Origin: Candidatus Dojkabacteria bacterium
GTDB taxonomy: Bacteria; Patescibacteriota; Dojkabacteria; JAOAGR01
NCBI GenBank assembly: GCA_025999155.1
Contig: AP026679.1
Coordinates: 85,776 to 149,775 of the forward strand
Direction of reading: 5' to 3'
Length of the DNA: 64,000 bases
Part shown: positions 1-64,000 of the stretch, one piece after another
Layout of the letters: every line of letters begins with the position of its first letter
Numbering within the stretch: position 1 is the first letter of the stretch
The notes under the pieces: model-generated
Databases searched by the model: none
What the model was told of the DNA's origin: nothing
What the model saw: the letters and a program-made list of their open reading frames with translations, nothing else
Program-made: the position numbers and the translations under genes

Positions 1-290
1 AATAATGATGAGACAACTAGTTCTGCTACGAATACAGCGGATACACAACCCCAATTCACATTAAACATATCTTTAGCTTTTTACACTTTGAAGCTTTAAA
101 TTATTAATACCAAGTTTAATTATGTTGGATCACTACGATAATTGAGCTTAATCGATTTTGTTTGTCTGTAAGAGGACTTTACGATGCTTGGCGTATGGAA
201 TTCTACTTATAATAAGATATCTACCCATACAATGCTTTCTTGTGGTGGCAGATTAGCACCGATTTTATGCTTTTGCTAAAATATGAACGT

Positions 291-1391
291 ATGAGTAACG
301 ACTATTACGAAATATTAGGAGTTTCAAGAAATGCTACACAAGAGGAAATTAAAAAAGCATTTCGCAAGAAATTATTAGAATATCATCCGGATCGGAACAA
401 GAGTCCGGATGCAACAGAGAAATTCAAAAAAATCAATGAAGCATATCAAGTATTATCTGATCCGCGTAAGCGTCAATTATATGATAATTATGGCCAAAGC
501 GCCTTTACAAATAATGCAGCTGCTGGTGCAAATTATACGGAACAAATACAATTTGACTTCTCTGATATCTTTGGTGAATCATTTGATTCAATCTTTCAAA
601 ATGTCTTTTTCGATGGTAAAACTCCTTTTGATGAAATTTTTGGGAGAAATAAAACTAGAACAAAGAATAAGGGTCGTGATATTGAATTAAACCTTGATGT
701 TACCTTAGTAGAGGTGATAAAAGGAAGTGAAAGAAACATTGTATACAAAAGGTATGAATCCTGTCCAGTCTGTCATGGCTCGGGAGCATCTAAATTAGAA
801 AAGTGTTCTTACTGTAACGGTAGTGGTCACGTTTCACAGATAAAAAGAACTATTTTTGGTAATGTGCAAGTTATACAAGATTGTCAGAAATGCAACGGTA
901 CAGGACATATCGTCGTCGAAAAATGTCCTCATTGTAAAGGAGAAACACGCATATTAGTTGATCACACATTGAATATAAAAATACCTGCAGGTATAGAAGA
1001 TGGTCTGACTTTGAGATTTAGTGGAGAGGGTGATGTGGCTCGAAACGCCGGAATATATGGTGATTTATATATTAAGTTAAGAGTTTTAGAGGATAAACAC
1101 TTTATCAGGCAAGGTAAAAATCTAATAACTAAAATTACTGTTCCTTTTTATACTTTTATTTTGGGTGGAGAAGTAAGAGTAAATACTTTTGATGGGGAAC
1201 AAATAGTGCATGTCAAAAAACTAACCAAAGTTGACACCGAATTTGTGTTAAAGGGATATGGTATACCCGAGCTATATAATAAGAAGAGGGGCGACATTAT
1301 AGTTAAACTGGTTCCTGAAGTCCCGGACTCAATCTCTCAATTAGAATTAGACTTGTATCAAAGATTAAAGGACATTGATGCAAACAAGTAA
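291..1391 (+). CDS. dnaJ: Molecular chaperone DnaJ. The J-domain starts at M291 of the 240..1391 ORF. Four CxxCxGxG zinc-finger repeats and a C-terminal substrate-binding domain follow.
   Basis: [37 protein letters not shown]-domain with [11 protein letters not shown] / CSYCNGSG / CQKCNGTG / CPHCKGE repeats. Confidence 0.9.
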
Positions 1392-2106
1392 TTATAAACG
1401 TCGACACACAAAAGTCTCTATACGAAGGAATTTCGTTAAATATGTATTAGATATAACGGTGTTATTGCTGATTTCTATAGTTCTGTTCATCTCCTATCGA
1501 CTTATTGTTTATACAAATAATGGAATTATAATTCGTGGTAATAAAAATGTCCTTTCAAGTGAAATACATAAAATAATATACGAAGATATCAAATTTCAAC
1601 CAATGATAAAGATAACAACGGATGAAATAGAAGAAAAACTCACAGAGAGTTTTCCAATTTTCAAAAAAGTGAGGGTAAGTAAGAGCATTATTTATGGTTA
1701 TGTAGTTGACATCAAAGAATTTGAACCTGTCGGCTTGATAATTCTGCAAAATGGAGAGATGTATATGTTGACAGATAATAAAGTTCTCATATTGTTACAA
1801 CAAAAAATTCCAAGATTTCCAGTAGCTGTGTATACCGGTAATCCCTCTGATGAACAATTTATACACAATGCAAATAAGGTTTTTAAATTATATGAATCTT
1901 TAAGCCCCATCATTAGTGGCGATTATACCTTTGATAATTTTGGTAATTTATTTATACTAGTCTCAGATGAAAAAGTAATCAGATTTGATTTAAATGAACG
2001 ATTCTTTAAACTAGATGAACAAGTCAAAATTTTAGAGAGTGTTTTAAACCAAAATATTGACTATAAAGAAATAGATGTTAGGTTTAATTATTTATTGGTT
2101 AAATGA
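1375..2106 (+). CDS. ftsQ: Cell division protein FtsQ/DivIB-like: N-terminal TM helix plus POTRA-like domain. Overlaps the dnaJ 3' end by 17 nt.
   Basis: Single TM ([18 protein letters not shown]) followed by a region of alternating hydrophobic/charged stretches. Sits immediately upstream of ftsA-ftsZ. Ends with TGA. Confidence 0.6.
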
Positions 2107-2118
2107 CAGTTTATTAAC

Positions 2119-3435
2119 ATGGCCAGACAAGTAATAACAGCAATAGATCTAGGATCGTCGAAAATATGCGCGGTAATTGCTGCAATAGACGAAGAAACTC
2201 TTGAACCCAGTGTGATTGGCTCTGGGGTCGCAAATTCGCGAGGAATACGCAAAGGGGTTGTTGTCAATATAGGTGAGGCTGTGAGTGCAATTAATGAAGC
2301 TCTTTTAGCTGCAGAAAAAATGGCTGGACTAACAATCTCACAGGCAATAGTGTCCATAAATGGAAAGAATATATTTTCTAATAACACTCGTGGTATTGTA
2401 GCTGTGACAGGAGATGAAATTACTTATGATGACGTACAAAGGGCGATTGAAAGCGCTAAAACAGTGGCTATACCTCAGCAAATACGGAAAATAGTGCATG
2501 TTATCCCGAGAGAGTACGTTGTTGATTCTCAGGGAGGCATTCGTGAACCTATTGGAATGTCCGGATCAAGATTAGAAGTCGATGCTCATATCATTTCTGC
2601 TTTGACAACAACTGTTCATAATGTGGAAAAAGCATTTCAACAACTAAGTGTAAAGGCAACTCCTGTCTTTGGAGGACTGGCTAGTGCCCAAGGAGTACTG
2701 ACAAAAACGGAAAAAGAATTAGGAGTGATGGTATTGGATATAGGTTACAGTACGACGACGATAACGATTTATCAGGATGATGCTATTACATACAGTGGAT
2801 GTGTGATCTTAGGTGGGCACTCGATCACAAGTGATTTAGCAGTAGGGCTACAAATTCAAAGCGAAGATGCCGAAAAATTGAAAACAAGTATAGGGAAATT
2901 TCTCGGCAATAATCAAAATAGGATTAATTCAATGAATCTAAATGTCCCCTCGTATTTGCGTGCTGATATGCATCAGGCTGACGTCTCAAATGCTGATGAG
3001 GACTTAATAGATATATCAAGTCTTCAAATTCCTAATCTACCTAGACTATCAAGAAGAATGTACGAGGAAATAGTTGGATTTAGGCTTGATGAACTATTTG
3101 AAATAGTATCAGAACAGGTTTCGATGGCAGGATTTTCAGTAAAACAACCGGCGGGAGTCATATTAACGGGCGGAGGTGCTAATTTGTATGGTATCGAGAA
3201 AATCGCATCCAGGTTTTTTGGGACCACATCGCGAGTAGGTTACCCGCAAGGTCTCGGTGGTCCTCTCATCGACGAAATCACGGGGCCTGAATTCGCCTGT
3301 GTACAAGGTCTTATTCTGAGTGGCATGGAGATGTATACTACAAATGGAGTATGGGGTTATGAGAATAACGATGATACACCTAACGTAAACTTTGTAAGTA
3401 AATTTTTTGATATATTTAAAAAATTTATGCCATAA
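2119..3435 (+). CDS. ftsA: Cell division protein FtsA (actin-like ATPase).
   Basis: N-terminal AIDLGSSKICAVIA phosphate-1 motif. 438 aa. Upstream of ftsZ. Confidence 0.9.
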   Translation: MARQVITAIDLGSSKICAVIAAIDEETLEPSVIGSGVANSRGIRKGVVVNIGEAVSAINEALLAAEKMAGLTISQAIVSINGKNIFSNNTRGIVAVTGDEITYDDVQRAIESAKTVAIPQQIRKIVHVIPREYVVDSQGGIREPIGMSGSRLEVDAHIISALTTTVHNVEKAFQQLSVKATPVFGGLASAQGVLTKTEKELGVMVLDIGYSTTTITIYQDDAITYSGCVILGGHSITSDLAVGLQIQSEDAEKLKTSIGKFLGNNQNRINSMNLNVPSYLRADMHQADVSNADEDLIDISSLQIPNLPRLSRRMYEEIVGFRLDELFEIVSEQVSMAGFSVKQPAGVILTGGGANLYGIEKIASRFFGTTSRVGYPQGLGGPLIDEITGPEFACVQGLILSGMEMYTTNGVWGYENNDDTPNVNFVSKFFDIFKKFMP

Positions 3436-3437
3436 CT

Positions 3438-4595
3438 ATGTTGATAAAACCACAAAACCAAAATCTAAGCGCACGAATTATAATATGTGGCGTAGGCGGC
3501 GCAGGCTGCAATGCTGTAAACTCCATGATTCAATCTGGCGAGATCCAGGGAGTTGAATTTATTGCGGTGAATACCGATGCACAGGTTTTAGAGCGTTCGT
3601 TAGCGTCGATAACGGTTACTATAGGAGGAGAATTGACAAAGGGACTCGGTGCTGGCGGCAATCCACAAATAGGTAAACAAGCAGCAGAAGATAGTGTAGA
3701 TCAATTAAACGAGCTTCTTGCTGGTGCAGATATGGTGTTTGTGACTGCAGGTATGGGTGGTGGTACAGGTACAGGGGCAGCTCCGGTGATTGCAGGAATA
3801 GCAAAGGGTCTTGGTGCTCTAACGGTAGGAGTTGTTACCAAACCGTTTGCTTTTGAGGGTCCGCGCAAAATGGAATTCGCATTAAAGGGGATTGAGGAAC
3901 TAAGAAGTAAAGTAGATGCTCTAATAGTAATTCCTAATCAAAAAATATTAGATATTGTTGATCGTAGTGTGAGCTTTGCTGAGGCAATGCAGAAATCGGA
4001 TGAAGTACTGAAAAATGCAATCAAAAGTATATCCGATATTATAACCCAAACAGGACAAATTAACGTTGACTTTGCTGATGTTAAGGCTATAATGCAGAAT
4101 GCTGGTACTGCCCTTATGGGTATTGGAGAATCTAGCAATCCTGACACAAGAGCAATCGATGCTGCTAGAGCAGCAATTCAATCACCATTACTAGACTATA
4201 GTATTGAAGGAGCGAAAGGTGTATTGATAACTATTCGAGGATCGTATAACTTATCAATGGTAGAAGTATCGGAGGCTGTAGAAGTTGTCAAACAGTATGT
4301 TGATCCCCACGCTCAAATCAAAATGGGTGTTATTATCGAAGATAAGATTAATGATAAAGATAAGGATAAGATTAGTGTGACTGTTTTAGCAACAGGTTTC
4401 CCTCATGAACCGAGATCTCAGGTTCTATTTTCTGCGCATGCTGCAGAGTCTGATAAATCCACATCTCAAAAAGATAATCAATCTCCCGTCTCCAATGAAA
4501 ATTATCATGGTGTAACGTCGCCACTAAAAGGTCCTGACGAAGATGACACATACCTTGATACTCCGGCTTTCATGAGACGTAGACAAAGTCTGTAG
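3438..4595 (+). CDS. ftsZ: Cell division GTPase FtsZ.
   Basis: Tubulin signature GGGTGTGAAPVIA. N-terminal GVGGAGCNAVN. Acidic/variable C-terminal tail ending in a conserved C-terminal peptide. Confidence 0.95.
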   Translation: MLIKPQNQNLSARIIICGVGGAGCNAVNSMIQSGEIQGVEFIAVNTDAQVLERSLASITVTIGGELTKGLGAGGNPQIGKQAAEDSVDQLNELLAGADMVFVTAGMGGGTGTGAAPVIAGIAKGLGALTVGVVTKPFAFEGPRKMEFALKGIEELRSKVDALIVIPNQKILDIVDRSVSFAEAMQKSDEVLKNAIKSISDIITQTGQINVDFADVKAIMQNAGTALMGIGESSNPDTRAIDAARAAIQSPLLDYSIEGAKGVLITIRGSYNLSMVEVSEAVEVVKQYVDPHAQIKMGVIIEDKINDKDKDKISVTVLATGFPHEPRSQVLFSAHAAESDKSTSQKDNQSPVSNENYHGVTSPLKGPDEDDTYLDTPAFMRRRQSL

Positions 4596-4598
4596 GCT

Positions 4599-5303
4599 AT
4601 GAATGATATTTCTGAATTATTAACAAGCCTAGGAATTAAAACACAGAATCTTGAATTATATAGATTAGCGCTTACGCATCGTTCTGCAAGTAAGCATCAT
4701 AATGAAAGGTTGGAATTTTTGGGAGATGCTGTTTTAGAGCTGATTATTACCGAAAAGTTATTCACAGATTATGCAAATGAGAAAGAGGGTAATCTCACTA
4801 GTTTTCGATCCGCTATCGTTAAAGCAGAAAGTTTAGCGCAAGAAGCGCTGAGACTAGAACTTGGTCGATATATTCGGATGTCGTATGGAGAAGAAGCTAC
4901 AGGAGGACGTTCTCGTCTGTATATTCTAGCCAACACATTTGAAGCTTTGATTGGAGCAATGTATCTAGACCAGGGATATGAAGCTACTAAAGAATTTGTG
5001 GTTCGAAATTTATACTATAAGATAAGAGAGGTCGTAGATAATCGTCTTGATATAGATGCTAAATCCAAACTTCAAGAGATGATTCAGGAAAAATATAAGA
5101 TTACTCCATACTACATTGTCGTTCAAGAAGAAGGTCCTGATCACGACAAGACATTCACGGTGGTAACCATGATAGGGGATAAAACATACGCAAAAGGTAG
5201 TGGGAAATCGAAACAAACTGCAGAACAAAACGCAGCAAGAAACACTTTGATTCAATTAGGTTATATTGAAGACAACGTGGACAAAACAGGCAAATCTGAA
5301 TAA
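4599..5303 (+). CDS. rnc: Ribonuclease III.
   Basis: RNase III signature ERLEFLGDAVLELIITEKLF. C-terminal dsRBD (KSKLQEMIQEKY...GSGKSKQTAEQNAARNTL). Confidence 0.9.
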   Translation: MNDISELLTSLGIKTQNLELYRLALTHRSASKHHNERLEFLGDAVLELIITEKLFTDYANEKEGNLTSFRSAIVKAESLAQEALRLELGRYIRMSYGEEATGGRSRLYILANTFEALIGAMYLDQGYEATKEFVVRNLYYKIREVVDNRLDIDAKSKLQEMIQEKYKITPYYIVVQEEGPDHDKTFTVVTMIGDKTYAKGSGKSKQTAEQNAARNTLIQLGYIEDNVDKTGKSE

Positions 5304-5448
5304 TGTATTCAAAAAACTACTTGTCCTAGTACTTGTGCTTGTTTTTAGTTTCGCATACAAAAACCCTATCATATACATTCATCATTTTGAGAACAGTGGC
5401 TAGCAGACAGTGGAGAACATCAACATATAGAACAGTAAGATACAGAAA

Positions 5449-5524
5449 TGGTGAGGCGTATTGGGCTCGAACCAATGACACGCGGCTTAAAAGGCCGCTG
5501 CTCTACCAACTGAGCTAACGCCCC
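5449..5524 (-). tRNA. tRNA-Lys, anticodon TTT.
   Basis: Reverse complement GGGGCGTTAGCTCAGTTGGTAGAGCAGCGGCCTTTTAAGCCGCGTGTCATTGGTTCGAGCCCAATACGCCTCACCA. 7-bp acceptor stem with G2-U71, GTTCGAGCC T-loop, anticodon loop CTTTTAA, encoded CCA. Confidence 0.9.
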
Positions 5525-5631
5525 ACACAGAACCGTGCCATATCATACACAGAAATTAGCATATTTGCAACATGTGGGGACATATGTAATTATTTGAATA
5601 TTGGGTGCATATTGTAATATATACACAGACT

Positions 5632-6030
5632 ATGTTTGATAGTAATAACGCTAAGATTGGCAAGAACATCCAAAAAATTCGACAAAAAAAAGGATTGACG
5701 CAAGCAGAACTTGCAAAAAAACTTGGCCTTGTTCGTCCCACATTAAGCCTCTACGAGTCAGGAAAATTAAACTTTTCTATCGATTTTTTAGTTTTAATAG
5801 CAAAAACCTTAGAAGTGCAATTTTTAGATATACTTCCAGATCAATTAAAACAACAATCCAAACAAACGGATGTCCAACATATAAGTTATGATTTAGACAG
5901 TGATATTGAATTCACATTGCAATTGAGCTTGAAGCAATATTTATTACGACATAAAGTAGAAAAAACATCAATTGAGACTATCATCTCTGAAATATTAACC
6001 TTTATAGACAAACGACTACAGAGACAATAA
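5632..6030 (+). CDS. XRE-family helix-turn-helix transcriptional regulator. Start moved to the second ATG of the 5605 ORF. C-terminal about 70 aa have no recognisable domain.
   Basis: NAKIGKNIQKIRQKKGLTQAELAKKLGLVRPTLSLYESGK is a Cro/C1-type HTH. Confidence 0.7.
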   Translation: MFDSNNAKIGKNIQKIRQKKGLTQAELAKKLGLVRPTLSLYESGKLNFSIDFLVLIAKTLEVQFLDILPDQLKQQSKQTDVQHISYDLDSDIEFTLQLSLKQYLLRHKVEKTSIETIISEILTFIDKRLQRQ

Positions 6031-6077
6031 ATACATATTGACAAATCAATTTATAAATTTTACCCTTTCGAAAGTTT

Positions 6078-6509
6078 GTGATGAAAACTAATAACACAAA
6101 AAATACCGACGGAGACGAGGATCTGCTCACAGAGCAAGATGATCATTTGAGTTCAGCGGTACATGGTATTGAAACAGATAATTTTGATACAACATTCTTA
6201 GATAGCAATACTGAAGAATTACCAATCGAACAATTACTGAAGGAACCCTTACAAGACGATCTAGAATCAGATACAGAGGAAGAATATGCTGCTTGGTGCC
6301 CAGTATGTAACGACTATACGATATTTGTGGATGGGACATGTACTGGTTGCGGTTTCACTAAAAATACACGTAAAGAACAGAATCAAGATGAGGAAAACGA
6401 AGGAGATGAAGGACTCTTTGACACTTTTGCTCCCCATCAGGGTGAAGGGATCGTGGATTTAGATCTATATAATTATAATGATGACTTTTACACTGAAGAT
6501 GGTGAATGA
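6078..6509 (+). CDS. Hyper-acidic small protein with a single CxxC-x15-CxxC zinc ribbon. Function unknown.
   Basis: 143 aa, roughly a third D/E. CPVCNDYTIFVDGTCTGCGF ribbon flanked by acidic low-complexity tails. No recognisable enzymatic motif. Confidence 0.55.
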   Translation: MMKTNNTKNTDGDEDLLTEQDDHLSSAVHGIETDNFDTTFLDSNTEELPIEQLLKEPLQDDLESDTEEEYAAWCPVCNDYTIFVDGTCTGCGFTKNTRKEQNQDEENEGDEGLFDTFAPHQGEGIVDLDLYNYNDDFYTEDGE

Positions 6510-6594
6510 ATCGAGTAGTTAGTTAACTTATTGTATTTTTTGTAATATAATTACATAAATGTAAGATGGCAATTGCAGGCTTATAATTGCGGAA

Positions 6595-6670
6595 GGTCGC
6601 GTAGCTCAATGGATAGAGCAACTCCCTTCTAAGGAGTAGGTTAAAGGTTCGAGTCCTTTCGCGATCGCCA
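6595..6670 (+). tRNA. tRNA-Arg, anticodon TCT.
   Basis: GGTCGCGTAGCTCAATGGATAGAGCAACTCCCTTCTAAGGAGTAGGTTAAAGGTTCGAGTCCTTTCGCGATCGCCA. Acceptor 7 bp with G2-U71, anticodon loop CTTCTAA, encoded CCA. Confidence 0.85.
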
Positions 6671-6716
6671 TTGATTGTTGTTATTATATAAAAATAAATA
6701 GGGTAAAAGTCTTACT

Positions 6717-7073
6717 ATGAAAACGAATATTCATCCAGATTATAATAAGAAAGTCAAATATGTATGTGCCTCTTGTGGTAGTGAGTTTGTTTTAGGATCT
6801 ACATTATCACAAAGTGAAGTTGTAGTACCAGTGTGCAAAAACTGTCACCCTGCTTATACGGGGCAGCAACAAATTATTATCGATACAGCAAACAAGATTC
6901 GTGCTTTTCAGAAAAGACAAGCAAAGACAGAACAGTTAAAAAGAAGAATGCAGGAAATAGAAGAAGCACGTCAAGCAAGGGAGAAATCTCGGGTCGGTGT
7001 GATTGCCTCAAAATCACAACAGACGACCCTTAAAGATTTGCTATTGAAAAAAAACATAAAGTCAGTGAGTTAG
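6717..7073 (+). CDS. rpmE: 50S ribosomal protein L31 (zinc-ribbon type) with a basic C-terminal extension.
   Basis: MKTNIHPDYNKKVKYVCASCGSEF...VCKNCHPAYTG. Confidence 0.85.
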   Translation: MKTNIHPDYNKKVKYVCASCGSEFVLGSTLSQSEVVVPVCKNCHPAYTGQQQIIIDTANKIRAFQKRQAKTEQLKRRMQEIEEARQAREKSRVGVIASKSQQTTLKDLLLKKNIKSVS

Positions 7074-7134
7074 TTTCCTATTCTATAAAAGTGGAGGCTC
7101 CTTTGCTGGGTATCTTATTTCTTGTTTACCTGCT

Positions 7135-8205
7135 GTGGCAATGATGGAAATAAACGCGATAAAACAAGAGTTACTGGATATAAGCACAAAAATTGAAGAT
7201 GCACAGCGTACTGGATCAGGACAATTAGCGACACTATTCGCTCGACAAGCAGAATTACAAGAAATACTGGATTTGTATAATGATATTACGATTTTAAACC
7301 AAAAATTGGAACAAGCTAAATCTCTTATTCTCTCAGAAGATATGGAGATAGTAGAATTAGCGCAGGAAGAAGTTAGAAATATTGAGATTCAACTCAGTCA
7401 GAAAAAACAACAACTCGCAATTAAACTTATTCCTTCAGATCCCAACGATAGTAAAAACGTCATAATCGAGATCAGAGCTGCTACTGGCGGAGAAGAGGCA
7501 TCTTTATTTGCAAGGGACTTATTCCGAATGTATACCAGATATGCAAATACTAAAAACTGGGCAATTCAAGTTTATTCAGTATTTGAATCAGAAATCAAAG
7601 GTATAAAAGAGGTAATTTTTAAAATTTCAGGAAGAGAAGTGTACAAACATCTAAAATATGAATCTGGAGTGCATAGAGTTCAAAGAGTACCAATTACCGA
7701 GCGTTCAGGCCGCATTCATACTTCAGCAGCAAGCGTAGTTGTCATACCAGCAATTGATAATATTAATATAGAAATAGAGCCAAAAGATATTCGTATTGAC
7801 GTATTTAGATCACGTGGACCCGGAGGTCAGAGTGTCAACACCACCGATTCTGCGGTTCGCATCACGCATCTGCCTTCTGGCATTATAGTTACATGTCAGG
7901 ACACAAAGGACCAACAAAAAAACAAAGCGTCAGCGCTGTCAGTTTTAAAATCTAAATTATATCAGTTAGAGTTGGGAAAAAGACAGGCCTCACTTACACA
8001 AATACGAAGGAATAGCATCAAGACAGGAGATAGATCTGACAAGATCAAGACTTATAATTTCCCTCAAGATAGATTAACAGACCATCGCATACATAAAAGT
8101 TGGTATGGATTGGATAAAATATTAGATGGAGAAATCGATCAAATTATAGAAGAAACAACAATTCTCTTTCATACAGAAAATCAAAATAGAACAGAATTCG
8201 CTTAA
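7135..8205 (+). CDS. prfA: Peptide chain release factor 1.
   Basis: GGQ motif (RSRGPGGQSVNTTDSAVRITHLPSG). RF1-type codon-recognition region RVQRVPITERSGRIHTSAASV (PxT class, not SPF). Confidence 0.9.
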   Translation: MAMMEINAIKQELLDISTKIEDAQRTGSGQLATLFARQAELQEILDLYNDITILNQKLEQAKSLILSEDMEIVELAQEEVRNIEIQLSQKKQQLAIKLIPSDPNDSKNVIIEIRAATGGEEASLFARDLFRMYTRYANTKNWAIQVYSVFESEIKGIKEVIFKISGREVYKHLKYESGVHRVQRVPITERSGRIHTSAASVVVIPAIDNINIEIEPKDIRIDVFRSRGPGGQSVNTTDSAVRITHLPSGIIVTCQDTKDQQKNKASALSVLKSKLYQLELGKRQASLTQIRRNSIKTGDRSDKIKTYNFPQDRLTDHRIHKSWYGLDKILDGEIDQIIEETTILFHTENQNRTEFA

Positions 8206-8240
8206 TCTAGTATATAAAAGAAAAAACTTAAAATAGAAAA

Positions 8241-8260
8241 CTCCTCGATTTCTCGAGGAG
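8241..8260. terminator. Bidirectional intrinsic terminator hairpin between the convergent prfA and hup genes.
   Basis: Perfect inverted repeat CTCCTCGA-tttc-TCGAGGAG with an A-rich run upstream and a T-rich run downstream. Confidence 0.6.
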
Positions 8261-8303
8261 CTTTACTATCAATTGACATGCGATTCTGTCGCATCTACGT
8301 ACA

Positions 8304-8585
8304 CTACTTGGCTTTTGACACCAAATCCTTCAGAGTCTTACCTGCTTTGAATGCAGGTATAATGGACTCGGGCAAGTCTATTTTCTCTAGGGTCTGTGGA
8401 TTCACACCCTTTCTTGCCCTTCTTTTACGTACAACAAAAGAACCGAACCCGGTAATTAACACTTTGTCACCAGCAGCAAGAGCTTTAGAAATGGTATTAA
8501 ACACTGCATTTACGACCTCTTCTGCGGCTTTAAGTGTAAGTCCGGTCTGAGACTGGACTTTGCGTACTAAGTCTGATTTTAGCAT
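8304..8585 (-). CDS. hup: DNA-binding protein HU. Start set at the internal Met preceded by AAAGGAGGTGA.
   Basis: MLKSDLVRKVQSQTGLTLKAAEEVVNAVFNTISKALAAGDKVLITGFGSFVVRKR...NPQT. Strong RBS (gaaaggaggtgagtagaATG on minus) immediately upstream. Confidence 0.9.
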   Translation of the reverse strand: MLKSDLVRKVQSQTGLTLKAAEEVVNAVFNTISKALAAGDKVLITGFGSFVVRKRRARKGVNPQTLEKIDLPESIIPAFKAGKTLKDLVSKAK

Positions 8586-8716
8586 TCTACTCACCTCCTT
8601 TCTTTTTAGGATACTAAATATTAGATAAATTCTTACTTTTATGCAATATATAGATATAAATTCCTCAAGGCTTATAAACATTTAAATTCGTATAATCAAA
8701 ATAATATAATCAGATA

Positions 8717-9058
8717 ATGCTTACCAAACAAAAAGGCAAACAAGGAGAAAAAATTGCTATAGACTACCTTCTCAAGAGAGGTCATCTCCTTCTGGCCAAA
8801 AATTTCCGATCACAGTTTGGTGAAATAGATATCATCACCACTTATCAGGGCAACATCTATATATATGAAGTAAAACTACGCAAAACTATGAGATATGGGT
8901 TTGGAGATCTAGCAATTAATGAATCTAAAATACAAAAGATTATCAATACGTTCGAAAGATGGATTGAGCGAAATGTCCATTATACAAACTATCCTAAATA
9001 TATAAATGCCCTAATAATTGATCCTGATGGCGGAATTAACGAATTTGAAATCAGATAA
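8717..9058 (+). CDS. yraN: YraN-family (UPF0102) endonuclease.
   Basis: GEKIAIDYLLKRGHLLLAKNFRSQFGEIDII...IYIYEVKLRK, a PD-(D/E)xK-like pattern typical of YraN. Confidence 0.7.
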   Translation: MLTKQKGKQGEKIAIDYLLKRGHLLLAKNFRSQFGEIDIITTYQGNIYIYEVKLRKTMRYGFGDLAINESKIQKIINTFERWIERNVHYTNYPKYINALIIDPDGGINEFEIR

Positions 9059-9109
9059 TTAAAATCCTAATATAGAAAGATCTTGTAATTTTGAGAGAAT
9101 TCGAAAATC

Positions 9110-9571
9110 ATGGAAAGAGAAAACTTACACAATAGTTTTAGGAATATAATAGACGAAGCCAAATTAGTCTTTCCCGGAACTCAAACATTATTCGGCTTTC
9201 AATTAGTGGTAGTATTTTCTGAATACTTTCAAAAAAATCTCACTGAAACAGATAAACTAATACATTTATTTGCTATATTTTTAACTATCGTTGCGTTTGC
9301 GATGATTCTAATGGTTGCGGCATATCATAGACATATCCATTATTCTCTTATCACCAAAGATCTCGTTCTTCTCGCTAATAAACTACTCAAACTAGGGATG
9401 ATACCTCTAGCTTTAGCTGTGTCTGCAGAATTTTATTTATTGAGTTATACTATTTTACAAAATCGAGTCACTGCCCTTTTTGCGGGAATAATCTGTTTGG
9501 GGACATTATGGTTTATGTGGTTTTTCTTGCCAAAGAGAAGACTTCAAGAGACTTTGTCGAAAAATCCCTGA
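9110..9571 (+). CDS. Hypothetical integral membrane protein (3-4 TM helices).
   Basis: Hydrophobic segments LFGFQLVVVF, IFLTIVAFAMILMVAAY, LGMIPLALAVSAEFYLL, LFAGIICLGTLWFMWFFL. No motif recognised. 3' end overlaps the convergent gene by 66 nt. Confidence 0.45.
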   Translation: MERENLHNSFRNIIDEAKLVFPGTQTLFGFQLVVVFSEYFQKNLTETDKLIHLFAIFLTIVAFAMILMVAAYHRHIHYSLITKDLVLLANKLLKLGMIPLALAVSAEFYLLSYTILQNRVTALFAGIICLGTLWFMWFFLPKRRLQETLSKNP

Positions 9572-10045
9572 CTTAATAAAATAGCCAACTATTCCAGCGC
9601 AGGTAGCGACATTTAGTGAATTTTTTCTACCGTACATTGGGATTCTCAATATGTAGTCGGCAATTCCAATGATAGGATTTCCAACACCGTTTATCTCATG
9701 CCCTAATACAATGAATATATTCGCGTATCCTTGTAAATCGATAAAATCAGGAATATCAAATATAGAAATTGTTTTTTCCGTATCATAATTTTCAACCACT
9801 AAAATTAATTTATTTATATTTTGAATATACTGGATCCAATCATCATGTGAACGAAAATATAAATTGTCTACGTAATCTAAAGATTTTAAAGAAGTTTTTT
9901 CTAACTTTTTATCTTGTCCTGGTATTGGCGTAATTCCGATTAGGTGGATATTGAAACCTAAACCATCTGCAGTACGGAATACAGCTCCTACGTTAAATGC
10001 CGACCGCACATTATCTAAAACAAAAGTCACCTTCATAAATGGCAT
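9506..10045 (-). CDS. SpoU/TrmH-family (SPOUT) RNA 2'-O-methyltransferase.
   Basis: RSAFNVGAVFRTADGLG (SPOUT motif 1). NSLNVATCAGIVGY (motif 3). 179 aa. Confidence 0.75.
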   Translation of the reverse strand: MPFMKVTFVLDNVRSAFNVGAVFRTADGLGFNIHLIGITPIPGQDKKLEKTSLKSLDYVDNLYFRSHDDWIQYIQNINKLILVVENYDTEKTISIFDIPDFIDLQGYANIFIVLGHEINGVGNPIIGIADYILRIPMYGRKNSLNVATCAGIVGYFIKSGIFRQSLLKSSLWQEKPHKP

Positions 10046-10116
10046 TTTAATTTATTTCACTAATTAATTTAACAACAGGGCTTAACAGTTAGAATCGTAT
10101 TTAATATACTTAGGAA

Positions 10117-10461
10117 ATGGAAGGTCATAATACTAACAATCATTCGGAGGAAATCATAAATGAAATGTCGGAATCAACAACAAATACAACAAATAAAAAT
10201 GATCAAAATCGCTTTAAAAATATTTCTTCTTCTCTGAAAATTGGGGTTGGTATCCTTGGAGTTATATTAGTGATAGTACTAATTATAAGCTTTTTGAACG
10301 TATGGAATGTATATACAAATGCTAGTAAATACAAAAGGGTTTACGACCAGATACGAGAAGAAGTCAGATACTGTAAGGAAATACAAAATACTGCGCAGCC
10401 ACGTGATAACTTCGTTTATTGTGATAGAATTCTAGAAAAATTTAAAGAGTTAACAAATTAA
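10117..10461 (+). CDS. Hypothetical small membrane protein: N-terminal polar T/N-rich region, one TM, C-terminal pair of Cys.
   Basis: IGVGILGVILVIVLIISFL TM. RYCKEIQ...FVYCDRI. Confidence 0.4.
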   Translation: MEGHNTNNHSEEIINEMSESTTNTTNKNDQNRFKNISSSLKIGVGILGVILVIVLIISFLNVWNVYTNASKYKRVYDQIREEVRYCKEIQNTAQPRDNFVYCDRILEKFKELTN

Positions 10462-10468
10462 AAGGGGC

Positions 10469-10714
10469 ATGGCTCTTATTAGAACAAAAACAGTTAAAGA
10501 AACGAAAAAATTAGCATACCTTTCGAATGTTTACAAAACAATAGATCAGATAAATAAAGTAAAGACAGTAAAAAAAAAGAAAACTGCTTCGGCTAAAATA
10601 AAAACAAATAATGTTACTATAAGTAAACAAGAAATTATTAAAGACGCTCTTTCGTTTAGCTTTACACTAGCTTTTGCAGCATTAGGATATATACTTGCAA
10701 AGCTAATACAGTGA
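10469..10714 (+). CDS. Hypothetical small lysine-rich protein with a C-terminal TM (tail-anchored).
   Basis: KVKTVKKKKTASAKIKTNN basic stretch. C-terminal LSFSFTLAFAALGYILAKLIQ. Confidence 0.35.
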   Translation: MALIRTKTVKETKKLAYLSNVYKTIDQINKVKTVKKKKTASAKIKTNNVTISKQEIIKDALSFSFTLAFAALGYILAKLIQ

Positions 10715-10721
10715 ATTTTTA

Positions 10722-11192
10722 ATGCAAAATATCAATAAAAACTTAAATATCCTTATCGTTTTTGGTTCTACATTAGGAAAAACTAAACATCTTGCAGAAT
10801 TAAGTGGGCGTACTTTAGAGAAAATGGGATTTAATGTCATTGTAAAAGACGTATTTTCTACTCAAATAGAAGAATTATTTCATTTTGATCTAATAATTCT
10901 CGGTTGTAGTACCTGGGACGATGGGATGCTACAATACGACTTCCGTGATTTTTTCAGCAAGTTTGTTCACTATAAATTCCACAGATACAAATTTGCTGTA
11001 TTTGGAGTAGGGAGTAGACACTATCCTCATTTTTGTGCCTCTGCTGATATTATTAGTGGTGCTGTGGACTCTGTTGGTGGGAAGCTTGTCTGTGAACCAT
11101 TGAAAATAGATCTGGATCATGACGAGCCGATCGACAAATGCGATCATGAAATGGTTGAATGGACAAAGTCTTTGGCATCAAATCTAGTATGA
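10722..11192 (+). CDS. Flavodoxin-like protein.
   Basis: ILIVFGSTLGKTKHLAEL (FMN phosphate-binding loop T/SxTGxT-like). LIILGCSTWDDG. About 150 aa alpha/beta length. Confidence 0.6.
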   Translation: MQNINKNLNILIVFGSTLGKTKHLAELSGRTLEKMGFNVIVKDVFSTQIEELFHFDLIILGCSTWDDGMLQYDFRDFFSKFVHYKFHRYKFAVFGVGSRHYPHFCASADIISGAVDSVGGKLVCEPLKIDLDHDEPIDKCDHEMVEWTKSLASNLV

Positions 11193-11196
11193 TCGG

Positions 11197-11973
11197 CTAA
11201 GACTTAGATAAAAATTGAGTCAAATATTCCGCTATTATTTTTACATTTTCGGGAGAATTTGTTTTATTTCGGTAGGGCTCTGGTGACAAAAACGGGCTAT
11301 CGGTTTCCAAACCAAATAAATCATTTAATGTAGATCCGGAATAATAATCTACCAACTTTTTGACCGTGTCTCTTAAGTCAGCACCGCTTTTATAGGTAAT
11401 AATTCCGCCTATACCTAATTTAAAATTATTTTCAATCAAAGCTTGACCGTGTTCGAATGATCCTGTAAAACAGTGTAAAAATCCATTAAACGTATTTTTA
11501 TCAAATCCTACAGATCGTATAATATCTATTATTTCTTGAAACGATCCTCTAGCATGAATGGACATTGGTTTTTGTAATTGTTTAGCTAATTTACAGAATT
11601 CTTGAAAAACTAGGATTTGCAGATCTTTGTATTGCTCGGCATTAGTATATTTAAAGTCAATCCCAATTTCACCTATATAATCAATAATATCGATGTTTTG
11701 AATAATTTGATGAATAATCCTTTCTAACTCGTACGTAGCAAGTGTACCCAAATTTATTACTTCTTCCGGATGCAAACCTAATCCAATTTTAAAAAAACCA
11801 TTACTAATTTTTTGCTTAAGAATAAGAAGCTCTTGATTCGTCAAGAAATCGGTGCCTAGAGATACTATATATTTTAGATCGGATTCTTGTAGGTCGTATA
11901 TTTTTGCTTCAGGATCTTTATAATATTTTGACAAGAGATGACAATGATTATCAGCTAGCTGTATCGTTGACAT
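11197..11973 (-). CDS. tatD: TatD-family metal-dependent hydrolase (DNase).
   Basis: ADNHCHL, IGEIGIDF, MSIHARGS and LHCFTGS: the canonical TatD metal-ligand motifs. Confidence 0.85.
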   Translation of the reverse strand: MSTIQLADNHCHLLSKYYKDPEAKIYDLQESDLKYIVSLGTDFLTNQELLILKQKISNGFFKIGLGLHPEEVINLGTLATYELERIIHQIIQNIDIIDYIGEIGIDFKYTNAEQYKDLQILVFQEFCKLAKQLQKPMSIHARGSFQEIIDIIRSVGFDKNTFNGFLHCFTGSFEHGQALIENNFKLGIGGIITYKSGADLRDTVKKLVDYYSGSTLNDLFGLETDSPFLSPEPYRNKTNSPENVKIIAEYLTQFLSKS

Positions 11974-12059
11974 ACAAAACCGTATATTGTTAGTTTACAG
12001 AAAAGTAATAAAGATGAATATGTGTTTATATTCACAGAATTATATGGCATAATAAACAG

Positions 12060-12893
12060 ATGACAAAGTATGTAGATAAAGAAGCGCTTATTCTTTTGTT
12101 TGGCGTATTAGGATTATATGTTTTCGTAGCTTGGGGACTTCCTAAACTACAAACTTATCTCTTTGATCATAATTTTTTTTATCAAATAGGTCGAAACATA
12201 GGCGTTGATTCTTTACGTAATAATCCTTCTCCGTCTACAGTTAACCAAAACAATCAACAAAACTATAAACCTCAACTTATTCAACTAGAATCGAACAAAG
12301 ATTATAGAGCTATTGTTAAAACATCTGAAGGATCGTTTACAATAGACTTATATGAAAGTAATGCTCCTGAAAACGTGGCAAATTTCATAACTAACATTAG
12401 TAAGTATAATAATGCAGAATTTGTTATACAAAGGGATTACTTGCTGCGCGTACGAAATAATGAAAACTTAAGTTACACCATCCAGGATGAAATAAATGCG
12501 GACTATTTGTTATTAGACACAATAAAGGTGAAAGACGCATCCTACTTAAGTAAACTTTATAATCAAAATGATCCTAGCACGGCCCCCTTCGAACCAAATA
12601 ACCTACGAAAATATGCTGATTTCTCGTTAAAAGAGTTTTACACAGAAGTTTTAGGCTATAAATACTTATCTAACGTTTCTACACAAAAGGCAGTGAAATA
12701 CGTCGTGTACATGGTTAATACAGGTCCAAATACAAATAAATTAGATTTCTTCATCTTAATGGCTGGAGCTGCGCCCGAACTAGACGGTAGATATACACCA
12801 ATCGGAAGAGTGATCGAAGGGTTTACAACTTTAGACAGTATCAATAAATCACAAAATAAGAAAATATCTATAGAGTCTATCACTGTACAATAA
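12060..12893 (+). CDS. Membrane-anchored cyclophilin-type peptidyl-prolyl cis-trans isomerase (divergent).
   Basis: N-terminal TM (ALILLFGVLGLYVFVAWGL). TSEGSFTIDLYESNAPENVANFI and GRYTPIGRVIEGFTTLDSI resemble cyclophilin beta-barrel motifs. Confidence 0.5.
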   Translation: MTKYVDKEALILLFGVLGLYVFVAWGLPKLQTYLFDHNFFYQIGRNIGVDSLRNNPSPSTVNQNNQQNYKPQLIQLESNKDYRAIVKTSEGSFTIDLYESNAPENVANFITNISKYNNAEFVIQRDYLLRVRNNENLSYTIQDEINADYLLLDTIKVKDASYLSKLYNQNDPSTAPFEPNNLRKYADFSLKEFYTEVLGYKYLSNVSTQKAVKYVVYMVNTGPNTNKLDFFILMAGAAPELDGRYTPIGRVIEGFTTLDSINKSQNKKISIESITVQ

Positions 12894-13064
12894 ACACATG
12901 TGAAGAAAAGGTGTCATTTGCAGTAGCCCTTAAAAAAGGATTGTACAAATTAATCACCCAACAGGTATACAATAATTAAACTCACACGAAATACAGGATT
13001 GTTCTTTAAATCAATAAAAACAAGCAAATAATTAATCTATCTATATATGTAAATCAAAGCTAAT

Positions 13065-16000
13065 TTATTCTAAAGGTTCCAGTCGCACCATAATATATTG
13101 ATCATTGATTTCTACGCTATGACTATCTGTATCGTTTAAGGCAGTATTAAAATCAATTCCATCGATATAACATTCTCCACATAATTTATCACTTAACTCC
13201 TTTATAGTATTTTCTAGTTCTTTATCACTAATATTACAATATAATTTTGCCTTCTGTCCTATTTGTAAACCCGAAGCCTTACGTAAATTTTGTACTTTTC
13301 TTCTTAGCTCTGAATATATGCCATCTTTAAGTAAATCAGGGGTAATTTCAGAATCCATTTCTACAATTATATCTTCATCCTGATCCGCATGTATAGTCAA
13401 GCCAATTTCTCTTACATTCAATTCTTCTTTTATTAAATCAACTAACTCGTGATCACTAACCTTGTCTAAAAGGCTCTCTTTCAAATATACATACACCGAA
13501 TTTAGTGGTTGCCTGACTTTAATACCTTTTTCAAATCTTATGGAATGACCCTTACTACAAATCTCTCTGACTATAGTCATCTTATCTAAAAGAGTAGTAT
13601 TTATACTGTCACTTTGAATCACTGGATAATCTTCAAGATGCACAGACTCTTTTGAATTAGGCAACACATCCCTCACAATATTCTGATAAATCTCCTCTGT
13701 AATAAATACCATCTGCGGTGCAAAACCTTTCACAACTAGTACTAATGCGGCATAAAGATTCTGAAGTGCATTTCTATCTCCTTCAACAAATCTTTCTCTT
13801 GATCTTCGAATCCACCATGACGATATACCATCGATAGTTGGACGAATAACCCTGACAGACTCAGGAATATTATATTTTTCCAAAGCTTGCGAATATTCTA
13901 GGACAGCTTTTTTGACGTATGCCTCAAGCCACATGTCTAACACATTTTCAGCAAGAAACTCAGCATTCTCGGGCACCCAATTATGTAAATCTGCATATAT
14001 CGTAAAATATTTATAAATATTCCATAACGGCAATAATATGTTTTTCACCTGATCGTTTAATACCTCATCTGACCAATTCATATTTTCACCAACCATCAGC
14101 GGCGATCCCATAAGGTACAGCCTTACTGCCTCTCCACCAATATTTTGCAAAACATCTTTAGGATCGGGATAATTGCCAAAAGATTTACTCATTTTACGCC
14201 CATCATTTCCTGCTAACACACCAGTACACACTACATTCGTAAAAGCCCTTTTATCGAATATAATCGTAGATATACGGTGTAAAACATTAAACCATGCCCG
14301 CACCTGCGGTATGTATTCTACAATATAGTCAGCAGGGAAGTTCTGTTCAAAAACTTCTTTATTTTCAAATGGATAATGCAACTCTGCAAACGGCACCGAA
14401 CCAGAGTCCATCCAGCAGTCTAGCACTTCCGGAATTCGATAATAACTCTTGCCATTCTTCTTTAATACTATCTTATCTGCAACATCTCTATGCAGATCTA
14501 GAGGCTTGCCTTCAAACTCATACCTAACGACTCCATTTTCCTCAATTTTTGTTATCTGATCGGATAATTGATAGAGTTCTTCGTAAGATCCAATTACAAT
14601 CTCATCACCATCTTCGCTTCTCCATATTGGCATGATAGTAGCCCAATATCTGTTACGAGAAATAGCCCAATCTGGAGAATTTTCGAGAGTATATTTCCAC
14701 AGCCCATTTTTAATATGGCCAGGTACCCAATTGATATCTTCCCCTAGTTCCAACATCTTTTGCTTTATTTTTTGTATATTAATAAAGTACGACTCATGAG
14801 CCATATAAATCAATGGGTTTGTTCCACGATAGAATGGCAAATAATGCTTATACATCTCTGATCGAAGCAAATTACCCTTTTCCCTTAGGTCTTCTGCAAT
14901 TGATTCGACAGCATCACGTAAATATACACCATGCCACCTACCTACAATCATATTTCCTTGTTCATCTATATCAGCAAAATCGCTTAGACCATATTTCTTA
15001 CCTAACTCAAAGTCTTCTTCGCCAAAAGCAGGGGCAATATGCAAAACACCAGTACCCTGATCGCTTTTTACTACATCATATAGATAGACTTTAAAGTCAT
15101 TTTCATTGGTCTTATCAAGAAAGAAATCATATATAGGTTTATATCGAGTATTTTGTAAAACAGACCCATAGAACTCATATAAAACCTTTACTAACTTGTC
15201 AGACGATGAACCTATATTTTCTGCAGTAGTCTGGAAAGTGTACTCTAACCTATCTTTGGCAAGAATGAAATACTCTCCTTCAAAATTAACTAGAGCATAT
15301 TCTATATTAGGGTTAACTGCTAATGCAAAATTTGAAGGTATAGTCCATGGGGTAGTGGTCCATGCAACCAGATACACAGGCTTATCAGAATCTAAATGAT
15401 CTATTATATTTTTATCTAATGTTCTTTTTTCAGCCTCAAACTTGACAAAGATCGCTAAATCTTCTACTTCCCGATAATTATCAGCATCCATTGCAACCTC
15501 AAAATGAGAGACAGGAGTCGAAGTATCAGTAGAGAATAGAGACACTCTCTTGCCCTTATAAATATACCCTTTCTCATATATCTGTTTAAATGCCCAAATA
15601 ACGGACTCCATGAATTCAGGACTCATAGTAGTATAAGCATTATCCATATCGGCCCATCGACCTACTTTTTCGATATACCATCTCCATTCATTGGCACAAC
15701 TTTGAACCCAAGCCCTACATTCATGAATATAACGATCTATACCCATTTCTTCCTCTAATTGACGACTGGACAATATCCCGTACTTCTTATTGACCTTTTC
15801 TTCTATAGGAAGTCCATGACAATCCCAACCCCATACGCGTCTCACCCTTTTTCCGCGCATCGTCCAGTATCGAGGGATAACATCCTTAGCGATAGATGGT
15901 ATTAGGGAACCATAGTGAGGAATTCCTGTTACAAAAGGCGGCCCATCGACGAATACATACCTATTTTTTGGATCACGACTCTCAATAGATTTCTCAAAAA

Positions 16001-16091
16001 TCTTATATTTTTTCCAGAATTCATTGATTTGATCTTCTAAATTAGGAAAATTTGGAGATCCTGTGACTTTATTGATTCTAGATTTTGACAT
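13065..16091 (-). CDS. ileS: Isoleucyl-tRNA synthetase, eukaryote-like (type 2) form.
   Basis: PPFVTGIPHYGS (HYGH-type HIGH variant of eukaryotic IleRS). WDCHGLP. KMSKSFGN. 1008 aa. Confidence 0.9.
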   Translation of the reverse strand: MSKSRINKVTGSPNFPNLEDQINEFWKKYKIFEKSIESRDPKNRYVFVDGPPFVTGIPHYGSLIPSIAKDVIPRYWTMRGKRVRRVWGWDCHGLPIEEKVNKKYGILSSRQLEEEMGIDRYIHECRAWVQSCANEWRWYIEKVGRWADMDNAYTTMSPEFMESVIWAFKQIYEKGYIYKGKRVSLFSTDTSTPVSHFEVAMDADNYREVEDLAIFVKFEAEKRTLDKNIIDHLDSDKPVYLVAWTTTPWTIPSNFALAVNPNIEYALVNFEGEYFILAKDRLEYTFQTTAENIGSSSDKLVKVLYEFYGSVLQNTRYKPIYDFFLDKTNENDFKVYLYDVVKSDQGTGVLHIAPAFGEEDFELGKKYGLSDFADIDEQGNMIVGRWHGVYLRDAVESIAEDLREKGNLLRSEMYKHYLPFYRGTNPLIYMAHESYFINIQKIKQKMLELGEDINWVPGHIKNGLWKYTLENSPDWAISRNRYWATIMPIWRSEDGDEIVIGSYEELYQLSDQITKIEENGVVRYEFEGKPLDLHRDVADKIVLKKNGKSYYRIPEVLDCWMDSGSVPFAELHYPFENKEVFEQNFPADYIVEYIPQVRAWFNVLHRISTIIFDKRAFTNVVCTGVLAGNDGRKMSKSFGNYPDPKDVLQNIGGEAVRLYLMGSPLMVGENMNWSDEVLNDQVKNILLPLWNIYKYFTIYADLHNWVPENAEFLAENVLDMWLEAYVKKAVLEYSQALEKYNIPESVRVIRPTIDGISSWWIRRSRERFVEGDRNALQNLYAALVLVVKGFAPQMVFITEEIYQNIVRDVLPNSKESVHLEDYPVIQSDSINTTLLDKMTIVREICSKGHSIRFEKGIKVRQPLNSVYVYLKESLLDKVSDHELVDLIKEELNVREIGLTIHADQDEDIIVEMDSEITPDLLKDGIYSELRRKVQNLRKASGLQIGQKAKLYCNISDKELENTIKELSDKLCGECYIDGIDFNTALNDTDSHSVEINDQYIMVRLEPLE

Positions 16092-16399
16092 ATCTTAAAG
16101 ATTATTGGAACATTTTAAATTGTGTCGTAAAAATGTCAATAACAGCTTTATACTGAATAAAACAAACTGATTAAAAGTTTAGATCTTATAACTAAACTGA
16201 CATTACGAAAATAAAAGAATGAAGAAAATGCACATTCAGAAGAATCAATGTGAGTTATATAATGTCGTTTACGGAACAGCGTGTACTATGTATCGGACAT
16301 AATAAACGAATAATTACACGATACACCACATAAATAACGCACAGTTACTCTAATAATCAAAATTCCAAGCAATAAAACGTAGATCGACCCGTAGTTCAA

Positions 16400-16435
16400 A
16401 TCATAAAAATCATAAAAATCATAAAAATCATAAAA
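16400..16435. repeat. Tandem microsatellite (ATCATAAAA) x4 in the ileS-rplY intergenic region.
   Basis: Four perfect contiguous 9-nt copies read directly. Confidence 0.9.
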
Positions 16436-16480
16436 CAAACATGAAGTACGCCTAAAAGTAAAACATGTATAACTGATTGT

Positions 16481-17110
16481 TTATGAGGCAACTTGTTGCT
16501 CAGTAGCGTCAATTACTGTCTCCTCTGGCTCAGCTGTTTCTTCTTGTGTTGCAGGAGCTGTTGTAACTACGACTTGATTCAAATACTCAGAATCAGTATG
16601 TACGAGGACCACGCCACTAGGTAATTGTATATCCTTGATATGTATGGTGTCACCAGCGCCTAAATGACTGACATCAATAGTAATTTCGGAAGGCATTTTG
16701 GTTGGCAGCCCGCGCAATTCTACATCGGGCATCGCTAAAATGATTATATGTTTATGTTCTTTTTCTGCTGGTGAATTGTCTGCACCCACCAAAACAAAAG
16801 GAATCGAAGCTGTGATTGCTTCTTTTAAACTAACTTCTCTGAATGAAACATGTAAAACAGCTCTGGATGCAGGATTTACCTGTACTTCACTAATGTATGC
16901 GTGGTGAACTTTCCCATTTAATTCAACGTCCACAACTTTGGTATTACCTACAACTTCATATAGATGTACAAATTCTTTTTCAGGTAATTGTATATTGAAT
17001 TCACCATTGTATCCGTAGATAGCTGCAGGAATTAATCCGGCTTTTCTTAACCTTTTTACTTTCTTTTTAGTAATATCTCGCGCGAAAGCTTGAATTTTGT
17101 ATTGTTCCAT
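16481..17110 (-). CDS. rplY: 50S ribosomal protein L25 / general stress protein Ctc (two-domain form).
   Basis: MEQYKIQAFARDITKKKVKRLRKAGLIPAAIYG N-terminal L25 signature. Acidic C-terminal tail. Confidence 0.85.
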   Translation of the reverse strand: MEQYKIQAFARDITKKKVKRLRKAGLIPAAIYGYNGEFNIQLPEKEFVHLYEVVGNTKVVDVELNGKVHHAYISEVQVNPASRAVLHVSFREVSLKEAITASIPFVLVGADNSPAEKEHKHIIILAMPDVELRGLPTKMPSEITIDVSHLGAGDTIHIKDIQLPSGVVLVHTDSEYLNQVVVTTAPATQEETAEPEETVIDATEQQVAS

Positions 17111-17161
17111 AATCGCTAAATTCTCTAACTATTTAAACTTATACAATTTATTCTGCTAATA

Positions 17162-17902
17162 TTAACATCTGTCGCAAAAAATAGGAAGATTCGGACGAAA
17201 AAAACCGTTACTATTAATAGATTCGCGAAAACCTTTATATACGTAATTCTCATCCTCTTTTGGTATATCAATCCAATTAGCACTTTTGAGACTTTGTGTT
17301 TTATCAAAAATTATTTCCCCTCTGCGGACACCATGACGTTTGTATTCTCTAGCTGAGTGTACAAAACTTATTTTTTCAACGAAATTATCATATTTAGAAA
17401 CTTCTACCACGAATAAAACGTGCCTGCCACCACGAGTACGAATTAGATCTCCTGGTAAAACCTCATTGATACTGATACTTTTAGAAAATGGTGGAGAAGT
17501 AAATTCATCCGCACTAACAGAATTCTGTGGTTTAAAAAGCCTCGAAAAATATTTACGAATATTCCAAAATGGTACTTGCGGTAAATAATCTCCCAATGAT
17601 TCTACTCCATTGGACTGAACTTTAATCCAATAATCATAAATGTTATAAACAAATCCAGAACAATCGATACCGATATTTTTTTGGACCATCAAATCCCATA
17701 TTTCTTCTTCAGTAATATCATCCCATATATATTTTGAAACTTCGTATTGTATATCTTGAGGCGTGCCCTTACCGGCCAACACTGGAGGTCTTAAAACGCC
17801 AATTTCATTGATATAATAAGGGCATTTGATTTTATAACCTGCTATATTCAATTCAAAATAGTTATCAATAAACGTTTTCACGTATTCTGGCAATGTATTC
17901 AT
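17162..17902 (-). CDS. NlpC/P60-family (CHAP-like) cysteine hydrolase. No signal peptide.
   Basis: GIDCSGFV (catalytic Cys), PGDLI and GGRHVLFVV (His) in canonical order. Confidence 0.5.
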   Translation of the reverse strand: MNTLPEYVKTFIDNYFELNIAGYKIKCPYYINEIGVLRPPVLAGKGTPQDIQYEVSKYIWDDITEEEIWDLMVQKNIGIDCSGFVYNIYDYWIKVQSNGVESLGDYLPQVPFWNIRKYFSRLFKPQNSVSADEFTSPPFSKSISINEVLPGDLIRTRGGRHVLFVVEVSKYDNFVEKISFVHSAREYKRHGVRRGEIIFDKTQSLKSANWIDIPKEDENYVYKGFRESINSNGFFRPNLPIFCDRC

Positions 17903-17922
17903 AACAGCTTACGATCTTTAAG

Positions 17923-17952
17923 TTAATTAGTTAATTAATTAATTAATTAATT
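17923..17952. repeat. (TTAA)n simple repeat between two minus-strand genes.
   Basis: ttaattagttaattaattaattaattaatt gives stop codons in all frames on both strands. Confidence 0.85.
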
Positions 17953-17966
17953 ATAAAATTATAGTA

Positions 17967-18905
17967 TCAGCCAGTAAAAACTAATAAAGCATTATCTACT
18001 TTAAATTTTTGCCAAGCTGCAAAAGCAATGGCGCTGTCATAACTAACATCCCAATCATATTTTTCAAGCAAGAATTTTTTTGCTGTTTTTGCCTCCGACA
18101 CACTTATAGCCCAACCTTTTCCGTTTGATTCTGTAATCATCTTTTCTATAGATGGCCTCCTATGACCAATAAAATCTACAATCGACTCAGCCGGGTGAGT
18201 TTGCTCAATTATTGGAATCTTAGTCACATTTTTTATCAGTGAAAACACTCTAGTTGTTTGAACAATGTGCATTGCAGGCTTGATATTATGACGTAAAAAA
18301 CCATTATAGATTCCTAAAGCAGTCGATCCACTTGATGACGGCACATATACCGAATGTATTGGCATATTAGTCTGTTCCAGTACTTCATCGGCTAAAGATT
18401 CAAAACCAATCAATGCTTTATCATCAATAGATCCTCTTAAATTAACATATCCCTTTTTTGATAATTTAAAAGCTTCCAATCTAGGATCCTGTGTCAGTTC
18501 CATACGGAGTTTTGATGAGTAGTACCCTTTAATTCGTAGCTCATTGATATCTATTGGTAAATTCAATATCGAAATATATTTTTGCAGTTTTATATCTGAG
18601 ATAGTATCTGCAAGCAATACAAGTAATTCTTCAATTTCATTTGAGTATAAAGCGCAAAAAGCTGCCACAACTCCAGAATTTCCCGAACTAGGTATAACAA
18701 ACTTTCTAAAATTTGCATGGATATACTCACTGATCCAATACGGAATACTGCGTTGTTTGCTGCATTTTAGATAATTTAAATCATCTCTCTTTACTAAAAC
18801 AGTTTGTCCGTCAATTTTAACTTTTTGTAAAGGAGACGCATCTATAGGGATATTGTATTTTTGCATTACTGAACGAAAAGTAGCCCGAAAATCCATACTG
18901 CTCAT
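17967..18905 (-). CDS. PLP-dependent enzyme, fold type II (ACC deaminase / D-cysteine desulfhydrase-like).
   Basis: VKRDDL and SSGNSGVVAAFCA resemble the KRxDL and glycine-rich PLP phosphate loop of this family. Confidence 0.45.
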   Translation of the reverse strand: MSSMDFRATFRSVMQKYNIPIDASPLQKVKIDGQTVLVKRDDLNYLKCSKQRSIPYWISEYIHANFRKFVIPSSGNSGVVAAFCALYSNEIEELLVLLADTISDIKLQKYISILNLPIDINELRIKGYYSSKLRMELTQDPRLEAFKLSKKGYVNLRGSIDDKALIGFESLADEVLEQTNMPIHSVYVPSSSGSTALGIYNGFLRHNIKPAMHIVQTTRVFSLIKNVTKIPIIEQTHPAESIVDFIGHRRPSIEKMITESNGKGWAISVSEAKTAKKFLLEKYDWDVSYDSAIAFAAWQKFKVDNALLVFTG

Positions 18906-18952
18906 CTATTAAATTATTTTGTATATTTTATATGAAAATGATATATTAGAGT

Positions 18953-19123
18953 ATGGACAATAGAAAAGTAACAGTAAAATGTCCAGTATGCGACAACGAT
19001 TTCGAGCTAGACATAAATGGAATCCAAGTAGGGGACATCATAGAATGTCCTGTTTGTGGAGCGACTCTTGAAGTTTTAAGTCTAGATCCTATTAAATTAG
19101 AGGCTGTTGTGAGGGGAAAATAG
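18953..19123 (+). CDS. Small (56 aa) zinc-ribbon protein with a LysW-like fold. Not in the ORF track (<60 aa).
   Basis: MDNRKVTVKCPVCDNDFELDINGIQVGDIIECPVCGATLEVLSLDPIKLEAVVRGK. Two CPxC knuckles. ECPVCGATLEVLSLDPIKLE resembles the LysW/ArgW core but lacks the acidic EDWGE tail. Confidence 0.45.
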   Translation: MDNRKVTVKCPVCDNDFELDINGIQVGDIIECPVCGATLEVLSLDPIKLEAVVRGK

Positions 19124-19183
19124 TTGAATATGGTTGATTGTGTTCCCGTAAATTACAATATGTCTCTGAATAATTTAAATATA

Positions 19184-19211
19184 TTGACACATAGAAATTG
19201 AATGCTATAAT
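19184..19211 (+). promoter_or_regulatory. Near-consensus sigma-70-type promoter upstream of rpoB.
   Basis: TTGACA (19184-19189), 16-nt spacer, TATAAT (19206-19211). Confidence 0.55.
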
Positions 19212-19342
19212 TTCGGGAGTTTTATGTCATCCGTATACGGGACAATGATGGGGCGTTGTTTTAGCCTATTTGTTTTGGTGCTAGTGGGTCGGTTATTGTT
19301 ACTTAGTTCTTTTACTATTAAAAATAAAGTATTAATGAAGTG

Positions 19343-19380
19343 AAGGCAACTCTAGAAGTTGCCTTTTTTCTATTTTAGTT
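19343..19380 (+). terminator. Intrinsic terminator/attenuator hairpin in the rpoB leader.
   Basis: AAGGCAACT-ctaga-AGTTGCCTT followed by TTTTTTCTATTTT, 15 nt before the rpoB ATG. Confidence 0.55.
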
Positions 19381-19395
19381 ACATGAAATATAAAT

Positions 19396-22300
19396 ATGAC
19401 AAGACGAAAATCTTCTGCAACAGTCAAAACCAATCAGTTTGTTCGGACTGACATGAGCAGCCAATCAAACACGAATAGAATCTATTTAACCAAAAATAAA
19501 TTGTTTTATCCTATTCCTAATTTAGCTCAAGCTCAAAGGGACTCATACAGACGCTTTATCGAAGAAGATATTATAAAAATATTTGATTTAATTAATCCGA
19601 TTACCGATAATACAGGTAAGCTGTGGTCTCTAGAATTTATTAAACCAGAGTTGAGAAATCCTGAACGCAAAGAGCAGGAATGCCTAAGAAATGGCTTAAC
19701 TTACGAGGCTCCTTTGTATTGGCAAGTGCGACTTGTTAACCTTACCACTGGAGAAGCTAAAGAACAAACTGTGTTCATGGGCAATATTCCATTAATGACA
19801 CCACGCGGTACTTTTATTATTAATGGAGATGAAAGAGTTATTGTACACCAAATTATCCGCTCTGAAGGTGTTATGTTTCTCCGAAACGAATTGTACTCTA
19901 ACAATAGACCCTTGCACCTAGCAAAAATCATACCCACAAGGGGAGCTTGGTTTACGATTGACACTTCAAAAACTGGCGTTATCTCAATAAAATTTGGCCC
20001 AAGAAGACCAAGAATTAATATATGTACATTTTTGAGGGCAATGGGGTACAGCTCGGATGCCGAAATTATCAAATTATTTGCAGATGTCCCCCACAATAAT
20101 GAACTGCCGAACTTCATTGAAGTATCACTTGCAAAAGACCCAACTACTAACACAGCAGCGGCAATATTTGACATATACAGAGTTCTCAGACCGGATGTAA
20201 CCGCCAGTCTTGAAAATGCAAAAGCATATATAGATTCGCTTTTGTTCGATCCAAGAAAGCTTTACTTGGGGGATGTTGGCAGATACCAGCTCAACAAGAA
20301 ATTGGCTACAAAATACCACAGAGAACTAACAGAAGAAAATTACTCCTTACACTTGAGTGACATAATCGGGGTAATCGAACACTTACTTAAGGTAAATTAT
20401 GGTTATGAGACAATGGATGATGTTGATCATCTTGGAAACCGTCGTATCCGAAGCGTTAACGAATTATTAGGAGAAGTCGTAATAAATGCAGTTAAAAAAA
20501 TCGAAAAGAACACAAAGGACAAAATGAGTTTACACTCTACCGATGAATTATTGACTGCTAATGATGTAATGAGCTCTAGGCCACTGGTTACCGCATTAAA
20601 GGACTTTTTCGGAACAAGTCAGATTTCTAGATTTATGTCCCAGAAAAATGTTCTTGCAGAACTATCAAACCTCAGACACGTAACAGCTGGTGGACCAGGA
20701 GGACTAACAAAAGAAAGAGCTACTTTTTCTGTTCGCGACGTGCATCATTCTCAGTATGGAAGACTATGTGTGGTGCAAACGCCCGAAGGGACAAGTATTG
20801 GTGTAGTGAACCACTTAGCTTTATTCGCCAAAGTTAATAGATTTGGCTTTATAGAGGTTCCATATCGTAAGGTGGCTAAAAAGGCAAATTTAGAGAATGC
20901 ACTTAATCGAATTGTTGACGAGGATATCAAGCAAAAAAATAAAGTCGTGGTCAAAGCTGGAACCTTCATTACAGAAGAAATAGTTGAAACCCTCAAATCA
21001 CTAAATATTACGGAAGTAAATGTCAAACCTTACTTGACGGGTGAGATTGAATACCTAGATGCAGATACCGAAGACAAGTTCAAAATTTCTCATGCTTTAG
21101 TTGACGTCGACCAATTTTATAACATCCTCTCCGAAAAAATCCCAGTAAGACATGGAAATGAATACTACAACGGAAGTGTCTATGAAATAGATTATGTTGA
21201 TGTTGATCCTGCGGTTTCTGCCGGGGTAAACTTTGCTCTCACACCATTTGGTAATCATACCGTAGTCGACCGAAACCTCATTGAAGCATCTAATATGAAT
21301 CAAGCTGTACCCCTTGTAAATCCTGAACCTCCAATTGTGGGTACAGGCCTGGAAAGTGAAATAGCAAGGAAATCTGGTAGATCCCTCTATGCAACACGCC
21401 CTGGTATAGTTGAATATGTAGACGCCTCAAAAGTGGTAATACGTACTACTAATAATGTAAAAGATATATATGAACTGATTAAATTTCAGGCTTCTAATGA
21501 CAACACGCTTATTCACCATATTCCACGAGTGAATGTTGGACAAGTATTAAATGAGGGAGATTTGATAGCTGATGGAGCATCTGCAAAAGATGGCGAGTTA
21601 GCAATAGGTACAAACCTACTTACCGCATGTATGTTTTTTGATGGTGGTACTTTCGAAGACGGCTTTGCAATTTCTGAAAGAGTATTAAAAAGAAATTCCT
21701 TAACTGGAGTTTTAATTAAAACATATACACGAGATATAAGAGAAACCAAATTAGGTCCAGAAATATTAACAGCCGATATTCCCGGTGTGAGTGAGTCAAT
21801 GCTTGCGAAGTTAGATGAAAATGGGGTAGTACGTAAAGGTACAAAAGTCAAAACCGGAGATATTCTAGCAGGCATAGTCGCCCCTAAAGGAGATATAGAC
21901 AATACTCCAGAAGAAAAATTGCTAAGGTCTATATTTGGCAAAAGTGCGAGTGATGTCAAAAATGTATCTCTTACGATGCCCAATGGAGAGGAAGGTATTG
22001 TGATTGACACTCAAATCCTTGATCAAGACACTACGGAATTAGGTACTGGCGTCATAAAACAAGTCAAGATCTGGGTCGCAAAACTTCATAATATTAATAT
22101 AGGAGATAAATTATGTGATTTAGCTGGACAAAAAGGGGTTATTGCAAAAATAATACCAGAAGCAGACATGCCTTACCTACCAGATGGAACGCCGGTAGAT
22201 ATAATATTTGGGCCTTTGTTTTTGAAACGCATGAATGTATCATTACTGCGAGAAATGCACTTAGGTATGAAATGCAAGATTGCGGGTGTAAATGTTGCTG

Positions 22301-22806
22301 TACCATTATTTTCCCAAATTGATGAGTCTATAATAGATGAAATGATTAAAAATGCAGATGTACCGTACCAGGAAAAATACGACCTTTACGATGGAAGGAC
22401 CGGTGAGAAATTTGATCAAAAGGTAGCAGTTGGATATAAATACATCTTGAAAATCACTCATATAGCAGAAGAAAAAATCCACGCACGTTCTACAGGGCCT
22501 TATGCTGTTATTACACAACAGCCATTAGGTGGTAAAGCTCAATTTGGAGGACAAAGGTTTGGAGAAATGGAAGTATGGGCTTTAGAAGCGCATGGAGCCG
22601 GACATATACTAAAAGAAATGCTTACTATTAAATCTGACGATATTGAAGGTAGATCTAAGGCATATGAGGCGATTATCCATGGTCAACCTATAGTTATGGA
22701 AGGAACACCTGAATCTTTTAAAGTATTGATTAGTGAATTAAGAGCCTTAGGGCTTAACATACGGCTAATGAAAGCTAACGGAGAAGAAATATCTATAGAT
22801 AATTAA
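19396..22806 (+). CDS. rpoB: DNA-directed RNA polymerase subunit beta.
   Basis: 1136 aa. Conserved blocks: rifampicin cluster FGTSQISRFMSQKN-LAELSNLRHVTAGGPGGL, ARSTGPYAVITQQPLGGKAQFGGQRFGEMEVWALEAHGA. Confidence 0.97.
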   Translation: MTRRKSSATVKTNQFVRTDMSSQSNTNRIYLTKNKLFYPIPNLAQAQRDSYRRFIEEDIIKIFDLINPITDNTGKLWSLEFIKPELRNPERKEQECLRNGLTYEAPLYWQVRLVNLTTGEAKEQTVFMGNIPLMTPRGTFIINGDERVIVHQIIRSEGVMFLRNELYSNNRPLHLAKIIPTRGAWFTIDTSKTGVISIKFGPRRPRINICTFLRAMGYSSDAEIIKLFADVPHNNELPNFIEVSLAKDPTTNTAAAIFDIYRVLRPDVTASLENAKAYIDSLLFDPRKLYLGDVGRYQLNKKLATKYHRELTEENYSLHLSDIIGVIEHLLKVNYGYETMDDVDHLGNRRIRSVNELLGEVVINAVKKIEKNTKDKMSLHSTDELLTANDVMSSRPLVTALKDFFGTSQISRFMSQKNVLAELSNLRHVTAGGPGGLTKERATFSVRDVHHSQYGRLCVVQTPEGTSIGVVNHLALFAKVNRFGFIEVPYRKVAKKANLENALNRIVDEDIKQKNKVVVKAGTFITEEIVETLKSLNITEVNVKPYLTGEIEYLDADTEDKFKISHALVDVDQFYNILSEKIPVRHGNEYYNGSVYEIDYVDVDPAVSAGVNFALTPFGNHTVVDRNLIEASNMNQAVPLVNPEPPIVGTGLESEIARKSGRSLYATRPGIVEYVDASKVVIRTTNNVKDIYELIKFQASNDNTLIHHIPRVNVGQVLNEGDLIADGASAKDGELAIGTNLLTACMFFDGGTFEDGFAISERVLKRNSLTGVLIKTYTRDIRETKLGPEILTADIPGVSESMLAKLDENGVVRKGTKVKTGDILAGIVAPKGDIDNTPEEKLLRSIFGKSASDVKNVSLTMPNGEEGIVIDTQILDQDTTELGTGVIKQVKIWVAKLHNINIGDKLCDLAGQKGVIAKIIPEADMPYLPDGTPVDIIFGPLFLKRMNVSLLREMHLGMKCKIAGVNVAVPLFSQIDESIIDEMIKNADVPYQEKYDLYDGRTGEKFDQKVAVGYKYILKITHIAEEKIHARSTGPYAVITQQPLGGKAQFGGQRFGEMEVWALEAHGAGHILKEMLTIKSDDIEGRSKAYEAIIHGQPIVMEGTPESFKVLISELRALGLNIRLMKANGEEISIDN

Positions 22807-22821
22807 AATATCTGATAAGCT

Positions 22822-25800
22822 ATGAAAACATTAAATTTTGATTATTTACAAATACAGTTAGCATCCCCTGAAGAAATTCTCAAATGGTCAAGGGGAGAAG
22901 TAAAAAAAGCTGAAACTATTAATTATCGAACACATCGGCCCGAACCTGATGGGCTTATGTGTGAAAAGATTTTTGGGCCAACAAAAGATTATGAGTGTTA
23001 TTGTGGCAAATACAAAAAATACAAATATAAAGGAGTCATTTGTGATAAATGTGGAGTTGAAGTAACAAGCAAATCTGTAAGACGTGAACGTATGGGGCAT
23101 ATTAGGCTTGCCTCTCCTGTTGCCCATGTCTGGTATGCTAATGGAATACCAAATAAATTATCAATACTGCTAGATATTCCTCACAAAAAACTTCAATCTG
23201 TCATCTACTTTTCTAGATATCTCGTTGTTGAATCGGATGAAGACGGTAAGGCTTTAGCTATTGAGCAATTAGAATCAATAAGAAAGGATAGACTACACGA
23301 AATTGATGATAATGTCGGTAATAAAATCAAAGCCCTAGAGACAAAGCTTGCTGAAGATATTGAAAAGTTAAAACAGCAAAACGGCCGTACAGAAAATGAA
23401 GAGTTTGAACTAGAAATTGAAAATCTCGAGCATAAAGCAAGGCAATCTATAGCGAAAGTAAGGGAAGAAGCAGTAAAACAGAAAGAACAAGTCGAATCAC
23501 AAATAAACTTTCTGAAGGAACTTGTCGAAAAAATACAAGTCGGAGAAACCATTACAGAGGAAGAGAAAGTATTATTAATGGAGTATGATATCTCCTTTTT
23601 TAGTCTGAAAATGGGAGCTGAGGCGGTTCAATATCTCTTACAGAAATTAGATTTAGAAGCACTAAAATCTGATCTACTGAAAGATATCAAATCTTCAAAT
23701 TTACAAAAAAGACTGAAGGCGACTGTGCGCCTGAGATTAGTTAATGCTTTAATCTTAAACAAGATAAAACCCGAATGGATGGTCCTAGATGTAATTCCTG
23801 TCCTTCCGCCAGAATTAAGACCTATAGTGCAGATATCGGGAGGGCGATTTGCTACTGCCGACTTAAATGATTTATATAGGCGTGTCATTAACCGTAATAA
23901 TCGATTAAAAAGATTAATTGATTTAGGTGCTCCAGAAGTTATCTTGAGAAATGAAAAACGGATGCTTCAAGAGGCTGTAGATGCCTTGTTAGATAACGAA
24001 CACCGTATTGGAGCCCCCGTCGTTAATAAGAAAAAAATCCCATTAAAATCAATATCTGCTTCACTAAGAGGAAAACAAGGTCGATTTAGACAAAATCTTC
24101 TTGGAAAAAGAGTTGATTATTCAGGTCGTGCAGTAATCGTAAGTGCTGGTAGAGATTTGAAGATTACACAAGTAGGTGTGCCAAAACACATGGCATTAGA
24201 ACTATTCAAACCTTTCGTGATACACCAACTCATAGAAAGGGGTCTGGCAGCAAATGCGCGCAGTGCAAGACTCATGATAGAAGAACAAGATAAGTCAGAT
24301 GAAGTTTGGAATGTACTCGAAGAAGTAATAAAAGGACACCCAGTACTCATTAACCGTGCTCCTACGTTACATAAACAGAGTATACAAGCATATTTCCCGG
24401 TGCTTGTAGAAGGAGACGCTATCAGAATACACCCTCTCATTGTAGATGGATTTAATGCTGACTTCGATGGAGACCAAATGGGAATTCACGTGCCTATTAC
24501 AAAAGAGGCAATCGATGAAGCAATAAACCTTATGATGACAGATTCCAATCTATTGAAGGCGTCCAGTGGAGAATTCATAATGAATCCAGGTAAAGACTTG
24601 ATTCAAGCGCTTTTCTATTTGACAACTCTTCAGAAAAATCCTGAACACGATAAGCCTTTGTATTTTGCGGCACCTATTTACGCAGAACAGGCATATCAAA
24701 ATTATCAAATAACTTTACGTGAGCCTATTTTTGCTTATATCAATGATGAGTTGATAGAAACTTCTGTTGGGAGAATAATCTTTAACCAGATGTTCCCACC
24801 ACAAATGCAATTTGTGAATCAAACTGTTGATAAAAAAGTACTAAAGAAGATACTCTTAAAGCTATATGAGAATTTCTCTACAAATGAAGTGCTTGCAACT
24901 TTGGACAAGATTAATGATATTGGATTTAAATACTCTACAATGTCTGGCTTTTCAATGGGTATATCCGACCTAGTTTCAATACCAGAACTAGATCAAATTA
25001 TTGAAGAAGCTGTACGGAAAAATGAGGAAATTGAGGAATACTATCGACTTGGTTTACTGACTCCTAAAGATAAATCTGAACAATTTCGAAAACTTTGGAT
25101 CGAACAAGTTGTGCCAACCGTAGAAAAAAGAACAAAAGATTTTTTGCCAGAAGGTAATGCTCTAAAAGAAGTTGCTGAATCTGGCTCACGTTTTTCGTAT
25201 GATGTCATCAACCAAATAGTCGGTTTAAAAGGGCCTATTACAGATGCTACGCAAAGATTAGTAGAGCTGCCAATTACCTCAAACTATCTAAAAGGGTTTG
25301 GTCCTTTTGAATACTTTATATCAGCAAAAGGTTCTCGCAAAGGATTGGTTGATAAAGCTTTACGTACTGCTGATTCAGGTTACCTGACACGCAGGCTTTG
25401 TGAAGTGTCGCAAGACTGCCTTGTTCGCGAAGAAGATTGTGGCGGTGAGAAAGGAATAAAAGTGAGCGTAGAACAAGATGAATATAGAATGCTTAAATTT
25501 AAAGAAAGAATTACTGGTAGAACAACATCCAAAGATGTCATAAATGATAAAGGAGAGGTAATAGTCCCATCACACACCTTAATTACCCCACAACTCGCAG
25601 AAACTATAGTAGCAGCGGGCATTACAGAAATTGAAATTCGTTCACCACTGACATGTAAAACAAAATTCGGTGTATGTCAAAAATGTTATGGTATTGACCA
25701 CTCTACAAATAAGTTAGTGAAAATTGGCAAAGCCGTAGGTATACTTGCAGCTCAATCCTTAGGGGAACCAGCAACTCAGCTTGTGCTTAGAACATTCTAC

Positions 25801-26772
25801 AAAGCAGGTGCAGGCACGGATATCACTCAAGGTATGCCAAGATTGCAAGAATTATTTGAAGCAAGAATACCAAAGGGTAAGGCAGTGATAGCTGAAATAC
25901 CTGGTCGAGTTGAAATTAGCGACGATGGAAAAGGCTACTATATTGTCAAAATAAAAAATAACATAACCGATACAGTAGAGTACCCCTATACAGAGGAGGA
26001 TAAATTAATGATTAAACAAAAAGTTAGAAGTGTTAAACCAGGCGATTTGTTATTTGTCAGACCTGACGGCACAGAAATTACTTCATCTCGAAAAGGTAAA
26101 GTTATACTAAAACCAAATAAAATTATTATCGAAAGCCAAACCCATGAAGAGGTAGAATACAGAATCTCTAAAGAACAAGAACTACTAGTATCTGGTAACG
26201 ATGAAATTGAGGCTGGTGTTCAAATCACAAGGGGTAATATTGATCCAAGACAATTACTGCAGACCAAAGGATTACTTGAGGCTCAGATGTATTTGATTGA
26301 TGAAATCCAAAAAGTGTATATATCTGAAGGTGTATCTTTAGGAGATAAACATATTGAAATCATTGTATCTCAAATGGGTAGATATGTGAAAATCGAAGAT
26401 CCTGGAGATACAGAAATGGTAGCTGGCGAAATAAGAGATAAATATGTGATTGAAGAAATCAACGAATTATTGAAAGAACGTGGAGGGAAACAAGTCAAGA
26501 CTTCACCATTACTACTGGGTATCACATTGGCTACATTAAAGACGGAGTCTTTCCTAGCTGCAGCTTCATTCCAGGAGCAAGTCCGTGTACTCTCTGATGC
26601 AGCTCTAATGGGTAAGAAAGACCCACTACGTGGCTTGAAGGAAAATATTATAATCGGCAAATTAATCCCAGTAGGAGAAAATGCAAGATTAAAACCAGAA
26701 CTTGAACGAATGCTATCTGAATCAGAAATTAAAGTATCAAATGCTGATATGAAAAAATCAGACGAAAATTAA
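22822..26772 (+). CDS. rpoC: DNA-directed RNA polymerase subunit beta-prime.
   Basis: 1316 aa. Zinc-finger CGKYKKYKYKGVICDKCGVEV. Catalytic NADFDGDQM. Confidence 0.97.
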   Translation: MKTLNFDYLQIQLASPEEILKWSRGEVKKAETINYRTHRPEPDGLMCEKIFGPTKDYECYCGKYKKYKYKGVICDKCGVEVTSKSVRRERMGHIRLASPVAHVWYANGIPNKLSILLDIPHKKLQSVIYFSRYLVVESDEDGKALAIEQLESIRKDRLHEIDDNVGNKIKALETKLAEDIEKLKQQNGRTENEEFELEIENLEHKARQSIAKVREEAVKQKEQVESQINFLKELVEKIQVGETITEEEKVLLMEYDISFFSLKMGAEAVQYLLQKLDLEALKSDLLKDIKSSNLQKRLKATVRLRLVNALILNKIKPEWMVLDVIPVLPPELRPIVQISGGRFATADLNDLYRRVINRNNRLKRLIDLGAPEVILRNEKRMLQEAVDALLDNEHRIGAPVVNKKKIPLKSISASLRGKQGRFRQNLLGKRVDYSGRAVIVSAGRDLKITQVGVPKHMALELFKPFVIHQLIERGLAANARSARLMIEEQDKSDEVWNVLEEVIKGHPVLINRAPTLHKQSIQAYFPVLVEGDAIRIHPLIVDGFNADFDGDQMGIHVPITKEAIDEAINLMMTDSNLLKASSGEFIMNPGKDLIQALFYLTTLQKNPEHDKPLYFAAPIYAEQAYQNYQITLREPIFAYINDELIETSVGRIIFNQMFPPQMQFVNQTVDKKVLKKILLKLYENFSTNEVLATLDKINDIGFKYSTMSGFSMGISDLVSIPELDQIIEEAVRKNEEIEEYYRLGLLTPKDKSEQFRKLWIEQVVPTVEKRTKDFLPEGNALKEVAESGSRFSYDVINQIVGLKGPITDATQRLVELPITSNYLKGFGPFEYFISAKGSRKGLVDKALRTADSGYLTRRLCEVSQDCLVREEDCGGEKGIKVSVEQDEYRMLKFKERITGRTTSKDVINDKGEVIVPSHTLITPQLAETIVAAGITEIEIRSPLTCKTKFGVCQKCYGIDHSTNKLVKIGKAVGILAAQSLGEPATQLVLRTFYKAGAGTDITQGMPRLQELFEARIPKGKAVIAEIPGRVEISDDGKGYYIVKIKNNITDTVEYPYTEEDKLMIKQKVRSVKPGDLLFVRPDGTEITSSRKGKVILKPNKIIIESQTHEEVEYRISKEQELLVSGNDEIEAGVQITRGNIDPRQLLQTKGLLEAQMYLIDEIQKVYISEGVSLGDKHIEIIVSQMGRYVKIEDPGDTEMVAGEIRDKYVIEEINELLKERGGKQVKTSPLLLGITLATLKTESFLAAASFQEQVRVLSDAALMGKKDPLRGLKENIIIGKLIPVGENARLKPELERMLSESEIKVSNADMKKSDEN

Positions 26773-26795
26773 AAATCTGATATAATACAAAAATT

Positions 26796-27209
26796 ATGGC
26801 AAGAATAAGTCAATTAATAAGAAAACCAAGAAAACCAAAAAAGAAAAAGGACAAATTAGCTATTCTGCATACAAACCTGAACCACAATACCCTAAAAAAG
26901 ACGTATGCAAACAATCCTTTCAAACGGGGTGTATGCATCAGTGTCAGGACTACAACTCCTAAAAAACCAAACTCAGCTCTCCGCAAGATTGCAAAAGTCA
27001 GGTTGTCTAATAAAGAAACAATAACTGCTTATATCCCAGGTATAGGGCATAATCTGCAGGAGCATTCGGTAGTATTAGTCAGAGGGGGGAGAGTTAAAGA
27101 CCTCATTGGAGTTAAGTACACTATCGTACGAGGAGTGCTTGATACTGCAGGAGTCGAAAACCGTCAGACATCAAGATCTCAATACGGAGTCAAGAAACCA
27201 AAGAATTAG
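26796..27209 (+). CDS. rpsL: 30S ribosomal protein S12 with N-terminal basic extension.
   Basis: [30 protein letters not shown]...[19 protein letters not shown]. Confidence 0.9.
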
Positions 27210-27251
27210 TTTTTATATTAATTAATTGAGTAAAAGGATAGATAATTGGAG

Positions 27252-27285
27252 GGGAAAGTCTAGCAGGCTTTCCCATTTTTATTTG
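27252..27285 (+). terminator. Intrinsic terminator after rpsL.
   Basis: GGGAAAG-tctagcagg-CTTTCCC followed by ATTTTTATTT. Confidence 0.55.
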
Positions 27286-27312
27286 TGCTTTCACTCATAG
27301 AAATCAACAATT

Positions 27313-27855
27313 TTATATTTCATGTACTTCAAACACTTTGCGTTTGAGATCATATATACCAATTGTAAAAATTTCATTATTACGTTTTTTAAAAGGAATC
27401 GAGTAAGATAGAGCCCCAGGGTTGAGAACTTTCGTATTCCTAATAAAATCCTCACTAGGTTTGTGTGTATGACCGACAAACAAAGCTTCCAATCTGTGTG
27501 TTTGTAAAATCTCATCAAGTTTAATTTTTTTATGACCGTGGTAAATACCAAACTCTCGATCTTTCACTTTAAATATAATATACTCATCACCTTTTTTAGG
27601 TAGATCCACGGGTGCCGCAAGCGTCGAATTAATTGCATAAAATTCATCTGTGTATTTAATATCATTATTCCCTAAAACACCACATAATCGAATTTTTCTC
27701 TGTTGAGCCTCTGATGCAATAAAAAGGAAAGTCTCTGGTGTCACCCAATCACCGCAATGTAAAACAATGAATATTGATTTTTCTAAAAAAATATCTAAAG
27801 CTTCTATTGTTTTTTCTATATTGTCATGAGTATCAGAAATTACTCCTAACTGCAT
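27313..27855 (-). CDS. Calcineurin-like metallophosphoesterase (YfcE/MJ0936-type).
   Basis: MQLGVISDTHDN, HCGDW, GNND and GHTH: the four MPP metal-ligand motifs in order. Confidence 0.8.
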   Translation of the reverse strand: MQLGVISDTHDNIEKTIEALDIFLEKSIFIVLHCGDWVTPETFLFIASEAQQRKIRLCGVLGNNDIKYTDEFYAINSTLAAPVDLPKKGDEYIIFKVKDREFGIYHGHKKIKLDEILQTHRLEALFVGHTHKPSEDFIRNTKVLNPGALSYSIPFKKRNNEIFTIGIYDLKRKVFEVHEI

Positions 27856-27941
27856 ACGGAATTGATTATATAAAAATTAAATAAAAAGAGATAACTAAAT
27901 AGATCTATATATAAAGCAAATGTTTTAGTGTACAATGTAAC

Positions 27942-28583
27942 ATGACTAAATTAGTCGGATTTATATTTGGGCCTAATGGATCAGGCAAAGGTACATTAGC
28001 GGATAAACTGACAGAAAAGGGATACATACATATTGGAGGAGGTAATCTGATTCGCCAGTGGGCACAAAAACATAATAGAACAGATATTATCGATAAAATT
28101 TCACAGGGTAACTTTATTGATAATGATCTACTGTCATCCATATTAGAAGAAAAATTATCTGAAGTGAGTTCTTCTCATAAATTACTGTTTGAAGGTATTC
28201 CGAGGAAAAAATCACAAATTACAATTGTTAAAAACTTACTGCACGATTATGGCTATAAGCCAGCATGGATCATTGTTCTACACGCGCCGTTAGAAGTACT
28301 TATCGAAAGAGTAAGCAACAGAGTTTTTGGACCCGATGGCAAAGTATACCATATGACATTAAATCCACCACCAGCTCATTTTAAAATGTCCCAACTTAAA
28401 ATGAGACCTGACGATAGATCAGAAATAGCCAAAAAAAGATATGAATATTATATCACTCATACTCTAGAATGTGTTTCTGATGAATTTTTTCTCGACACTC
28501 CCGTCAAAACTATAGATGCCACGCAATCGATAGATAAAGTGTACTCGGAAAGTATTGAATTTATAAGTCAAATTGTCGGATAA
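27942..28583 (+). CDS. Adenylate-kinase-family nucleoside monophosphate kinase (divergent). Not in the usual rpl-secY-adk context.
   Basis: P-loop GPNGSGKGTLADKLTEKGYIHIGGGNLIRQ. 213 aa. Confidence 0.6.
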   Translation: MTKLVGFIFGPNGSGKGTLADKLTEKGYIHIGGGNLIRQWAQKHNRTDIIDKISQGNFIDNDLLSSILEEKLSEVSSSHKLLFEGIPRKKSQITIVKNLLHDYGYKPAWIIVLHAPLEVLIERVSNRVFGPDGKVYHMTLNPPPAHFKMSQLKMRPDDRSEIAKKRYEYYITHTLECVSDEFFLDTPVKTIDATQSIDKVYSESIEFISQIVG

Positions 28584-29433
28584 ACTTGCTACAAGAGGAC
28601 AACTTGTTATCCCAAATTTCAATCTCGAACTCACTTTGTATGGAGGACAAGCTTTTAATTGGATACGTATTGGTAACAAGCATTTCGGAGTTTTCCAAGA
28701 TAAAGTTATCAAGTTGATGTATAAAGACCCAATTCTGTATTGGCATAGTAGCAAACCAATAGAAGAAAATATAATACTTGAATATTTTGACTACTTTACT
28801 GATTATCAATGTATTTATGGACAGATTCTGCAAGACGAGAGCTTATCTAAATTACAACATGCCTATTCAGGCATACGATTACTAAAACAAAACTTATGGC
28901 AGACAATAGTGTCGTTTGTTGTATCACAAAACAATAATATTCCTAAGATAAAGACAAGTTTAGATAAATTAGCAAAGCTAAATAAACGTGTAATCCACTT
29001 CGACAATAGATCTTTTTACGCTTTTCCTACAATAGACGAACTTTTAAAAATGTCAGAGCAAGAATTACAAGCCTGTTCACTAGGGTATCGATCAAAATAT
29101 CTTTATTTAGTAACACAATCCGTGGCTAAAACAGAACTACTCTATCAAACAAATATAAGTTACAAGACATTGCGTAAATCTCTTTTAGACATGTATGGTA
29201 TTGGAGAAAAAGTAGCTGATTGCATACTAGTTTTTGGTTATGGAGTACGAAATCTTGCCCCCATTGACATTTGGGTTAGACGTGGTGCTATTGAAACTTT
29301 CAACCTCTCTCCTAGATCAACTTATAAACAAATCCAACATTATCTAGTTTCTAAATTTGGCGAATATACAGCGTATGCTGCACAGATTCTATTTGAATCT
29401 TTTAGATTAAAAGCTAAACAAAAGACTACTTGA
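28573..29433 (+). CDS. HhH-GPD DNA glycosylase, 8-oxoguanine glycosylase (Ogg)-like. TTG start overlaps the preceding gene by 11 nt.
   Basis: HhH-GPD: LLKMSEQELQACSLGYRSKYLYLV...GIGEKVADCILVFGYG. N-terminal LTLYGGQAFNW as in Ogg N-domains. Confidence 0.7.
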   Translation: MSDKLATRGQLVIPNFNLELTLYGGQAFNWIRIGNKHFGVFQDKVIKLMYKDPILYWHSSKPIEENIILEYFDYFTDYQCIYGQILQDESLSKLQHAYSGIRLLKQNLWQTIVSFVVSQNNNIPKIKTSLDKLAKLNKRVIHFDNRSFYAFPTIDELLKMSEQELQACSLGYRSKYLYLVTQSVAKTELLYQTNISYKTLRKSLLDMYGIGEKVADCILVFGYGVRNLAPIDIWVRRGAIETFNLSPRSTYKQIQHYLVSKFGEYTAYAAQILFESFRLKAKQKTT

Positions 29434-29464
29434 ATCGTAAGCAGGAAAGTATATATAATCTGGC

Positions 29465-30379
29465 ATGTCAGGTTTACTTTTTTTGGTAATATGTTTTGGT
29501 CTTATCTTGCTTGGTTTGATAGCATCAAGCGTAAAGATAGTCAATCAACAGTCTGTGATGGTAGTAGAGACTTTTGGTAAATTCAGCCGGGTATTATATC
29601 CTGGCATCAACTTTATCATACCGGTAATACAGCAAGTACGCGCGGTACTCAATCTGTATTTACAAAATTTAGATGTGAAAATAGTGGCTATTACGTCCGA
29701 CAAAGTTACTGTTGTACTTGATGCTACTCTTGTATACAAAATTAGAGAAGATAAAGTTGCGGAAGCGTATTATGCTGTGGGGGACCCTATTGCGGTTATG
29801 AAGTCAACGATAGAAAATAGTATTAGAAGTTATGTGGCAAATCAAACTCACGAGGAAATTCTACAGAAAAGGGACGAGTTAACACAATACCTGACAGATC
29901 ATCTGAAGGACAGATTCGAGGAGTGGGGACGTATGATCTACGCGTTCCAAATTAAAGATGTTTCGTTGCCTGAAGAGATCACGTCTGCAATGAGTAAAGT
30001 CATAGCATCCAAAAGACTTCAGGAAGCCGCTGAATTTGAAGCTAATGCTAATAAAATTTTGAAAATAAAGGCTGCCGAAGCGGATAGAGAAGCAAGAAGG
30101 CTGTCAGGATTAGGAGTGGCAGAAGAAAGATCAGCTATAATCGATGGCCTTAAGTCTAGTGTGGAAAACATGCAAAATGCAACAGGAGCGGATATAAGTC
30201 AAGTGATGAATATTGTTATGTTGACCCAATATATGGATACTCTTAAAACACTTGGAAATTCACAGAATAGTAAAATTATTTTTGTAAATGCGAATCCAGG
30301 ATCAATAGATGAAATCATGCAAAATATCTACTCTTATATCAACAGCGCAAATAAAAGTCATAGGGTGACCACGCTTTGA
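29465..30379 (+). CDS. SPFH/band-7 (stomatin/prohibitin-like) membrane protein.
   Basis: N-terminal TM. VKIVNQQSVMVVETFGKFSRVLYPGINFIIP. Coiled-coil EAAEFEANANKILKIKAAEADREARR. Confidence 0.8.
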   Translation: MSGLLFLVICFGLILLGLIASSVKIVNQQSVMVVETFGKFSRVLYPGINFIIPVIQQVRAVLNLYLQNLDVKIVAITSDKVTVVLDATLVYKIREDKVAEAYYAVGDPIAVMKSTIENSIRSYVANQTHEEILQKRDELTQYLTDHLKDRFEEWGRMIYAFQIKDVSLPEEITSAMSKVIASKRLQEAAEFEANANKILKIKAAEADREARRLSGLGVAEERSAIIDGLKSSVENMQNATGADISQVMNIVMLTQYMDTLKTLGNSQNSKIIFVNANPGSIDEIMQNIYSYINSANKSHRVTTL

Positions 30380-30563
30380 TTAATGGTATTCATTATTTGA
30401 GCATATTTATTAGATTTGAGGGATGGGTTGTATTTTTATCGGCTTGAGGTGAAAGGCAGATTGAGGTTTACTGATTGATTTTAGGGAATATCATAGAGCA
30501 TGTTTAAGGTTTTATAACTTTGCCAGGTATATTAAAATTTTCCATCAGCCAATTTGGAACATT

Positions 30564-31859
30564 ATGAGCGAAAAAATTGTTGTTTATATAGAAAAAATAG
30601 TGCTCGAAGGTAAAGGCTTTGGTGTCTACCACGGTATACCAGTCTATGTAATAGGAGCTTTACCAGAAGAAACTGTAGAGGCAGAAGTATTTCGTGCTAA
30701 AAAAGACTTTAAAGAAGCGATATTGAGTCGTGTGATCCAGCCAAGTCCATATCGCATATTGCCACAAGAAGATCATTATCTATCATGTTCACCATGGCAA
30801 ACAATGGATTATTTGTTCCAAATTAAGCAGAAAGAAAATATTATTCGTACATGCTTTAAACGCTTTGCGGACTTAGAGTTACCTAATTTTGAATTAGTTC
30901 CAAGTCCAGATAAATTTCATTATCGGAATAAGATAGAATTTAGTTTTGGCGAAGATGGAAACGGTGTATTTTTAGCATACCATCGAAGGGGCTCGCATAA
31001 AAATATGTGTAAATTAAATAATGGATGTGTACTCGCACATCCGTCAATTAATGAGAAAGCTCGGATTATATTTGAATTGATAAAACAAAGCGGAGTCCAA
31101 GAATTCGATCTTAAAAGTCTTATAGTGCGCAGCTCAAAATTTGAACAAAAATCTATTGCTATCTTACTTGTAAAAAATGAAAAAGAGAGAGTGCAAAGAC
31201 TTATTGAAATAGCTAAATCTTATCCCATTGACGATTTTGGTATTGCTTTATCTTCATATAAAAATCCAACTCCAACTATTGACAAAATTCTTTATCGAAA
31301 AGGATCATTAACTCTCAAAGAAAAGGTTAATCATTTAATTTTGGAGTATTCGATAGACAGCTTTTTCCAGAATCATATACCTTTATTTGAAATAGCTTTA
31401 AATGATATTGCTGTAAATATAAAGCCAAACCAAGCAATTTTAGAATTATACTCTGGAGTAGGAAGCATAGGCTTATTTTTAGCGGATAAATCTACGAAAG
31501 TAACTGGTGTAGAAAGTGTGAAAAATGCAGTGCACCATGCATACCAAAATGCTCAAAGTAACAAGATTACCAATTATTACGTCATCTCATCTCTAGCAGA
31601 AAAAGTTGATAGAAAAGAATTTATCAATATATCAACTCTTATAGTGGATCCTCCACGTACAGGATTACACAAAAAAGTCCGTAAATTAATTTTAGAATCA
31701 AAACCAGAACAAATCGTATATTTATCTTGCAATCCTATCACTCAAGCAAATGATTACAATAATCTGAAGGAGTTTTATGATTTGACTTTTATTAAAGCTT
31801 ACGATTTTTATCCTCAGACTCCACACATAGAAAGTCTTATAATATTAAAACGAAAATGA
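30564..31859 (+). CDS. 23S rRNA (uracil-C5)-methyltransferase RlmD/RumA-family (TRAM plus SAM MTase).
   Basis: N-terminal TRAM-like barrel. ELYSGVGSIGLFLA (SAM motif I). VDPPRTGL (motif IV). Catalytic C in YLSCNP. Confidence 0.75.
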   Translation: MSEKIVVYIEKIVLEGKGFGVYHGIPVYVIGALPEETVEAEVFRAKKDFKEAILSRVIQPSPYRILPQEDHYLSCSPWQTMDYLFQIKQKENIIRTCFKRFADLELPNFELVPSPDKFHYRNKIEFSFGEDGNGVFLAYHRRGSHKNMCKLNNGCVLAHPSINEKARIIFELIKQSGVQEFDLKSLIVRSSKFEQKSIAILLVKNEKERVQRLIEIAKSYPIDDFGIALSSYKNPTPTIDKILYRKGSLTLKEKVNHLILEYSIDSFFQNHIPLFEIALNDIAVNIKPNQAILELYSGVGSIGLFLADKSTKVTGVESVKNAVHHAYQNAQSNKITNYYVISSLAEKVDRKEFINISTLIVDPPRTGLHKKVRKLILESKPEQIVYLSCNPITQANDYNNLKEFYDLTFIKAYDFYPQTPHIESLIILKRK

Positions 31860-32515
31860 ATGACGACATAATACTAGTAAATAAACCGAAAGGTTTGACT
31901 TCATTTGATGTAATTCGAATATTACGCAAAAAGCTCGGAATTAAGAAGATGGGCCATGCGGGAACTCTTGATCCTTTGGCTACAGGTTTAATGATTATAG
32001 GAGTAGGGAAAGGCACCAAAAAACTCGCACAATATTTAAAAATGGATAAAACTTACGAAGCAGAAATTCTTATAGGAGTAGCTACTGATACATACGATAT
32101 TGACGGGAAAATAATTGAAGAAAAAGAAGTCTTAAACCTGAATGAAGAATTTGTAAAAGAAAAATTAAAATTATTGGAAGGTGTACATGAATTCGAGGTA
32201 CCAAAGTTCTCTGCAGTGAAAATAAACGGCCAAAAACTATACGAATTAGCTCGACAATCTGTGGATTTTATACCACCCAAACGTAAAATGCGTGTATATA
32301 AAGCTGAATTTATGGCGTTAAGACAACATCACGAATATTACATACTTGAGGCTCGATTTGATGTGGCATCAGGTACATACATTCGTACCCTAGCAGTAGA
32401 GTTTGGAAAATTGATAGGCTACCCAGCTACGGTATATAGTATCAAACGCACTAGGATTGGAAATTGTTATCTCGATGATGTCCCTGAGCCAAACTTACTA
32501 GAGAAGTCAGAATAA
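31856..32515 (+). CDS. truB: tRNA pseudouridine-55 synthase TruB (short form lacking PUA). ATGA overlap with the upstream gene.
   Basis: ILVNKPKGLTSFDVIRILRKKLGIKKMGHAGTLDPLATGLMIIGVGKGTK with catalytic Asp in GTLDP. Confidence 0.9.
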   Translation: MNDDIILVNKPKGLTSFDVIRILRKKLGIKKMGHAGTLDPLATGLMIIGVGKGTKKLAQYLKMDKTYEAEILIGVATDTYDIDGKIIEEKEVLNLNEEFVKEKLKLLEGVHEFEVPKFSAVKINGQKLYELARQSVDFIPPKRKMRVYKAEFMALRQHHEYYILEARFDVASGTYIRTLAVEFGKLIGYPATVYSIKRTRIGNCYLDDVPEPNLLEKSE

Positions 32516-33675
32516 ACGTTATGCAAAATTTGGCATATAACTTCCGGCATCTGTGCTTGTCTAATTCCTTGCAACACTGTATCAAGGCTTGGTCTCTGAC
32601 CATGATAGTTTCTAGCATCAAACAATCGTGCATCGTATATATCTACGGCGTTTATTATTAAAGAAAAAATCGCACATGTTAAAGCTAGATTATTTGTATA
32701 ATCCCCCCTTAATCGACCCACAGTAGCTAAGAAATTGTCTGTTTGCAAGTCAGGCTTCAATGGTCCCTCTGGTGTAGTCTTAAACTCCTGTATAAAGCCA
32801 CAGACTTGCCGAACAAAACTGACAAAATCATTAATCCTAACCCCTGATACAGATACTTTTATACCTTGAAAATGTCTTTGAATATCGTCAAACTGCGGAT
32901 AAGGTTGTTGATGATCTATAAGATGATGTAATAAAGCTGCGCTTACACAGACTAATTGTTCCTGTAAGCTTATGTCCTTTTTATCCCCAATCAACACTTC
33001 TGCTCCCTCTATCACATGACCCAACAAAAACCTTTGCAATATATTTCCGCTATTTGGACCATCAAATTTCTGGCCTGTATAAAAGAGTTGTAGAGTACGT
33101 TGAGTCGTACTAGACAACAAAAACTTCCCTACATCATGTAATTTCGCTGCAAGACGTAAAACCTCCGTGACCTGATCAGGTCTCTTGCTACCAAGTGTCT
33201 TTCCCACAAATTGCCGTATATCTCCGGGCAAATCACTCCAGACCCTCACAGCCATTTCACTCATACGCCCACTATGAGCAATAACATTTCGTAGACCGAT
33301 TTTTAGTCCTTCAGAATTATCTCCCCTTCTAATCTCTTGTGGTCTCAGATCTAAATTTCTATCGAGCTTACCAACACCACTTTGCCCAACAGAGTTTGGA
33401 ACACATAAACCATAAGTACCTGAATTGTGTAACTCTTCGATACTAGCACTCTCGACCAAAGCTAACAGTTCAGAGAGTACTGTATGCGTTGTTGGACAAA
33501 ATACTCTTCCTCTAAAAAGAAGCCCCGAGATAGCATGGCGGACATTTTCTCCAACTCTAATTTGTTCTCCTTCTATTCTTCTTAAACCACCGGGACCCGA
33601 TGAATGACCATAATCGTCTCTTGTACTATCTGGTCTTTGTATACCCTCAGGACTCATGGTATAAACACCCAACAA
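32467..33675 (-). CDS. HD-domain dNTP triphosphohydrolase (dGTPase/Dgt)-like protein, diverged.
   Basis: LRLAAKLHDVGKF (HD motif). N-terminal HSS...LRRIEGEQIRV like dGTPase HSSAFRRLEYKTQV. ALLHHLIDH. Visibly more GC-rich than neighbouring genes. Confidence 0.55.
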   Translation of the reverse strand: MLGVYTMSPEGIQRPDSTRDDYGHSSGPGGLRRIEGEQIRVGENVRHAISGLLFRGRVFCPTTHTVLSELLALVESASIEELHNSGTYGLCVPNSVGQSGVGKLDRNLDLRPQEIRRGDNSEGLKIGLRNVIAHSGRMSEMAVRVWSDLPGDIRQFVGKTLGSKRPDQVTEVLRLAAKLHDVGKFLLSSTTQRTLQLFYTGQKFDGPNSGNILQRFLLGHVIEGAEVLIGDKKDISLQEQLVCVSAALLHHLIDHQQPYPQFDDIQRHFQGIKVSVSGVRINDFVSFVRQVCGFIQEFKTTPEGPLKPDLQTDNFLATVGRLRGDYTNNLALTCAIFSLIINAVDIYDARLFDARNYHGQRPSLDTVLQGIRQAQMPEVICQILHNVYSDFSSKFGSGTSSR

Positions 33676-33839
33676 TCTACATAGTGTGTATTATAAGAAT
33701 AAAAATAAAAAAAATCAATTATGATGATGCTACATCTTTTCGATGAAAGTCACGATTTACATTCGTAACTTATTTTTGAAACTCATGATCAAATTTCATA
33801 TAAGACTAAAATAATCCAATGTGATATAATGTCACCGCT

Positions 33840-35927
33840 ATGGCTATGGAAGAAAATAGTACTTTGATGATAGTTTTAGGGCTTTGTTTAGTATTAGGAA
33901 TTGCGTGTGCCATTTTTCTTTTTTCAAAACGTGTTAGTGCCATACCGTATACGGTTCTTCTGACTCTTACGGGAATGGGGTTTGCATATATCAATCCTGC
34001 ATTTATTGAGGCAATTAAGCTTAATCCAGAATCGTTATTTTTGATTTTCTTGCCAATTCTGTTATTTGAATCTGCTTTTAATTTTGATTTTCGAGAATTT
34101 CGTAGGATTATGATGCCCGGCTTTTTGCTAGCATCCTTTGGACTGATTATTTCTGCACTAATCATTGCTTTACCTCTTTATTATTTTTTTAATATTCCTT
34201 TTGCCGTAGCATTTATGTTTGGCTCTGTCATTTCTTCTACTGACCCTATAGCTGTATTATCGCTTTTTAAGCAACTTGGTGTTCCAAAACGTCTACAATT
34301 GCTTGTAGATGGTGAAAGTTTCTTGAATGACGCTACTTCAGTGATCATGTACAAAATTACTTTAGGATTTGCTACAGGGGTTGTCCAAAGCCTGACTTTC
34401 GAGAGTTTCCTAAACGGTATAATAAACTTTGTTTATGTCTTTGTAGGTGGTATTTTAGTCGGAGCATTGTTTGGATATTTGTTTTCTGAAATTATAGCAA
34501 GAATAAAAAATGTGCATGCTGTAGAAATTACTCTGACAATACTACTAGCACATATAGTTTTTATAGTTAGCGAAGAATATCTTGCTGTATCTGGTATAGT
34601 ATCAGTGCTGGCTGCTGGGCTCATCCTAGGGAATTATGGTCGTACAAAAATTTCTCCTGCAGTTACTCATACAATGCATCAGACATGGGAATTACTCGTA
34701 TTTCTAACAACATCTATAATTTTCTTTTTAATAGGCTATGAGATCCACCCGCAAACTATATTAGATCATTTAGCCATTACAATAACCGCGATTATCGCCC
34801 TTCTAATTGCTAGGAGTGTATCTATTTACAGTATTCTCGTCCCGTATAACTTAATCGTATCCGCAAGTTCAAAAATACCAGCATCCTGGATGCACATAAC
34901 TAATTGGGGAGGACTAAGAGGTGCATTGCCGCTCGTTGTAATACTTTCTCTACCTGAAGGTTTTGTGTACAAAGATATACTTACAACACTGGTCCTTGGA
35001 ATAGTGTTCTTTACATTAGTCGTTAATGCGACAACGATTAAACATATGATAAAATTCTTTGGCCTTGACAAAATCAACCAAACTAATGAGATAGAAGTCA
35101 AAATAACAGAACTTTTGATACTTCGTAAACTCAGTAAAAAACTGCATAAGTTGTACCAGATTCATGAAATCAGTCAAGATATTTTTGAGGAAAAAATACA
35201 GTTTGTAAATAAACAAATAGATGAAAATAAAGCGATTCTCCGTACATGGTTTAGCCAAAAACCGGACGAATACAAGAATGAATTAGAAAAAATTTTGCGA
35301 AGGTACTGTCTACAAGTCGAAAAAAGTGTTTATTATTCGCTGTTTGCAAAAGGCATTATACCCGAAATAGTTTATGGGGCATTACGTAGCAGTATTGATT
35401 TACAGCTTGAAAGGCTGAACGAAAATAAACCTCAGATTGATATAGAAAACTCACCAAACAAAAGGACTGGTTCATATACATTGAGGCTAGGATGGTTTGA
35501 TCAACTTATTTTATTACTTGACCAAAACGTCGACTTGGAACAAAAGATCATCGCTTACAATTATAAGTACCATAAGTCACGACTTCTGGGTGATGAACAA
35601 GTATTAAAAGAGATAGATGAATTCATAGGTATTGATTGTTTACCGACTGGCATAGTTCATAAAATAAAGCTACTCTACAAAGAGTTGGAAGAACATAATA
35701 TAGCAACATTGAAAGAACTGGAAATTCAATACCCAGAAACCACAAAGCGTATAGAACTTAAATTTGCAGAGTTAGAAACCAAACATCTGATAAAACATGT
35801 ATTACATCAGTTTGTAGAAGAAGAGAGAATCTCCATCAAGTCTGTTCAATGGCTAAATGCACAAGCGGAGAATGGATCTAGCATATATACAAAACCTTCT
35901 AGGTCTTTATCCATAGCACATCACTAG
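33840..35927 (+). CDS. CPA1-family Na+(K+)/H+ antiporter (NhaP-type) with a long cytoplasmic C-terminal regulatory extension.
   Basis: About 12 TM helices. LPILLFESAFNFDFREF and ATDPIAVLSLFKQLGVPKRLQLLVDGESFLNDAT motifs of NhaP/NHE. Confidence 0.8.
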   Translation: MAMEENSTLMIVLGLCLVLGIACAIFLFSKRVSAIPYTVLLTLTGMGFAYINPAFIEAIKLNPESLFLIFLPILLFESAFNFDFREFRRIMMPGFLLASFGLIISALIIALPLYYFFNIPFAVAFMFGSVISSTDPIAVLSLFKQLGVPKRLQLLVDGESFLNDATSVIMYKITLGFATGVVQSLTFESFLNGIINFVYVFVGGILVGALFGYLFSEIIARIKNVHAVEITLTILLAHIVFIVSEEYLAVSGIVSVLAAGLILGNYGRTKISPAVTHTMHQTWELLVFLTTSIIFFLIGYEIHPQTILDHLAITITAIIALLIARSVSIYSILVPYNLIVSASSKIPASWMHITNWGGLRGALPLVVILSLPEGFVYKDILTTLVLGIVFFTLVVNATTIKHMIKFFGLDKINQTNEIEVKITELLILRKLSKKLHKLYQIHEISQDIFEEKIQFVNKQIDENKAILRTWFSQKPDEYKNELEKILRRYCLQVEKSVYYSLFAKGIIPEIVYGALRSSIDLQLERLNENKPQIDIENSPNKRTGSYTLRLGWFDQLILLLDQNVDLEQKIIAYNYKYHKSRLLGDEQVLKEIDEFIGIDCLPTGIVHKIKLLYKELEEHNIATLKELEIQYPETTKRIELKFAELETKHLIKHVLHQFVEEERISIKSVQWLNAQAENGSSIYTKPSRSLSIAHH

Positions 35928-36255
35928 AAATCCTTTTCTATTCAAGAAAATTTGTTGAGTAATATCTAATTAATCTAATCTACACGGTTGTGCATAAAAA
36001 TACATCAGCTCAATGAAAGCCTTTAGTACGTTCTTTCAGCAAAAAATTTGAAGGACAGTATAGAAGCACCAAATTAAAAAAGAGAGAAAAAATTTTATGG
36101 CAAATTTTTTAGCCATCTTCACAATATGCCGAACTAATCGGTTTTAATATCTTAAATAGTTATTCCCAAGATACTTATATCTCATTTTGATCATGCGTAA
36201 TAATCAATAATAGTATTAGAATTGTGTTATCATTTCTCAATAAATCAAAATCACT

Positions 36256-36537
36256 TTATGCAAAATAGTCTGTACATACTCTAGCATCTTGAGTAAAACT
36301 TGAAGTTGTTATCAAAATTCCCTTATTAGCCTTTTGTCCTGCAAGACTTCCACCAAAATTCCTCACTTCTTTAGAACCGACTACGGTTTCCCACTTTTTT
36401 GTCTGAATATAGATCACATCTAAACCAAGTGTCTCTTCTTTAATTAATAATTCCATCTATACTGCTATCACCACTTTTACTAATCGCCTTGCAAAGATCT
36501 TTTAATGATGCCCCATAGATTTTATAAAGGCAAGCAT
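36256..36537 (-). pseudogene. mrr: Decayed Mrr (type IV restriction endonuclease) gene. The catalytic C-terminal part survives as a 66-aa ORF; upstream fragments sit in two other frames; the N-terminal DNA-binding domain is missing.
   Basis: Minus-strand translations MLAFIKSMGHH* (frame a), SKSGDSSIDGIIN* (frame b), MELLIKEETLGLDVIYIQTKKWETVVGSKEVRNFGGSLAGQKANKGILITTSSFTQDA (frame c). These match Mrr_cat LLLKSMGY / GKSGDGGIDG / LGLETIHIQAKRY...GIFITTSSF. Confidence 0.7.
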
Positions 36538-36698
36538 TCTTGATTGATAATTTGTTATTGCTATATGATGTTTGACATCATACGACCAATAACATTCAAT
36601 TTATCTTAAGTTTCAAAAATATCTCGGGAAAAATTCCTTAGGTAGAATCTAATTCACTTTTAGCTAATCCATTGCGTACAATAAAAGTTTTTTGTCAT

Positions 36699-36784
36699 TG
36701 GCGGAGAGAGTGGGATTCGAACCCACGATACTTTCGTATGCCGGTTTTCAAGACCGGTGCCATCAACCACTCGGCCATCTCTCC
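36699..36784 (-). tRNA. tRNA-Ser, anticodon TGA.
   Basis: Reverse complement GGAGAGATGGCCGAGTGGTTGATGGCACCGGTCTTGAAAACCGGCATACGAAAGTATCGTGGGTTCGAATCCCACTCTCTCCGCCA. Long variable arm. Anticodon loop CTTGAAA. Confidence 0.9.
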
Positions 36785-36942
36785 TAATATACACGAAATC
36801 TCTAATGCAATTATAACGTAACATCAAATCATTTGAAACTAATTGATAACACTTATAGCTAACACATCAGGGGACTTGCTAAAGAGATAAATTCTGCTAC
36901 ATTGTACATATACATATGTAAATAAGTTTTTCAAGTTAGTCC

Positions 36943-39900
36943 ATGGCAAAAATAGATTTTTCAAGAATAAGCAATCTTACCTACAACTGGCGCTTTGTGC
37001 TAAGAAATAGGCGTCTAATTACATTTATACTGATCGGATTGACTCTTATCTTGGGTGGATTAGCAATATTTCTAGCTATTACCATCAATAATCGCAGAGT
37101 GAATCCCGACGATACGGCAGCAGTAGACCCCTGTGGTGGATGTCCCGGTGGTCATTATTGTGATTCGACAACTTGTACCAATCCACCACATGCATTTTGT
37201 TGTCCCAACGATCAAGCATGTGGTTGTCCCATCGCTCAAACCAAGGAAACTCGAATTGTCGATCGTGGCACGCGATGTGGTCCCGCTGCGGGATGTCCGG
37301 AAGGCTTGGGTAAGCAAATGCGTGACTCATGTGAGGTAGGTAAGGATGGACAACTTACTAACTGTACCGATGCTTCGGATGCCGATTGTACTCCAAAGCC
37401 AGGCTGCCCACAGCCAGATGGCACGAACCCTGCCTGTCCTCGATCTGCCATACCGAACTGTGGACAAGGTAATGCCCGCGTAGGAGAAACATGTACGTGC
37501 CAGAGTCAAGGAACAGATCGATTTACTGGCATACAAGTATGTACCGAAACCGGCTGGTCTATTTGTGCTAGAGCCGATGGACAACAGACTCCTAGGGCTG
37601 GCTGTCCGAGTGGTATGCGCCCAGTTAATGGTGTATGTGTGCGTGATTGTGACGGCAACAGTAATATTTGTGCATGTGGTAATAATCTGTGCAGTGGAAC
37701 GGCTGGTCAACGTTTTACTTGTTCAAATGCGAGTGAATGTCAAGTCGTTGACTCAGGGGCGTGGGCTGGGAGTGGAAATTGTAGAGTTGCGGTTGGTCCA
37801 GGTGGATCTGTTGGAGAATGTGCTAGAGCAGAGTTTAGAAGTTGTAACCCTCCTGCAGGGCAAATGTGTCTGTGTTCCGGGCTTGGAGCACCTATTAACG
37901 GCTATAGGTATGGGAACACCACAACCGAACCAGTAGGACGATGCGGAAGCTCTTGTGAAGGTAAGTCTGGGGGAATATATGTCGCTGAGGTTTGCGGTAA
38001 TCCTTATAGATGTCCCGATACTCCTACTTTCAGGCCTCCACCGTGCACTCCGTCTTCGTATTGTGACCCAGTGAGAAATCAAAGAGTGGATACGGTATGC
38101 CATCAAGACGGTTCGAAAAGCGTTATATATACGCCTGAGGAGTGTGGTCCTTGCCCTGTTACACGAGCTTGCCAAGGATGCGATGCGGTCGAATTCAACT
38201 GCCACGGTCAGGTGATCAGAAGAATACCCAACTCGAGCGAATGTCCTTGTACTACCACGACACGAGAGGAAGATGACGCTTGTTCATTTATGACAGTGAC
38301 TGTTGGAGGGCAGTCCATCACAGTAAATAGTGTACTTAGTCCAAACGTACTCAGCGTACAATTACAGCCCGGTCAAGAAATTACATTTAATTCCGGTTCA
38401 GCTGGGCCTAACGCAAATTTTAGCCACTATTGGATGCGGCCGTACGGGCCTGAGGATGGTTGTGCTTATTATATTTTTAACCCTGACACAGAATGGGCAG
38501 GTAGTCCACAAAGGACTTTTAGGCTTCCTGGGAATCTACAGCAATTAGAAAGAAATGACGCTTGGGGGAGAGCTAATTGTAGAGGCAAAACATTTGATTA
38601 TACGAAAGGTGTGATATTTGGAGTAAACTACCTTAGAGACGGAAGACGGTGGGAAGGTAATTGGTGTAGAAATATAGGACCTAACCCTAGTGATAGTAGT
38701 TACTTTAACGCATCCACCGGTAGTCTAAATCGACCATGTCCACGACCGAATCCATGCGTGGTTAGGACACTACCACCACTTGGTGCATGCTCCTCGATGA
38801 CAGTTTCTATCGGCGATCAAACCATTACTGTCAATAATATCAATAGTCCAAACGTCTTAAACGTACAACTGCAACCCGGTCAACAGATTACATTTAATTC
38901 TAGCTCAACAGGACCTGGAGCCTACTTTAGTCATTATTGGATGAGACCATACAGAGCTGATCCTAACGATCCAATTAACCGCCAAGGAACGCGCGAGCAC
39001 ATTTGTGCATATTATATTTTTAACTTCAACCAAGATTTGGGGGGATCTCCTCAAAGGACTTTTACAATACCAAATAATCTTAATGCATTAGAAAGAAATG
39101 ATCTTGCAGGATCTAATGGATCAATTACTGTCAATGGTCAGACTTTTAGCTGTAGAGGTTATGCTCCAGATTATACTCAGGGCGTAATATTTGGAGTCAA
39201 CTATATCCAAAATCCGACCCAGTGGGGAGGGGAGTGGTGCAGTAACCAGGGTCCTAATCCTGGTGATAGTGGCTTCTTTAATGGCTCGATCAATCTAAAT
39301 CGACCGTGTCCTACGCCGAATGTATGTGTTGTGAGGACCCAGTATACTCCACCACCGCCAACAACACCACCCCCACCAGCACCACAATGTACGAGTATAA
39401 CAATACAAAATCAGACACGTAATACATCTTGTAATGCATCTAACCCGAATGCATGTAACGTGATGCAAGGAGATCAGCTGAATGTCAGTGTTACTGGTTC
39501 CGGCACGATTACGCGTTATGGATTAACAACCCAGGTGATACGAGGTCAGAATATTACGACCAACAACCCGACGACTCAAGAATCAAGCCAGTTTAATTCG
39601 ATTACTGTGCCAACAGGAAACGATATTACAGGGTTTGCCATAAGGGGTAGTGTGGAGAATGTTTCTGGATCTCAAAGCAGTGATAACTGCTTCGTTAGAT
39701 TCACATTTACACAGAACCCCGAAATCCAGAAAACCATTAATCGTGCAGGGTCCAACCCTGCGATCCCAGAATCAATGAACCCTGTCGTTGTATCGGGAGG
39801 TAACGTAGTTGAGTACGATATAACTGTGCGTAATAACGGGAATTCAGTGCTTCAAAACGTATTAGTATATGATCGAGTTATTAATCTAAACAATGGAAAC

Positions 39901-41007
39901 GTCGACTTGTCCGGCACACCGATAGGAGCTATAGTTAGAGCGACAAATTTGACCCGAACTACTGGGTCGTCATCCACCCCAAATCCGGTCGCTCCAGCAA
40001 TGGGATACACATCGAATGCGGTACCATTCACGGGAACTACTGTATCTCCAAATAACTCCGCACTACCGAATGATAATTTTTCTGTAAGCCAAAACGTGAG
40101 ACTAGTGAGATGGAGTACCATAACATCGTTCGTGCCGGGAGAGGTATATACAGGTAAAGTAAGGGTAGAGATTCAATCATTCTCTGGTAATCCAGGATTA
40201 CGTAATCAAGTATGTTTAGTCATCGACTCAAATAATAATGGTCAATTTGATAATGTTGAAATGATTAGGTGTAGTGAGGTAGACGTCTTTACCGCACAAC
40301 CTCAATTTACAATAGAGAAAACTGTCAATAACAATACTGCAAACCCTGGTGATACAATTACGTACACGATTACCCTGAGAAATACTTCTAATAATCCACT
40401 TAACTTAAATAACGTCACCATCACTGATGCTTTTGACACGAATTATTTTAATAGGGTAAATATCACACCAGGAAATGGAGGGGAGATACAAAACTCCGAC
40501 CGAGTAGTTTGGACAGGATCAGACCTAGTGACGGCCAACGGAAATAATGCCAACCTAGCTCCAAATGCTACTCTCTCCGTCACTATGCAAGTGAGATTTA
40601 ATCCTGACTTCTTTAATAACGACACAACAATGTGTCAGACAATCATCAATAACGTAGTCACAGCGAGGTCCACATCGCCCGAATTTGATGCAACTTCCAC
40701 AAACGTCACCGTAAATCTGATCAATCCAAATTGTGGTGCAATACCCACGCAGTCGCCGACACAACCTCGTCAAGGACCCACTTCAAATACTTTGCCGAAA
40801 ACCAGTTTAGATATTCCAGTTTTGCTGCCTGTTATCAGTGTCATAGCGATCGTAGTAGGTGTTACAGGCCTAATAGTTCACAAAAGACTGCACTTAAGAT
40901 TATCTAGGGATGGTTCTAGCGCATCTTTGTCTCAGGAACCCAGAAATATTAAAGAGCTCCGTAAAAAGTTTAGAGTTAGAAAACGAAGAGTGTTAAAAAG
41001 TGAATAA
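36943..41007 (+). CDS. Giant (1354 aa) cysteine-rich cell-surface protein. Domain order: N-terminal signal-anchor, about 400 aa Cys/Gly-rich module, two tandem copies of a novel ~170-aa domain, Pro/Thr linker, DUF11-like beta-sandwich repeats, C-terminal LPKTS motif, TM, basic tail (sortase-type sorting signal).
   Basis: TM LITFILIGLTLILGGLAIFLAITI. More than 60 Cys in residues 60-450. Repeats CSFMTVTVGGQSITVNS... / CSSMTVSIGDQTITVNN.... PPPPTTPPPPAP. TITYTITLRNTSNNPLNLNNVTITDAF. C-terminal LPKTSLDIPVLLPVISVIAIVVGVTGLIVHKRLHLRL. GC visibly higher than flanking genes. Confidence 0.7.
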   Translation: MAKIDFSRISNLTYNWRFVLRNRRLITFILIGLTLILGGLAIFLAITINNRRVNPDDTAAVDPCGGCPGGHYCDSTTCTNPPHAFCCPNDQACGCPIAQTKETRIVDRGTRCGPAAGCPEGLGKQMRDSCEVGKDGQLTNCTDASDADCTPKPGCPQPDGTNPACPRSAIPNCGQGNARVGETCTCQSQGTDRFTGIQVCTETGWSICARADGQQTPRAGCPSGMRPVNGVCVRDCDGNSNICACGNNLCSGTAGQRFTCSNASECQVVDSGAWAGSGNCRVAVGPGGSVGECARAEFRSCNPPAGQMCLCSGLGAPINGYRYGNTTTEPVGRCGSSCEGKSGGIYVAEVCGNPYRCPDTPTFRPPPCTPSSYCDPVRNQRVDTVCHQDGSKSVIYTPEECGPCPVTRACQGCDAVEFNCHGQVIRRIPNSSECPCTTTTREEDDACSFMTVTVGGQSITVNSVLSPNVLSVQLQPGQEITFNSGSAGPNANFSHYWMRPYGPEDGCAYYIFNPDTEWAGSPQRTFRLPGNLQQLERNDAWGRANCRGKTFDYTKGVIFGVNYLRDGRRWEGNWCRNIGPNPSDSSYFNASTGSLNRPCPRPNPCVVRTLPPLGACSSMTVSIGDQTITVNNINSPNVLNVQLQPGQQITFNSSSTGPGAYFSHYWMRPYRADPNDPINRQGTREHICAYYIFNFNQDLGGSPQRTFTIPNNLNALERNDLAGSNGSITVNGQTFSCRGYAPDYTQGVIFGVNYIQNPTQWGGEWCSNQGPNPGDSGFFNGSINLNRPCPTPNVCVVRTQYTPPPPTTPPPPAPQCTSITIQNQTRNTSCNASNPNACNVMQGDQLNVSVTGSGTITRYGLTTQVIRGQNITTNNPTTQESSQFNSITVPTGNDITGFAIRGSVENVSGSQSSDNCFVRFTFTQNPEIQKTINRAGSNPAIPESMNPVVVSGGNVVEYDITVRNNGNSVLQNVLVYDRVINLNNGNVDLSGTPIGAIVRATNLTRTTGSSSTPNPVAPAMGYTSNAVPFTGTTVSPNNSALPNDNFSVSQNVRLVRWSTITSFVPGEVYTGKVRVEIQSFSGNPGLRNQVCLVIDSNNNGQFDNVEMIRCSEVDVFTAQPQFTIEKTVNNNTANPGDTITYTITLRNTSNNPLNLNNVTITDAFDTNYFNRVNITPGNGGEIQNSDRVVWTGSDLVTANGNNANLAPNATLSVTMQVRFNPDFFNNDTTMCQTIINNVVTARSTSPEFDATSTNVTVNLINPNCGAIPTQSPTQPRQGPTSNTLPKTSLDIPVLLPVISVIAIVVGVTGLIVHKRLHLRLSRDGSSASLSQEPRNIKELRKKFRVRKRRVLKSE
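38279..39343 (+). repeat. Intragenic tandem duplication, two copies of about 500 nt, encoding a novel ~170-aa domain within the giant surface protein.
   Basis: ccaaacgtactcagcgtacaattacagcccggtcaagaaattacatttaattc versus ccaaacgtcttaaacgtacaactgcaacccggtcaacagattacatttaattc. Conserved protein blocks QLQPGQxITFNS, FSHYWMRPY, CAYYIFN, GSPQRTF, LERND, GVIFGVNY, NRPCPxPNxCVVRT in both copies. Confidence 0.8.
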
Positions 41008-41069
41008 TTAATAGTTATAACGAATGGATTCTAAAATAATGAAGTAAATTTGACTGTTTTGTTATACAA

Positions 41070-42347
41070 TTGGTTATGAACAAGTTATCAAATTTGCCTT
41101 ATGTGGGGTGTAATGATTATCCACCTAGTGATTACAGACGTATAGAATACATATTCTCAAAATGGCGTGAATTGGCAAAGAAATATGGTTATGAAGAGTA
41201 TTTGACTCCCGTATTAGAAAGGGCTGAAATTTATGAGGCCAAGTCCGGTGAGGATATTAAAAAAGAGCTTTATATACTTACAGATGGGAAAGGGCGCAGA
41301 CTAGCATTGAGGCCGGAAATGACTCCGTCGGTCACAAGACTGGTTACTAAGTTATATGCTTCTTCACCTAAACCTCTACGATATTTTAGTATAGCAAATT
41401 TTTTTCGGGGTGAACGACCACAAAAGGGTAGGGATAGAGAATTTTGGCAATTGAACATTGATATTTTTGGAAGTGAATCTATTTATGCAGACTTAGAAAT
41501 TTTGATGTCTGCTATAGATTTAATGCGCAGTTTTAATGCTCCACAATCGTCTTATATTCTAAAAATCAATCACAGGAAATTAATCGATTACTTTTTATCC
41601 GATATACTTAAAATTGTTGATTCAGAGACAAAAACTCAAGTTGTCCGTAAATTGGATAAGTATAAAAAATTAACTCACAAGGAGTTTGTAGAAAGCCTAC
41701 ACAATATAGGATTGAATTCGGAACAAATTGTACAAATCCTAGAATGGATGCAAAGTGATTTTTACAATATAGCAAATAGCTTCTCACAAGTGACTGAAAA
41801 TCAAGGTTTTAAGGACATATTATTCCTTCTTAATAAACTGGAACATTTGGGCTATAGTGAGAATGTAAAATATGCAAGTGATCTGATTCGAGGTTTCGAT
41901 TATTATGATGGTATGGTTTTTGAAGTTTTTGACTTAAACCCTAATCTAACCCGATCTTTGTTTGGCGGAGGTCGTTACAATGGTCTTGCTGAAATCTTTG
42001 GAAGCGATAGAATTCCCGCGGTAGGCTATGCCCCTGGCAGCCCAATTAGCATATTTCTTGATAATTGGAATTTATGGCCGGATTTTGACGCTCAGAAAGT
42101 TAATTATTTTCTGCCTATTCTATCCGAAAATTTAGTAGTACCTGTATTGAATCTTGCATCGAATCTCAGACAAACAGGTAAGATTGTAGAGACTAGTATT
42201 GACATAATATCCCTTTCAAAGGCATTATCATATGCGAATACTCGTAAATTTAAATACGTAATAATTTATGGCGAGGATGAATATAACAAAAGCCAGTACC
42301 TAATTAAAGATATGCATACAGGCGAACAGGTGAGCTACAGTATATGA
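41070..42347 (+). CDS. hisS: Histidyl-tRNA synthetase (class IIa).
   Basis: Motif 1/2 region RLALRPEMTPSVTR...FRGERPQKGRDREFWQLNIDIFG matches HisRS LRPEGT / YRYERPQKGRYRQF. Motif 3 GGGRYNGL. Confidence 0.8.
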   Translation: MVMNKLSNLPYVGCNDYPPSDYRRIEYIFSKWRELAKKYGYEEYLTPVLERAEIYEAKSGEDIKKELYILTDGKGRRLALRPEMTPSVTRLVTKLYASSPKPLRYFSIANFFRGERPQKGRDREFWQLNIDIFGSESIYADLEILMSAIDLMRSFNAPQSSYILKINHRKLIDYFLSDILKIVDSETKTQVVRKLDKYKKLTHKEFVESLHNIGLNSEQIVQILEWMQSDFYNIANSFSQVTENQGFKDILFLLNKLEHLGYSENVKYASDLIRGFDYYDGMVFEVFDLNPNLTRSLFGGGRYNGLAEIFGSDRIPAVGYAPGSPISIFLDNWNLWPDFDAQKVNYFLPILSENLVVPVLNLASNLRQTGKIVETSIDIISLSKALSYANTRKFKYVIIYGEDEYNKSQYLIKDMHTGEQVSYSI

Positions 42348-42790
42348 AAATTATAAATATAACAAATATTGAAAATCCTTATGATTTAAAAGATTTTGAA
42401 GTGAATGAAGATACGACAATAAATTTTATATCTCGAATATATGATAAATCATTTGAGTTACCTATTAAAATAATCCATAGAAAGCCTGATTTATCATCAA
42501 ATATAACTATTCGTATAGCACTGTTCGGGCAATCACAAGTCCGTATTCCTGTCGAAATATATGTTGTGAAAGGGGCAGTAAACACTTATACAAATTTTCA
42601 AGCTAGCGTATTTATCATGAGTAATGAATCAAAAGCGGATATAACGCCAAGTTTGTTCATACATGAAAAAGCTATTCGTGGAGCTGGTCATAGTCTAGTA
42701 ATCAAAAATATAAAGCAGAAAGATACTCTTTATCTTCAATCTAGAGGTATAAAATTTGAAAAAGCACGAGATTTGATAATGAATTTATAG
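42344..42790 (+). CDS. Hypothetical protein. ATGA overlap with hisS.
   Basis: 148 aa, no recognisable motif. Translationally coupled to hisS. Confidence 0.4.
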   Translation: MKIINITNIENPYDLKDFEVNEDTTINFISRIYDKSFELPIKIIHRKPDLSSNITIRIALFGQSQVRIPVEIYVVKGAVNTYTNFQASVFIMSNESKADITPSLFIHEKAIRGAGHSLVIKNIKQKDTLYLQSRGIKFEKARDLIMNL

Positions 42791-42903
42791 ATTTTTTCTC
42801 ATTTGAATGCAAAGCCATATATGGTATACTATTCTTAGATGCACGAGCCTAGTTATTGCTCGTTTTTTGTTTAATAATAATTATTAGTTATACGAAGTTA
42901 GTT

Positions 42904-44214
42904 ATGTCAGCAAAAGTTAATACGGACTTCATATCAGCTATATACCAAATTGCTGAAGAAAGAGGGTTAGATCAGGAAGTAGTATTGGAACAAGTAAAAA
43001 AAGCATATCTGACGGCTTATAAAAAGATGGCAAAAGACACAGAAACAGGGAAAAACGAAGAGGTCTCTTCGCTTGCCGTCGAAATAGATTTAGAAAATGG
43101 AGAGATTACAATTCTAAAAGATAAAAAAGTCGTATCCGTACTCACAGATCCTAATACACAAATTTTGGAATCTCATGCTAAATTAATCGATCCCAAACTG
43201 CGTGAAGGTGACCATATACAAATAGATGTTACTCCAGATAATTTTGGTCGAATTGCTGCACAGGCTGCTTTTCAAAGGTTATTGCAAGGACTTAAAGATG
43301 CAGAATTGGAGTCAATCAAGGCTAAGTATGAGGACAAGGTGGGGAAAATCATAAGCGGCGTTATATTAAAGAAAGATCAAAATTACATTAAAGTAGAGGT
43401 AGAAAAAGCTGAGGCTATTATGCCTCTTTCAGAAGCAATACCCGGAGAAATTTACAAAAGTGCTGACCGTAAACGATTCCTGCTAGTCCGACTACAAAAT
43501 AGTCCTACAGATAAACGAATGCTACTATCCCGTGGTTCAAGTAATTTTTTGAAAGCTTTATTTGAAGTAGAGGTACCAGAAATTGCTATGGGAAGTGTCC
43601 AAATAGTCGGTGTAGCTCGTGAGGCAGGATCAAGATCAAAGGTAGCCGTACAATCATTACATGAGAAAGTAGATGCTATCGGTGCATGTGTTGGACCAAA
43701 AGGAACCAGGATAGATACTATAATGAATGAAGTAAGTCCTGAAAAAGTAGATATCATTCTATTTGATCCAGATATTAAAAACTATATAGTGAATGCACTT
43801 AGCCCAGCAAAAGTCGTAAGTGTGAAAGTATATCCTGATATGAAAAAATCAGTAGTTTTAGTCTCTGAAGATATGCTTTCCCTTGCTATAGGAAAAGATG
43901 GGCAAAATGTCCGTCTTGCAGCCAAGCTCACAGGCTATCAAATAGATATAACAGCTGATAAGGAGAAATTTGAAACATACGACATAGATGAAAGAAATTC
44001 CTCGCAACATAATACGGATCAAAAAACTAGCATGGATGAAGACCCTGTAATTGAGGATTTGAATTTATCAGAAAGACAAAAGCGAGCACTCAAAAAAGTA
44101 GGAATTGAAAAAAAATCTGATCTATATAAATTGGTAAATAAAGAAATTACAATCGACACTTTTACAAGTAAGGATATAAACAAAATCAAAAAAATATTAG
44201 ATATACAGGAGTGA
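42904..44214 (+). CDS. nusA: Transcription termination/antitermination factor NusA. Start at the second Met of the ORF.
   Basis: N-terminal domain DFISAIYQIAEERGLDQEVVLEQVKKAYLTAYKK. S1 domain GKIISGVILKKDQNYIKVEV. Two KH domains (GACVGPKGTRIDTIMNEV; AIGKDGQNVRLAAKLTGYQIDI). Confidence 0.9.
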   Translation: MSAKVNTDFISAIYQIAEERGLDQEVVLEQVKKAYLTAYKKMAKDTETGKNEEVSSLAVEIDLENGEITILKDKKVVSVLTDPNTQILESHAKLIDPKLREGDHIQIDVTPDNFGRIAAQAAFQRLLQGLKDAELESIKAKYEDKVGKIISGVILKKDQNYIKVEVEKAEAIMPLSEAIPGEIYKSADRKRFLLVRLQNSPTDKRMLLSRGSSNFLKALFEVEVPEIAMGSVQIVGVAREAGSRSKVAVQSLHEKVDAIGACVGPKGTRIDTIMNEVSPEKVDIILFDPDIKNYIVNALSPAKVVSVKVYPDMKKSVVLVSEDMLSLAIGKDGQNVRLAAKLTGYQIDITADKEKFETYDIDERNSSQHNTDQKTSMDEDPVIEDLNLSERQKRALKKVGIEKKSDLYKLVNKEITIDTFTSKDINKIKKILDIQE

Positions 44215-44579
44215 ACGACAAGGAAAAAAAGATTCCGATCAGAAAATGTGTTGTTAGCGGGGAGCGTTATCCAAAAGTCGATATGCTACGCATAGTTTCT
44301 CTTCGAGGTGGGCCTATCAGAATTGATTTAACTGGCAAAGCGCCGGGAAGAGGCTGCTACGTTTACCCGGATCCAGAAAATTATCATAAATTAATAAAAT
44401 CGAAAGCATCTCAGGTAGCTAAAGCACTTAAAAAGCCGATTTCCGAACAAGAATTAGAATATCTCAAAAATAATTTATTACAAGCTTTTGATGAGAAAAA
44501 ATTTCGCAAAAAGTATACAAAACCAGTTGCTATTCGTATCAGAAAAGAAGATCTGGAGAAATTAAATCAAGCATCTTAA
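44211..44579 (+). CDS. ylxR: YlxR/RnpM-family (DUF448) RNA-binding protein. GTG start overlapping the nusA stop.
   Basis: RKCVVSGERYPKVDMLRIV...GKAPGRGCYV: the Cys-cluster DUF448 signature in its conserved position after nusA. Confidence 0.8.
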   Translation: MNDKEKKIPIRKCVVSGERYPKVDMLRIVSLRGGPIRIDLTGKAPGRGCYVYPDPENYHKLIKSKASQVAKALKKPISEQELEYLKNNLLQAFDEKKFRKKYTKPVAIRIRKEDLEKLNQAS

Positions 44580-44608
44580 TAAAGTTTTGCAATTGTTCAA
44601 AATTAAAG

Positions 44609-45709
44609 GTGTACCTCACTTCTTTAAAAGTTTTAAATTTTCGTAATATTAAAAACTTTGCATACGAATTTGGTAAAAATATAAACTACTTTTTCGCCCC
44701 TAACGGTACAGGAAAAACGAATCTACTCGAATCAATCCAAGCTCTCACAATAGGTAAAACACTACGTACTACTAGAGAAAAAGATATCATACCCTTGAAT
44801 CTCGACTTGCAATATATCGATGTTACGGGAAAAATTCTCGATGAAGATAATATCAACTTTACCCAATCTTATCGTATACATTTACAACCGAAAATAACAA
44901 AAGAATTGATAGTGAACAATAATAAATTACCTTTGAGTCAATACCTGGGCAGAGTACCAAGTATATGGTTTGGCCCCGAAAACATAAGAATAATCAATTC
45001 ATCTCCAGTCAATAAACGTAATTTTATAGACAATATCCTAATTCAACTATATCCAAAATATCAATATTGTCTTAGACGTTATAATAAAGCCTTAAAGCAT
45101 CGAAATAAATTACTACAGGAACTCACAATAGATAAACACCAAATAGATATATGGACTGAACAATTAGTAATTTACGGCAGTGAAATCATAAGGTATCGGA
45201 AATTTTTTTTTCAAGTAATGAATGAAAAGCTCAATCAATTAACCTTTTCGAGATATCGATTTAAAATTAAGTCTATACCGTCAATTCAACTTGATCCCAT
45301 TTTTGATGAAGACATTGAATATAAATTACGTGCGGATCTATATGAAAATTATACCCAGGATTTACATAAAAAAACGACAACTGTAGGACCACATAAAGAC
45401 TACTGGGATCTCTTTATCCAAATAAATCAAAATCATACATGGCTCAATGCTTCGAGATATGCTTCACGAGGCCAGCAAAGATTAGCTCTAATCATTTTAT
45501 TTATGACTTTAATTCAGATATTTCAAGAAATACGAAATCTTAAACCAATTATGCTACTTGATGATATCTTCTCTGAACTAGATGATGAAAACATTCAATT
45601 ATTAAAAAACTTTATTCTAGACAACCAAGTCCAAACTTTTATCACAGGAGTGACACCTCTCCCACAAACTAATATAAATCAAATAAACCTATATGAACTT
45701 TTAAAGTAA
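44609..45709 (+). CDS. recF: DNA replication and repair protein RecF (GTG start).
   Basis: Walker A APNGTGKTNLLESIQAL. C-terminal Walker B/D-loop LLDDIFSELD. SMC-like 366 aa. Confidence 0.8.
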   Translation: MYLTSLKVLNFRNIKNFAYEFGKNINYFFAPNGTGKTNLLESIQALTIGKTLRTTREKDIIPLNLDLQYIDVTGKILDEDNINFTQSYRIHLQPKITKELIVNNNKLPLSQYLGRVPSIWFGPENIRIINSSPVNKRNFIDNILIQLYPKYQYCLRRYNKALKHRNKLLQELTIDKHQIDIWTEQLVIYGSEIIRYRKFFFQVMNEKLNQLTFSRYRFKIKSIPSIQLDPIFDEDIEYKLRADLYENYTQDLHKKTTTVGPHKDYWDLFIQINQNHTWLNASRYASRGQQRLALIILFMTLIQIFQEIRNLKPIMLLDDIFSELDDENIQLLKNFILDNQVQTFITGVTPLPQTNINQINLYELLK

Positions 45710-45718
45710 TACTGCAGT

Positions 45719-46435
45719 ATGAAAGATCATGATTTTTTAGAAATATACAATCGTCTACACTTTTTAACCGATACACTTCGACTACAATATGCAAATTTTA
45801 TATATCGGCATTACAATGAAAAAATAACCTTAACTGAAATTATTCAAAGATTGAAACAAGATGAGCCAATTGAATACATACTAAATATCGCGGAATTTTA
45901 TGGTCTTGAATTATATGTAGATAATAGAGTTTTAATACCAAGAATAGATACAGAAAATCTAGTTACTCACACGCTAAAATACATAAAGAACCATAATAAT
46001 ACAAAATTTACAATTATCGATGTTGGTACTGGATCTGGATGTATAGCAATAGCACTAGCAAAAAATCTTGATAAAAAAAATATTTATCAAATTATAGCGA
46101 TAGAGAAATATAGAGAGGCCCTTGCTGTCGCAGCAATTAACATAAAACAAATGAATTTAAATAATCGGATAAAATTGATCAATAGTGATTTCAGGGATAT
46201 TGATTTTGCTGTTTATCCAAACCTTGTTGTCTGTGCAAATTTACCTTACATACCGGAAAATCGAATCTTACCAAAAAGTGTAAAAGACTTTGAACCAAAG
46301 ACGGCATTATTTGGCGGTCAAAAAGGTGATGAATTAATTCAGGCTTTAAAAAAACAACTCATGGGGATGCATAATCTTAGATTTGCTATTTTTGAGCTAG
46401 ACGGCGGTCAAATAGAAATATTCCACGCAGAATAA
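45719..46435 (+). CDS. prmC: Release-factor glutamine N5-methyltransferase PrmC/HemK-family.
   Basis: IIDVGTGSGCIAIALA (motif I). NLPYIP (NPPY-type motif IV). Confidence 0.75.
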   Translation: MKDHDFLEIYNRLHFLTDTLRLQYANFIYRHYNEKITLTEIIQRLKQDEPIEYILNIAEFYGLELYVDNRVLIPRIDTENLVTHTLKYIKNHNNTKFTIIDVGTGSGCIAIALAKNLDKKNIYQIIAIEKYREALAVAAINIKQMNLNNRIKLINSDFRDIDFAVYPNLVVCANLPYIPENRILPKSVKDFEPKTALFGGQKGDELIQALKKQLMGMHNLRFAIFELDGGQIEIFHAE

Positions 46436-46532
46436 GACTTTATATAATTTAATTAGAAATTATCTTGATATTTTATCTCCAAAAACAGACAATATATCTG
46501 AAATAAGATTGTGTTTTAATAAATTATTTATC

Positions 46533-47954
46533 ATGGAAAATAAAATAAAAACTAAAATTATCTGTACTATAGGTCCATCTACCTGGGATCCTAATGTACT
46601 ACAAGAACTAATAAATAATGGAATGACAGTTGCACGTATAAATGCTTCCTTTGCAGACGCAGATGAAATAAAGCGAGTGACAAAACTGATCAGATCATTA
46701 TCAGATAAGGTTGCAGTGATGTTAGATTTGAAAGGTCATAAAATTAGAATTTCGGATTTTGGAGAACCTAAGGAAGTCAAAGCAGGTGATGAGTTAATAC
46801 TTGATACCGATCCTCATACAGAACATATTGGAGTTAGTTATGAAAATTTACACAAAGATATCTCCGTTGGGGCAAAAATACTTATTGACGATGGCAAAAT
46901 ACATCTCACAGTAACAAAAATAGAAGGTACAAAAATTTACACAAGAGTTTTAAACTCGGGTCTTTTAAAACGACTCAAAACTCTTAATGTGCCTGGCACT
47001 TATTTGAGCTTTGATCCTTTGACAGAAAAAGACAAACAAGATATCCAAGCCGGGATTGAAGCAGGTGTGGATTTTATAGCGGGATCCTTTGTAAGAGATG
47101 TAAATGATGTAAATGCGATAAAAGAAAGAATTATGGGCACCAACATTGAGATCATAGCAAAAATCGAAGATCCATTAGGAGTAAAAAATTTTGATAGTAT
47201 ACTTGAAAATGTCTATGGCATTATGATAGCGAGAGGTGATCTCGGTGTAGAATTACCTTATGAAGAAATCCCGTTTTTACAAAAAGAGTTTATTAAAAAA
47301 TGTAGATCAGTAGGCAAACCTGTAATTGTTGCAACCCATATGCTTGAATCGATGACCGCTAATCCCGCTCCAACAAGGGCCGAAGTAAATGACGTGGCAA
47401 ATGCAATATTTGATGGAGCTGATGCAATTATGACTTCTGCGGAGACATCTACAGGTCAATATCCCATAGAAGCTATACGAGTAATGCATAAAGTTGCAAG
47501 CTTTATAGAACCTCACACCAAATACGAAGAATATCATACTATAAACGATAAAATTAGTTATTACAATCAGAAAAACTTCGATGATGCAGATCGCGCTATC
47601 ACTATAGCAAAAGCAGGCGCTCAAGCGTGTGAAACAATGAATATACAAAGTATCATAGTTTTTTCTAAAACCGGTTTTACTGCACGGATTTTAAGACAAT
47701 TTAATATTAAACAACCCATATATGCTTTTACACTATCTGAAGATTGGGCACGGAAGTTAGCCCTGTCAAAGGGGATATACGCCTATGCGATACCATCTTT
47801 AAGCCAAAATCGGGATGAAGCTATTCAACAGGTCATAAATCATGCAAAAAGTATTGGAATTATACAAAGCGGTGATCTAATAGCTATTGTCATTGGCTCA
47901 CAAGTTTTTGCAGGAGTAAATACTAGTACACTAGACTTATTAAGAGTAGCCTAG
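46533..47954 (+). CDS. pyk: Pyruvate kinase. Start at MENKIKTKIICTIGP.
   Basis: KIICTIGPS. MIARGDLGVE. IVATHMLESM...PTRAEVNDVANA. Confidence 0.9.
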   Translation: MENKIKTKIICTIGPSTWDPNVLQELINNGMTVARINASFADADEIKRVTKLIRSLSDKVAVMLDLKGHKIRISDFGEPKEVKAGDELILDTDPHTEHIGVSYENLHKDISVGAKILIDDGKIHLTVTKIEGTKIYTRVLNSGLLKRLKTLNVPGTYLSFDPLTEKDKQDIQAGIEAGVDFIAGSFVRDVNDVNAIKERIMGTNIEIIAKIEDPLGVKNFDSILENVYGIMIARGDLGVELPYEEIPFLQKEFIKKCRSVGKPVIVATHMLESMTANPAPTRAEVNDVANAIFDGADAIMTSAETSTGQYPIEAIRVMHKVASFIEPHTKYEEYHTINDKISYYNQKNFDDADRAITIAKAGAQACETMNIQSIIVFSKTGFTARILRQFNIKQPIYAFTLSEDWARKLALSKGIYAYAIPSLSQNRDEAIQQVINHAKSIGIIQSGDLIAIVIGSQVFAGVNTSTLDLLRVA

Positions 47955-48031
47955 ATCTTGGCATGAACATTATAGTCTGGTATCATTAACACGGTATCGT
48001 TATATTAGTTATAAATCGAGGAGTTTATATT

Positions 48032-48457
48032 ATGGTAAACATAGCAGTTATTAAATTGGCAGGATCACAACATTTAGTAAAAGCCGGTGATAGATTAGAA
48101 GTAAATCGCTTATCTTACAAGATAGGTGAGCCTGTTGAAGCCGAAGTTTTATTAAGTACAAAAGGGGACGAATTGCTTGTAAATGAGGGCAAAGTTATAT
48201 TTAACGTCGTAGAAAATAAAAAAGGGAAAAAGTTACATGTAATAAAGTTTCGTGCAAAATCTCGATATAGAAGGAAAAAAGGTCACAGACAGCTTTTGTC
48301 AGTGGTTGAGGTTCTGTCAGTTAACGGAGAAACTAGTGTGAAAAAAGCATCCACAAATGATGTAGTACAGAATAGTAATTCGGATGAAATAGCTTCCGCC
48401 AAAACACGGGTTAAAACGGCCAAACGTGCAAAAAAAACAAAACAGAAATCTGCTTAG
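48032..48457 (+). CDS. rplU: 50S ribosomal protein L21 with a lysine-rich C-terminal extension.
   Basis: MVNIAVIKLAGSQHLVKAGDRLEVNRL...VIKFRAKSRYRRKKGHRQ. Confidence 0.85.
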   Translation: MVNIAVIKLAGSQHLVKAGDRLEVNRLSYKIGEPVEAEVLLSTKGDELLVNEGKVIFNVVENKKGKKLHVIKFRAKSRYRRKKGHRQLLSVVEVLSVNGETSVKKASTNDVVQNSNSDEIASAKTRVKTAKRAKKTKQKSA

Positions 48458-48499
48458 AAATATTTTATCTTTAATAATATTAAATAATTAAAAGTTATT

Positions 48500-48787
48500 A
48501 TGGCTCACGTCACAGCAGCAAAATCAACAGCTCGACAAAAGGGGAATGTAAGAGGTAAAAGGCGAGGAGTAAAAGTTTACACTGGAACAAAAGTGAAATC
48601 CGGATCTATTTTAGTAAGGCAGCTAGGAACTAAATATCTTCCAGGTAAGAATGTCGGCATGGGCAGGGATTACACTCTCTATGCAAAAATTGATGGTGTT
48701 GTACAGTTTCGAAATACTACAGGATACAAGAGAGGTAAAAAAGTTGTTCACGTAGTGCCCGTAAACTCAGCCGCAGCAAATGAATAA
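48500..48787 (+). CDS. rpmA: 50S ribosomal protein L27.
   Basis: [25 protein letters not shown]...[31 protein letters not shown]. Confidence 0.9.
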
Positions 48788-48896
48788 CAGTCCAGATATC
48801 CAGCTTTCTGGTGGCATGGATTTTTATAATTTTATAGGTTTTCCTTTTCTGTTTCTCAGTGGATTTTATTAACTTAGGATTCTGTCAATTATTTAA

Positions 48897-50012
48897 TTAT
48901 TCAAATCCAACCCCTAAGTCTCCACCTAAACGCCAATAGAAAAACGCATAGATACCGAATTGTTTTGATAAGTTTTTACGGTTCACAAGGCGATTTTTAT
49001 CTAGAAAGTAAATCTTATTATTACCATTTTGCAAAAACATTTCATCTCTTTCCTGATCTACTACAGCTTTAGTCAGATCGAACTTATCATTTAGTTCTTG
49101 ATAAGTGTACGCTCTTATAACCTCATACTTATCGTCAAACTCATAAGCATATAAAGGCAATCCCACAATCAACTTGGCTCTTTGCTCATATGAAATAGTT
49201 TCAAGAGTATCCTTTAGCCAGTACATCGGTGTATTTCCAATACCACCATTATACAAAGCGTAATCATAGAAAAGTAAGACTAGACGATCTACAACTTTAA
49301 CTAAATGAATAAGATTTTCTATATTATCTAAAGTCAAATTATGGATATTACTATTTAGAGATCGTGCAAATACAGATACAAAGAGATTGATATTATATTT
49401 TTCTAATTGTTCATTAAGCTGACTAATTACTTCTAAAAATAATGCAATGTCTTCTTTAAAAACTCTTTCAAAATTTAGATTAAGAGTAGAGAAGAACTGG
49501 TACTGATTTTTGATCTTGATAGCAAAATCAAATAAATACTTAAAATCTTTCTTCAGAATTGCCCTAGTATGAAGAGGATTGGTAGATAATATATTCACGC
49601 CAAATTTTAAATTATTTTGATTTAAAGTATTTAGGGCATAATCAAAATTACTTGATAAAATAAGATCACCACTGGATCCTACCGAGGCTCCTGCGAAATG
49701 TACTTCTTCGATTAGGTGTCTATAATTACTAGCACTCGACAAACCTCGCATAAAATCAAAATGCGGGATCCATGCGTAATACACAAAAGGATAATTAAAC
49801 TCTTTCACATCAGTCCAAACTAGTTCTATAGTAGGATACACAGAATAACTTTGGACATTACGCTGATAAAACACAGACTTTGAATAAGGGAAAAAATTTA
49901 CAGTTAAGATTAATCCCGTAGCTACCAACAATCCAGCTAACACATACAATAAATAAAACAGCCTATCAAAATTAAACTTAGAATCCATAATTCTAGACTT
50001 GATAAAAGACAT
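48897..50012 (-). CDS. Hypothetical membrane-anchored extracytoplasmic protein, possibly a TIM-barrel glycoside-hydrolase-like fold. Assignment weak.
   Basis: N-terminal TM LFYLLYVLAGLLVATGLILTV. Alternating beta/alpha pattern. YDYALYNGGIGNTPMYW and GLPLYAYEF resemble GH18-like strands, but no DxxDxDxE. Confidence 0.35.
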   Translation of the reverse strand: MSFIKSRIMDSKFNFDRLFYLLYVLAGLLVATGLILTVNFFPYSKSVFYQRNVQSYSVYPTIELVWTDVKEFNYPFVYYAWIPHFDFMRGLSSASNYRHLIEEVHFAGASVGSSGDLILSSNFDYALNTLNQNNLKFGVNILSTNPLHTRAILKKDFKYLFDFAIKIKNQYQFFSTLNLNFERVFKEDIALFLEVISQLNEQLEKYNINLFVSVFARSLNSNIHNLTLDNIENLIHLVKVVDRLVLLFYDYALYNGGIGNTPMYWLKDTLETISYEQRAKLIVGLPLYAYEFDDKYEVIRAYTYQELNDKFDLTKAVVDQERDEMFLQNGNNKIYFLDKNRLVNRKNLSKQFGIYAFFYWRLGGDLGVGFE

Positions 50013-50284
50013 CTGAATAAAGCTTAATAAAAAAATTACGATGAAGTCAAAAATAGCATAACAAAAAGCGAAATATACACCAATATCGTAAAACTTCTTG
50101 GTTTAATTTAATAGTATTCAGTCCTATAAAAATCTTTAGATACAATATAAATATGTTAGACTCCTTACCTTATTTAGAGGACTTTTGTAATAAAAACTAT
50201 ATTATCAATGCTGAAATCTTATAAGAAAAAAGAACCACCTATGGTGCGTTTGTTTGACGAAAGCCGAACCTATTTTGAAATAAA

Positions 50285-50435
50285 TTGATTCGCTCCGCCC
50301 CGCCGCCGCTCGCTGTCCAGTAAAAAAATTTTCTTCGGATTTTTTGATTTGGTGCGCGGTTTTTTATTCTAAAAAGGTAAAAAAACTTTTTTGCGGGAAT
50401 CTGCTCTGAACGAGCAGGGTGGCGGGGCTTCAAAT
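50285..50435 (+). ncRNA. Candidate structured non-coding element (strand uncertain). A GC-rich island in AT-rich DNA with a long-range 11-bp helix and an internal hairpin. Identity unknown.
   Basis: GCCCCGCCGCC (50297-50307) pairs with GGTGGCGGGGC (50418-50428). Local hairpin CTGCTC-tgaac-GAGCAG (50401-50417). No ORF longer than 64 aa and no RBS. Confidence 0.3.
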
Positions 50436-50593
50436 TGGACGATGGGTGAGGTTAGTCATGCTATGCTTTTAATTTATCACAAATACGGTAAGAAATAGAT
50501 TTGTTATTGCAGCAATTTTACCATTTGTTATAATATGACCTATACCTATGGTCGGGGTATGGATAAGTAAATAATTATTAAATTTTCAAAAAT

Positions 50594-50866
50594 ATGACTA
50601 CTCAAAAAGAAAAAACACTCATCAATTTCAAAAAAGCCCAAAGCTTAATATCCAAGATTATTCAAATGGTGGAGGCTGACGAATACTGCATTGATATTAT
50701 GCAGCAAAACGCGGCCGTGATTGGCCTTTTGAAATCCGCTCATCAAATGCTGATGGAAAATCATCTTAACACCTGCTTCAAAAAAGCAATGGAAACTAAA
50801 AACGAGAAAAGAAAAAGAGAAATGACCAAAGAAATTTTAAAGGTTACAAAATTATTTAATAAATAA
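50594..50866 (+). CDS. csoR: CsoR/RcnR-family copper-sensing transcriptional repressor.
   Basis: EADEYCIDIMQQNAAVIGLLKSAHQMLMENHLNTC matches CsoR DRYCIDVLTQISAV...HLSHC. Cu ligands C-H-C present. Confidence 0.8.
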   Translation: MTTQKEKTLINFKKAQSLISKIIQMVEADEYCIDIMQQNAAVIGLLKSAHQMLMENHLNTCFKKAMETKNEKRKREMTKEILKVTKLFNK

Positions 50867-50879
50867 TTCAAAAAAATAT

Positions 50880-52295
50880 ATGACTAATTCAAAAAAATAT
50901 ATGACTAAAAACACAAAAGAACATATTTATTATGTCAAAGGAATGCATTGCGCTTCCTGTGAAATTTTAATTGAAAAAAAATTATTGGAAATTGAAGGAG
51001 TAAAATCAGTCGATGCATCAGCAAATCAAGGAGAAATAAAAATAATTTATGAAAATAAACTACCAAAGGTAAAAGAATTGAATCATCTTTTTAAAAAAGA
51101 AGGTTATGTATTTTCGAATGAGCCATTTAAAGAAGAAAAAAATAGTTCTTTCTTAATTACTTTAGGCAGCGCTTTTTTGATAATTGTCTTCTTCTTTCTT
51201 TTTAAAAATAGTTTTGTTGCTGGATTAGTTAATGTTTCAGCTAATTCATCTCTACCTACTTTCTTTATTTTAGGATTAATTGCCGGTCTTTCTTCTTGCG
51301 CCGCTTTAGTTGGTGGATTAGTTTTATCTTTGGCAAAACAATGGCAGGAAGTTTTTGCAAAAAGTAATTCAACTTTTGAAAAACTTCAGCCCCATTTAAT
51401 GTTTAATTTTGGACGAATTTTATCGTATGGATTTTTTGGCGGTTTAATTGGTGCTTTAGGCTCAAAACTTCAAATTTCTCCAGTATTTACATCCCTTTTG
51501 GTTTTTCTAGTGTCGTTTTTAATGATCGGGCTCGGACTTCAAATGTTGGGAGTAAAAACATTTAGAAAATTTCAAATTACGATGCCAAAATTTGTTACTC
51601 GTTTTATCGCTAATGAAACAAAATTTCAAGGAAAATATATACCAGCTCTTTTAGGCGCTTTTACTTTCTTTTTGCCTTGTGGATTTACCCTTACCGCTCA
51701 AAGCTTGGCTTTAATCTCCGGTAGTTTTTTGCAAGGATTTTTGATTATGTTCTTTTTTGCTTTGGGAACTACTCCTGGACTTTTAGCTATTGGTTTTTCT
51801 TCAGTGAAATTTTTAGAAAAACCTCGTTTGTCTGATAATTTTTTGAAAGCGGCAGGTATTTTGGTTTTGTTTTTCGCCTTATATAACATCAACGCTCAAT
51901 TAAATCTTTTAAGTCTACCAAGTTTAAGCGATGTTAGATTAAGTTTTAACCACCAGGCATTGCCAAAAGAAAATTCTTCAAACGAAGAGGGATTGCCGCC
52001 AATAGTTAATGGTAAACAAGTAATAAAAATGAATGCCTCAAGTTATGAATATGAACCAAATTATTTTAAAGTGAAGGTTGGCATTCCGGTAAGATGGGAA
52101 ATTAAGGATATTGGTACTTCAGGTTGCACTAACGCTATTGTCTCTAAGACTCTTTTCCCCGACGAAATTTCTTTAACTCCGGGACAAATTAGCGTTAAGG
52201 AATTCACACCTACAAAACCAGGTAAATACAAATTTTCTTGTTGGATGGGAATGGTTTCTGGAACTATTGAAGTAGTTGATACAAAAACACAATAG
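50880..52295 (+). CDS. Heavy-metal-associated (HMA) domain fused to a DsbD/CcdA-like 6-8 TM core and a C-terminal cupredoxin-like domain. Putative copper-handling membrane protein.
   Basis: HMA YYVKGMHCASCEILIEKKL. TM core with LSSCAALVGG and FLPCGF Cys. C-terminal beta-sandwich YEYEPNYFKVKVGIPVRWEIKD...KYKFSCWMGMVSGTIEVV (cupredoxin-like Cys/His/Met spacing). Confidence 0.6.
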   Translation: MTNSKKYMTKNTKEHIYYVKGMHCASCEILIEKKLLEIEGVKSVDASANQGEIKIIYENKLPKVKELNHLFKKEGYVFSNEPFKEEKNSSFLITLGSAFLIIVFFFLFKNSFVAGLVNVSANSSLPTFFILGLIAGLSSCAALVGGLVLSLAKQWQEVFAKSNSTFEKLQPHLMFNFGRILSYGFFGGLIGALGSKLQISPVFTSLLVFLVSFLMIGLGLQMLGVKTFRKFQITMPKFVTRFIANETKFQGKYIPALLGAFTFFLPCGFTLTAQSLALISGSFLQGFLIMFFFALGTTPGLLAIGFSSVKFLEKPRLSDNFLKAAGILVLFFALYNINAQLNLLSLPSLSDVRLSFNHQALPKENSSNEEGLPPIVNGKQVIKMNASSYEYEPNYFKVKVGIPVRWEIKDIGTSGCTNAIVSKTLFPDEISLTPGQISVKEFTPTKPGKYKFSCWMGMVSGTIEVVDTKTQ

Positions 52296-52452
52296 AAAAC
52301 AACTCTTATACTAAAACTATAAACACAACGAAAAATGACATAAGGAAAATAAAAACGCCTCTTTTAATATTAATAGCTGAGGTCATAGAAAAGAAAAGAG
52401 GAGTTTGCTAATTAAAAAAAGAAAATAAATAGAAAATTTATTTTAAACAACT

Positions 52453-54708
52453 ATGGAAAGAGCAATCCTAAAGATTTCAGGCATGCATTGCGTTTCTTGC
52501 GCAGTTAATATTGAAAACGCTATAAGGAAAGAGACAGGAGTTAAATCAGCTAATGTTAATTTCGCTTTAGAAAAACTTTATTTGGAGTTTGATGATGCTG
52601 AAATTAACATTGCCAAGATTAAAAATATCGTTGAAAAATTAGGATACAAGGCAGCGGAAGAAATTATTGATCAAGAAATGCACGACTACCATAAAGAAGA
52701 GTGGGGACAAGAAATTCAGGAATTAAAAAAACGGTTCGTTTCTGCACTGATTTTTAGTTTACCAATTATTTATATGGTAATGGGCGAAATGCTTGTTAGC
52801 TTGCCAATGCCGACAATTTTTGAAAGTTACGGGACTATTATCCAGTTTGCTTTAACCACGGCTGTTATTGTTGCCTGTTTTAATATCTGGACTTCCGGTT
52901 TCAAAAATTTATTGCGGTTGGCCCCGAATATGGATTCACTTATTTTTATTGGCACGGCCGTCGCCTATTTTTACAGCTTAGTCATTTCCATTTTGACATT
53001 TTGGGGCGTAAAAATTGAAGCTCATCTCTACTACGAAAGTGCAGCTTCGATTTTAGTTTTTGTTTCTTTAGGGAAATATCTTGAAGCGATAACCAAAGGA
53101 AAAACCAGTGAAGCGATTAAAAAATTGATCGGGCTTCAGCCAAAAGAAGCAACAATAATAAAAAATAATGAAGAAGTAAAAATCCCCATTTCTGAAGTGA
53201 AAATCGGAGATATTATTTTGGTTAAACCCGGAGAAAAAATACCAGTTGACGGAATTGTTGTTGACGGCCACTCCAGCGTTGATGAAAAAGCAATTACCGG
53301 CGAAAGTATCCCAGTAGAAAAGAAAAAAGGCGATGAAGTAATCGGCGCGACTATCAATACAACCGGCGTTTTGAAATTTAAAGCAACTCGGGTAGGCAAA
53401 GATACGATGTTGGCCCAAATTATAAAAATAGTTGAAGAAGCGATGGGCTCCAAAGCGCCGATCCAGCTTTTGGCGGACAAAGTTTCTTTTTATTTTGTTC
53501 CGTCTGTAATTAGTATTGCTGTTTTTGCCTTTGCTGTTTGGCTTTTACTGGGACAGCCATTAGCTTTCGCTCTAACGGTTTTTGTGGACGTTTTAATTAT
53601 TGCTTGTCCCTGCGCTTTAGGTTTGGCAACGCCGACCGCGGTGATGATGGGAACAGGACTGGCGGCAAAAAACGGAATTTTAATTAAAAACGGCAAAGCT
53701 CTGGAAATCGCCTGCAATTTGGATATAGTTATTTTTGACAAAACTGGAACCTTAACTAAGGGTGAACCAAGTGTTACCGACGTGATAAAAATTAAAAATG
53801 ATATTAGCGAAAATTTAATTTTGCAAATCGCGGCATCGGTGGAAAAACATTCCGAACACCCTTTAGCTCAAGCGATTGTCAATAAAGCAAAAGAAAAAAA
53901 GATTAATCTTTCCGAAGTTAAAAATTTTCAAGCCATACCCGGCCATGGAGTTTCGGCTGAGTTAGAAAATAAAAAAATACTTTTTGGTACAAGAAAATTG
54001 ATGATTGATAATCAGATTGACCCAAATTTAGTAGAGGAAAAAATGATTGCCTTAGAAAATCAGGGCAAAACAGTGATGATTTTAGCAGAAGATAAAAATA
54101 TAATCGGCATTATTGCGGTCGCGGATACTCTCAAAGATTATTCAAAAGAAGCAGTTAAAATGCTCCATACAATGGGCAAGAAAGTAGCGATAATTACCGG
54201 GGATAATAAAAGAGTTGGACAGGCCATCGCCAAACAGGTCGGCATAGACAAGGTTTTGGCTGAGGTGTTGCCGCAAGAAAAATCGGCCGAGATCCAAAAA
54301 TTGCAAAGTGAAGGATTTGTTGTGGCAATGGTTGGCGACGGAATAAATGACGCTCCGGCTTTGGCTCAAGCAGATTTAGGAATCGCTTTGGGCTCGGGCA
54401 CGGATGTGGCGATGGAAACTGGAGAAATAGTTTTGATTAAAGACGATTTGCGATATGTTGTCGCGGTGATTGACTTGAGCAAATACACATTAAACAAAAT
54501 CAAACAAAATCTCTTTTGGGCTTTCTTTTACAACATTGTTGGTATTCCTCTGGCTGCCGGAATTTTATATCCTTTCACCGGTTGGCTTTTAAATCCAGCT
54601 ATTGCCGCTGCTGCGATGGCTTTTTCGTCGGTTAGTGTTATTTCAAACGCTCTTTTAATGAAAAGATATGAACCACAAATTACTAAAATCATAAAGGGAG
54701 TTCCTTGA
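52453..54708 (+). CDS. copA: Copper-translocating P1B-type ATPase.
   Basis: [22 protein letters not shown] motif [28 protein letters not shown]. 751 aa. Confidence 0.92.
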
Positions 54709-54854
54709 TTCGTGGGCGCAACTTTATTATGGCAAAAATTCTTTTTTGGGCAGAACAAATACAAAAATCGCAAGGGATTTCAGGTCAGTGTTTCCGTTCT
54801 CTGCCGCCCTTCGCACAGCTGAATCAATCAGCAAAACTCCTGTAAGTTTAATAT

Positions 54855-54942
54855 TGGTGACGGGAATGGGACTCGAACCCATAAGTCTGTAATAGACACT
54901 AGTACCTGAAACTAGCGCGTCTACCAGTTCCGCCATCCCGCC
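54855..54942 (-). tRNA. tRNA-Leu, anticodon CAG.
   Basis: Reverse complement GGCGGGATGGCGGAACTGGTAGACGCGCTAGTTTCAGGTACTAGTGTCTATTACAGACTTATGGGTTCGAGTCCCATTCCCGTCACCA. Long variable arm. Loop TTCAGGT. Confidence 0.85.
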
Positions 54943-55035
54943 AATAGAAAACGATAGCTAAAATATTATATCAGAAAACAACACAGGAAGTATTTTTAAT
55001 CTTACCTGCTATCAAAATTGAGAAAATACCAAGAA

Positions 55036-55111
55036 TGGTGATGCGTACTGGACTCGAACCAGTGACAGGCTGCTTAAGAGGCAGCTGCTCTACCAACTGA
55101 GCTAACGCACC
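55036..55111 (-). tRNA. tRNA-Lys, anticodon CTT.
   Basis: Reverse complement GGTGCGTTAGCTCAGTTGGTAGAGCAGCTGCCTCTTAAGCAGCCTGTCACTGGTTCGAGTCCAGTACGCATCACCA. Loop CTCTTAA. Confidence 0.85.
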
Positions 55112-55181
55112 ACTTTATGTCTTTCGATTTTAGCAAAGATAAATGAATTAGACTAGTAAAAAACTATTAATCGCCCTTAGT

Positions 55182-55562
55182 CTACTGACGAAAAAGTATT
55201 TGGATTATTTTCGGAAGCAAAATCAGGAGACCTATTATCACAGCACTAATTACGACCATAAAGACTGATGCAGCAGCAAGATCACGAGGAGCTTTAGTAG
55301 CTTGATACGATAAATGACATTCGTCTCTGATAATATCACTTAACTTTTCTATACTTGTATTCATAGTTTCGATGCTGAAAACCATAAATATAAGTAGAAT
55401 AATTATTATTAATTCGATAAGTGATAAATTAAAAATAAAAGCACTAACAATAACTATCAGCGCAACAAACAAATGTATCTTAAAACTGCGCTCTTTAAGC
55501 ACTAAAAGACATCCATTGAATGCGTAAAGAAAACTTCTTAAAAACTTAGTAATAAAATCCAT
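55182..55562 (-). CDS. dgkA: Prokaryotic diacylglycerol/undecaprenol kinase (DgkA-family).
   Basis: 3 TM. Conserved E...ETMNTSIEKLSD matching DAGK ElLNSAIEavvD. Confidence 0.7.
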   Translation of the reverse strand: MDFITKFLRSFLYAFNGCLLVLKERSFKIHLFVALIVIVSAFIFNLSLIELIIIILLIFMVFSIETMNTSIEKLSDIIRDECHLSYQATKAPRDLAAASVFMVVISAVIIGLLILLPKIIQILFRQ

Positions 55563-55573
55563 ACAGAATTATC

Positions 55574-56647
55574 TCAATTTTTACTCAGGATACTTTTGAT
55601 AGAAAATGCGTAATATTTCAGATACAGATCATATGTTGTATATGCAATCACCATCAAAATCGGACCAAAAATCAAACCTAAAAAGCCAAAAACACTTATA
55701 CCAGCAATAATACCTAAAAGAGTTATTGCTTCAGGTAGCTTAGCCTCTTGTTCGACCAATTTAGGTCTTAATATATTATCTATATTGGATATAACTATAA
55801 CAAAAGTTGCAACTATTAAAACTGCACCAAATACATTACCGGTGATAGCAAGAACAAAAGCAATAGGGAACAAGAGAAACCCCACACCTACTAAAGGAAT
55901 TACAGCCAAAACTATAGCTAGAAAAGTAAAAAATAACGTATATGGGACACCGGCAATCCACATCACAACACCAGCAACAACTCCTTGTACAAACGCTATG
56001 GTAAAAGTACCATTAATCATAGATCTTGCCATTGCTACTATACGATTTAGATACATCATAGTCATATCGTCAGGTAAGGGGCTTATTTTTCTTATATTGT
56101 AAACTAATTTTTTCTGTGTTGAAAAAAGATATGTAGTTAATACAATGTATAAAATCGTATCAGTAATGAGTTCTGGAAGAGCTGTACCAACACTACCAAT
56201 TTTACTGAGTAAAAAACCTAAAACACTTCTAGCTACATTATATAGATTCGCATTAATATCTTCGATAGTTATCTTGTAATTAATAGAATAAGAAGCAATC
56301 AATTGGTTTAATTCTTCTACTTTAGTATTAACAATCTGACCTAATGAAGATGTTTCAAATTCAAACCGATTCAAATCTGAGACAATCTGCGTGATTTGAT
56401 AGGTAGTCAAAGTACCCACTAGAATCAAAGGTGAAATAAGAGCAAAAATTACTACTATTAGCGTCAGCCAGGACGCTAGATTTGTATTACCTTTCAGCTT
56501 ATAAAGAAACCATTTATAAACGGGGTTAAAAGCTAGAACTGTAAGCACAGCAAGTGAAATTACATGAACAAATTTACTTATAAACCAGGCAATGACTAAG
56601 GTTACAAGTATCAACAATATAAAAAAAACTTTCTTTTGATTACCCAT
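55574..56647 (-). CDS. AI-2E-family (PerM/YdiK/TqsA-like, UPF0118) transporter.
   Basis: 8 TM helices. About 350 aa. ISNIDNILRPKLV C-terminal motif typical of AI-2E. Confidence 0.65.
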   Translation of the reverse strand: MGNQKKVFFILLILVTLVIAWFISKFVHVISLAVLTVLAFNPVYKWFLYKLKGNTNLASWLTLIVVIFALISPLILVGTLTTYQITQIVSDLNRFEFETSSLGQIVNTKVEELNQLIASYSINYKITIEDINANLYNVARSVLGFLLSKIGSVGTALPELITDTILYIVLTTYLFSTQKKLVYNIRKISPLPDDMTMMYLNRIVAMARSMINGTFTIAFVQGVVAGVVMWIAGVPYTLFFTFLAIVLAVIPLVGVGFLLFPIAFVLAITGNVFGAVLIVATFVIVISNIDNILRPKLVEQEAKLPEAITLLGIIAGISVFGFLGLIFGPILMVIAYTTYDLYLKYYAFSIKSILSKN

Positions 56648-56752
56648 AAATATTATTTAAGAGTATTATACGGACTTTTTCTGTATATATAAAGTATAGA
56701 TTTTATCAGAACAAGGATGAAATACATATGAGATAAAATGATGCGAAAGAAT

Positions 56753-58306
56753 TTAACTAAACATTGCTTTACTCCGTCTATCCCTATGATAAGTGAGACC
56801 AAATCTATGAGCCTCATCACGAATCCTTTGTAATAGAAATAAAGTGTCTTTATGGTCATCATATGTATGACTTGTTTTTTGCCCAGGTACAAAGATCTCT
56901 TCATGCTTTTTAGCAAGGGCACAAACAAACAAATGGTCTAATTTTAAGCTATGTAACACATCCACAGCTACACTTAGCTGCCCTTTACCTCCATCAACTA
57001 TTATTAAATCAGGCGTTGATGAAAATGATTCATCTTCTTGAGATTTTAATTCAGATATATTCGAATTCGTTTTTAAACTATCATTAGTAATCCCTAATTT
57101 ATTGAGGATTTGGGCGTTATGTTCATCAAGATTAAATAATTTATTCTTAGGCTTGAGATAAGTAAACCTACGTAAAAGCATTTCACGCATCATTGCAAAA
57201 TCATCAGGTGTATTTTTTACATTAATTTTGAATTTTCTATAGTGGCTTTTTTTTGGTATTCCTCCTTCAAAAACAACCATAGATCCTACAGGATTAGTTC
57301 CTGAAATATTCGATATATCAAAACACTCAATTCTAAATTTATCCAAATATTCTGACCGTAATTGCTTAATTTCATCTAAAGATTTGCCAAATAACTTTGG
57401 AGCATTCTTATAGAGTAATCTGTATTGTCCGACTTTTAAATCCTTAATAAGAAATTCAAGACCCTTCATAATTCTTTGATACATCAAGCGCATTACGTCA
57501 TCTTCATCATCACCATAGCCTATCATTAATTTTTGAGAAACATATGTGAGTTCATCGATTTGTTGCTTTACTTTCGCGGCTTTCTCAAATTCCAGATTAT
57601 GAGCATAAGATTTCATTTTTTGAGTTAATTCATGCACTAGTGTTTTCTTCTTATTCTGTAAAAATTTCTTTATTGCGTTGATATTCTCTAAATACTCCTG
57701 TTGCGATATTAGACCTTCACAAGGACCCCCACACCGTCCTATATGATAAAAAGTACAAAGCCGCGACCTGACAATTTCCCCATTTTTACGCCTTTCAGCT
57801 CTTTTTTTGTTATCTTCATCTGTAATTTGATAACTACATGTGCGATATGGAAATTCTTTCCTTAAAAAATTTAAAACTTGATCTCTAACCTGAGCATTTG
57901 GAAATGGTCCAAAGTAGATGGCATTCTTATCTTTTGTATTACGAGTACGATAGATGATTGGATAGGGATCTTTTGTGATTTTAATCCAGGCATAAGATTT
58001 GTCATCTTTGAGTAAGACATTGTATTTTGGTTTATATTTTTTTATGAGAGAAGCTTCTAAAATCAAAGCTTCTACCTCGGATTCGACCGTATAAGTTTCT
58101 ACTGTTACTGCTTGATCTATCATTAACTGCAATCTGGCTGTCAAGTCCTTGTAATTTTGAAAATATGAACTGACTCTTTTCCGTAAATTCTTTGCTTTTC
58201 CAACATACAAAACTATTCCATCTTTATCTTTAAAGATATAACTGCCTGGTAATGTAGGCAGTGTGGGTAATAATGCTTTAACAGGATGATCTTTCACAAA
58301 GCTCAT
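56753..58306 (-). CDS. uvrC: Excinuclease ABC subunit C (short form lacking the C-terminal HhH pair).
   Basis: GIY-YIG PGSYIFKDKDGIVLYVGKAKNLRKRVSSYF. Cys cluster RCGGPCEG. Endonuclease-V-like FDISNISGTNPVGSMVVFEGG. Confidence 0.85.
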   Translation of the reverse strand: MSFVKDHPVKALLPTLPTLPGSYIFKDKDGIVLYVGKAKNLRKRVSSYFQNYKDLTARLQLMIDQAVTVETYTVESEVEALILEASLIKKYKPKYNVLLKDDKSYAWIKITKDPYPIIYRTRNTKDKNAIYFGPFPNAQVRDQVLNFLRKEFPYRTCSYQITDEDNKKRAERRKNGEIVRSRLCTFYHIGRCGGPCEGLISQQEYLENINAIKKFLQNKKKTLVHELTQKMKSYAHNLEFEKAAKVKQQIDELTYVSQKLMIGYGDDEDDVMRLMYQRIMKGLEFLIKDLKVGQYRLLYKNAPKLFGKSLDEIKQLRSEYLDKFRIECFDISNISGTNPVGSMVVFEGGIPKKSHYRKFKINVKNTPDDFAMMREMLLRRFTYLKPKNKLFNLDEHNAQILNKLGITNDSLKTNSNISELKSQEDESFSSTPDLIIVDGGKGQLSVAVDVLHSLKLDHLFVCALAKKHEEIFVPGQKTSHTYDDHKDTLFLLQRIRDEAHRFGLTYHRDRRSKAMFS

Positions 58307-58428
58307 TATACAAAAAAGTTTAGTTATTTATCTAAAATGTATCTGAAATATTGGCCTTGTCATTGAATCTCAAGATAGTCCGACATTAAAATGGAAATCT
58401 AAAATATTTTATCCTAAAATGCTCTGTA

Positions 58429-58854
58429 ATGAGTAATTACGACGGGCATCGACAACACTACCGCTTTCATGTATGGTTGATGCAAGCACAATATGATTTA
58501 CAGGCTGCGGAAATTAGTCGTAAAAACGGATTTTATGAGTGGTCTTGTTTTCAAGCTGGACAGGCAGCAGAGAAAGCATTAAAAGCAGTTATTGTATATC
58601 ACGGGAAATCGGCTCCTAAAGTCCACAAACTAGGTGTACTTATCGGTATGATCAAGAATATAGATGCTAGATTTCGTGGTATTCGTCTAGACATTACTGA
58701 GCTGCAGTCTTATACTTTTAGTGCAAGGTACCCATTTTTAATACCTGGCAATTTAGAAACACCACATGAATATATAGATGCAGAGGACGCAAAAATATGT
58801 ATAAATCAAGCGAAAATCATATTAAACTTAATCAAAGAGATATTGAACGTTTAG
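58429..58854 (+). CDS. HEPN-domain protein (NTase-associated HEPN, PF05168-like).
   Basis: WLMQAQYDLQAAEISRKNGFYEWSCFQAGQAAEKALKAVIVYHGKSAPKVHKLGVLIGMI is the canonical HEPN helix pair with the H-x-L motif. Confidence 0.75.
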   Translation: MSNYDGHRQHYRFHVWLMQAQYDLQAAEISRKNGFYEWSCFQAGQAAEKALKAVIVYHGKSAPKVHKLGVLIGMIKNIDARFRGIRLDITELQSYTFSARYPFLIPGNLETPHEYIDAEDAKICINQAKIILNLIKEILNV

Positions 58855-59258
58855 TCGAAGCTGTCGATATAATCAAAGCCTGGGCTAGGGACAATCTTTG
58901 TGAAATAGTGCTTTTTGGCAGTTATGCCCGTGGAGAACAAAAAAAATACTCATCCATTGATATACTCGTCATTCTCACGGAATCACAAGAAGATTTTATC
59001 CAACGTAAAACTGCTCTGGAGAAAATTTTAAATTCTTCAGGAGCCATTCCATTAATCGACACACTTGTTTACACAGAGGATGAAATCAAGGATTTAATAA
59101 AAAAGAAAGAGAGCTTTATTGTATCTGTATTGGAAGAAGGATGTGTGATATGTAATGGCAAGGATAATATAGAGATTCAAAAGATTAACACATTGCCACA
59201 CATTATCCATTCAAAATATTTTGACCTCCTACCGAGCTTAAATGAAGTTGACGTGTAG
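58797..59258 (+). CDS. Minimal nucleotidyltransferase (MNT, Pol-beta superfamily) partner of the HEPN protein. 58-nt overlap with the upstream gene as annotated.
   Basis: IVLFGSYARGEQKKYSSIDILVIL: GS-x9-13-DxD NTase signature. Confidence 0.75.
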   Translation: MYKSSENHIKLNQRDIERLVEAVDIIKAWARDNLCEIVLFGSYARGEQKKYSSIDILVILTESQEDFIQRKTALEKILNSSGAIPLIDTLVYTEDEIKDLIKKKESFIVSVLEEGCVICNGKDNIEIQKINTLPHIIHSKYFDLLPSLNEVDV

Positions 59259-59287
59259 TGATAATTCTGGTGAAATAACATAGTATT

Positions 59288-59980
59288 ATGGAGAACCTAA
59301 AAAACATAAAAAACTATTTGAAACATCCTGCGGTAATTACTCTCATTGCATTGTTAGCATCGGTTGCTGCAATATTCGGTATTATCCAGATACTTCCCGA
59401 AAACAATACATCACAGGCAGAAAGAGTAGAGAGATTTTGGGGTAATCCTGAAGCTAGTGTTGTGATAGAGTATTATGGTGATTTAGAATGCCCCGCTTGT
59501 AAAGCTTTTTGGTTTGATACAGAAAAACGGCTTAAAGAAACATATTCCGATAAGATAAAGTTCATATTTAAACATTTGCCTTTACCGATACACGCTAGAG
59601 CAGATGATGCAGCAGAGGCGGCTGAAGCAGCTGGAGCCCAAGGCAAGTTTTTTGAATATGTAGAAATTTTATATTCTAAACAATCAAGCGAAGAAGTACA
59701 AAAATGGAATGTAAATACCTTTGTAGAATATGCTAAAGAAGTAGGAATAAGTGATATTGAGAAATTCAAAAAAGAACTTGAAGATAAATATTACAGAAAC
59801 GTAATAAATGAATATAAAAGGGAAGCAAAAGAAAAGAACATCATGGCAACGCCAACCGTATATGTTAATGGCAAACAGATAACTAATCCAACTTTTGAAA
59901 ATATAGAGAAGGCAATTTTGGAATCTTTGGGAAATACTGTAACTCCATCACCATCTGAAGAGCCACAGTCACAAAACTAG
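59288..59980 (+). CDS. DsbA/thioredoxin-fold thiol:disulfide oxidoreductase, membrane-anchored.
   Basis: N-terminal TM. CPACKAFW active-site CxxC. Helical insertion then thioredoxin C-terminal half (ATPTVYVNG). Confidence 0.75.
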   Translation: MENLKNIKNYLKHPAVITLIALLASVAAIFGIIQILPENNTSQAERVERFWGNPEASVVIEYYGDLECPACKAFWFDTEKRLKETYSDKIKFIFKHLPLPIHARADDAAEAAEAAGAQGKFFEYVEILYSKQSSEEVQKWNVNTFVEYAKEVGISDIEKFKKELEDKYYRNVINEYKREAKEKNIMATPTVYVNGKQITNPTFENIEKAILESLGNTVTPSPSEEPQSQN

Positions 59981-60049
59981 ACTCCCAAAGAGGTAAGCAT
60001 ATAGTTTTTATCACATGTTTATTTTATATTAATTTAATATAATAAAAGT

Positions 60050-61057
60050 ATGAACATTTTTATAACAGGAGGAGCAGGCTACATAGGCTCACATACCGTG
60101 CTTGAAGCCTTACGAAGAAACCATCGAGTATTTGTATTTGACTCTTTGGAAAGAGGTTATCGTGAGGCTCTTGACCGAGTACAAACCTTAGCAAATCGAC
60201 AAATTATTTTTATACAAGGTGATCTACGAAATAGAGAAGATATTGCTGATGCATTGAAGGATACCAAACCGGAGATAGTCATACATTTTGCTGCATATAA
60301 ATCAGTAAGTGAAGGTGAAAAAGAACCGGAAAAGTACTATAGGAGCAATGTTGAGGCTACTGTAATACTTATGGAAGAAATGATAAAACAGAATATACGT
60401 AAAATCATATTCTCTTCGAGTGCCGCAACGTACGGTATCCTCGATCGAATGCCTATTACAGAACAATCACCAACAAACCCTATTAGCGTCTATGGTAAAA
60501 CAAAGCTTGAGATGGAGAAGGTAATCAACAGTTTTACGAAAGATTATGGATTAGAAGCGGTGGCGTTTCGATACTTTAATGCAGTAGGAGCAGATGAAAG
60601 CGGAGAAATCGGGGAAGATCCTCGACACACTACTAACCTTATACCCCTAGTAATGCACACCCTAGTAGGTAAAAGAGAAAAAGTATATCTATTCGGGGAT
60701 AAATTTGATACAGCCGATGGTACACAAGAAAGAGATTACATACATGTATCTGACCTAGCAACAGCACATCTAGATGCAGCTGAAAAAAGTTTTAATCGAG
60801 GAGAAATGATGATTTTGAATCTGTCTACGGGCCAGAAAACTAGTTGTCTGGAAATCTTCAGGTTAGCGCAGGAAATTAGCGGAAAAACATTAAATTACGA
60901 AGTAGTTGGACCTCGTCAAGGCGATCCAGTAACCCTATATGCTGATAATTCAAAAGCTAAATATATTCTTGGATGGAAACCTCGAAGGGACATAAAAAAA
61001 TCAATACAGGATCAATGGCGATGGACTTCGAAATATCCCAATGGATATAGTTACTAA
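60050..61057 (+). CDS. galE: UDP-glucose 4-epimerase (SDR, GalE-like).
   Basis: MNIFITGGAGYIGSHTV Rossmann. YGKTKLEMEKV catalytic YxxxK. 335 aa. Confidence 0.8.
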   Translation: MNIFITGGAGYIGSHTVLEALRRNHRVFVFDSLERGYREALDRVQTLANRQIIFIQGDLRNREDIADALKDTKPEIVIHFAAYKSVSEGEKEPEKYYRSNVEATVILMEEMIKQNIRKIIFSSSAATYGILDRMPITEQSPTNPISVYGKTKLEMEKVINSFTKDYGLEAVAFRYFNAVGADESGEIGEDPRHTTNLIPLVMHTLVGKREKVYLFGDKFDTADGTQERDYIHVSDLATAHLDAAEKSFNRGEMMILNLSTGQKTSCLEIFRLAQEISGKTLNYEVVGPRQGDPVTLYADNSKAKYILGWKPRRDIKKSIQDQWRWTSKYPNGYSY

Positions 61058-61859
61058 AGTATTGACGTCTATGTTGGCAAGTCTAAAAAAGCGAAATACT
61101 ATTGACCTGATCTGGATATTGTGGCGTACGGATTTTAAACTCAAATATAATGATTCAATATTGGGTTTTATATGGGTGCTTATAAAACCTTTTAGTATTT
61201 TTCTTATTTTATATCTGGTTTTAACGAATATATTCCCGTTTCAAGAGGAACATTTCGTCATCTACCTACTGATAGGAAATGTATTTATCTCTTTTTGGAC
61301 GGAGGGTACCAACTTAGGATTAGACTCGCTATTAAGTAGAGCTGGATTAATAACAAAAGTCAACTTTCCAAGGTACACTGTACTTATATCATCGACTTCG
61401 ATAGCTCTTGTTAATTTTCTGATTAACACAATTATTGTTTTTATATTCGTATTCGTTAATGGGCTAAGACCAAGCTTAATGGATGTATTTTGGTACTTTC
61501 TATGTTCAGGAATTCTTTATATGCTTATTATTACAGTTTCTATGTTTCTGAGTATACTGTATGTTAGATTTCGCGACCTCAAACAAATATGGGAGCTATT
61601 TAATCAATTACTTTTCTGGATGACGCCTGTGTTTTATTCATATGAAGCACTTGCATCAAAAAATGAAATCTTTGGATTGATTCTATATTGGCTAAATCCC
61701 GTCTCAGTACTGTTAATTAGCGCCCGTGAAGCAATCATGGAAAACAATATAACTTTACAGCTAAATGTATTAGCTGTTATGTCCTTATTTTTAGTACTAT
61801 TTTATATTGGTTATAATTTCTATAAGAAACAAATAAAGAAAATCGCGGAGTATTTTTAA
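61041..61859 (+). CDS. ABC-2-type polysaccharide/teichoic-acid exporter permease (Wzm/TagG-like).
   Basis: 6 TM. ABC-2 family pattern. Precedes the Wzt/TagH-like ATPase. Confidence 0.7.
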   Translation: MDIVTKVLTSMLASLKKRNTIDLIWILWRTDFKLKYNDSILGFIWVLIKPFSIFLILYLVLTNIFPFQEEHFVIYLLIGNVFISFWTEGTNLGLDSLLSRAGLITKVNFPRYTVLISSTSIALVNFLINTIIVFIFVFVNGLRPSLMDVFWYFLCSGILYMLIITVSMFLSILYVRFRDLKQIWELFNQLLFWMTPVFYSYEALASKNEIFGLILYWLNPVSVLLISAREAIMENNITLQLNVLAVMSLFLVLFYIGYNFYKKQIKKIAEYF

Positions 61860-61877
61860 AAATATTGTACATACACA

Positions 61878-62633
61878 ATGGAAGCATCTGTAGTTTTAAA
61901 AGCTGTAAATATTAGTAAGTCGTTTCCGGCATTACGACCTAAACACGATCAGTTAAGGGCATACTTTTGGAATATTTTTTCTTTAAGGGCAATGAAAGAA
62001 GAGAGAGCTCTCTCAAAACAAAGATTTTGGGCTTTAGAAGATATAAACTTTGAAGTTAGAAAAGGACATTTTTTTAGTATCATAGGGAAAAATGGAGCAG
62101 GAAAGAGTACGCTGCTTAAAATCATTGCAGGTATATATGAACCTGATACAGGATACATACAAACACAAGGCCATATTATTCCCTTCCTTGAGCTTGGTGT
62201 AGGCTTTAATCCTCAGTTGACTGCTCGTGAAAATATCTATCTAAATGGAATTATCATGGGAATGACAAAAAAGGAAATTGATGAAAAATATGAAGCAATT
62301 TTAGAATTTGCAGAATTAAAAGAGTTTGAATATGTACAACTCAAAAATTTCTCAAGCGGTATGCAGGTACGTTTAGCCTTTGCAGTCGCCTCTCAAGCAC
62401 AAGGTGACATTTATCTCTTAGATGAAGTTTTTGCTGTTGGAGACATAAGTTTTCAGAAAAAAGCTCTAAAAGTAATTGAAGGCATGATTGCACAAGGTAA
62501 AACTTTTATTTACGTGGGACATAACATGGAGACTGTGCGTAAATATTCAACCAATGTACTTTACCTTAAAGACCACAAAGTGGAAGGCATAGGGCGCAAT
62601 ATGATAGACAAGTACATTAGTGATATGACCTGA
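61878..62633 (+). CDS. ABC transporter ATP-binding protein (Wzt/TagH-like) of the polysaccharide exporter.
   Basis: Walker A GKNGAGKSTLLKII. Signature FSSGMQVRL. Walker B IYLLDEVFAVGD. Confidence 0.85.
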   Translation: MEASVVLKAVNISKSFPALRPKHDQLRAYFWNIFSLRAMKEERALSKQRFWALEDINFEVRKGHFFSIIGKNGAGKSTLLKIIAGIYEPDTGYIQTQGHIIPFLELGVGFNPQLTARENIYLNGIIMGMTKKEIDEKYEAILEFAELKEFEYVQLKNFSSGMQVRLAFAVASQAQGDIYLLDEVFAVGDISFQKKALKVIEGMIAQGKTFIYVGHNMETVRKYSTNVLYLKDHKVEGIGRNMIDKYISDMT

Positions 62634-62797
62634 AATCCAACGCAACACATTATAAAATTTATAAAGTTAAATACTGGGAAAAATTTCATAACTTTCTGTA
62701 GATTGTTATAACTTACAATTTTGATAAAAAACATTGAAAAATCCGACCCAGCTATAAACCTAAATCTTCAAAGGGAAGGAATCTGATACCGTCATCT

Positions 62798-64000
62798 TTA
62801 TATAATCTTTTTCACATCAAAGTTCAAAAAGAACATGCCGTTTTCCATTATTAAATTTGGATTCCAGTATTTATCCTGAGTTAAATAATCTTTCCATCTT
62901 TTCAGCATATATTCTTGTTCTCTATTAAGCCTTGCCATTTTCTCTGGAGTATCTTCATATCCTCTTGACAATGACTCGTAATGATATAATCGCGCAAAGG
63001 GTGTATATACATTTCTATATCCTGCCTCTTGTGCTTTTAGACACAAATCTACATCGTTAAAAGCTACAGGCAAATTTACTTCATCAAAACCCCCTAACTT
63101 TTCAAATAAACTTTGTTTTATCATCAGACACGCTCCTGTCACTGCAGATACATTATTGATAATTTGTATTCGACTTAGATATCCTTCGTTCATCATATCA
63201 AACCTATAAAATGTATGTTCCGCTACTCTATCGATATAAATGTGTACTCCTGCATGTTGAATAGTATTATCTGGAAATATTAATTTTGCTCCTACAGCTG
63301 CTATTTCGTCTTCTTGAGCCAATTGTAGCATTTCATACAGCCATTCTGGATTTATTACCTCCGTATCATTATTGAGAAAAAGTAAATAATCTCCATCAGC
63401 GTGTTGTACCGCATAATTATTTATAGCAGAATAATTAAAAGGTTTGGTGTATTGTAATACTTTGTGTCTCTTCGCTAAATGTTCAAAATATCTCAAACTC
63501 TCCGGTTGTACCGAATTATTATCTACTAGTATAATTTCGTAATTAAACCCGTCGGTAACAGTCTTTTTTTCAACACTTTCTATACACCTTTTGACATATT
63601 TTAATAAGTCTTTGGTAGGTATTATGATAGAGACTTTTGGATTGTTTCTAATTTTTCTTTTGATATGAAAGCTAGGAGGAGTTAACCCATCTTCCAGAAT
63701 TGCTTCCATCCGTCTTCTCTTGATCGTATCCTCCAATGCCTTACGTGCTGCTAAGCGTGCATAAGGTTTAGCATTATAATTTTCTGCGGTAGAACCAGGT
63801 ACCCTTCGCCAATGATACAAAATCATCGGAATATGATAAATCCGATCAACTGTAGTCTTTTCACTAAAACGTAGTACCAAATCATAATCCTGAGATCCTT
63901 CGTAGCCTTTTCTAAACCCTCCAATACTTCGTACTATTTCAGTTCGAAACAAACCTCTAGTAGCAAACATCATAGAAAGTATAGTTTCAGGAGACCAATC
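62798..64000 (-). CDS. Family 2 glycosyltransferase, probably multi-domain. The N-terminus runs off the window edge and the reading frame is open to position 64000.
   Basis: VSIIIPTKDLLKYVKRCIESV...ILVDNNS (GT-A DxD region). The frame continues upstream of the annotated Met to the window boundary. Confidence 0.7.
   Translation of the reverse strand, partial: DWSPETILSMMFATRGLFRTEIVRSIGGFRKGYEGSQDYDLVLRFSEKTTVDRIYHIPMILYHWRRVPGSTAENYNAKPYARLAARKALEDTIKRRRMEAILEDGLTPPSFHIKRKIRNNPKVSIIIPTKDLLKYVKRCIESVEKKTVTDGFNYEIILVDNNSVQPESLRYFEHLAKRHKVLQYTKPFNYSAINNYAVQHADGDYLLFLNNDTEVINPEWLYEMLQLAQEDEIAAVGAKLIFPDNTIQHAGVHIYIDRVAEHTFYRFDMMNEGYLSRIQIINNVSAVTGACLMIKQSLFEKLGGFDEVNLPVAFNDVDLCLKAQEAGYRNVYTPFARLYHYESLSRGYEDTPEKMARLNREQEYMLKRWKDYLTQDKYWNPNLIMENGMFFLNFDVKKII

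Follow-up and report, generated by a model that had tools for sequence, protein, structure and literature searches.

Copper-responsive csoR-copZ-copA operons of Firmicutes and Actinobacteria combine a CsoR repressor bearing a Cu(I) triad, a GC-tract pseudo-palindromic operator that overlaps the promoter and a P1B-1-type CopA. All three are shared by the operon described here, from a genome of Candidatus Dojkabacteria, but the free CopZ gene is replaced by a gene for a 471-aa membrane protein, which we call X. Membrane proteins with HMA and DsbD_2 domains, including the COG2836 type (HMA-DsbD_2-DUF2318), have already been inferred to be CsoR-regulated in a meta-regulon of gut Firmicutes (PMC4938975); X has a CupA-like domain instead of, or alongside, DUF2318. 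Our literature search for HMA-DsbD_2 or HMA + DsbD + cupredoxin membrane proteins returned only this 2016 meta-regulon inference and no experimental study. The C-terminal domain of X aligns in sequence with S. pneumoniae CupA and the N-terminal metal-binding domain of S. pneumoniae CopA (PDB 4F2E, 4F2F). CupA is described as acting at the cytoplasmic face, whereas the corresponding domain of X forms the C-terminus of a seven-TM protein and is predicted to face outward. The CupA system is regulated by CopY rather than CsoR, and the CopA encoded here differs from that of S. pneumoniae in having an N-terminal HMA and no cupredoxin domain.

The membrane core of X is closest to CcdA, DsbD and ScsB, with which it shares DsbD_TM and DsbD_2 matches and single cysteines in TM1 and TM4 at helix breaks. 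DsbA- or thioredoxin-like genes also neighbour X in longer operons, and a link to copper stress is common to X and the copper-induced Scs system, of which ScsC itself is a Cu(I) binder (PMC3322552, PMC10907172, PMC8900818). X differs in lacking both a fused thioredoxin-fold domain, so that the acceptor would be its cupredoxin domain, and a PCxxP-type motif in TM1, and in adding an N-terminal TM helix and a cytoplasmic HMA domain. On the side of mobile elements, CIMEs (cis-mobilizable elements; defined in PMC5704250) keep attL- and attR-type ends and have lost the recombinase, as in the island described below, and the tycheposons of Prochlorococcus are likewise small integrative elements that carry cargo and sit at tRNA genes of a streamlined genome (bioRxiv 10.1101/2020.12.28.424599). 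Serine-recombinase IMEs are described as inserting mostly within genes, whereas the large-serine-recombinase (LSR) family concerned here has as its target the final bases of a variety of tRNA genes; in contrast to CIMEs, IMEs and tycheposons, the arms here include a long structured GC-rich module.

The operon lies in the window, the whole 64-kb stretch of DNA that we analysed, as three plus-strand open reading frames: csoR (50594..50866), the X gene (50880..52295) and copA (52453..54708). The sequence-only reading had described this unit as a horizontally acquired island inserted between minus-strand genes and bounded by two tRNAs, with a GC-rich non-coding element on its left. We confirmed the three genes, the GC-rich element to the left and the tRNA-Leu(CAG) and tRNA-Lys(CTT) genes to the right (54855-54942 and 55036-55111, both on the minus strand; ARAGORN and Rfam). 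Both tRNA genes are on the right side, however, and the sole tRNA boundary is the 3' end of tRNA-Leu, the integration target. The strand arrangement holds in part: of the genes to the left, the adjacent GH18-like gene (48897-50012) runs on the minus strand, but L27, L21 and pyruvate kinase beyond it are on the plus strand. Between the GH18-like gene and csoR is an intergenic region of 581 bp (50013-50593) that contains the GC-rich stretch at about 50240-50470. A separate GC-rich stretch at 37-41 kb of the window is one long ORF and not rRNA.

Comparison of the tRNA-Leu/tRNA-Lys locus with two relatives on short contigs, located through the lineage-specific GH18-like gene, supported the proposed acquisition: the operon is absent from both. 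The ends of the insert sharpen this reading, as they match the two arms of tRNA-targeting LSR elements from metagenomes. The closer relative (L088; 82.5% nucleotide identity to the window over 2.5 kb) has the order pyruvate kinase, L21, L27 and GH18-like gene, followed by ~200 bp and an identical tRNA-Leu (100% identity over 80 nt). In the more distant one (L089), whose GH18-like protein is 47% identical in amino acids, the order without the operon is AI-2E, DAGK, tRNA-Lys, tRNA-Leu, GH18-like gene and L27. A UvrC-based search for syntenic relatives among 185k species genomes gave a best homologue of 57% identity and no shared neighbours.

Bulk GC, which the sequence-only reading had proposed as a check, does not differ between the operon and the genome (0.351 versus 0.353). 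Codon usage is atypical for copA, the most so among the 41 ORFs of the window, but for copA alone, that of X being genome-typical. In L002, whose three operon proteins are ~80% identical to those of the window, GC is 0.30 in the operon versus 0.23 in its flanks, and in 5-6 of 9 csoR-X-copA loci copA is followed by a tRNA gene on the opposite strand; these observations, like the codon usage of copA, favour a mobile cargo. The genome-typical bulk GC of the operon and codon usage of X, together with the limitation of the comparison to two relatives on short contigs, would fit an operon that is ancestral at the tRNA-Leu locus, with deletion or excision in the relatives and no gain in the lineage of the window. 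We consider such a history quite unlikely, given that the operon is missing in both a close and a distant relative and that the breakpoints fall exactly on att-type arms and a tRNA 3' end. Even an exact loss would have to proceed through site-specific recombination of the element, which makes the unit a mobile insertion under both histories.

The insert spans 50242-54854 (4613 bp) and starts and stops at TGGTG, the last bases of tRNA-Leu. At the left, homology to the empty site of L088 stops at the core (50242..50246, plus strand), in an attL-like order of flank, core and head; the window reads ...CCACCTA-TGGTG-CGTTTG, and the empty site reads ...CCTGCCTA-TGGTG-ACGGG, the reverse complement of the tRNA-Leu end. 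The core recurs at the right junction (54855-54859) as TGGTG on the plus strand, which corresponds to CACCA-3', the last five bases of tRNA-Leu(CAG), in the order P arm, TGGTG and tRNA. Adjoining the left core is the head, or P' arm (50247..50303, plus strand; consensus TGGTGCAATTATATGACAAAGTCCGAACCTATTTTGAAC), which is conserved in a family of LSR-associated elements. An HMM of the head made from metagenome copies matches 50239-50303 (E=6.7e-14), the sole significant copy in the window, and no further head copies were found elsewhere in its 64 kb. The P arm (54744..54854, plus strand) directly abuts the tRNA-Leu 3' end and is the remnant of a recombinase-proximal LSR-element arm from which the LSR body is missing: it aligns with 12 LSR-linked copies, the corresponding HMM matches 54744-54848 (E=5.3e-19), and residues 485-515 of one LSR (L153) match 54788-54880 by tblastn (58% identity, E=1.2e-5; a 31-aa remnant). 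Beyond this remnant, tblastn of three LSRs against the 64-kb window gave no recombinase match.

The same junction of P arm, TGGTG and tRNA occurs in LSR loci at six other tRNA genes, namely Leu(TAA), Tyr, Val (two genes), Leu(GAG) and Ala. These LSRs have a Resolvase + Recombinase + Zn_ribbon_recom architecture, and the related elements, in other uncultured genomes, are small, target tRNAs and carry restriction-modification or protease cargo. In intact relatives the joined arms are present a second time, internally and inverted; genes for conjugation or replication were not seen. The possibility that the head is a displaced 3' half of tRNA-Leu was rejected, as its sequence is unchanged whichever tRNA is targeted. 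A search for a long direct repeat between the island ends found none beyond the 5-bp core, and the only tRNA-related repeat is that of tRNA-Leu versus tRNA-Lys. The unit is also not a classical tRNA-linked island with a tyrosine integrase and a long repeat, because it contains no integrase ORF and its shared core is 5 bp, where such islands have a repeat of at least ~15 bp.

Taken with the empty sites, the junctions indicate that 50242-54854 is probably a decayed LSR cassette that carries a self-regulated copper-detoxification operon. Site-specific recombination at the outermost 3' bases (CACCA) of tRNA-Leu(CAG) would have brought the 4.6-kb cassette into the chromosome, with ends provided by the head and its GC-rich module on one side and by the P arm of small tRNA-targeting LSR elements on the other. 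The recombinase gene and an XRE-like gene would since have been lost, such that the cassette could at most be moved by a recombinase supplied in trans. Because no recombinase gene is left, either within the island or anywhere else in the 64 kb of the window, we class the island as CIME-like rather than autonomous, and mobility at present would be putative at most. This absence, the shortness of the 5-bp core and the genome-like bulk GC of the operon count against the cassette reading.

The GC-rich module that follows the head (50304..50470, plus strand) is built from a GC stem that closes it, one long hairpin inside and a small hairpin of CUGCUC with GAGCAG. Its plus strand folds at -77.8 kcal/mol (z -2.86), and an alignment of eight sequences gave a consensus of 53 pairs, 94% paired, with compensatory change at 18 pairs compared to 5.7+-1.8 in shuffles (0/500) and 1-5 in slid controls. 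Rfam searches of 50000-50600, at gathering scores and at E<=10, found no family for the element and only a chance sRNA match, and ARAGORN found no tmRNA, by which RNase P, SRP, 6S RNA and tmRNA were rejected as identities. Conserved structure with compensatory changes, a plus strand that folds better and alone allows several G-U pairs, and a related GC-rich copy upstream of another copper operon (L084) would all suit a small RNA gene in its own right or a leader that regulates the copper operon in cis. As an alternative to a part in recombination, however, either role is unlikely: about 50 other copies adjoin LSR genes or other cargo without copper genes, the element is missing at 7 of 9 copper loci, and the recombination junction is made up of its first bases. 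A part in recombination need not exclude a role as RNA, as the element itself could produce the module as a transcript.

The first gene of the cargo encodes a 90-aa Cu(I)-sensing repressor of the CsoR/RcnR family, which matches PF02583 (Trns_repr_metal) with 59.6 bits (cutoff 22.8; E=4.1e-16). The NCBIfam equivalog models for RicR, FrmR and RcnR all scored far under their cutoffs, so no finer assignment is possible. Cys32 (preceded by Tyr31), His57 and Cys61, at spacings of 25 and 4 residues, match the C-H-C Cu(I) triad of the family (x-C-H-C fingerprint). A putative sigma-70-type promoter upstream of csoR (50507..50534, plus strand; TTGCAG, 16 nt, TATAAT) was recognised from sequence; a consensus scan for promoters and terminators, which gave 10 matches versus 16.8 expected, did not list it. 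Over the 100 nt 5' of csoR, identity to the corresponding region of two other loci (L084/L085) is 87%. Eight nucleotides downstream of the -10 hexamer is a CsoR operator-like pseudo-palindrome, ATACCTATGGTCGGGGTAT (ATACC-N7-GGGGTAT; 50542..50560, plus strand), which occurs once in the 64-kb window, with 0.02 expected by chance, and precedes csoR at each of the nine csoR-X-copA loci that we compared. With little Cu(I) present, CsoR would occupy this box just 3' of the -10 hexamer, and Cu(I)-bound CsoR would leave it, allowing csoR, X and copA to be transcribed.

The last gene, copA, encodes a 751-aa Cu(I)-exporting ATPase of the P1B-1 type, which carries a single HMA domain at its N-terminus. 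It scores 624.3 bits against TIGR01511 (cutoff 397) and 671 bits against TIGR01525, matches Pfam HMA, E1-E2_ATPase and Hydrolase above gathering scores and shows the CPC, YN, MxxSS, DKTGT and GDGINDAP motifs, while falling under the cutoff of the E. coli CopA equivalog NF007952 (669 versus 1316). CopA would export Cu(I) from the cell.

Protein X matches HMA, DsbD_2, DsbD_TM and Cupredoxin_1 above Pfam gathering scores. Residues 17-76 form an HMA domain with the motif MHCASC, predicted to be cytoplasmic, followed by an extra TM helix and a six-TM DsbD_2/CcdA-like core at residues 125-335 (DsbD_2, 115.6 bits, cutoff 24.9; DsbD_TM, 32.8 bits, cutoff 27.1), giving seven TM helices in all. Cys140 in TM1 and Cys267 in TM4 are invariant in 56 homologues, and the AF2 model (pLDDT 75.8) places each of them where its helix is broken. 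The canonical CcdA/DsbD motif is a proline-flanked cysteine (PCxxP-like) in both helices; X does not have it in both, as its TM1 (GLSSCAALVGG) contains no proline and its TM4 (FLPCGFT) has proline on one side only. A search with hhalign for an internal 3+3 repeat returned nothing, and comparison of the core with solved CcdA/DsbD family members recovered no sequence or fold match. Domain modelling bore out the expectation of a cupredoxin-like beta-sandwich at the C-terminus (residues 377-466), with CupA as the best fold match. C416, C454, M456 and M458 align with CupA C74, C111, M113 and M115 and are invariant in homologues, as is the Trp in the motif Cys454-Trp-Met456-Gly-Met458 (CWMGM); based on a positive-inside count, this domain is predicted to be extracytoplasmic. 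The sequence-only reading had called the fusion unusual, but the architecture is common, shared by thousands of homologues and by 936 clusters at 50% identity. These are always encoded between csoR and copA, and longer operons add thiol-oxidoreductase genes (HMA-DsbA, LMWPc) and not further transport genes.

The invariant TM1 and TM4 cysteines and the thiol-oxidoreductase genes of longer operons make it plausible that, as first suggested, X couples Cu(I) binding to transmembrane reductant transfer. Our best, tentative guess is that X is a two-cysteine relay of the CcdA/DsbD type that keeps an outward-facing CupA-like site reduced. Reducing equivalents would pass from the cytoplasm to X's own outward-facing domain, whose Cys416/Cys454 pair would thereby stay reduced and let the domain take up Cu(I) exported by CopA or act as a reductant of Cu(II); the HMA domain on the cytoplasmic side might be a Cu(I)-responsive or electron-entry module.

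Homologues of X are named 'sulfite exporter TauE/SafE family protein' in databases, and tauE of S. aureus is regulated by CsoR-family members such as CstR, by which analogy X would export sulfite or organosulfonates under a CstR-like persulfide sensor. We disfavour this as highly improbable: X has no TauE match in Pfam (E<=0.01) or NCBIfam and matches DsbD_2 and DsbD_TM instead, the regulator bears the Cu(I) Cys-His-Cys triad, X has two copper-type domains, and copA is always next to it.

A less remote alternative, although still somewhat unlikely, is that metal rather than electrons moves through X, which would hand Cu(I) by thiolate relay from the HMA CxxC to Cys140/Cys267 and on to the external Cys/Met site. 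The model for such a carrier is the MerP-MerT-MerA relay, which, like X, has cysteine pairs on both membrane sides and within, and an HMA fold at one end; X differs in its reversed topology (HMA inside), its membrane fold, its metal and the lack of a reductase partner. Each of the three invariant sites of X has a ligand set typical of Cu(I), and HMA domains fused on the cytoplasmic side normally pass metal to transporters such as CopA. The HMA domain weakly matches models of MerP and MerTP, the DsbD_2 fold is also used by metal and anion transporters, and several polar TM residues (N176, R179, Q221, T272 and Q274) are invariant in the 56 homologues. However, a passive cation carrier expressed under high copper would be prone to let copper leak into the cell, the membrane potential being inside-negative, the operon already has an ATP-driven exporter, and the thiol-oxidoreductase genes of longer operons are not transport genes.

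Candidate-phyla-radiation bacteria have tiny genomes and, to our knowledge, few recognised mobile elements, and this locus is a base-pair-resolved example of a tiny genome gaining an adaptive operon. What delivered the operon is probably a small serine-recombinase element of a kind that targets the CCA end of tRNA genes and can decay to a recombinase-less cassette. Its cargo highlights the large X family, hundreds of 50%-identity clusters mislabelled 'sulfite exporter'. It is possible, if more speculative than the relay itself, that X is a self-contained transmembrane copper-redox device, in which a CcdA-type dithiol relay is hard-wired to an outward CupA-type site with the HMA domain as gate. 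If so, X would supply, in one polypeptide, the 'unknown reductant' that resets CupA-type chaperones, would add a widespread third component to the CsoR-CopA systems of Patescibacteria, Actinobacteria and Firmicutes, and would act as a cytoplasm-powered extracytoplasmic Cu(I) trap or Cu(II) reductase. The anatomy of X suggests how an outward-facing copper-binding cysteine site stays reduced, a point of interest for CupA-type chaperones.

The window belongs to a metagenome-assembled genome of Candidatus Dojkabacteria. The three plus-strand open reading frames (ORFs), two tRNA genes and 581-bp intergenic region with a GC-rich stretch described in the sequence-only reading were all confirmed in position. 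Using Pfam with curated thresholds, the first ORF (csoR, 50594-50866) matched Trns_repr_metal, the second (50880-52295, encoding a 471-aa protein identical to KatS3mg084_0126 and here termed X) matched HMA, DsbD_2/DsbD_TM and Cupredoxin_1, and the third (copA, 52453-54708) matched HMA, E1-E2_ATPase and Hydrolase. The unit is not bounded by two tRNAs, as had been thought: tRNA-Leu(CAG) (54855-54942, minus strand) and tRNA-Lys(CTT) both lie to its right.

Relatives were identified with the lineage-specific GH18-like neighbor gene as a probe, yielding two short contigs that both lack the operon at the tRNA-Leu locus, as expected of the proposed island. One of them (L088; 82.5% nucleotide identity to the window over 2.5 kb) carries pyruvate kinase, L21, L27, the GH18-like gene, about 200 bp and a tRNA-Leu(CAG) identical to that of the window across the 80 nt present. 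The order in the other (L089) is AI-2E, DAGK, tRNA-Lys(CTT), tRNA-Leu(CAG), GH18-like gene and L27. Homology to L088 ends at window position 50246 and restarts at 54855, with TGGTG, the complement of the tRNA-Leu CACCA-3' end, at both break points. By this comparison, a 4,613-bp island (50242-54854) has been inserted at the 3' end of tRNA-Leu(CAG). The probe gene (48897-50012, minus strand) has no Pfam match itself, although its homologues match Glyco_hydro_18, and just five relatives were found in 5.8 billion proteins, for which reason it is best described as a lineage-specific, divergent GH18-like gene.

The left GC-rich element opens with a conserved head (from 50247). A 20-nt head motif retrieved 67 metagenome stretches, about 50 of which are true family members, and the head HMM matches the window copy (E = 6.7e-14). 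In at least 17 head-bearing stretches, a large serine recombinase (LSR) of about 505 aa (Resolvase + Recombinase + Zn_ribbon_recom) adjoins the head, and the 111-nt copA/tRNA-Leu interval (54744-54854) is homologous to the recombinase-proximal P arm of these elements based on HMM (E = 5.3e-19) and alignment. Intact elements have the junction ...AAAGTTTnATnT-TGGTG-tRNA at tRNA-Leu(TAA), Tyr, Val (two genes), Leu(GAG) and Ala, which matches the right junction of the window base for base. Among their cargo are type III restriction-modification genes, an Mrr-like nuclease accompanied by a TPR protein, and a trypsin-like protease. The window layout is flank-TGGTG-head ... cargo ... P-TGGTG-tRNA; a joined P-TGGTG-head site would recombine with the tRNA end, with the two junctions of the window as the expected products. 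When LSRs were searched against the window for a recombinase gene using tblastn, only a 31-aa P-arm remnant was recovered. Because the recombinase is missing and the expected recombination ends are kept, we classify the island as a CIME-like derivative, CIMEs (cis-mobilizable elements) being defined as recombinase-less derivatives (PMC5704250). Separately, the tRNA-Lys/tRNA-Leu spacer of the more distant relative L089 (L089:1295-1860) spans 566 bp with a 94-aa ORF, compared to 93 bp in the window, and holds the string TGGTGCGCG, reminiscent of the head start.

Past the head lies a GC-rich module (50304-50470) that is variable in sequence and conserved in structure. Across eight diverse copies, its 53 consensus pairs were 94% paired, with compensatory change at 18 pairs; shuffles gave 5.7 ± 1.8 such pairs (0/500) and slid controls 1-5. 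The module folds better on the plus strand (z = -2.86 versus -1.97), matched no family in an Rfam search and may act as RNA or as DNA hairpins. Besides their outer junctions, intact LSR elements (L153:1075-5017 and L097:621-4743; also L154, L138 and L095) contain an internal inverted P-TGGTG-head copy, which could represent a two-att circle, accretion or an inversion switch. Their heads (146-153 nt, 99% identical) lie either side of an XRE-like gene plus cargo and their P copies (115-129 nt, 95-100% identical) either side of the recombinase body, with one P copy encoding the final ~42 aa of the LSR.

The composition expected of an acquired island was found only in part. Operon GC (0.351) is close to that of the genome (0.353), a weak signal, but codon use in copA departs furthest from the norm among the 41 long ORFs of the window (GC3 0.352 versus 0.268 ± 0.031). 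With copA atypical but X typical to low (GC3 0.219), the cassette is compositionally mosaic. Elsewhere, one locus (L002) encodes three operon proteins about 80% identical to those of the window, with an operon GC of 0.30 versus 0.23 in the flanks, and another (L084) has inverted heads either side of the copper genes. An opposite-strand tRNA gene lies past copA in 5-6 of nine loci. In other genomes copA overlaps the 3' end of such a tRNA-Pro by 19 nt (L160:10784-10854) and ends at most 364 nt from the 3' ends of a second tRNA-Pro (L159:14992-15070), a tRNA-Ala (L158:11186-11259) and a tRNA-Gln (L002:14612-14683). Neither head nor P arm was detectable at these copA/tRNA sites. Because the adjacency recurs without either arm, these loci suggest that copper cassettes have been inserted at tRNA targets repeatedly, either by different routes or in older events.

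In the regulator CsoR, Cys32, His57 and Cys61 are spaced as in the CsoR Cu(I) triad, the Cys-His-Cys fingerprint of the family, and Tyr31 precedes Cys32. A putative promoter (TTGCAG-16-TATAAT, 50507-50534, plus strand) was read from the sequence, and 8 nt downstream of it lies an operator-like box, ATACCTATGGTCGGGGTAT (50542-50560, plus strand), which occurs once in 64 kb versus 0.02 expected. The box is conserved, with a copy ahead of csoR in each of the nine csoR-X-copA loci retrieved, and the 100-nt stretch preceding csoR shares 87% identity with its counterpart at a locus whose X is just 73% identical. CopA passes Cu-ATPase subfamily models (TIGR01511, 624 bits versus a cutoff of 397) and carries CPC, YN and MxxSS motifs; the csoR-to-X gap is 13 nt. 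Together, the triad, promoter and box, CopA motifs and gap lead to the conventional and well-supported reading of a Cu(I) efflux operon, which copper would derepress. A 21-nt tandem duplication across the csoR/X boundary (50861-50908) gives X two in-frame ATGs (M1 and M8); as alignment to homologues begins only near residue 10, the true start may be 50901.

The fusion in X had been considered unusual, but its three-domain architecture is common. A word-indexed search returned >3,900 matches, the best 120 of which are all three-domain, belong to Patescibacteria and Actinobacteria, and in most cases bear the annotation 'sulfite exporter TauE/SafE family'. When 1.84 billion cluster representatives were searched exhaustively, 936 relatives were recovered at E ≤ 1e-30, and nearly all of the best 150 span residues 10-466, with identity as low as 35%. 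Invariant in 56 aligned homologues are the HMA CxxC cysteines (C24 and C27), C140 in the first core helix, C267 in the fourth (LPCG), and C416 and C454-W-M456-G-M458. Comparing sequences is what establishes the domain folds and their ligands. The AlphaFold model (pLDDT 75.8) has seven transmembrane (TM) helices with breaks at both membrane cysteines. Across the family, loop 223-253 has a K+R count of 7.1 and loop 309-321 one of 2.9, with counts close to zero in the alternate loops; the topology predicted from these counts has a cytoplasmic HMA domain and an outward-facing cupredoxin domain. The core has a strong DsbD_2 and a weak DsbD_TM match in Pfam; searches by sequence and fold detected no solved relatives, no internal repeat was recognizable and the TM1 cysteine lacks flanking prolines. 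Many homologues (about 570 aa) have an extra Cys-rich C-terminal tail past the cupredoxin domain (...PSGAxGCGCGxGxxxCG) that is absent from X in the window.

In 9/9 loci csoR is directly upstream and copA downstream of X, and longer operons (L157:4994-7730, L159:8743-12712, L083:9789-12570, L084:10070-10830 and L086:7405-10127) variously hold HMA-Thioredoxin_4/DSBA fusions, LMWPc (ArsC-like), FtrD-like/DUF2318, a PCYCGC protein or CopZ in the interval from X to copA. Also present in this set, in the csoR/X-to-copA interval, are a cysteine desulfurase and, at one locus, genes for Fur, peroxiredoxin and desulfoferrodoxin. We favor a dithiol relay, through which an outward-facing CupA-like Cys pair would stay reduced, because the core, a member of the DsbD/CcdA superfamily, has kept precisely the two membrane cysteines and because thiol-oxidoreductase genes occur alongside X. 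The main rival reading, favored by the fused cytoplasmic HMA domain and invariant polar TM residues, would make X a Mer-type Cu(I) thiolate relay, but a passive copper carrier switched on by high copper would be counter-productive. The dithiol relay is further favored because CupA chemistry consumes its Cys pair, for which the reductant is not known (PMC5646241), and the DsbD-like ScsB already supplies the Cu-binding ScsC during copper stress (PMC3322552, PMC10907172, PMC8900818). A literature search on X-type fusions found nothing beyond a 2016 metagenomic inference assigning HMA-DsbD_2-DUF2318 proteins (COG2836) of gut Firmicutes to the CsoR regulon (PMC4938975).

Two further features of the window were noted. 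The GC-rich region 36943-41007 (plus strand; GC 0.44-0.49 in a 0.35 genome) was rejected as rRNA since it is a single 1354-aa ORF, with weak CLIPPER-type Pfam matches, starting 159 bp from tRNA-Ser(TGA) (36699-36784, minus strand) on the 5' side of the tRNA. A HEPN ORF (58429-58854) overlaps a nucleotidyltransferase ORF (58797-59258); the pair resembles a HEPN-MNT toxin-antitoxin system, and a DsbA/Thioredoxin_4 gene comes after it.

The operon type, CsoR, CopA, CupA folds, DsbD-like relays, LSR integration and CIMEs are already known. New here are X as a large family with a CupA-like domain predicted to lie outside, an LSR lineage that has a structured arm and integrates at the last bases of many different tRNA genes, and a recombinase-less copper cassette, resolved against an empty site, in a candidate-phyla-radiation genome.

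Follow-up and report, generated by a model that had tools for sequence, protein, structure and literature searches.

The locus analyzed here lies in a 64,000-nt stretch of Candidatus Dojkabacteria DNA, hereafter the window, and consists of two overlapping genes, the first for a HEPN protein and the second for a minimal nucleotidyltransferase-fold protein (MNT). The genes, their flanks and the signals at their junction are as follows:

56753-58306, minus strand: uvrC, the upstream neighbor of the HEPN gene
58307-58428, no strand: intergenic region separating uvrC from the divergent HEPN gene, presumed to be the promoter region
58429-58854, plus strand: HEPN gene, 141 aa, of the class II / PF05168 type (Pfam, 94.9 bits)
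58783-58787, plus strand: Shine-Dalgarno-like GAGGA, 9 nt 5' of the MNT ATG, within HEPN codons E119-D120
58797-58800, plus strand: MNT start ATG (58797-58799), formed by the final base of HEPN codon 123 together with the TG of Cys124 (TGT, 58798-58800)
58797-58854, plus strand: dual-coding overlap of 58 nt, in which the HEPN gene has its final 19 codons and stop and the MNT gene, in the -1 frame, its initial 19 codons
58797-59258, plus strand: MNT gene, 153 aa (Pfam PF01909, 41.3 bits; PF18765, 35.4 bits)
59288-59980, plus strand: gene for a Thioredoxin_4/DSBA protein (DsbA-like), starting 29 nt 3' of the MNT gene

A preliminary description of this DNA had reported reading frames of 141 and 153 aa overlapping by 58 nt, which we confirmed at 58429-58854 and 58797-59258, and had placed them between uvrC and a DsbA-like gene, in agreement with the flanking genes. 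The neighbors, comprising uvrC and genes for the DsbA-like protein, an epimerase, an ABC exporter and a glycosyltransferase, are of the housekeeping kind, and the GC content of the HEPN-MNT pair is that of its flanks. A promoter scan of 58307-58428 gave sigma-70-like matches that were weak and did not exceed the shuffled expectation. On the plus strand, no terminator-like site was found between the MNT stop codon and the DsbA-like gene, which makes co-transcription of the pair and the genes behind it plausible. Among named organisms, the closest relatives are Candidatus Dojkabacteria (WS6, Patescibacteria/CPR), a host lineage with genomes of about 1 Mb, and the HEPN protein is 99% identical to one encoded on an NCBI contig (GCA_008362845.1).

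The HEPN protein matches Pfam PF05168 (E=4.8e-27, 94.9 bits against a cut-off of 22), the sole significant family in Pfam; there was no match to DUF86/HepT, and AbiV stayed below threshold. In profile comparisons with solved structures, E-values of 1e-21 to 1e-23 were obtained for TM0613 (1o3u), ST0689 (1wol) and TT1696 (1ufb), and 1e-11 for the HEPN domain of sacsin (3o10). The MNT matches NTP_transf_2, PF01909 (E=2.1e-10, 41.3 bits against a cut-off of 21) and PF18765 (E=1.3e-8, 35.4 bits), which supports its earlier designation as a minimal nucleotidyltransferase (NTase) of the Pol-beta type. Against the NCBIfam model MntA_antitoxin it scored 31.2 bits, short of the cut-off of 60, and models of the aminoglycoside-modifying ANT enzymes gave 15-26 bits, where the cut-offs are at least 340.

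Neighboring PF05168 and PF01909 genes have been named class II HEPN/MNT modules; they lack RX4HXY, keep a conserved tyrosine, and had no known biochemistry in 2020 (Yao et al. 2020, PMC7641770). The distinction between class I and class II was repeated in a 2024 paper. Earlier, PF05168 had been listed as HEPN-T, with a conserved His at another place that might pair with the motif Arg in an alternative active site, and fusions of HEPN-T to MNT had been noted (Anantharaman et al. 2013, PMC3710099). In the literature searched, we found no biochemical study of class II HEPN/MNT after Yao 2020, and our searches returned nothing on HEPN proteins in Dojkabacteria or CPR.

Judged by domain content, gene order, overlap and motif pattern, the pair in the window is a class II HEPN/MNT module. 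It combines a PF05168 HEPN with an adjacent PF01909 NTase and lacks RX4HXY but has the conserved Tyr and an alternative His. Within the window's clade, two class II features are missing, namely GSX10DXD in the MNT and a mobile, patchy, toxin-antitoxin (TA)-like distribution. As for HepT/MntA (type VII, class I), the pair shows neither a HEPN of DUF86 (PF01934) or PF08780, nor RX4HXY, nor GSX10DXD, nor an upstream MNT. The original proposal of a HepT/MntA-like TA pair thus survives only in the sense that HEPN/minimal-NTase pairs are evolutionarily related to TA modules; the HepT/MntA features themselves failed each comparison.

To place the locus among its relatives, one genome per GTDB species was scanned, which yielded 80 loci, including 8 that phmmer had overlooked and a motif search recovered. 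Within this set, which counts only loci matching the pattern, all 80 consist either of a HEPN ORF with an overlapping MNT ORF behind it or of one HEPN-MNT ORF, and all 36 relatives outside CPR have HEPN followed by MNT with a long overlap. More than 40 species conserve both proteins, which is beyond chance. In the RefSeq/PGAP annotation of Thermomicrobium and Thermus megaplasmids, HEPN again precedes the NTase, with overlaps of 44 and 53 nt. The gene order at this locus had been called inverted; HEPN does come before MNT, but with the same order and the long overlap in all relatives, this is the standard layout of class II. The layout itself, HEPN first with the MNT start deep in the 3' end of the HEPN gene, is drawn from the present data and is not a published criterion.

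The 58-nt overlap is not an artefact of annotation, since the ATG at 58797 is the sole ATG, GTG or TTG start before the NTase core, both in the window and in its clade. A downstream MNT start that would abolish the overlap was considered and rejected, as the window's clade has none upstream of the NTase core. The -58 start is found in all close relatives and in Methanoculleus; spirochaetes, Brocadia, Omnitrophota and others offer a start at -59, in the other frame. Relatives carry a purine-rich GA(G/A)GA at the equivalent position (GGAGGA in Methanoculleus), and the GAGGA in the window is accordingly taken as the putative ribosome-binding site of the MNT gene. The two genes are nested for translation, with the motif resembling a ribosome-binding site and the ATG both lying inside conserved HEPN codons.

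This nesting has left a trace at HEPN residue 124, which is Cys in 16 of 16 split CPR forms and 3 of 3 Methanoculleus sequences, all with the -58 ATG, and Ala in the 33 other relatives without exception. Among the 29 fused forms it is relaxed (12 Cys, 15 Ala, 1 Ser and 1 Leu); no internal start is needed there. The way in which Cys124 tracks the ATG argues for use of the internal MNT start, and for a split ancestor of the -58 type behind the fused genes. A start codon inside a conserved Cys codon is also a clean example of an overlap dictating an amino acid. Within the overlap, third-position mismatch in the HEPN frame is 0.476 vs 0.579 outside it, a small effect over only 18 codons; the substitution pattern is dominated by the HEPN frame, with weak constraint on the first 19 MNT residues.

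With the MNT ORF in the -1 frame relative to the HEPN ORF, the overlap could in principle be the site of programmed -1 ribosomal frameshifting or transcriptional slippage, giving one HEPN-MNT fusion whose length would be about that of the fused orthologues. However, the HEPN frame contains no X XXY YYZ heptamer, its A runs are only 4-5 nt long, and nothing slippery is conserved among the relatives, where the conserved elements are instead the GAGGA-type motif and the ATG, with Cys124 tracking the latter. Moreover, the fused orthologues are about 19 codons longer and have tandem helices, not a junction of the frameshift type. We therefore reject this explanation as most improbable: a slippery heptamer is neither present nor conserved, and a Shine-Dalgarno-like motif with an ATG stands in its place.

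The residues of the HEPN protein on which the comparison turns are:

58624-58626, plus strand: H66, kept across the whole class
58726-58728, plus strand: R100, kept across the whole class
58729-58731, plus strand: Y101, kept across the whole class
58765-58767, plus strand: H113, lineage-specific
58771-58773, plus strand: Y115, present in the window's HEPN

The preliminary description had remarked on the lack of an Rx4-6HxY motif and on a longer spacing, and this was borne out: R100 and H113 are 12 residues apart, in RYPFLIPGNLETPH, and no other R-x4-6-H occurs at the motif position. Class II is without RX4HXY (Yao 2020, PMC7641770), so that the missing Rx4-6H is a trait of the class. Hence the suggestion of a non-canonical variant is right with respect to HepT/MntA, but neither the order nor the missing Rx4-6H is peculiar to this locus. 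With the flagged anomalies turning out to be mostly class norms, the original claim is lowered.

Over the whole set, H66, R100, Y101, E48 and K49 are conserved, and within the CPR-type clade K52 does not vary. Three positions set the CPR clade apart from all others: R22 is replaced by Tyr, Phe or His, N/D103 by Phe, and position 113 by an invariant His; where class II HEPN proteins have an Arg, an Asn or Asp, and a variable residue, the window's HEPN has Y22, F103 and H113. Y115, likely to be the acceptor tyrosine of class II, is conserved in most other class II relatives and retained in the window's clade. It is changed to Phe in the other split CPR forms and to Leu or Ile in the fused forms, and this change broadly tracks that of the NTase site.

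The corresponding positions in the MNT are:

58917-58922, plus strand: G41-S42 of the MNT motif
58953-58955, plus strand: S53, aligned by HMMER with the first Asp of 9xbd_E and HI0073
58959-58961, plus strand: D55, aligned by HMMER with the second Asp of 9xbd_E and HI0073
59058-59060, plus strand: D88, the third carboxylate

The MNT had been credited with a GS...DxD signature. In the alignments to 9xbd_E and HI0073, the motif is G41-S42-x10-S53-I54-D55, with S53 in place of the first catalytic Asp. All 36 relatives outside the CPR-type clade, and one basal CPR-type locus (L051), still have the DxD, in the form GS-x10/11-DxD. In every other CPR-type locus the first Asp is Ser, Thr or Ala (Glu in L015-17), with the second Asp and the third carboxylate retained, and in about half of the fused forms GS has become GR or GG. 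When the MNT was searched exhaustively against 1.8 billion representative proteins, only 567 reached E<=0.001. Among the best 150, DxD occurs in 129; it is missing from, among others, each of the first five matches and 8 of the first 11.

These changes look like more than simple decay. Throughout the fused family, a Thr at the position of the first Asp, the Asp following it, the Glu that serves as third carboxylate and the Gly are all invariant, and for this reason the pocket looks remodelled and still used, not dead. The proposed AMPylation of the HEPN protein by its neighbor, on the other hand, loses its basis, as the required DxD is absent (S53-x-D55); since GS and Y115 persist in the window's clade, nucleotidylation in a weak or altered form is conceivable. 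The C-terminal tail of the MNT, residues ~120-153, is specific to this clade. In the PDB, the best sequence match of the MNT is 9xbd, and the HEPN protein matched none of the chain partners of 9xbd in sequence.

The CPR sequences form one monophyletic Patescibacteria/Dojkabacteria clade, with a single locus in every genome but one. Most Dojkabacteria loci have the arrangement recA - fam3 - HEPN::MNT - rny - amidase - parB, and in others rpoD and a sortase gene precede the module; the window's clade has uvrC on one side of HEPN and MNT and, on the other, DsbA and two ABC genes (ABC2, ABC), with AhpC before DsbA in some. The family fam3, the upstream neighbor elsewhere, is absent from the window and has no match in Pfam, PDB or NCBIfam. 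Pairwise distances between HEPN proteins correlate with those of the adjacent RNase Y (rny; r=0.81, 26 loci) and the adjacent RecA (r=0.62, 22 loci); the clade thus co-diverges with these two genes. In the window's clade, HEPN is as conserved as UvrC of the same genomes (65-74% and 66-72% identity, respectively), and MNT identity is 44-54%, with 43-47% for the DsbA-like protein. By these comparisons of sequence and synteny, inheritance appears vertical and housekeeping-like.

A role in phage defence or persistence, as suggested earlier, found no support among housekeeping neighbors and with inheritance that looks vertical. PADLOC gave no match for HEPN and only generic matches for MNT, to the candidate families PDC-S09 and PDC-M05A, and no relatives were found on viral contigs (IMG/VR) or in phage genomes (INPHARED). 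The neighborhoods of the relatives likewise show conserved housekeeping synteny. Relatives on plasmids do occur, in Bacillus, Thermus, Sphingomonadaceae and others, all with less than 40% identity.

The non-mobile, vertical picture bears on the idea that the roles are reversed, with the upstream HEPN as antitoxin and the NTase as toxin, e.g. a MenT-like tRNA nucleotidyltransferase. Such an assignment would suit both the antitoxin-first convention, to which the HEPN-first order conforms, and the original 2009 prediction for MNT-HEPN. We hold it to be very unlikely, given an incomplete NTase active site in genes that are vertically inherited and, in relatives, fused.

In 29 of the 43 species of the scan that fall within the Patescibacteria/Dojkabacteria clade, HEPN and MNT are a single fusion protein, recognized by Pfam as HEPN plus Polbeta. 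Clustered at 90% identity, the fused proteins amount to at least 312 clusters, and all the names given there are of Dojkabacteria. Their clade is monophyletic and nested within the split forms, the window's clade being among the basal split ones. At the junction, the HEPN C-terminal helix, a linker of about 20 aa and the MNT N-terminal helix stand in tandem. An AlphaFold2 model of one fused orthologue (P0056; alignment of 82 sequences) had a mean pLDDT of 88 and a pTM of 0.62, with two well-folded domains, of which the HEPN half is helical and the NTase half alpha/beta. In a Foldseek search of the PDB with this model, the HEPN half matched 1wol, 1ufb and sacsin (TM 0.76) and the NTase half MntA, 2rff and 8xeo; the halves matched separately, and no solved chain spanned the HEPN-then-MNT architecture. 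The preliminary description had named homologs that are domains of one polypeptide as evidence against its own reading, and this is largely what was found, most of the related genomes encoding a single HEPN–MNT polypeptide.

Fusion also raises the question of a two-subunit NTase enzyme in which the HEPN protein would be the substrate- or nucleotide-binding subunit and the target a small molecule, a protein or an RNA end. By analogy, the helical domain of kanamycin/ANT enzymes plays such a part, and HEPN was in fact historically proposed as the substrate-binding partner of MNT (Anantharaman 2013, PMC3710099). In addition to the single-polypeptide fusion in relatives, the invariant pocket of the fused family (G, T/S-x-D, E/D) and the weak similarity of the MNT half to ANT(9)/AadA in sequence and structure fit this arrangement. 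Nevertheless, the canonical two-metal site is incomplete and many fused forms have GR or GG for GS, the domains stand in the opposite order to those of ANT with no two-domain structural match, and the strongly conserved half is HEPN, not the NTase. On this balance we regard a two-subunit NTase as unlikely.

A type VII-like TA system, in which HEPN would be an RNase toxin neutralized by MNT through AMPylation of Y115 or Y101, as MntA does to HepT, seems to us equally unlikely. The MNT fold with GS, D55 and D88, the weak MntA_antitoxin match, the invariance of Y101, the retention of Y115 in the window's clade, the GSx10DxD of class II MNTs elsewhere and the conserved Tyr of the literature all speak for it. 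But the residue at the first metal-binding Asp is Ser, the HEPN protein is of PF05168, not DUF86, and has neither Rx4-6H nor RX4HXY, and the MntA model gives 31 bits against a cut-off of 60. Furthermore, the genes are vertical and syntenic, with a single locus in every genome but one and no mobile or defence context, and there are sister lineages in which both proteins are fused and Y115 is lost. Taken as a working HepT/MntA TA or defence module in general, the pair is probably not one.

Set beside characterized systems, the pair is closest to the other class II modules (COG2250/COG1708; TT1696 1ufb, ST0689 1wol, TM0613 1o3u), with the same HEPN family lacking RX4HXY, H66, R100 and Y101 in common, and HEPN upstream of an overlapping MNT. 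Those modules keep DxD, whereas the window's MNT has S-x-D, and they are patchy, multi-copy, enriched in thermophiles and plasmid-borne, whereas in the CPR class the module is vertical, syntenic and present once in every genome but one. HepT/MntA likewise joins a HEPN-superfamily protein to a minimal NTase of the Pol-beta fold, and in the predicted model the MNT half appears to match MntA structurally; its DUF86 HepT with RX4HXY, its upstream MntA with GSX10DXD and its mobility are all missing from the window's locus. FhepTA of Shewanella prophages (SO_1440; PMC13000451) resembles it in having split and fused forms among close relatives. FhepTA, however, is ordered MNT then HEPN, has an active RphixxxH, oligoAMPylates itself and resides on mobile elements (PMC13000451), while the window's module is HEPN then MNT, class II, chromosomal and vertical, with an incomplete NTase site. 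KNTase/ANT(4'), ANT(9) and AadA combine an NTase and a HEPN-related helical domain in one enzyme and are weakly matched, but their domain order is opposite and their catalytic carboxylates intact, and the MNT scores 26 bits where 340 are needed. The sacsin HEPN (3o10) shares the PF05168 fold within a eukaryotic multidomain chaperone that has no MNT partner. Among the anti-phage systems of PADLOC, none was matched by both proteins, and the locus has no defence-island context.

With modest confidence, we propose that the pair is a lineage-fixed, or domesticated, class II HEPN/MNT that forms an obligate complex in which HEPN is the working part, with no TA or defence role. Fusion in sister species points, by Rosetta-stone logic, to an obligate 1:1 complex of HEPN and MNT, and such a complex would form in the split lineages as well. 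In it, HEPN would act on RNA or nucleotides through H66 and R100 together with the lineage-specific H113. The NTase-fold partner would no longer perform Mg2+-dependent AMPylation of the MntA type and may instead be a bound regulatory, scaffolding or ligand-sensing subunit. The role of the module would be constitutive and cellular, neither addiction nor phage defence. The roles given here to H66, R100, H113 and the NTase pocket are guesses.

Domesticated modules and fixed selfish ones can look alike.

Going beyond this domestication, it is possible, and we say so only tentatively, that a selfish class II module was captured at the root of Dojkabacteria and became a core, perhaps essential, RNA-processing or nucleotide-sensing enzyme, its pocket rebuilt around an invariant Ser/Thr-x-Asp and its halves later fused. 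If so, the rebuilt pocket would represent either new chemistry or a pure sensor, the pair would be the first TA-derived housekeeping gene to define a whole CPR class, and it would offer a tractable entry to class II HEPN biochemistry.

Class II HEPN/MNT modules number in the thousands, and the Dojkabacteria provide a natural experiment on them, with split and fused forms, stepwise loss of the NTase site and the putative acceptor Tyr, and selection resembling that on housekeeping genes. This series argues for a cellular function of the HEPN half that does not depend on control by AMPylation. It is also a warning that neighboring HEPN and NTase genes should not be automatically annotated as HepT/MntA TA or defence genes. 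The HEPN-first order, the long overlap and the absence of Rx4-6H are class II norms; as far as we have searched the literature, the fixation across the lineage, the series from split to fused forms, the step-by-step loss of Asp and Tyr and the Cys imposed by the embedded start are new.

Cys124 of the HEPN protein (MNT start and Cys124 codon together at window positions 58797-58800) is restricted to loci in which the ATG of the overlapping minimal nucleotidyltransferase (MNT) gene is built on the Cys124 codon, and in about half of the fused HEPN::MNT genes of sister Dojkabacteria residue 124 is back to the class-typical Ala. Judged from these sequences, Cys124 is a residue dictated by the embedded MNT start codon.

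A further gene family, with a possible nucleotidyltransferase (NTase) or regulator role, was found beside HEPN::MNT in other Dojkabacteria. This family, fam3, is represented by the following gene:

L018 (a related locus from the genome scan), 4783-5484, plus strand: fam3, with the equivalent position occupied in 24 of the 44 Dojkabacteria loci

Wherever present, fam3 lies in the gap between recA and HEPN::MNT, on the same strand; it is absent from the window. The N-terminus of the ~200-230 aa protein is winged-helix-like, and its C-terminal part carries the MNT-like motif GSHDIDLVLVG, in which DxD is intact; the protein has zero matches in Pfam, PDB and NCBIfam. In the genomes that carry it, fam3 could be an active NTase or regulator partner of HEPN.

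Genes on either side of the pair were also compared:

window 54855-55111, minus strand: tRNA-Leu(CAG) and tRNA-Lys(CTT) genes, ~3.3 kb upstream of the pair
window 60050-61057: epimerase ORF
window 61041-61859: ABC-2 permease ORF
L004, 6849-7313, and L005, 6841-7308 (related loci): AhpC/TSA peroxiredoxin gene, between MNT and the DsbA-like gene

No integration site or mobile element was seen between the tRNA genes and the HEPN/MNT locus. Downstream, the AhpC/TSA gene is present in relatives of the window's clade and missing from the window. Because it lies between MNT and the DsbA-like gene in these relatives, the pair heads a redox/envelope gene string of AhpC, DsbA-like, epimerase and ABC-2 exporter. 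The epimerase and permease ORFs overlap by 17 nt (61041-61057), with the permease start as predicted.

The archaeal loci L052-L054 and L056 (Methanoculleus, Ignisphaera), which have second HEPN and MNT copies no more than a few kb away, resemble class II modules as described in being multi-copy and clustered, whereas Dojkabacteria, with a single exception, carry one locus per genome.

Gene lengths differ among near-identical contigs. In L001 (GCA_008362845.1), an NCBI contig 99% identical to the window, and in one Logan contig, the AI-2E transporter (55574-56647) is called at 270 aa vs 357 aa in the window, and the epimerase at 307 vs 335 aa. Assembly frameshifts or strain variation probably account for the shortened calls; a second Logan contig carries both genes at full or almost full length.
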